The notes under the pieces: generated by a model
Databases searched by the model: none
Seen by the model: only the letters and a program-made list of their open reading frames with translations
Told to the model about the DNA's origin: nothing
Shown here: positions 1 through 16,714 of the stretch, piece after piece
Layout: each line of letters begins with the position of its first letter
Position numbering within the stretch: position 1 is the stretch's first letter
Assembly (NCBI GenBank): GCA_045106415.1
Contig: JBGCEP010000013.1
Coordinates: 1-16,714, forward strand
DNA length: 16,714 nt
Reading direction: 5' to 3'
Origin: Oligoflexales bacterium
GTDB lineage: Bacteria > Bdellovibrionota_B > Oligoflexia > Oligoflexales > Bog-1112
Translations under genes and position numbers: made by a program

Positions 1-655
1 TACGACAACATTTTCATTTAAATAAGGGCTTAAAACAAACTTAATATAAGTGTTGAAGACCTCGGCGTCACAGGTTCCTTCAAAAACAAAAGGAGCGATC
101 AATTCTCCTTTAGAATTTAAGGACCCAATAATATTTACAGCATTATATTGTGAACCTTCTTTTAAGCCATAAAGTCTTGAGCTTTTATGCCCCCAACCAT
201 ATTGGCATGTTTCATTATGTTTAACGCCACATTCATCCAGGTAAATAATTTCTTTCTCATATTTGTCACTAATTTTCTTCTGAAAAATATCTCGTTTTAT
301 TTCACAACGATTTTTGTATCCAAATGTTTTTTTATATGTGAAATTCATACTACGTAAATACCGCCGTATGGTAGAATCAGTGATATCACCCCAATCCTTG
401 GCTATTTCTTCTGAACTTCGATCTGGTTTTTTTTCTACAATTTTTTTAAAAGCATTAAGATCTTGTATTTTTCTCGACATCCCTTTGGGCCACTTTTATT
501 AGGGTCCATAGACCCTGTTGTCCTCAACTTTAATTGCCAGTTGTAAATTGTCTTACGGGAATTTTAAACATATCGCTGACGGCAACAGAGCTGTAGCCTT
601 CTTCTAGAGCGGTGATAATCTTTTTTTAAAGGTTTGATGAATATAATTTATGCAT
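1..655 (-). pseudogene. IS630-family transposase, degraded (runs off the left edge of the window)
   Basis: Manual translation of the minus strand: ATG at 655 gives MHKLYSSNL*KKIITALEEG (HTH start with a premature TAA). Frameshifts near 555 and 490 restore ...RKTIYNWQLKLRTTGSMDP. The frame is then open from 480 to 1: ...EIAKDWGDITDSTIRRYLRSMNFTYKKTFGY...IIYLDECG (first DDE Asp)...YGWG...NIIGSL...APFVFEGTCDAEVFNTYI...VVV. The ORF track misses it because the frame has no stop inside the window. Confidence 0.9.
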
Positions 656-699
656 ATTGAACCCAATTTTTTGTGGCCGTAACATATTAAAATTTAATA

Positions 700-724
700 G
701 TAAAAAATATATTCCAATGCTATA
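700..724 (-). repeat. Putative left terminal inverted repeat (with TA target) of the IS630 element at 1-722
   Basis: Minus strand reads TA-TAGCATTGGAATATATTTTTTAC about 45-70 bp upstream of the transposase start. IS630/Tc1-mariner elements insert at TA. It matches the right end of the MITE (15961-15985, reverse complement) at 19/25 positions. Confidence 0.55.
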
Positions 725-924
725 GCTTAATTTCAACTTGCGAGCCCACAGCAAACTCCGCGACGTTAATTGACAAAAAAGTAGGATCATATATATCCGA
801 AAACCATTCTATAACGAACTAATATTACAGTGTGCTAGACCATGAATCTTTGTATGGTTTTAAACCAACTGTACTTCGCTTAAGTCCGAGATTATAGGCT
901 TTTAACTTGTCTATTATAATTTGC

Positions 925-1524
925 TTATTCACCTTTGTTCCAAATTGCCTTAAAGTTGGCCGTCCCAGAGACTGGACTAGAAAAATCACAAAAATATTTC
1001 TCTTGCCAGATCTGAGTACTTTTCGCCAGCTTACTTGTCGTCAATACCCAAGGTGAATAAACACGGATTCCTCTTTTTCCACCTGTACCGTTATTTGAAA
1101 ATATCGTCTTATGAATCAGCACTTCCTTTGAGAATAGAAAAAAGCCAATATTTTCTTTGTTCCTTGTGCCTATGACAAAGAAATCGATTCCGTCAGTGCT
1201 ATCATGAGGGACAGTCACGCCACCTACACGCTTCCACAGAGTTACAAAATGTCCTACTTTAGTAGGAGTTGTCTTTCCGACTCTAAATTTTATTTTCCTA
1301 CCATCAAGGTCAAAGCTAAGAGCTCCATATTCTTGACTTTCCTTGTCTACCTGAATATTTTTAGGCGTTAGCCTCAAGGGGTTCAATACTGTCCTATTCA
1401 GTGAGAGGAAGTCTTGATGAAGATCAACGTCTCCAATGCCAAAATCAATGCTTTGATTACCTGTTTTCAATACTAATCCTAATCTTTTTTTAAATAGATC
1501 CTGCAAGCGCCAAGATTTCAGCAC
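925..1524 (-). CDS. MepB-family protein (start codon uncertain)
   Basis: Characteristic MepB motifs ESQEYGA, FRVGKTTPTKVGHFVTLWKR, GFFLFSKEVL, GKRGIRVYSPW and TQIWQ. The N-terminal ~35 aa from the GTG start may not be real. Confidence 0.8.
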   Translation of the reverse strand: MLKSWRLQDLFKKRLGLVLKTGNQSIDFGIGDVDLHQDFLSLNRTVLNPLRLTPKNIQVDKESQEYGALSFDLDGRKIKFRVGKTTPTKVGHFVTLWKRVGGVTVPHDSTDGIDFFVIGTRNKENIGFFLFSKEVLIHKTIFSNNGTGGKRGIRVYSPWVLTTSKLAKSTQIWQEKYFCDFSSPVSGTANFKAIWNKGE

Positions 1525-1606
1525 AATATTTATCAGGCTGCCTTAACCTAATAAAGTGATCGGAGTCCTCAAACTCAAGCAATTTTGCACCCTGATGCTT
1601 AAACCT

Positions 1607-1676
1607 TTGAAAAGCTATGCACTCGAACTTGGGCAAATCTTGAATAAACCTCAATTATTTTATGTGATTGGTATTA
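1607..1676 (+). mobile_element. Orphan right end of an IS630 element (last transposase codons, right TIR and TA)
   Basis: 67/70 nt identical to the reverse complement of 10295-10364. Encodes EKLCTRTWANLE* followed by ACCTCAATTATTTTATGTGATTGGTATTA. Confidence 0.9.
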
Positions 1677-1678
1677 TT

Positions 1679-2695
1679 CTAATCCATAATTTTATCAAAC
1701 AACAATCTATGCAATCTTATGGATAAGTCCTCGCCATCCTGTTCAAAATATATATTTTCCAATAAAACTTCGATACTTTCGTCATTAAGGTCTCGCATAA
1801 GAAGCAAGCATAACTCCTGATGTTTTTCCATAAAATAAGGCTTAGCCATATGATCTAACATCATTAAAAAAATAAGTTGATTGATGTGTTTCTTAAAATC
1901 ATTATGTTGATCACTAGAGATGTTTCTTATAGATCTTAAATTTTTAAGAAAGCTCTCACTAAAAAGAAAATCATTAGAAAAAGACACCGAAAAAAAACTA
2001 TAATCAGAAATACAAACATGCTGTTTTAATGACATAGACATAGAGGGGGCTCGTATAAAAATCCAACCCTTATCTTTCTCAATCAAGCAATGCGTTAACA
2101 AACAAAATTTAGCAACACAAAGATATCTTGATGTATAAACCCTGTTTGGTTCAATCTCTATACGGTCATCATTAAATAGCGTTCTCTCCGAGTTCAAATG
2201 AAAAAATCCACGGCACGGACCATGTGCAAAATGCAGTTCATTAGGAATGAAAAACTTTAAAGTTTGCAACGCTTCATTTAAAGCCTTTAATAATAATAAA
2301 TAAGAAATTTTTTGATAAGAGTGGTGAGTTCTTACTTTAGACTGCAGAAGTATATCCACATCAAAAAAAAGATCACTTGATATCTCTTCAAAGCTTTTAC
2401 TATCGGACGAACAAAAGTATTTTTCTACATCAAAGCAGTATTTCACTAAAAGGTCTTGTGCATCCCCAGGATAAAAAAGACCTTTTTTCAACACCCAATA
2501 TCTTGGGTACTTCTTTCGGTAAGAAGCACTATTAAATATTTCCTGCACAATAAAAAACATGTTTTTATTTGTTTTTTGTAAAGAAGAAAGATTTTCCGGA
2601 ACCATTTGAGACAAAATATCTTTAGGCAAGTCTTTTAAATCTAGAGAAAAAGACCATGAAGTATAAAAACATAAGATCACACACAAAGACTTCAT
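1679..2695 (-). CDS. Hypothetical exported protein with N-terminal F-box-like motif
   Basis: Long ORF. The preferred ATG at 2695 follows an AGAAGG RBS (the track starts at 2719). Signal-peptide-like MKSLCVILCFYTSWSFS is followed by LDLKDLPKDILSQMVPENLSSLQKTNKNMFFIV, resembling the F-box pattern LxxLPxE/DIL...L..L..V/TxKxW. The remainder is not recognised. Confidence 0.7.
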   Translation of the reverse strand: MKSLCVILCFYTSWSFSLDLKDLPKDILSQMVPENLSSLQKTNKNMFFIVQEIFNSASYRKKYPRYWVLKKGLFYPGDAQDLLVKYCFDVEKYFCSSDSKSFEEISSDLFFDVDILLQSKVRTHHSYQKISYLLLLKALNEALQTLKFFIPNELHFAHGPCRGFFHLNSERTLFNDDRIEIEPNRVYTSRYLCVAKFCLLTHCLIEKDKGWIFIRAPSMSMSLKQHVCISDYSFFSVSFSNDFLFSESFLKNLRSIRNISSDQHNDFKKHINQLIFLMMLDHMAKPYFMEKHQELCLLLMRDLNDESIEVLLENIYFEQDGEDLSIRLHRLLFDKIMD

Positions 2696-2827
2696 CTTTA
2701 AAAACCTTCTTAACAACAAAATACAGATTTTCTGTACACGTTTTTATCTAATAATGTCAACAAATCATCGAAATCTGAGAAAAGATCGGTAGGCTCAATA
2801 AATAAAACATAAACAAGAAACAAAATA

Positions 2828-2856
2828 TTTACTTTATTCAACATTCAAGATATAAA
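2828..2856 (+). promoter_or_regulatory. Possible sigma70-type promoter for the RING gene
   Basis: TTTACT-N17-TATAAA about 30 bp upstream of the ATG at 2887. Weak evidence in AT-rich DNA. Confidence 0.3.
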
Positions 2857-2886
2857 CAGCATCTAAGATTGCAGGGAGCAGATAAA

Positions 2887-4503
2887 ATGATAACAAATTT
2901 AAAAATTCACTGGGTTCAAAACCTTATTTTTATAGCAACTTTACTATCAAACTCAAATCTCTACAGCACTCAAAATCATCCGACAATCCCAGGGATGAGA
3001 AATCCTCATTTACAGTCTTTTATTACCGATTATTATTTAATGGATTCATCACAGCAGATGATGAAAGAAAGACGAATCAGGGGTCCTATTTCCGGTGGTT
3101 TTCTTCACAAAACAGTCACATACCCAGATATGCCACTTCAGGCTATTTCTCTAAGAAAACAAAAAGCTCACAGCAAATTGATTCAAATCGGCAATAAAAG
3201 CATTGTCGAAAAAAATACATCTATAGGCTATAACACAACAATATTTGAAAACATTCACATCCATTCTAATGTGATTATTGGAAACAATGTTCAGGTTCAT
3301 CAAAATGTTATTATTGGTGAAAATGTAAAAATAGGAAACAACGTTTGTATTGGCGTTGGTGTGTATATTGCTCCTAACACTGTGATTGGCAATGATACGG
3401 TCATTCAAAACCACGCACAACTCAACCTCACAAAAAAATCTCACCCTTTTCCTATTAAAATTGGAAAATATTGCTTTATTGGTTGTGACTCAGACCTACT
3501 GAACGGTGTTACCGCAGAAGATCATGTTGTCATCAATAAAAACTGCCTCGTCATTGGGCCTTTCACTTCGATAGGGCAAAGGTCTTACCTAGGAGCCGAA
3601 TCCTCAATAGAGAAGTCCAGCATCGGAAAAGACAATAAAATTGAGGCCGATAGTTGTTTGTATCGATCCACATCTGAAGATCGTGTCCAAATAGGCGCAG
3701 GTTCAGAAATTGGACCTAACGTCACTATTGAAGAAAATAGTCCCATTCCAAGAAGGTTTATCTTCCGCGATCCAACTGGCAACGCACGGCTCAAAGCAGA
3801 ACTTCTATACTCAGAGCCTCAGAGTTCAGATCATTATTTTTCAGATATTATAAATATCGAGATTGAAGACGAAGATGGAACAAAAGTACAACTACAAGGT
3901 CGTATTAAAAATATTGACAGTCATGGTCATGAGCACCTCATCGAAATAGTGGAACCTGAAGAAGTTTATCAAAATGCATTTGAAATCGAAGCACAAAAAA
4001 CACCTCGCTGGAACTATGAACCAAAAATTAACAGTGACACTGTTGGTCAACATTTAGCTGACCGCACTGGTGAGTGTTCCATCTGTCTAAATCATTTTAC
4101 AGAAGATGAACAGCTCTTTTCTCTTCATGCTTGCTCTCATTCTTTCCATAAATCTTGTATCCTACCTTGGTTTACCGAACATCAAACATGCCCATTATGT
4201 CGCTCTTCTTCTTACCCGAATTTAAAAGACAAAGCTAAAATTGTCGAAGATATCAAAAAAGCTCTTTTAATCTTAAATCACGAAATCACTTCTCATGAAG
4301 AAGATGTTATGACCCCCACCAATGGGATTGTTCAGTTTCATAGAGTATCAGAAGACGATGATGGTATCTTTTTCTCATTCGCACTCAACTTACATGACAA
4401 TCGTGAAAACAACGCGGTCATTCTAGCTGCAATCAATCACTTTGCTGAAGAGGGTTTAGAACCTGATCAGGATTATGATATTGAAGTCATATACTCTAAT
4501 TAA
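2887..4503 (+). CDS. Putative exported protein: signal peptide + hexapeptide-repeat left-handed beta-helix + RING-H2 zinc finger (candidate E3 ubiquitin ligase)
   Basis: ATG at 2887 follows AGGGAG (the track starts at TTG 2869). Hydrophobic N-terminus (WVQNLIFIATLLSNSNLYS). Many [LIV]-G-x-N-x-x hexapeptides at ~3181-3750 (IIGNNV QVHQNV IIGENV KIGNNV CIGVGV YIAPNT VIGNDT). Complete C3H2C3 motif CSIC-x15-CSHSFHKSCILPW-x6-CPLCR at 4075-4203. Confidence 0.9.
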   Translation: MITNLKIHWVQNLIFIATLLSNSNLYSTQNHPTIPGMRNPHLQSFITDYYLMDSSQQMMKERRIRGPISGGFLHKTVTYPDMPLQAISLRKQKAHSKLIQIGNKSIVEKNTSIGYNTTIFENIHIHSNVIIGNNVQVHQNVIIGENVKIGNNVCIGVGVYIAPNTVIGNDTVIQNHAQLNLTKKSHPFPIKIGKYCFIGCDSDLLNGVTAEDHVVINKNCLVIGPFTSIGQRSYLGAESSIEKSSIGKDNKIEADSCLYRSTSEDRVQIGAGSEIGPNVTIEENSPIPRRFIFRDPTGNARLKAELLYSEPQSSDHYFSDIINIEIEDEDGTKVQLQGRIKNIDSHGHEHLIEIVEPEEVYQNAFEIEAQKTPRWNYEPKINSDTVGQHLADRTGECSICLNHFTEDEQLFSLHACSHSFHKSCILPWFTEHQTCPLCRSSSYPNLKDKAKIVEDIKKALLILNHEITSHEEDVMTPTNGIVQFHRVSEDDDGIFFSFALNLHDNRENNAVILAAINHFAEEGLEPDQDYDIEVIYSN

Positions 4504-4528
4504 GTGGTAGGCCAGGTTCGGCTACCGC
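4504..4528. terminator. Imperfect GC-rich hairpin immediately after the RING gene stop
   Basis: GTGGTAG(G)CC-aggttc-GGCTACCGC forms a ~9-bp stem with one bulge and one G-U pair. There is no clear U-tract on the + strand. Confidence 0.3.
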
Positions 4529-5035
4529 ATCAGAATTGCTGTAAAGAAAATCTTTCAACTGTCATAAAAGATCTTTAAAAGTTTTCAGACATCTTCTTAG
4601 AGAGCGATGCATCTAAATCACTCAAAAAGAAGAAATTTTTCTCGACAAGAGATTCATCTTTCTCTTGTATACTTGTGGATTCAGAGAATTTTTAAAGTAG
4701 CGATTTAATTTGAATTTAAACTTTAGATCCGACATTGAGCAGCTCTGGTGCTGATTTTTTCTTTAAACCATGACAACTTGAAATCAATGTAAATTTTTAA
4801 TTCCCTCAAAATTCGATCACTATTGAATTTATTATTCAAAGATTTAAAAGCAAACTCAAAACCCGCATCGATCAACATTTTTATAATGTCAATTACCATA
4901 AAGAAAAAGTAGCCCCAGAACTGCTCAATGTCGGTTAGATGGGGCAAGAAATAAATTCAACCTCTACTTTCAAAAATTTACACACTACGTCTAATTCAGA
5001 AGATTGTTTAACCTCTTTTGACGCACGGCTTACTA

Positions 5036-6103
5036 TCATCCTGCAATATGGCTCATCATAAGTTCTAAATTTTCTTGAGAGGTGGCATGCTTCATAGCTG
5101 CCTCACGGGACACGATTCCTTTTTCATACATTTGATAAATTGATTGATCAAATGTATGCATGCCATGGTGAGATCCTTCTTTGATAACATCTGGAAGAAC
5201 TTGAAAATTTCCTATTTGAATATAATCCCGAATCGAGTGATTAATCGCCATCACTTCAGTAGCAACTGCGCATCCTCTTCTGTTTTTCTTTTCTAGTAAT
5301 CTTTGAGAAACGATCATCTGAAGTGTATTGGCGAGCTGCGTTCGGCACATTTCATGATGGTGAGGGGGAAACCAATTAAGAACTCTTGACAAAGTCGATG
5401 CAGCATCGAGAGTATGAAGTGAAGTCAAAACAAGATGTCCTGTTTCTGCAGCAAGTAGTGCAAACCGCGCAGATTCCATGTCTCTTAATTCTCCTATCAT
5501 AATCACATCAGGGTTTTGCCTAAGAGCCGATTTCAAAGCCAACTCAAAACTAGGTGCATCTGATGGTATTTCTCTTTGTTGAATTGTACTTTGTTGATCT
5601 TGAAACATATATTCAACAGGGTCTTCAATCGTAATAATATGAGCTTTACGGTGCTGGTTAACCGCTTGAACAATAGCAGCGAGTGTTGTGCTCTTCCCAC
5701 TTCCTGTTGCACCCGTCACAAGAACCAGCCCTCTTTGTTTCATAGCCATCTTCGAAATAATAGAAGGAAGCTGGAGCTCTTCTAAAGTTTTAATACTCAT
5801 AGGTATGGGGCGAATCACCATACTGTGGGATCCCATTTGTCGAAAAATATTAACACGGAAACGTCCTACCTCTCCTTGAAAACCCATATCAACATCATGG
5901 CCCTCATCTAATTTTTGCAGAAGTTTTTTATTTAAAAGAGTCTTTACCCATTGGTTCATCTGATCAGAAGAAATCACATTCCCATCAGTCAAAGGCACAA
6001 GATCACCAAGGTGTCGAAAAGTTGGAACACGTCCCACTTTTAAAATAATATCGCTCGCACCACCTTGCACTCCTACTTTTAAAAGATCATGAATTGCAAC
6101 CAT
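5036..6103 (-). CDS. pilT: Type IV pilus retraction ATPase, PilT/PilU family
   Basis: N-terminal GASDIILKVG, GRFRVNIFRQ, Walker A GATGSGKST, Asp box ITIEDPVE, SALRQNPDVIMIGELRD (Walker B), His box AETGHLVLTSLHT, GMHTFDQS. The AIRNLIRE position reads SIRDYIQI, so it may be a PilU-like paralogue. Confidence 0.92.
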   Translation of the reverse strand: MVAIHDLLKVGVQGGASDIILKVGRVPTFRHLGDLVPLTDGNVISSDQMNQWVKTLLNKKLLQKLDEGHDVDMGFQGEVGRFRVNIFRQMGSHSMVIRPIPMSIKTLEELQLPSIISKMAMKQRGLVLVTGATGSGKSTTLAAIVQAVNQHRKAHIITIEDPVEYMFQDQQSTIQQREIPSDAPSFELALKSALRQNPDVIMIGELRDMESARFALLAAETGHLVLTSLHTLDAASTLSRVLNWFPPHHHEMCRTQLANTLQMIVSQRLLEKKNRRGCAVATEVMAINHSIRDYIQIGNFQVLPDVIKEGSHHGMHTFDQSIYQMYEKGIVSREAAMKHATSQENLELMMSHIAG

Positions 6104-6130
6104 AATAAACCTTTAGATCGATTTAACTCC

Positions 6131-6158
6131 TTATCGGTATCATTTTCCAAAAGTCTGA
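6131..6158 (-). promoter_or_regulatory. Putative sigma28 (FliA) promoter of pilT
   Basis: Minus strand TCAG-N16-ACCGATAA, 27 bp upstream of the ATG. Consensus is TAAA-N15-GCCGATAA. Confidence 0.5.
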
Positions 6159-6262
6159 AACATGCGATTAAAACATAGGGCAGAGTACAAAAAAATCAAC
6201 ACCTTGGGTATTTTTTAGACAAATGATAAGATAGCCTGGTTCATTTTTAAGAAGGATCTTTG

Positions 6263-7231
6263 ATGAAAAAATATGATGTTTCCGCTGTCTGTAATGCCCT
6301 TGTTGATGTTCTCTATCAAATTTCACAAGAACAGCTCGATGAGCTCAAAATCAGCAAAGGTATGATGACACTTGCTGATGCTGAAACTCAAAAAAAACTC
6401 CTTGGAAAATTAGGGGCACCAGATCGATGTGAACTCGGTGGTTCTGCAATGAATGCTATCCGTGGTTTAGCAAGTCTAGGAAGTTCAACCGTTTTTGCCG
6501 GCATGGTTGGCCGTGATGACTATGGCAAAACGATCCACAAACGTATGGAAGAACTTAATATAAAAAATAACCTTGGCGAATGCGACGATGCCACAGGAAC
6601 TTGCATTGTTCTTGTTACACCTGATGGAGAAAGAACGATGCATACTTGCCTTGGGGCAAGCCGGCTTTACACAACAGCTAATATTCCAAACGAAATCACA
6701 GATTCAAAAGTCTTTCACTTCTGCGGATACCAATGGGATACAGATGAGCAAAAATCTGCAATAAAAAAAGCAATTGCATTAGCAAAAGAAAACAACACCA
6801 CAACCTCTTTCGACGTTGCTGATCCTTTCGTTGTTCAAGCACATAGAGAAGACTTCAAAGCCTTGATTAAAGATGGCGCAGATATTGTATTTGCAAATGA
6901 GGAAGAAGCGAAATTACTTTACAACCTCTCTCCTGAAGACACTGCGGCATGTATTGCAGAAACAGGTGCAACTGCTGTCATTAAACTTGGATCAAAAGGA
7001 GCTATCATTCAAAAAGGTTCCCAAAAAATCAAAATTGATCCCGTTCCAACAGACGTTGTCGACACTACGGCAGCTGGAGATATGTTTGCAGCTGGTTTTC
7101 TCTGGGGCTTTACGCAAGATAGACCTCTCGATGAGTGTGGGCGCGCAGCAGCGACTCTCGCAAGCGATACAATCCGTCAGCTTGGCGCATCCCTATCCTC
7201 AGAAGTCATCTCAACCTTGAAAGGATCATAA
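6263..7231 (+). CDS. PfkB/ribokinase-family kinase, adenosine/inosine kinase-like
   Basis: NALVD, KGMMTL, GGSAMN, TGTCIVLVTPDGERTMHTCLGA, FANEEEA and the PfkB signature VDTTAAGDMFAAGFL. ATG at 6263 follows AAGAAGGA. Confidence 0.9.
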   Translation: MKKYDVSAVCNALVDVLYQISQEQLDELKISKGMMTLADAETQKKLLGKLGAPDRCELGGSAMNAIRGLASLGSSTVFAGMVGRDDYGKTIHKRMEELNIKNNLGECDDATGTCIVLVTPDGERTMHTCLGASRLYTTANIPNEITDSKVFHFCGYQWDTDEQKSAIKKAIALAKENNTTTSFDVADPFVVQAHREDFKALIKDGADIVFANEEEAKLLYNLSPEDTAACIAETGATAVIKLGSKGAIIQKGSQKIKIDPVPTDVVDTTAAGDMFAAGFLWGFTQDRPLDECGRAAATLASDTIRQLGASLSSEVISTLKGS

Positions 7232-7234
7232 GCT

Positions 7235-8632
7235 GTGAAAAATTTCCTTCAAGATATTGTGAACCAAGAGTCTGGTTTTGTTGAATTGCGATACCACGCA
7301 CAACAGCTCAACAACATCTGTGTCACCCGAAAACGCACAGATAGTGCTCATCACCAATATCTTGAAGGAATTGCTGTTCGCGTCCATGAGAACGGTCACT
7401 GGGGCTTTTCAGCCACCTCAGACCTCTCAAAAGAATCTATTCAGCGAGCAATTTATCGCGCACGTCAGAGTGCCGCGCACATTACTCGAATTTTACCTAA
7501 TTCACACAAAAATCCTTTAAGAAAAGTTGATCTTTATAAAGGTAGTTTCATAAGCCCTGGATATGAAGAAATCCAAAATATACCTTTTGAAGAAAAAATA
7601 TCTAAAATTTCACAAATAGAACGAGAAGCAGCTCTCGCTTCTTCCAAGATTCATACAGCATCATGCCGCTACGAAGAGCTTATTGAACATAGAATCATTA
7701 TCACCTCTGACGGAGCTCAAGCTGACATTAAGACCTCAAGACCGACTCTTTATGTCCGTTGCTTTGCTCAGCATAAAGATAAAGAATCTACAGCAGATCA
7801 TGCCGCAGGAATCACAGGTTCCTGGTCTCAACTTTTGCAGCACCCTCAACTCATCAACGCCTCAGAAAAAACAGCCAAAAAAGCCATCGACCTCCTCTGT
7901 GCCCCATATGTGAAAAGTGGAACGCATTCTGTAATTTTATCCCCTGCTCTCGTAGGTCTCTTGTGCCATGAAGCCATAGGACACACTGTTGAAGCTGACT
8001 TCGTAAAAGCAGGATCTGTCGCTCAAGGCCGACTCAACACACAAATAGCCTCCGAGCACATCACTCTTATAGATGAGGGATCGCCTGAACAAAAAAGTGT
8101 CGCAGGCTATCTTCCTTGTGACGATGAAGGTGTTATCACAAAACCTACTCATATCATTGAAAAAGGCCAACTCAAATCGTATCTCCACGATCGCACATCA
8201 GCGACAGAATTTGAAACAGCACCCACTGGCAATTCTCGTGCATTCAGCTATATTGATGAACCCATGATCCGTATGACAAACACATATTTAAAGCCTGGTA
8301 AAAAAGACCTTGATGAAATGATCTCTGAAATTCCTTTTGGCTATCTAGCTGAAGGTGATGGCGGCGGAGAAGCCGACAGTAACGGTGAGTTTCAGTTCGG
8401 ATGCGGGTGGTTATGGGAAATTAAAAACGGTCGGAAAACTCGGCTCATCAGAGAAGCCAATCTTTCTGGTCTCGCGTTTGAAGTTCTTCAAAGTGTTGAC
8501 GCAGTCAGTACATCTTCCCACTGGGATATGGGCTCTGGGTACTGCTACAAAGGGCAGAAAGCAAAAGTCGATGCTGGCGGCCCTCACATTCGCTGTAAGC
8601 TGCATATAGGAGGACAATCATGTCAGTCATAG
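7235..8632 (+). CDS. tldD: TldD-family metalloprotease (catalytic subunit)
   Basis: GIAVRV..G.WGF N-terminus, metal-binding HEAIGH (HExxGH), DDEGV, TGNSRA, PMIRMTNTY, and C-terminal GYCYKGQ with the conserved Cys. GTG start lies 3 bp after the kinase stop. Confidence 0.92.
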   Translation: MKNFLQDIVNQESGFVELRYHAQQLNNICVTRKRTDSAHHQYLEGIAVRVHENGHWGFSATSDLSKESIQRAIYRARQSAAHITRILPNSHKNPLRKVDLYKGSFISPGYEEIQNIPFEEKISKISQIEREAALASSKIHTASCRYEELIEHRIIITSDGAQADIKTSRPTLYVRCFAQHKDKESTADHAAGITGSWSQLLQHPQLINASEKTAKKAIDLLCAPYVKSGTHSVILSPALVGLLCHEAIGHTVEADFVKAGSVAQGRLNTQIASEHITLIDEGSPEQKSVAGYLPCDDEGVITKPTHIIEKGQLKSYLHDRTSATEFETAPTGNSRAFSYIDEPMIRMTNTYLKPGKKDLDEMISEIPFGYLAEGDGGGEADSNGEFQFGCGWLWEIKNGRKTRLIREANLSGLAFEVLQSVDAVSTSSHWDMGSGYCYKGQKAKVDAGGPHIRCKLHIGGQSCQS

Positions 8633-9954
8633 AACAAAGGTCCCATTGGCAAAAAACACAAAAAGATAGTCTGCACACACTCGCAAGTCATATGCTCGAT
8701 CTCGCCAAGCAAGAAGGTGCAGACCATGCAACAATCTCAGGGTCGACTTCTATCACAGATAAAGTTGTCATAGAGAGTTATGATTTAAACCTTGCCTATA
8801 CGACAGAAGAAACTATTCTCTCTTTATCTCTTATTTGCAATCAAAAACAAGCCTCAGCCACGGTAAACACAACCGACCCACAGCGCCTCCGTGAAACCAT
8901 ACGTAAAACATTACAGATAGCGAAACACAGCGCTCGTGATGATGACCTTGTTATTGCACCAAAATCAGACAATGTAACGACCCTTCCTTTTATCAACCAA
9001 GACTCTCTCCTCAAGCTTTCTTTACAGGATCTTTTAGAGGCTTCTATGACTAGCCTTTCTTACTGGAACCATCAATATTTTTCTCCAGACAGACTAGAAA
9101 CAAGTCTAGATACCTCAGTTCACGTCATGATGAATTCGAATGGATTAGTAAGAGATGAACTTTCAACAATAACTGACTGGGGTTTTGCTGGTTTCTGCCG
9201 CGATGATGAACATGTTAGCAGTGTTGATTATGATGGCGGATTTTCACATACCAGCTTTCAACCACTAACCGAACATGCAAAGAGTTTTCAGAGTCACGTT
9301 TTAAAAGGCCTCAATCCTCAGACTCTCACTCGAACACCTAGACTTGTCCTCATAACTCCTCGCGCCATGGATGATTTTCTTTTAGATCCTATTCTCTATC
9401 ACTTAAACGGTTCTATTTTACGTGATAAAAAAAGCAAATGGCCTACACAAGGAGAAAAAGTTCTACCCTCCTCTATACATATAACAGAAAATCCTCACCA
9501 AAGAGATTTCCGCGATGCGACATCCTGGGATCACGATGGCCTCGCAACTTACCCGCAAATCCTTATAAATCACGGTTGTGTAAGCCAGCATATTCATAAT
9601 TGCCATACGGCAAAGAGCCTTCAAACCACACCTTCGGGTCTAGCCGGAGGTCCTTTTGGGCTCAAAATGCATGGTGGTCAAGACTCTCTTGATAACTTAA
9701 TGCACACAGAATACGTTCTGGTCATTGAACGTTTTTCTGGTCATATCGATCCTCTCACAGGTGACTTCAGTGGTGTCGCAAAAAATTCTTACACAATAGA
9801 TAAGCAAATCCAAACACCTATCACTGAAACGATGGTTTCAGGAAATCTTTTTAAGGCTCTTGAAAACATACAAGGTCTCTCACAAGAGACAATCAACATC
9901 AGTGGGTCTTATGAGTCTCCTTATGTCCTTATGTCTTCTATACAAATTTCATAA
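8620..9954 (+). CDS. pmbA: PmbA/TldE-family protein (non-catalytic partner of TldD)
   Basis: NSNGL, WDHDG, DPLTGDFS and ITETMVSGNLF motifs, no HExxH. AGGAGG RBS and a 13-bp overlap with tldD. Confidence 0.88.
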   Translation: MSVIEQRSHWQKTQKDSLHTLASHMLDLAKQEGADHATISGSTSITDKVVIESYDLNLAYTTEETILSLSLICNQKQASATVNTTDPQRLRETIRKTLQIAKHSARDDDLVIAPKSDNVTTLPFINQDSLLKLSLQDLLEASMTSLSYWNHQYFSPDRLETSLDTSVHVMMNSNGLVRDELSTITDWGFAGFCRDDEHVSSVDYDGGFSHTSFQPLTEHAKSFQSHVLKGLNPQTLTRTPRLVLITPRAMDDFLLDPILYHLNGSILRDKKSKWPTQGEKVLPSSIHITENPHQRDFRDATSWDHDGLATYPQILINHGCVSQHIHNCHTAKSLQTTPSGLAGGPFGLKMHGGQDSLDNLMHTEYVLVIERFSGHIDPLTGDFSGVAKNSYTIDKQIQTPITETMVSGNLFKALENIQGLSQETINISGSYESPYVLMSSIQIS

Positions 9955-10294
9955 AAGATTTCATCACTCCATCACACGGCTGTTATGAATTTACTTAAAC
10001 CTATACTCCGCAGATTTAAGAGTTACGCCAGAATGTTGTGGATAAGAAAAGTATGACTATCTATTCTCGTTATTAGGAAAACAACAAGTAGGCTCAACCA
10101 AGACCAACAAGAATGAGGTCGTCATACTTAAACTTCTATCAAAGGCACTCTCATAAAAACAAGATCTTCTTTCGTTGTCTTTAGATGAGTTTGAAAAACA
10201 CGGTATCAAAAGACTGTTGTTCTAAACATTGGAGCTCAAGCATCCGCAGCATCACAGAAATTATTTTGAAAAATCAATATCATAGGGCAGAGAG

Positions 10295-10675
10295 TAATAC
10301 CAATCACATAAAATAATTGAGGTTTATTCTAGCTTTACCCAAGTTCGAGTGCATAGCTTTTCAATAGCACCACCTTCATTACAGAACACATTCCAAGCAT
10401 CACAACAAGCCTGAACAATATCTTCGTAGTCTTTGAAGCATGTGTTAGAAAGATGATATTGCTTCAATCTTTGCCAGACCTGTTCCATTAAATTTAATTC
10501 TGGTGAATATGGAGGTAAGGGCATAAGTGTTATATTTTCAGGGATATTCAAAGCTTCTGTGGTGTGCCAACTAGCTCGATCCATCAAGATTATTGCGTGA
10601 CGATTTTCATCAACTTGAAGTGATATTTGTTCAAGGTGAAGTTGCATCGTTCCCGTGTTCGTTTATGGAATTAAA
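10295..10675 (-). mobile_element. Truncated IS630-family element (C-terminal DDE fragment, ORF 10324-10647, plus right end)
   Basis: AIILMDRASWH and LPPYSPELNLMEQVW are the IS630 D2/E motifs. Upstream the frame reads LIP*TNTGT (in-frame stop at 10663-10665) and similarity is then lost. The right end ...GTGATTGGTATTA is at 10295. The protein differs from the IS630 at 1-655. Confidence 0.9.
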
Positions 10676-10758
10676 ATTCTCGAATTGATTTATGCAACAA
10701 CGGGCACCATATTTATTAACTAAAAGTTATTATTATAAAAATTAAAATTATTTTTTAT

Positions 10759-10785
10759 TAAATTAATGACTTTAGCCGCCGATAA
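10759..10785 (+). promoter_or_regulatory. Sigma28 (FliA) promoter of the large lipoprotein gene
   Basis: Exact consensus TAAA-N15-GCCGATAA, 24 bp upstream of the ATG at 10810, with a GGGAG RBS between them. Confidence 0.8.
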
Positions 10786-10809
10786 GAGTGACCTGTATGG
10801 GAGTGCTAT

Positions 10810-13623
10810 ATGAAGTTTATGATCTTTATTTTGTTTTTTATCAGTTCGTGTGAAAATTCAAAACACGCTGTGAATCGAAATATTCTAAGTGAGGTTGGCG
10901 TACAAACTTCTTTTTCAGATTCATCTCGCAAAGTTCTTCTCCCAGAAGAAGCCATAGTTATTAAAGTTGCGAATGGCACTATGTCTGCTGTTAAAGGTTC
11001 GTATACGGATCCAGTTGTGATCGAATTGGCTTCTTTGGACTCAGGGCTAGGTGAGGGTTTGACTATTAAAACTGTGTTTTTATCTGGAGATAGGACTCAA
11101 AACCCTGTTCCTCAACAAGACCTTGAAATTTGTATCATGGCAGATGGAGAACCAAGCCTTAAAGATATTCAGGTTACCTCGGATTTTGATAAAAGTGTGA
11201 CTCAATATGATGGTTTTGTGAAAGATTCTGAAATCTGTATCTTAACTCGGGTCGTTTCAGGGAGCTTTGAAGCCGTTGTTAGCTCTGCAGTAATTCCATC
11301 AGATCTGGCAACAACAGATAATAGCGACACAACAGAAGTCACAAGCGGGATTTTATTAAACCTCAATCAATTCAATGATTTAGGTTCGTTAGACATCGAA
11401 CCGACACATGATCTCTCTGTAAATCAGATATTGGCAGAACACGTGAAGCTTTTAAAAAGTACAACAATAACAGGAGCGATTGAAATTGAGTGGGGAGGAG
11501 ATGATGCAGTACGAGCGAGTTTATTAAGTCTTACTACGGCGAAAATTTGCCTTAATACCGAAAAAAACATCCGTACTGTGACTCAAATTCATGAAGATGG
11601 AGCTGTATCACATACGGGAGGAACATTAATAGAAAACAAATTGTGTTTAGTACCGTCTAGTCTTTATGGCCATTTTATCCTTGGGCCTCCTCGGTTAGAA
11701 GTTGTAAGTCTAGATACTGTGAATACAGTCTTGGCTTCGGACCCTAAGATTGATGTTAGTCCTATGACAAAAGAAGACGTTTTATTTATTTATTCGAGTT
11801 TGGATTGTTCTGGAACTGTCATCAAATCGCAAACTGCTTTGGATGATGGAGGCATGAAAGTAGAGTTGAACCATATGCAAGAAGGGTTGTATTCTCTTTA
11901 TTCACAGATCCTATCAAAAGATGGGGCTATAGGTGAATGTCAGAAATTGATCGATCTTGTTGTTGATACTACGGCCCCTGCGAGTCCAGTTCTTACGATT
12001 GATGGTGGGGTTGTGACATCAGATGCAGCTCCAAATCTAATACTATCAGCAATTGGTGCAAGTGAGATGTATATCACGAACACCTCTGGTTGTGGATCTG
12101 GTGGGAGTTGGGAAAATTATGCTACAGCCAAAGCTGACTGGCCTTTAGGGCAAAGTAATGCTGTGGCAAAAGTTTATGTGAAGTTTAAGGATGTCGCAGG
12201 AAATGAATCAAATTGTGTAAACGATACAATCACTCACGATGCTACGGCTCCTACGAATCCCACTATGACAATATCCAGTGGTGCAGCCTACACGACCAGT
12301 TCTTCGGTGACGTTATCACCAAGTTCTATTGACGCAAGTGAGATGTATATTACAAACATTTCTGGTTGCGGATCTGGTGGCAGTTGGGAAAACTATGCAA
12401 CGACCAAAGCCGCTTGGGCTTTAGGTCAAGGTAATGCTACTGCAACAGTTTACGTAAAATTTAAAGATACGGCAGGGAATGAGTCGACTTGTGAAAACGA
12501 TACCATTATTCATGATAATACGGCTCCTTCAAATGTAGGTTTATTTGCTGATGGAACGGACTCTAAAAGCCTCACAGAGTCTGCGGATATGACGTGGAAT
12601 GCCAGCTTTGATGGTGGATCTGGTGTGGCATCTTATGAAATCTCAATAGGGAGCTCCTTAGGAGCTACGGATGTAAAAGATTGGACAGATGTAGGGAACA
12701 TCTTAACAGCATCGCTTACGGGTTTTGCTTTGAGTAATGGGACAACGTATTACGCTAATATACGAGCGTTAGACAGTGCTGGGAATATCAGTTCCGTTGT
12801 GAGTGGAGATGGATTTAGTGGAAATGTCTTAATCGACTGCTCTGGTTTAAGTGGTGGTACTTGGATAGGTGTTCCAGGAGACGTTGATTATGGGACGTCA
12901 GATTTTTGTGTCATGAAATATGAAGCGAAGAATGTTGCAAATACTCCAGCATCTAATGCGGCAGGGTTGCCTTGGGAAAATATTTCTCATGGTGATTCAA
13001 TCACAGAGTGTTCATCGCTAGGGACTGATCATCATCTGATCACAAATGAGGAATGGATGACGATCGCTGCCAACGTTGCCTACGTTGACGACAATTGGAG
13101 TGGTGGAACTGTTGGAAGTGGCTTAATGAACCGTGGGCATACAGGTTCAGGTATTCTAGCCGCGAGTTCTGATGATAATGATCCTTGTGTAGGAACAGGG
13201 CAAACATGTGATGCATCTACATGGGATGTGAAGAGAAGAACGCATAAGCTTTCAAATGGGGAAGTGATTTGGGATTTGTCAGGCAATGTTTATCAATGGG
13301 TAAATGCTCATGAAGCGAATGGCAAGGTGAGCCCATTAGATGACTACAGAGAGTATTCAGAATCACTATCAGATGGAGCGAACTGGTCAGTCACTGATTT
13401 AATTCCTAGAAATTCTCAGAAAAGTTTTTGGGATGATAGCTGGGATCTAAATCAAGGGCTTGGGAGTTATTATCCAGGACTCAATGGTGATGGCGGTGCG
13501 ATGCTAAGAGGAGGAAGTCGGGCCGATGGGGTAAGTGCAGGTGTGTTTGCAGTGCTTTTAAATATATGGGGTTCGGTTGACCACACATGGATCGGTTTTC
13601 GTTGCGCGGCACCAGCATCTTGA
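10810..13623 (+). CDS. Large surface lipoprotein/adhesin: Ig-like repeats + FN3-like domain + C-terminal C-type-lectin (FGE-sulfatase-like) fold domain
   Basis: Lipobox-like FISS-C at Cys14. D-x-T-A-P-linked Ig-like modules, then an FN3-like module (W..S.D.GSGV.SYE...TYYANIRALDSAGN). The C-terminal domain has FCVMKYEAK, HLITNEEW, IWDLSGNVYQWV, LRGGS and IGFRC. Confidence 0.85.
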   Translation: MKFMIFILFFISSCENSKHAVNRNILSEVGVQTSFSDSSRKVLLPEEAIVIKVANGTMSAVKGSYTDPVVIELASLDSGLGEGLTIKTVFLSGDRTQNPVPQQDLEICIMADGEPSLKDIQVTSDFDKSVTQYDGFVKDSEICILTRVVSGSFEAVVSSAVIPSDLATTDNSDTTEVTSGILLNLNQFNDLGSLDIEPTHDLSVNQILAEHVKLLKSTTITGAIEIEWGGDDAVRASLLSLTTAKICLNTEKNIRTVTQIHEDGAVSHTGGTLIENKLCLVPSSLYGHFILGPPRLEVVSLDTVNTVLASDPKIDVSPMTKEDVLFIYSSLDCSGTVIKSQTALDDGGMKVELNHMQEGLYSLYSQILSKDGAIGECQKLIDLVVDTTAPASPVLTIDGGVVTSDAAPNLILSAIGASEMYITNTSGCGSGGSWENYATAKADWPLGQSNAVAKVYVKFKDVAGNESNCVNDTITHDATAPTNPTMTISSGAAYTTSSSVTLSPSSIDASEMYITNISGCGSGGSWENYATTKAAWALGQGNATATVYVKFKDTAGNESTCENDTIIHDNTAPSNVGLFADGTDSKSLTESADMTWNASFDGGSGVASYEISIGSSLGATDVKDWTDVGNILTASLTGFALSNGTTYYANIRALDSAGNISSVVSGDGFSGNVLIDCSGLSGGTWIGVPGDVDYGTSDFCVMKYEAKNVANTPASNAAGLPWENISHGDSITECSSLGTDHHLITNEEWMTIAANVAYVDDNWSGGTVGSGLMNRGHTGSGILAASSDDNDPCVGTGQTCDASTWDVKRRTHKLSNGEVIWDLSGNVYQWVNAHEANGKVSPLDDYREYSESLSDGANWSVTDLIPRNSQKSFWDDSWDLNQGLGSYYPGLNGDGGAMLRGGSRADGVSAGVFAVLLNIWGSVDHTWIGFRCAAPAS
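11965..12513 (+). repeat. Two tandem ~91-92-aa Ig-like repeats (11965-12237, 12238-12513)
   Basis: Both contain ASEMYITN.SGCGSGGSWENYAT.KA.W.LGQ.NA.A.VYVKFKD.AGNES.C.NDTI.H. Many nucleotide differences in the conserved core are synonymous. Confidence 0.92.
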
Positions 13624-13894
13624 ATCGTGGTGATTGCCTATTCCGTATTTTTTATTGTGAAAATTGGTTGAAGTCTTGATACCGCTTTTGGCAAAACCTG
13701 TCTTTGAAGTCGTCATTTTATAGCCAGAGTCGGTCAGTTGTATAAGTTCAACTGTAATGCATAAGTATCGTGTCGTAGTGATTGGGATCCGCTGTCGGTG
13801 AGTAAAAATCGAGTCATAGCTCTTGTTTAAATGTTTTTCAATTCGACCTTCCTTGTGATTGAAGCTCTCTAGGCCAAATGAGATAATAGCAGCA

Positions 13895-14230
13895 CTCCTT
13901 CGCTATCATGGAGTCTTTGCTACGACTCATTTTATGCGTTCTCAAATTGTAAGAAACTGCAGACAATAAGATAAACCAGAAGATATTGATAAAAGCTCAG
14001 AAAAAAGAAATTCGAATAAGCAATCATGGCCAGTACTTCTAAAAAGAACTTTCAATATTGATAACCGAATATGCCTAAAATGCGAAAGAAATGGAACTAC
14101 GTTCTGTTTATGTGTGGTGGAGTTTAAAAGCAGTATTGAAAAAGCTGCTGGACTTAACCCACACCCACCACCTATTCGTAAAGCTAGGTTTTCAGCATTT
14201 CAGTAGATATTTGATGAATGGCTTTTATAA
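13895..14230 (+). pseudogene. IS91/ISCR-family rolling-circle transposase, C-terminal remnant
   Basis: Translation across stops and frameshifts: LLRYHGVFATTHFMRSQIV...SWPVLLKRTFNIDNRICLKC / MELRSV... / AGLNPHPPPIRKARF. This matches the IS91/ISCR C-terminal pattern RFHGVFAP...WA.LLKRVF.ID...CP.C...LGL...PPP...AR. Confidence 0.8.
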
Positions 14231-14368
14231 CCCTATACGAGAGCTTTACTCATTTTCTGAGCAATCGAAGACAATTTCAATTTTTTATGCTTTATGACAA
14301 CATCATACTCAAAAATGTCCTTTTTTCATTTCAAATAATCTTGCGGCAAATTATATATTGCGTGAAGC

Positions 14369-14605
14369 TTAGTATGCCCTACACCTCGTCAATTGTTCCT
14401 ACCCCCAGCGTCCTAATACCCTTTGGGAAATCCCAAGGCTCCTAGCAATATCTCATATTCTCCGAGTTTCGGTCAGAACAAGGTGAGTGGCCTCTCTCTT
14501 GAAATCATCTGTAAATACTCGTCTTTTCATCATCTGACAGCTCCTCCATATTCCTTATCGGAATCTTAGTTAGAAAACTGTCCGTTTAGCTGATGAGACA
14601 TATGA
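14369..14605 (-). mobile_element. IS3-family left-end remnant with dead orfA (14369-14533)
   Basis: Minus strand GGAGGAG RBS, then MMKRRVFTDDFKREATHLVLTETRRI*DIARSLGISQRVLGRWG*, a typical IS3 OrfA HTH with two stops. Upstream TCATATGTCTC...AAACGGACAG resembles a degenerate IS3 left IR. No orfB is present. Confidence 0.8.
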
Positions 14606-14618
14606 TATACTTAATAAC

Positions 14619-15308
14619 TTACTCTACTAAGACCTTCGCAGATATAGGAGGAACATCAAAACACCATTGGATACCGTCAGATCCAGTTGAGCATGCATTA
14701 TAAGATGTTTCATAATTAGTTGATCTTGTCTGTCCGACCTCGATTTCTGAGCCTAAGTACACTCTGTCTCCAGATAAGTCGTATGATACTTCTATAACCG
14801 CACTTGAATCTTTTTTGAGTGTGAGAGGTGGGTCCATTTCTTGAGAATCAAAGAGGCAAAAGTTACTTTCAGACAACCCATTTTCAACCGAACCACCTGA
14901 CCATTTTAGAGGCGTTGCATCTGATCCACAGATATAAAAGCGGACATATTTAAATGTCACTTCTTGTGGATCTAACTCAGTGTCAGACCTTAATATAAAT
15001 TCTTTAGCTTCATTATTTAAAGTCGTGTTTATAGCTGAGACATCCATCATATCGTAGAAATCTGTTTCTTGGCTATTGCAAGAAGCACTATCTGAGCACA
15101 CTGGATTTAACCAGATATCTGTTGCGTCTTTTCCATTGACGTCATTGACAAGTTGTATTGATTTTAATGTTAATGAAAAACCTGAAAGAGTACTGAGTAG
15201 ACTTAAGTTGGTATCATTTGCAAATTGTATTGTTGCTTTTGCTCTGACTTCTTCGTCCTCTCCACAGTTGGTTAAAAACAAAAGGAAAGATAATAAAATA
15301 ATTTTCAC
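14619..15308 (-). CDS. Hypothetical Cys-rich lipoprotein
   Basis: The preferred GTG start at 15308 has GGAG 7 nt upstream (the track starts at 15332). (M)KIILLSFLLFLTN-C lipobox, followed by six further Cys in an acidic Ser/Thr-rich mature region. Confidence 0.8.
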   Translation of the reverse strand: MKIILLSFLLFLTNCGEDEEVRAKATIQFANDTNLSLLSTLSGFSLTLKSIQLVNDVNGKDATDIWLNPVCSDSASCNSQETDFYDMMDVSAINTTLNNEAKEFILRSDTELDPQEVTFKYVRFYICGSDATPLKWSGGSVENGLSESNFCLFDSQEMDPPLTLKKDSSAVIEVSYDLSGDRVYLGSEIEVGQTRSTNYETSYNACSTGSDGIQWCFDVPPISAKVLVE

Positions 15309-15346
15309 ACTTACACTCCATCGTTTTAACATTCAACCTGTAAAGC

Positions 15347-15374
15347 ATATCGAGGATTTTGGGTGAAATGTTTA
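15347..15374 (-). promoter_or_regulatory. Possible sigma28-type promoter of the small lipoprotein
   Basis: Minus strand TAAA-N16-CTCGATAT; the -10 element is degenerate. Confidence 0.35.
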
Positions 15375-15482
15375 AAATTGGTGTGTTTTTTTATTTGTTG
15401 ATCTGATTTAAAAATTCCGTAAAGTACTGATTGAATTTGATATTTAGATAGGGAAAGAAATAACTCCAACATCTTGCAAACA

Positions 15483-16677
15483 ATGGAGCATATCTTTGAA
15501 ATAAATATCAACCATCTCTTTCCCGGAATTTGATCAGGTGTTACCTCAAAGTGATGGGCATCATCGCCTCATTTTGATCTTGGACGACTTGGCACCCTTT
15601 ACTTCTGAGGTCTTGAACAGTTATCGCAACCCACAAACCAGGGGTCGAAATAGAATTGATCGTTGGTCATTTATTTCAGCATTTATTGCGCAAAAGGTTC
15701 TTAAAATACCAACTGTAAAAGCATTATTGGAAAGACTACCCATGGACAAAACATTGCAAAGAATGTGCAAATTCAAACTGACAGGAAACGACCCTGTGAG
15801 GCTACTTTCTCTAATGTTTTTAATACTTTTTCAGAATTGGGAATTACAGAAAAAGTCCATGGGAAATTTGCATAGCAAGGCAAAGCTTTATTTACACACT
15901 CATAGATATCAAATATTGCTTTAAAAAGCGGATTTATCAACTTTGCAAAACTCTTAACGCGTAAATAAAATCATCTAATGCCATATCTTCAAAATTGCAA
16001 GATGACTTGGCTCATAATGTAAGCCGGGATGCTACAGCAATTGAAATAAGAGAAAAAACCGCAAAAAAACATAAGAACAAAAATGAAAACCAAAAAAAAC
16101 GGCGAGTTCGACCTAAAAAAGGAGATGAACAACCAAAAGCGCTTTCTAAAGTTGAGCAACAGCTAAAAATGACCCAGGAGCAAAAATTAAATTCACTCCC
16201 TAGCTTTTATGATAAAGGTTGTAAGAAAAACTCCCAAGGCAACAAAGATTATTGGATAGGTTACAAACTTCATATAGACACAATTGATGGAGATATCCCA
16301 GTCTTTACAGTTCTGACACCTGCTTCAGTTCATGACAGCCCAGCATCTACCCCCTTGGAAGAGATGACTTCTCAGAGAGTCAATAGTCTTTATTCATTGA
16401 TGGACGCAGCATATGATTCTGCCGCAATTAAATCTCAAATTAGAGATAAGGGTAAAGTGCCGGTTGTTGACCACAACCCAAGAAGAGATGAGAAAATAAA
16501 GATGCCTCCTCCTGAAAAAGAAAGATATAAAGCTCGCTCATCTTCAGAACATGTAAACAGTTATTGAAAGATGCATTTGGAGAAAGAGAGTTAAGAGTAA
16601 GGGGAGCCAAAGAAGTCATGATATCACTGAGCCTAGGCCTGCTTGTCATGGCCTCACAACAGCTCATGAAACTTTAA
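15483..16677 (+). pseudogene. DDE transposase, IS5/IS1182-like (DDE_Tnp_1 type), frameshifted and MITE-interrupted
   Basis: Reconstructed across frameshifts at about 15520, 15785 and 16563 plus the insertion: YQPSL/FPEFD...AFIAQKVLKIPT...RPCEATFS...VSRDATAIE...GCKKNSQG..YWIGYKLH...ASVHDS...LMDAAYDS...ERYKARSSSEHVNS/LKDAFG...VRGAKEV...QQLMKL*. Exact family assignment is uncertain. Confidence 0.85.
15873..15983. mobile_element. ~111-bp IS630-type MITE inserted in the transposase pseudogene
   Basis: Removing 113 bp rejoins KVHGKF-[V/A]-SSKLQDDLAHNVSRD in frame. The ends are imperfect inverted repeats sharing TTTATTTAC (TAGCA...TTTATTTAC / GTAAATAAA...TGCCA), flanked by CA and TA. Confidence 0.7.
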
Positions 16678-16714
16678 GTTGCCGGTTGAATTCACACCTT
16701 TTAGGGATTGGTGC

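Follow-up and report, generated by a model that had tools for sequence, protein, structure and literature searches.

Predicted exported proteins with RING-H2 and F-box-like modules encoded by a divergent gene pair of an Oligoflexales bacterium

AnkB and LubX of Legionella, VirF of Agrobacterium, GALA of Ralstonia and NleG of EHEC are F-box or RING/U-box mimics that hijack the SCF/E2 machinery of the host, and they are delivered by type III or type IV systems and are not known to have a cleavable Sec signal. To our knowledge, bacterial ubiquitin-ligase mimics are known almost only as cargo injected by type III, IV or VI systems. The phylum of the organism considered here, Bdellovibrionota, is known for preying on bacteria.

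Expanded families of F-box, BTB and RING/U-box effectors have been described from the Parachlamydiaceae in a paper that names at least some of the above mimics (Domman et al. 2014, PMC4209131). These families resemble the repertoire described below. Both are lineage-specific and fast-evolving, carry eukaryote-type ubiquitination domains with the F-box N-terminal and LRR or other repeats behind it, and vary widely in copy number among close relatives (PMC4209131). The bacteria considered here belong to another phylum, and in them RING-H2 dominates over F-box. The chlamydial proteins were proposed as type III substrates, using a Shigella reporter assay, and the term 'signal peptide' is absent from the main text of that paper (PMC4209131), whereas the proteins described here have Sec-type signal-like starts and a T3SS secretin was not found in the genome. 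The SPRINGs of grape phylloxera combine a signal peptide with a RING E3, show species-specific duplication and rapid evolution, and are proposed to be delivered to rewire the host ubiquitin system, at least as they are presented in PMC6892190. These are insect proteins that use the eukaryotic secretory pathway; the set described here would be a bacterial counterpart, by analogy.

The window, the whole stretch of 16,714 nucleotides analysed here from contig JBGCEP010000013.1, contains two head-to-head open reading frames, ORF A and ORF B (Table 1). By description they are like AnkB, LubX, VirF, GALA and NleG in the kind of domain and unlike them in having a predicted Sec-type signal. The spacing of about 190 bp given by a sequence-only reading of this DNA agrees with the 191 bp measured between the two ATG codons. 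Both frames were listed from TTG codons, at 1679-2719 (-) and 2869-4503 (+); the first ATG of ORF A, at 2695, gives the length found in protein databases, and the ATG at 2887 was used for ORF B. No sigma-70-like sites are reported in the spacer, and across the whole region there are 8 compared with 12.1 in shuffles, fewer than in shuffled sequence.

Table 1. Positions of the divergent pair, its predicted parts and its flanking genes in the window
Feature	Position	Strand	Remarks
IS630-type transposase fragment, left flank	1-480	minus	Pfam DDE_3, E 4.6e-12
MepB-like gene, left flank	925-1524	minus	MepB-like, E 2.3e-41
ORF A	1679..2695	minus	338 aa, orphan; signal-like N-terminus, degenerate F-box-like motif, ~260 aa mostly helical remainder
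ORF A F-box-like motif	2516..2644	minus	residues ~18-60, begins LKDLPKDILSQM; from alignments with paralog
ORF A signal-peptide-like N-terminus	2645..2695	minus	residues 1-17, MKSLCVILCFYTSWSFS; passes strict heuristic at first ATG
Divergent spacer	2696..2886	no strand	191 bp between both ATGs
ORF B	2887..4503	plus	538 aa; signal-like start followed by GGF motif, left-handed beta-helix and linker, then RING-H2 and a small alpha/beta domain at the C-terminus
ORF B signal-peptide-like N-terminus	2887..2967	plus	residues 1-27; passes strict heuristic
ISGGFLHKTVT motif	3088..3120	plus	heads the beta-helix; also in paralog family and RING-less YdcK-type solenoid proteins
Left-handed beta-helix	3184..3756	plus	residues ~100-290, hexapeptide repeats
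RING-H2 finger	4072..4203	plus	residues 396-439, Pfam zf-RING_2 (PF13639)
C-terminal domain (putative)	4219..4503	plus	~94 aa, small alpha/beta, from model
PilT-family ATPase, right flank	5036..6103	minus	TIGR01420, 402 bits

The contig is bacterial, from a genome of the Bdellovibrionota/Oligoflexia kind, as had been supposed, and is very unlikely to be chimeric or eukaryotic. It has repeats in common with 16 other contigs of the same genome, and both joints of the locus are bridged with few differences by independent contigs from two samples, the spacer by one contig from each of two runs (X1, 1887-3378; X2, 2493-3025) and the junction of ORF B with PilT by another from the first (X1, 3772-5844). 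The PilT gene is 52% identical to genes of two family genomes and places the pair on a bacterial chromosome. Only two sequencing runs contain this DNA; both come from a single study with the label plant metagenome and are probably its source. These observations bear on the view, here considered very unlikely, that the two genes are evolutionary debris or artefactual, being either decaying, unexpressed orphans within an island rich in IS elements or a piece of eukaryotic DNA that reached the bin through mis-assembly. Such a view would accommodate the transposase fragments at the flanks and ORF A, a complete orphan with a GC content of 31% (1.4th percentile of long frames); that no RNA run is listed for the DNA is a blank and carries no weight as evidence. 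Against it, in addition to the bridged joints and common repeats, are the low contamination of the bin (0.33%), frames of 338 and 538 codons that have stayed open in DNA of 31-37% GC, an intact set of RING ligands and the fusion of the domains to bacterial modules.

That ORF B contains a complete RING-H2 finger, as first read from the sequence, is clear. All eight zinc ligands are present in C3H2C3 order with canonical spacing (CSIC-x14-CSH-x2-H-x2-C-x10-C-x2-C), and the zf-RING_2 profile scores 48.3 bits (gathering cut-off 27.3; E 1.2e-12), or 52.9 bits in the genome scan. In an alignment of 8 family members C400, C416, H418, H421, C424, C435 and C438 are invariant. Among Pfam families the best matches are eukaryotic (zf-RING_2, zf-rbx1, zf-C3HC4). 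By sequence the finger is nearest to active eukaryotic RING-H2 E3s, with PDB matches to ZNRF3 (2.6e-10), EL5 (6.3e-10), RNF126, RLIM, RNF13 and RNF38. The AF2 model of the RING (pLDDT 62-80) superposes on RNF165 in a UbcH5b~Ub complex at an rmsd of 0.6-1.0 A over 47-48 columns (TM by target 0.86-0.90), and over 46-48 columns, at the same rmsd, on RNF165/RLIM in E2~Ub complexes; for the whole ORF B model, Foldseek E-values are 0.01-0.1. ZNRF3, EL5/ATL, RNF126, RLIM, RNF13, RNF38 and RNF165 have the ligand spacing of the ORF B finger, at 33-43% identity over ~48 residues. Also aligned are the hydrophobic residue that follows the first Cys, the helix Trp and the CP-x-CR ending, positions that contact E2~Ub. 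Outside the finger, ORF B is unrelated to the eukaryotic RING-H2 ligases, having a bacterial-type beta-helix and lying on a bacterial chromosome.

The beta-helix repeats of ORF B match Pfam Hexapep (PF00132) in four stretches (E 1.9e-24, 84.7 bits, cut-off 27) and also LbH_EIF2B (E 1.1e-14), and residues ~100-283 are modelled by AF2 as a regular beta-solenoid (pLDDT 63-77). An identification as an LpxD/LpxA/GlmU acyltransferase was rejected, the best match being LpxD at 65 bits, with an NCBIfam cut-off of 207, over the repeat region only. G70 and G71 of the motif that precedes the repeats are invariant in the paralog alignment, and relatives were retrieved with the pattern [YL][VI][KR]GGF[VI]A[KHR]T. 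YdcK-type solenoids (PF18836, PF00132) have a signal-like start, a GGFVAxTA motif and repeats in common with the N-terminal two thirds of the ORF B paralog family, although in ORF B itself the repeats are recognised as canonical Hexapep and not as the YdcK type. The YdcK-type relatives, which come from a Halobacteriovorax record and from one further MAG, lack the RING that the paralog family carries. Since these RING-less beta-helix proteins have the same signal-like start, the export-type scaffold appears to be native.

The case of ORF A is different. The claim had been of an F-box-like motif just after the predicted cleavage site, and the position holds, the motif directly following the hydrophobic segment, but no family assignment does. 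ORF A matches 0 Pfam or NCBIfam families at E <= 0.1 and, failing to reach the threshold of either F-box profile, is not among the genome matches of PF00646 or PF12937. Searches of 5.8 billion and 1.84 billion proteins return no protein but ORF A; it also has no match in 15 family genomes, and gives none as a single query against PDB sequences. Its N-terminus is paralogous to a gene on contig C80 (34% over residues 8-92, E 7e-6), which itself has a weak F-box-like match (E 0.017) and relative to which ORF A has lost 4 residues between the first and second helices. A joint profile of the two aligns with five Pfam-supported family F-boxes (hhalign probability 82%, E 1e-5, 28 columns). In the PDB the ORF A profile finds FBXO4, FBXL5 and FBXW7 at E 0.05-1.8; without the bona fide F-box of contig C56, the top match is CalpL, which is not an F-box. 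Language-model look-alikes are Atlas F-box clusters at 0.86 and 0.80, under the 0.9 bar for a lead, and the single-sequence AF2 model (pLDDT 37.6) is unusable. From paralogy, profile comparison and the look-alikes, it is plausible that ORF A contains a degenerate F-box.

The best reading takes ORF B, and with less certainty ORF A, as part of a repertoire of ubiquitin-ligase modules (RING-H2, RING-IBR and F-box) that derive from eukaryotes and are spread through the lineage. The genome has ~11 RING or RING-IBR genes and three F-box-type genes, all with hydrophobic N-termini. A zf-RING_2 scan gave 9 matches over the cut-off and 3 weaker ones. The architectures include four beta-helix-RING, two RING-IBR (with FGE-sulfatase-like or pentapeptide parts) and one ankyrin-RING; on the F-box side, there is one F-box over the cut-off and one weak F-box-like match. 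RING-H2 (E <= 1e-4) is found in 12 of the 15 other family genomes and in 1 of 79 from the rest of the order; in the phylum set, 3 of 115 genomes outside the family have it. Matches to ORF B in the 15 family genomes are at the level of domains only. Four F-box ORFs were found in sister genomes, and the RING genes of relatives are clustered in tandem, with three on G017:C75 and three or more on G011:C25. Classical amoeba symbionts have a richer eukaryote-like repertoire than this genome, where one ankyrin protein was found and a U-box search gave 0 matches, as it did in the control genomes.

It is also conceivable, though a shade less probable even than debris, that these proteins act in or on the bacterium itself, as membrane-anchored prokaryotic RING/treble-clef proteins in, for example, a ubiquitin-like or envelope process with no eukaryotic target. 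Pfam does contain prokaryotic RING families, a paralog on contig C41 has a weak Prok-RING_1 match (E 0.002), and there is no known host. However, the top Pfam families are eukaryotic, as noted, RING-IBR as well as F-box/LRR combinations are characteristic of eukaryotes, and an exported RING would be without a known partner in the periplasm. The absence of E1, E2, ubiquitin-like and JAB genes from the window, as first read, was upheld by a family search of 14 window ORFs, none of which matched an E1, E2, ubiquitin or JAB family. Genome-wide, no E2 or ubiquitin gene was found, a weak negative because the control genomes gave no match either.

The two genes had been taken for a co-regulated locus, and this found no support. 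The closeness of ORF A and ORF B most likely reflects a tendency of such genes to cluster and not joint action as a unit. That they form one co-regulated two-gene module acting on one host pathway is unlikely. Their divergence across 191 bp would suit a module, as would a second F-box gene beside a RING gene on contig C56, so that two of the three F-box-type genes adjoin one of ~11 RING genes (naive chance ~3e-4). However, this naive null is wrong, since RING genes cluster in tandem in relatives, and the C56 pair is convergent rather than divergent, with a RING protein of another architecture. No orthologous pair is present in the 15 family genomes, nor do homologues stay adjacent: ORF A has none, those of ORF B are domain-level only, and none of the four F-box genes of relatives is on a contig with a RING match. 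No 7-mer is enriched upstream of the 14 genes, the best being present in 5 of 14 (p 0.005 before 2217 tests). SCF ligases, moreover, employ Rbx1 as their RING, not a free RING-H2 protein.

Both ORFs, as had been claimed, start with signal-peptide-like sequences, and both, read from the first ATG, satisfy a strict heuristic rule devised for this analysis (basic n-region, uncharged hydrophobic h-region, small-x-small site within ~30 residues). The start of ORF A is not a lipobox. In ORF B, residues 2-25 are modelled by AF2 as a single helix; its h-region is of moderate hydrophobicity only, with Q and N, which counts against Sec export. This rule accepts 17% of all long frames (371 of 2168) and 8 of the 14 RING/F-box-type ORFs of the genome (binomial 8e-4). 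With a looser score (>= 1.5) all 14 pass, against a background of 53%, the background rates of these heuristics being high (17-53%). Among relatives, which are not independent of each other, 28 of 31 complete RING ORFs score >= 1.86 (background 45%), and the N-termini of the F-box ORFs are signal-like by eye in 4 of 4. Outside the family 4 of 17 RING ORFs have signal-like N-termini, none classical. A full T2SS operon is present on contig C21 (GspC x2, D x2, E, F, G, J, K), whereas VirB4, TssC and the T3SS secretin (SctC) were not found in the genome, which is 93.8% complete. T2SS substrates carry no sequence signature. The earlier proposal of a Sec-dependent route, rather than T3SS or T4SS signals, is strengthened by these N-termini and the operon, and the N-terminal pattern suggests export of the RING/F-box proteins by the Sec route.

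Alternatively, the proteins are effectors whose hydrophobic N-terminus is a host membrane anchor, as in eukaryotic transmembrane RING-H2 ligases, with delivery by an unrecognised or unassembled translocation system. This is improbable. The top PDB matches of the RING are the membrane-bound ligases ZNRF3, EL5 and RNF13, which are transmembrane proteins. Several N-termini of the repertoire are of no more than moderate hydrophobicity or have no basic n-region. A secretion system could also be missing from the assembly, since the genome is incomplete and in 89 contigs. Against an anchor stand the lack of matches to VirB4, TssC and a T3SS-type secretin, the presence of a like N-terminus on RING-less beta-helix relatives in a bacterial predator, and the small-x-small cleavage-like motifs that end most N-termini.

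On balance, the reading of the proteins as E3 ligase mimics that are predicted to be exported by Sec and to target a eukaryote is slightly favoured. Eukaryotic modules would have been grafted behind Sec-type signal peptides in one Oligoflexia-type Bdellovibrionota family, often on native exported scaffolds. The signal peptide would carry the unfolded protein across the inner membrane, and exit from the cell may be by the type II system or by vesicles. In the eukaryotic cytosol the RING-H2 finger of ORF B would recruit a host UbcH5-type E2~ubiquitin, as is expected of a finger that has all its ligands and is nearly identical to active RING-H2 folds, and the beta-helix may serve as an oligomerising or target-binding scaffold. 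In the weakest step, the degenerate F-box of ORF A would dock host Skp1 and its orphan C-terminal part would present targets; the failure with Pfam F-box and F-box-like, the 4-residue deletion and the CalpL match stand against it. It also counts against Sec export that a Cys/His zinc finger must survive the oxidising periplasm if folded there for type II secretion, and the exported protein must cross a host membrane as a further step. The lack of a known host, and a eukaryote-like repertoire thinner than that of classical amoeba symbionts, weigh against a eukaryotic target.

More tentatively, and with doubt prevailing, the whole family may have turned to eukaryotic hosts or prey, with an arsenal of RING-H2, RING-IBR and F-box proteins released through Sec/type II or vesicles in place of an injection machine, and with captured E3 domains welded onto the exported beta-solenoid, FGE-sulfatase-like and repeat scaffolds of the clade. 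If so, mimics of the ubiquitin system would be delivered by a logic that is new. A clade with a Sec-type signal on nearly every mimic and only a T2SS found would point to a second route of E3 ligases into eukaryotic cells, and a life free in the host cytosol is one explanation for such a route. From the pattern one would expect that one family of this phylum leads a eukaryote-associated life that has gone unrecognised; the arsenal would be a genomic marker of this lifestyle in the phylum, and 'signal peptide + RING/F-box' could be used as a metagenome search key for similar organisms. The RING on a native exported beta-solenoid, and the RING-IBR on FGE-sulfatase-like or pentapeptide parts, would be clean cases of captured domains wired into a bacterial secretome.

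The C-terminal ~94 aa of ORF B are modelled with pLDDT mostly <50, and region 380-538 as a query found no homologue. The Atlas model of this end matches no named family and resembles generic small alpha+beta domains (TM 0.53-0.64).

All 14 ORFs of RING or F-box type in the source genome, about 11 RING or RING-IBR genes and three F-box-type genes, have a hydrophobic, signal-like start. These N-termini were assessed by hydrophobicity and cleavage heuristics, not a trained predictor; background rates are given alongside. By a strict signal rule 8 of the 14 qualify, compared with 371 of 2168 frames in the background (binomial 8e-4). Under a loose criterion, a hydrophobicity score of 1.5 or more, 14/14 genes pass versus 53% of the background. 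The sequence-only reading had described ORF A (a 338-aa orphan with an F-box-like motif) and ORF B (a beta-helix and RING-H2 protein) as an exported pair; by the heuristic both do start like export substrates, and the property extends to the whole set.

The same layout is found across the family. RING-H2 is present in 12 of 15 other family genomes, against 1 of 79 in the remainder of the order, and in 3 of the 115 phylum-set genomes that do not belong to the family. The loci fetched around the relatives' matches hold 33 RING-H2-pattern ORFs, two of them cut by contig ends, and 28 of the 31 complete ORFs have a signal-like start (heuristic background 45%). The signal-first layout also holds, judged by eye, for the relatives' four F-box ORFs, of which two are F-box/LRR. 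In contrast, 4 of 17 RING ORFs from three non-family genomes reach the signal score and none is classical-looking. Several of these non-family ORFs look eukaryotic, proline-rich or RRM-like, and G088 is listed with 8% contamination; the RING matches in the three genomes (L073-L092; G088, G106 and G128) may stem from contamination of the bins. A search for Skp1 in three genomes whose RING ORFs look eukaryotic was negative. Tandem arrays of signal-peptide RING paralogs are seen at two loci, three at L027 (G017:C75) and several, with the start MKNILL in common, at L035 (G011:C25).

Searching the source genome with zf-RING_2 gives nine matches over the cut-off and three weaker ones. The RING genes are listed in the table with the other features located. 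Both RING-IBR (RBR-type) proteins begin with signal-like segments, and the joining of predicted RBR ligases to FGE-sulfatase-like or pentapeptide domains looks unusual. Only one ankyrin protein was found in the genome. No U-box was found either, a weak negative as no control genome gave a match. GC content was considered as a sign of recent transfer and set aside: only ORF A and the RING-like gene on C30 are outliers, the other 12 of the 14 genes being ordinary.

Features located in the source genome (contigs C9 to C88; the window is C13) and in one comparison record
Feature	Contig or locus	Coordinates	Strand	Details
ORF A	C13	1679-2695	minus	338 aa from first ATG; listed ORF begins at upstream TTG, 2719
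ORF B	C13	2887-4503	plus	538 aa from ATG
Left flank	C13			IS630-type transposase fragment and MepB-like gene
Right flank	C13			PilT-family ATPase, PfkB kinase, TldD/PmbA pair
TldD/PmbA pair	C13	7235-9954	plus	
937-aa protein gene	C13	10810-13623	plus	
115-bp repeat	C13	15872-15987		
Beta-helix-RING, four genes	C13, C88, C28, C25			
RING with unknown N-domain, two paralogs	C11, C56			
Ankyrin-RING	C9			
Small RING	C25			
RING-like	C30			
RING-IBR with FGE-sulfatase-like domain	C41 (L008)	2042-3958	plus	
RING-IBR with pentapeptide repeats	C18 (L009)	3605-5125	minus	
F-box gene beside RING-H2 gene	C56 (L001)	3402-4376, 4475-5494	plus, minus	3' ends facing across about 100 bp
Type II operon	C21 (L093, G000:C21:4000-23999)	546-13696	minus	GspC and GspD secretin each tandem-duplicated
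RING-less solenoid protein	L072, Halobacteriovorax marinus record	2968-3474	plus	168 aa

The RING-H2 finger that had been noticed in ORF B from the sequence alone is confirmed by Pfam: the zf-RING_2 match to residues 396-439 scores 48.3 bits (E 1.2e-12), above the cut-off of 27.3. It follows a left-handed beta-helix of hexapeptide repeats (Pfam, E 1.9e-24, residues about 100-290). The NCBIfam matches to LpxD, LpxA and GlmU are partial and far under their cut-offs, so ORF B is not considered to be one of these enzymes. Among PDB sequences the finger is nearest to the active eukaryotic RING-H2 ligases ZNRF3 (2.6e-10) and EL5 (6.3e-10), followed by RNF126, RLIM, RNF13 and RNF38. An AF2 model, with eight family sequences as the input alignment, has a mean pLDDT of 49.8, with 63-77 in the beta-helix region and 62-80 in the RING. 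From the N-terminus it runs through one helix (2-25), a regular solenoid and a disordered linker to the RING and a small alpha/beta domain at the C-terminus. The modelled RING superposes on those of RNF165 and RLIM in complex with E2~ubiquitin, with 46-48 columns aligned at 0.6-1.0 A. For the whole model Foldseek gives E-values of only 0.01-0.1, with none at E <= 0.001, and the RING sub-matches are the informative part. In the database search ORF B finds only LpxD-type beta-helix proteins among the 120 matches listed of 512, and with residues 380-538 (the RING and C-terminus) as the query only the self-match is returned. For the C-terminal 94 residues no relative was found by sequence, and their fold look-alikes are generic only.

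The beta-helix-RING family has in common the signal-like start, a C-x-G...GGFVAxTA motif, the solenoid repeats and the RING. A reference-genome scan with the GGFVAxTA-type motif identified one family member, in a record titled Pseudobdellovibrionaceae bacterium. In a Halobacteriovorax marinus record and in another MAG it picked up RING-less proteins, 168 and 228 aa long. These score as YdcK-type solenoid or hexapeptide repeats. Since they have the same start, motif and solenoid as the RING-bearing proteins, the exported scaffold looks native and the RING an addition. The 168-aa protein is itself exported-looking, with the motif in the form GGFV-x-TA.

ORF A is harder to place. It matches no Pfam or NCBIfam family, has no relative but itself among 5.8 billion and 1.84 billion proteins, no homologue in the 15 other family genomes and, queried alone, no match among PDB sequences. 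Its AF2 model, run without an alignment, is unusable (pLDDT 37.6). Residues 8-92 do match the N-terminus of a contig-edge gene on C80 (34% identity, E 7e-6) that has a weak F-box-like match (E 0.017), and a gene on C56 exceeds the Pfam F-box cut-off (25.8 bits versus 20.5). All three carry an L-x-x-LP-x-D-[IV] motif directly behind the hydrophobic N-terminus. The best PDB matches to a profile of the three are FBXO4 and FBXL5 (E 0.05-0.12); without C56, CalpL comes first and FBXO4 and FBXW7 remain at E 0.22-1.8. Aligned by hhalign with five Pfam-supported family F-boxes, ORF A plus C80 gives 82% probability over 28 columns. In the ESM Atlas, F-box clusters scored 0.86 and 0.80 for ORF A, and 6 of 10 structure rows came from F-box clusters, every TM being below 0.5. 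An HMM from the three N-termini was run over 10,973 frames and brought up no further member. The F-box-like motif first read in ORF A has indirect support in the C80 paralogy, the profile comparisons and the Atlas look-alikes, but it has no Pfam match and carries a four-residue deletion. We interpret ORF A as an F-box derivative, with a Skp1-binding competence that is only putative.

The starts of ORF A and ORF B diverge, as first described, with 191 bp between their ATGs. That the two form a co-regulated, functional pair, as was also proposed, now appears improbable. A second F-box/RING adjacency on C56, a Pfam-supported F-box gene convergent with a RING-H2 gene, speaks for such an association (naive chance about 3e-4), but the relatives have no orthologous ORF A-ORF B pair and none of their F-box genes is on a contig with a RING match. 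No upstream motif is shared: in the 14 genes no 7-mer enrichment survives 2217 tests. A sigma-70 and terminator scan of 1500-4800 found fewer promoter-like sites than in shuffles and none in the spacer. RING genes cluster in tandem in relatives, and gene clustering therefore explains the adjacency equally well.

A full type II operon (GspC x2, GspD x2, E, F, G, J and K) is present on C21. Searches of the source genome for VirB4, TssC and a type III secretin were negative; so were those for E2 and ubiquitin, which are weak negatives as no control genome gave a match. The closest bacterial precedent is the F-box, BTB and RING/U-box expansion of the Parachlamydiaceae, whose proteins are proposed type III substrates and are reported to use type III signals (PMC4209131). 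Signal peptides are unmentioned in the main text of that paper, whereas the Oligoflexales proteins begin with Sec-type signal-like segments. Closest in logic, from the account in PMC6892190, are the secretory RING proteins of an insect, the grape phylloxera. The literature searched holds nothing tying Oligoflexales, Oligoflexia or Bdellovibrionota to ubiquitin-system mimics, and predicted, eukaryote-like E3 mimics with Sec-type signals, on what would be native exported scaffolds, therefore appear to be new for this lineage.

The source assembly has 2.95 Mb in 89 contigs, is 93.8% complete with 0.33% contamination, and includes the window as an entire contig of 16.7 kb. Against a chimeric or eukaryotic origin of this contig, its IS elements and short repeats recur on 16 other contigs (84-100% identity), and its PilT has 52% identity to genes in two family genomes. 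These were taken as the membership evidence because TldD failed as a marker, just one of the 15 family genomes having a match. Independent contigs of one run cover 1887-3378 (ORF A, spacer and ORF B) and 3772-5844 (ORF B to PilT), bridging the region. A second run, which comes from the same study, has a contig covering 2493-3025 with four differences. Three of these, at 2677, 2682 and 2696, are in or beside the first codons of ORF A and therefore point to strain variation at its start. The listed runs that contain window DNA are these two; their label is plant metagenome and the window DNA probably derives from them, so no habitat is claimed. There is no RNA run among them, a blank result.

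The TldD/PmbA pair, with its single family counterpart at E <= 1e-20, may be a recent gain in the source lineage. The 937-aa protein starts like a lipoprotein (…FFISSC) and contains internal repeats, and its C-terminus closes with a GFRC motif, resembling FGE-sulfatase-type domains; Pfam gives only a weak fn3 match. Its gene has a copy on C26 (70% DNA identity) and strongly positive GC skew throughout. The 115-bp repeat, found on at least six other contigs at 93-99% identity, may be a miniature mobile element.
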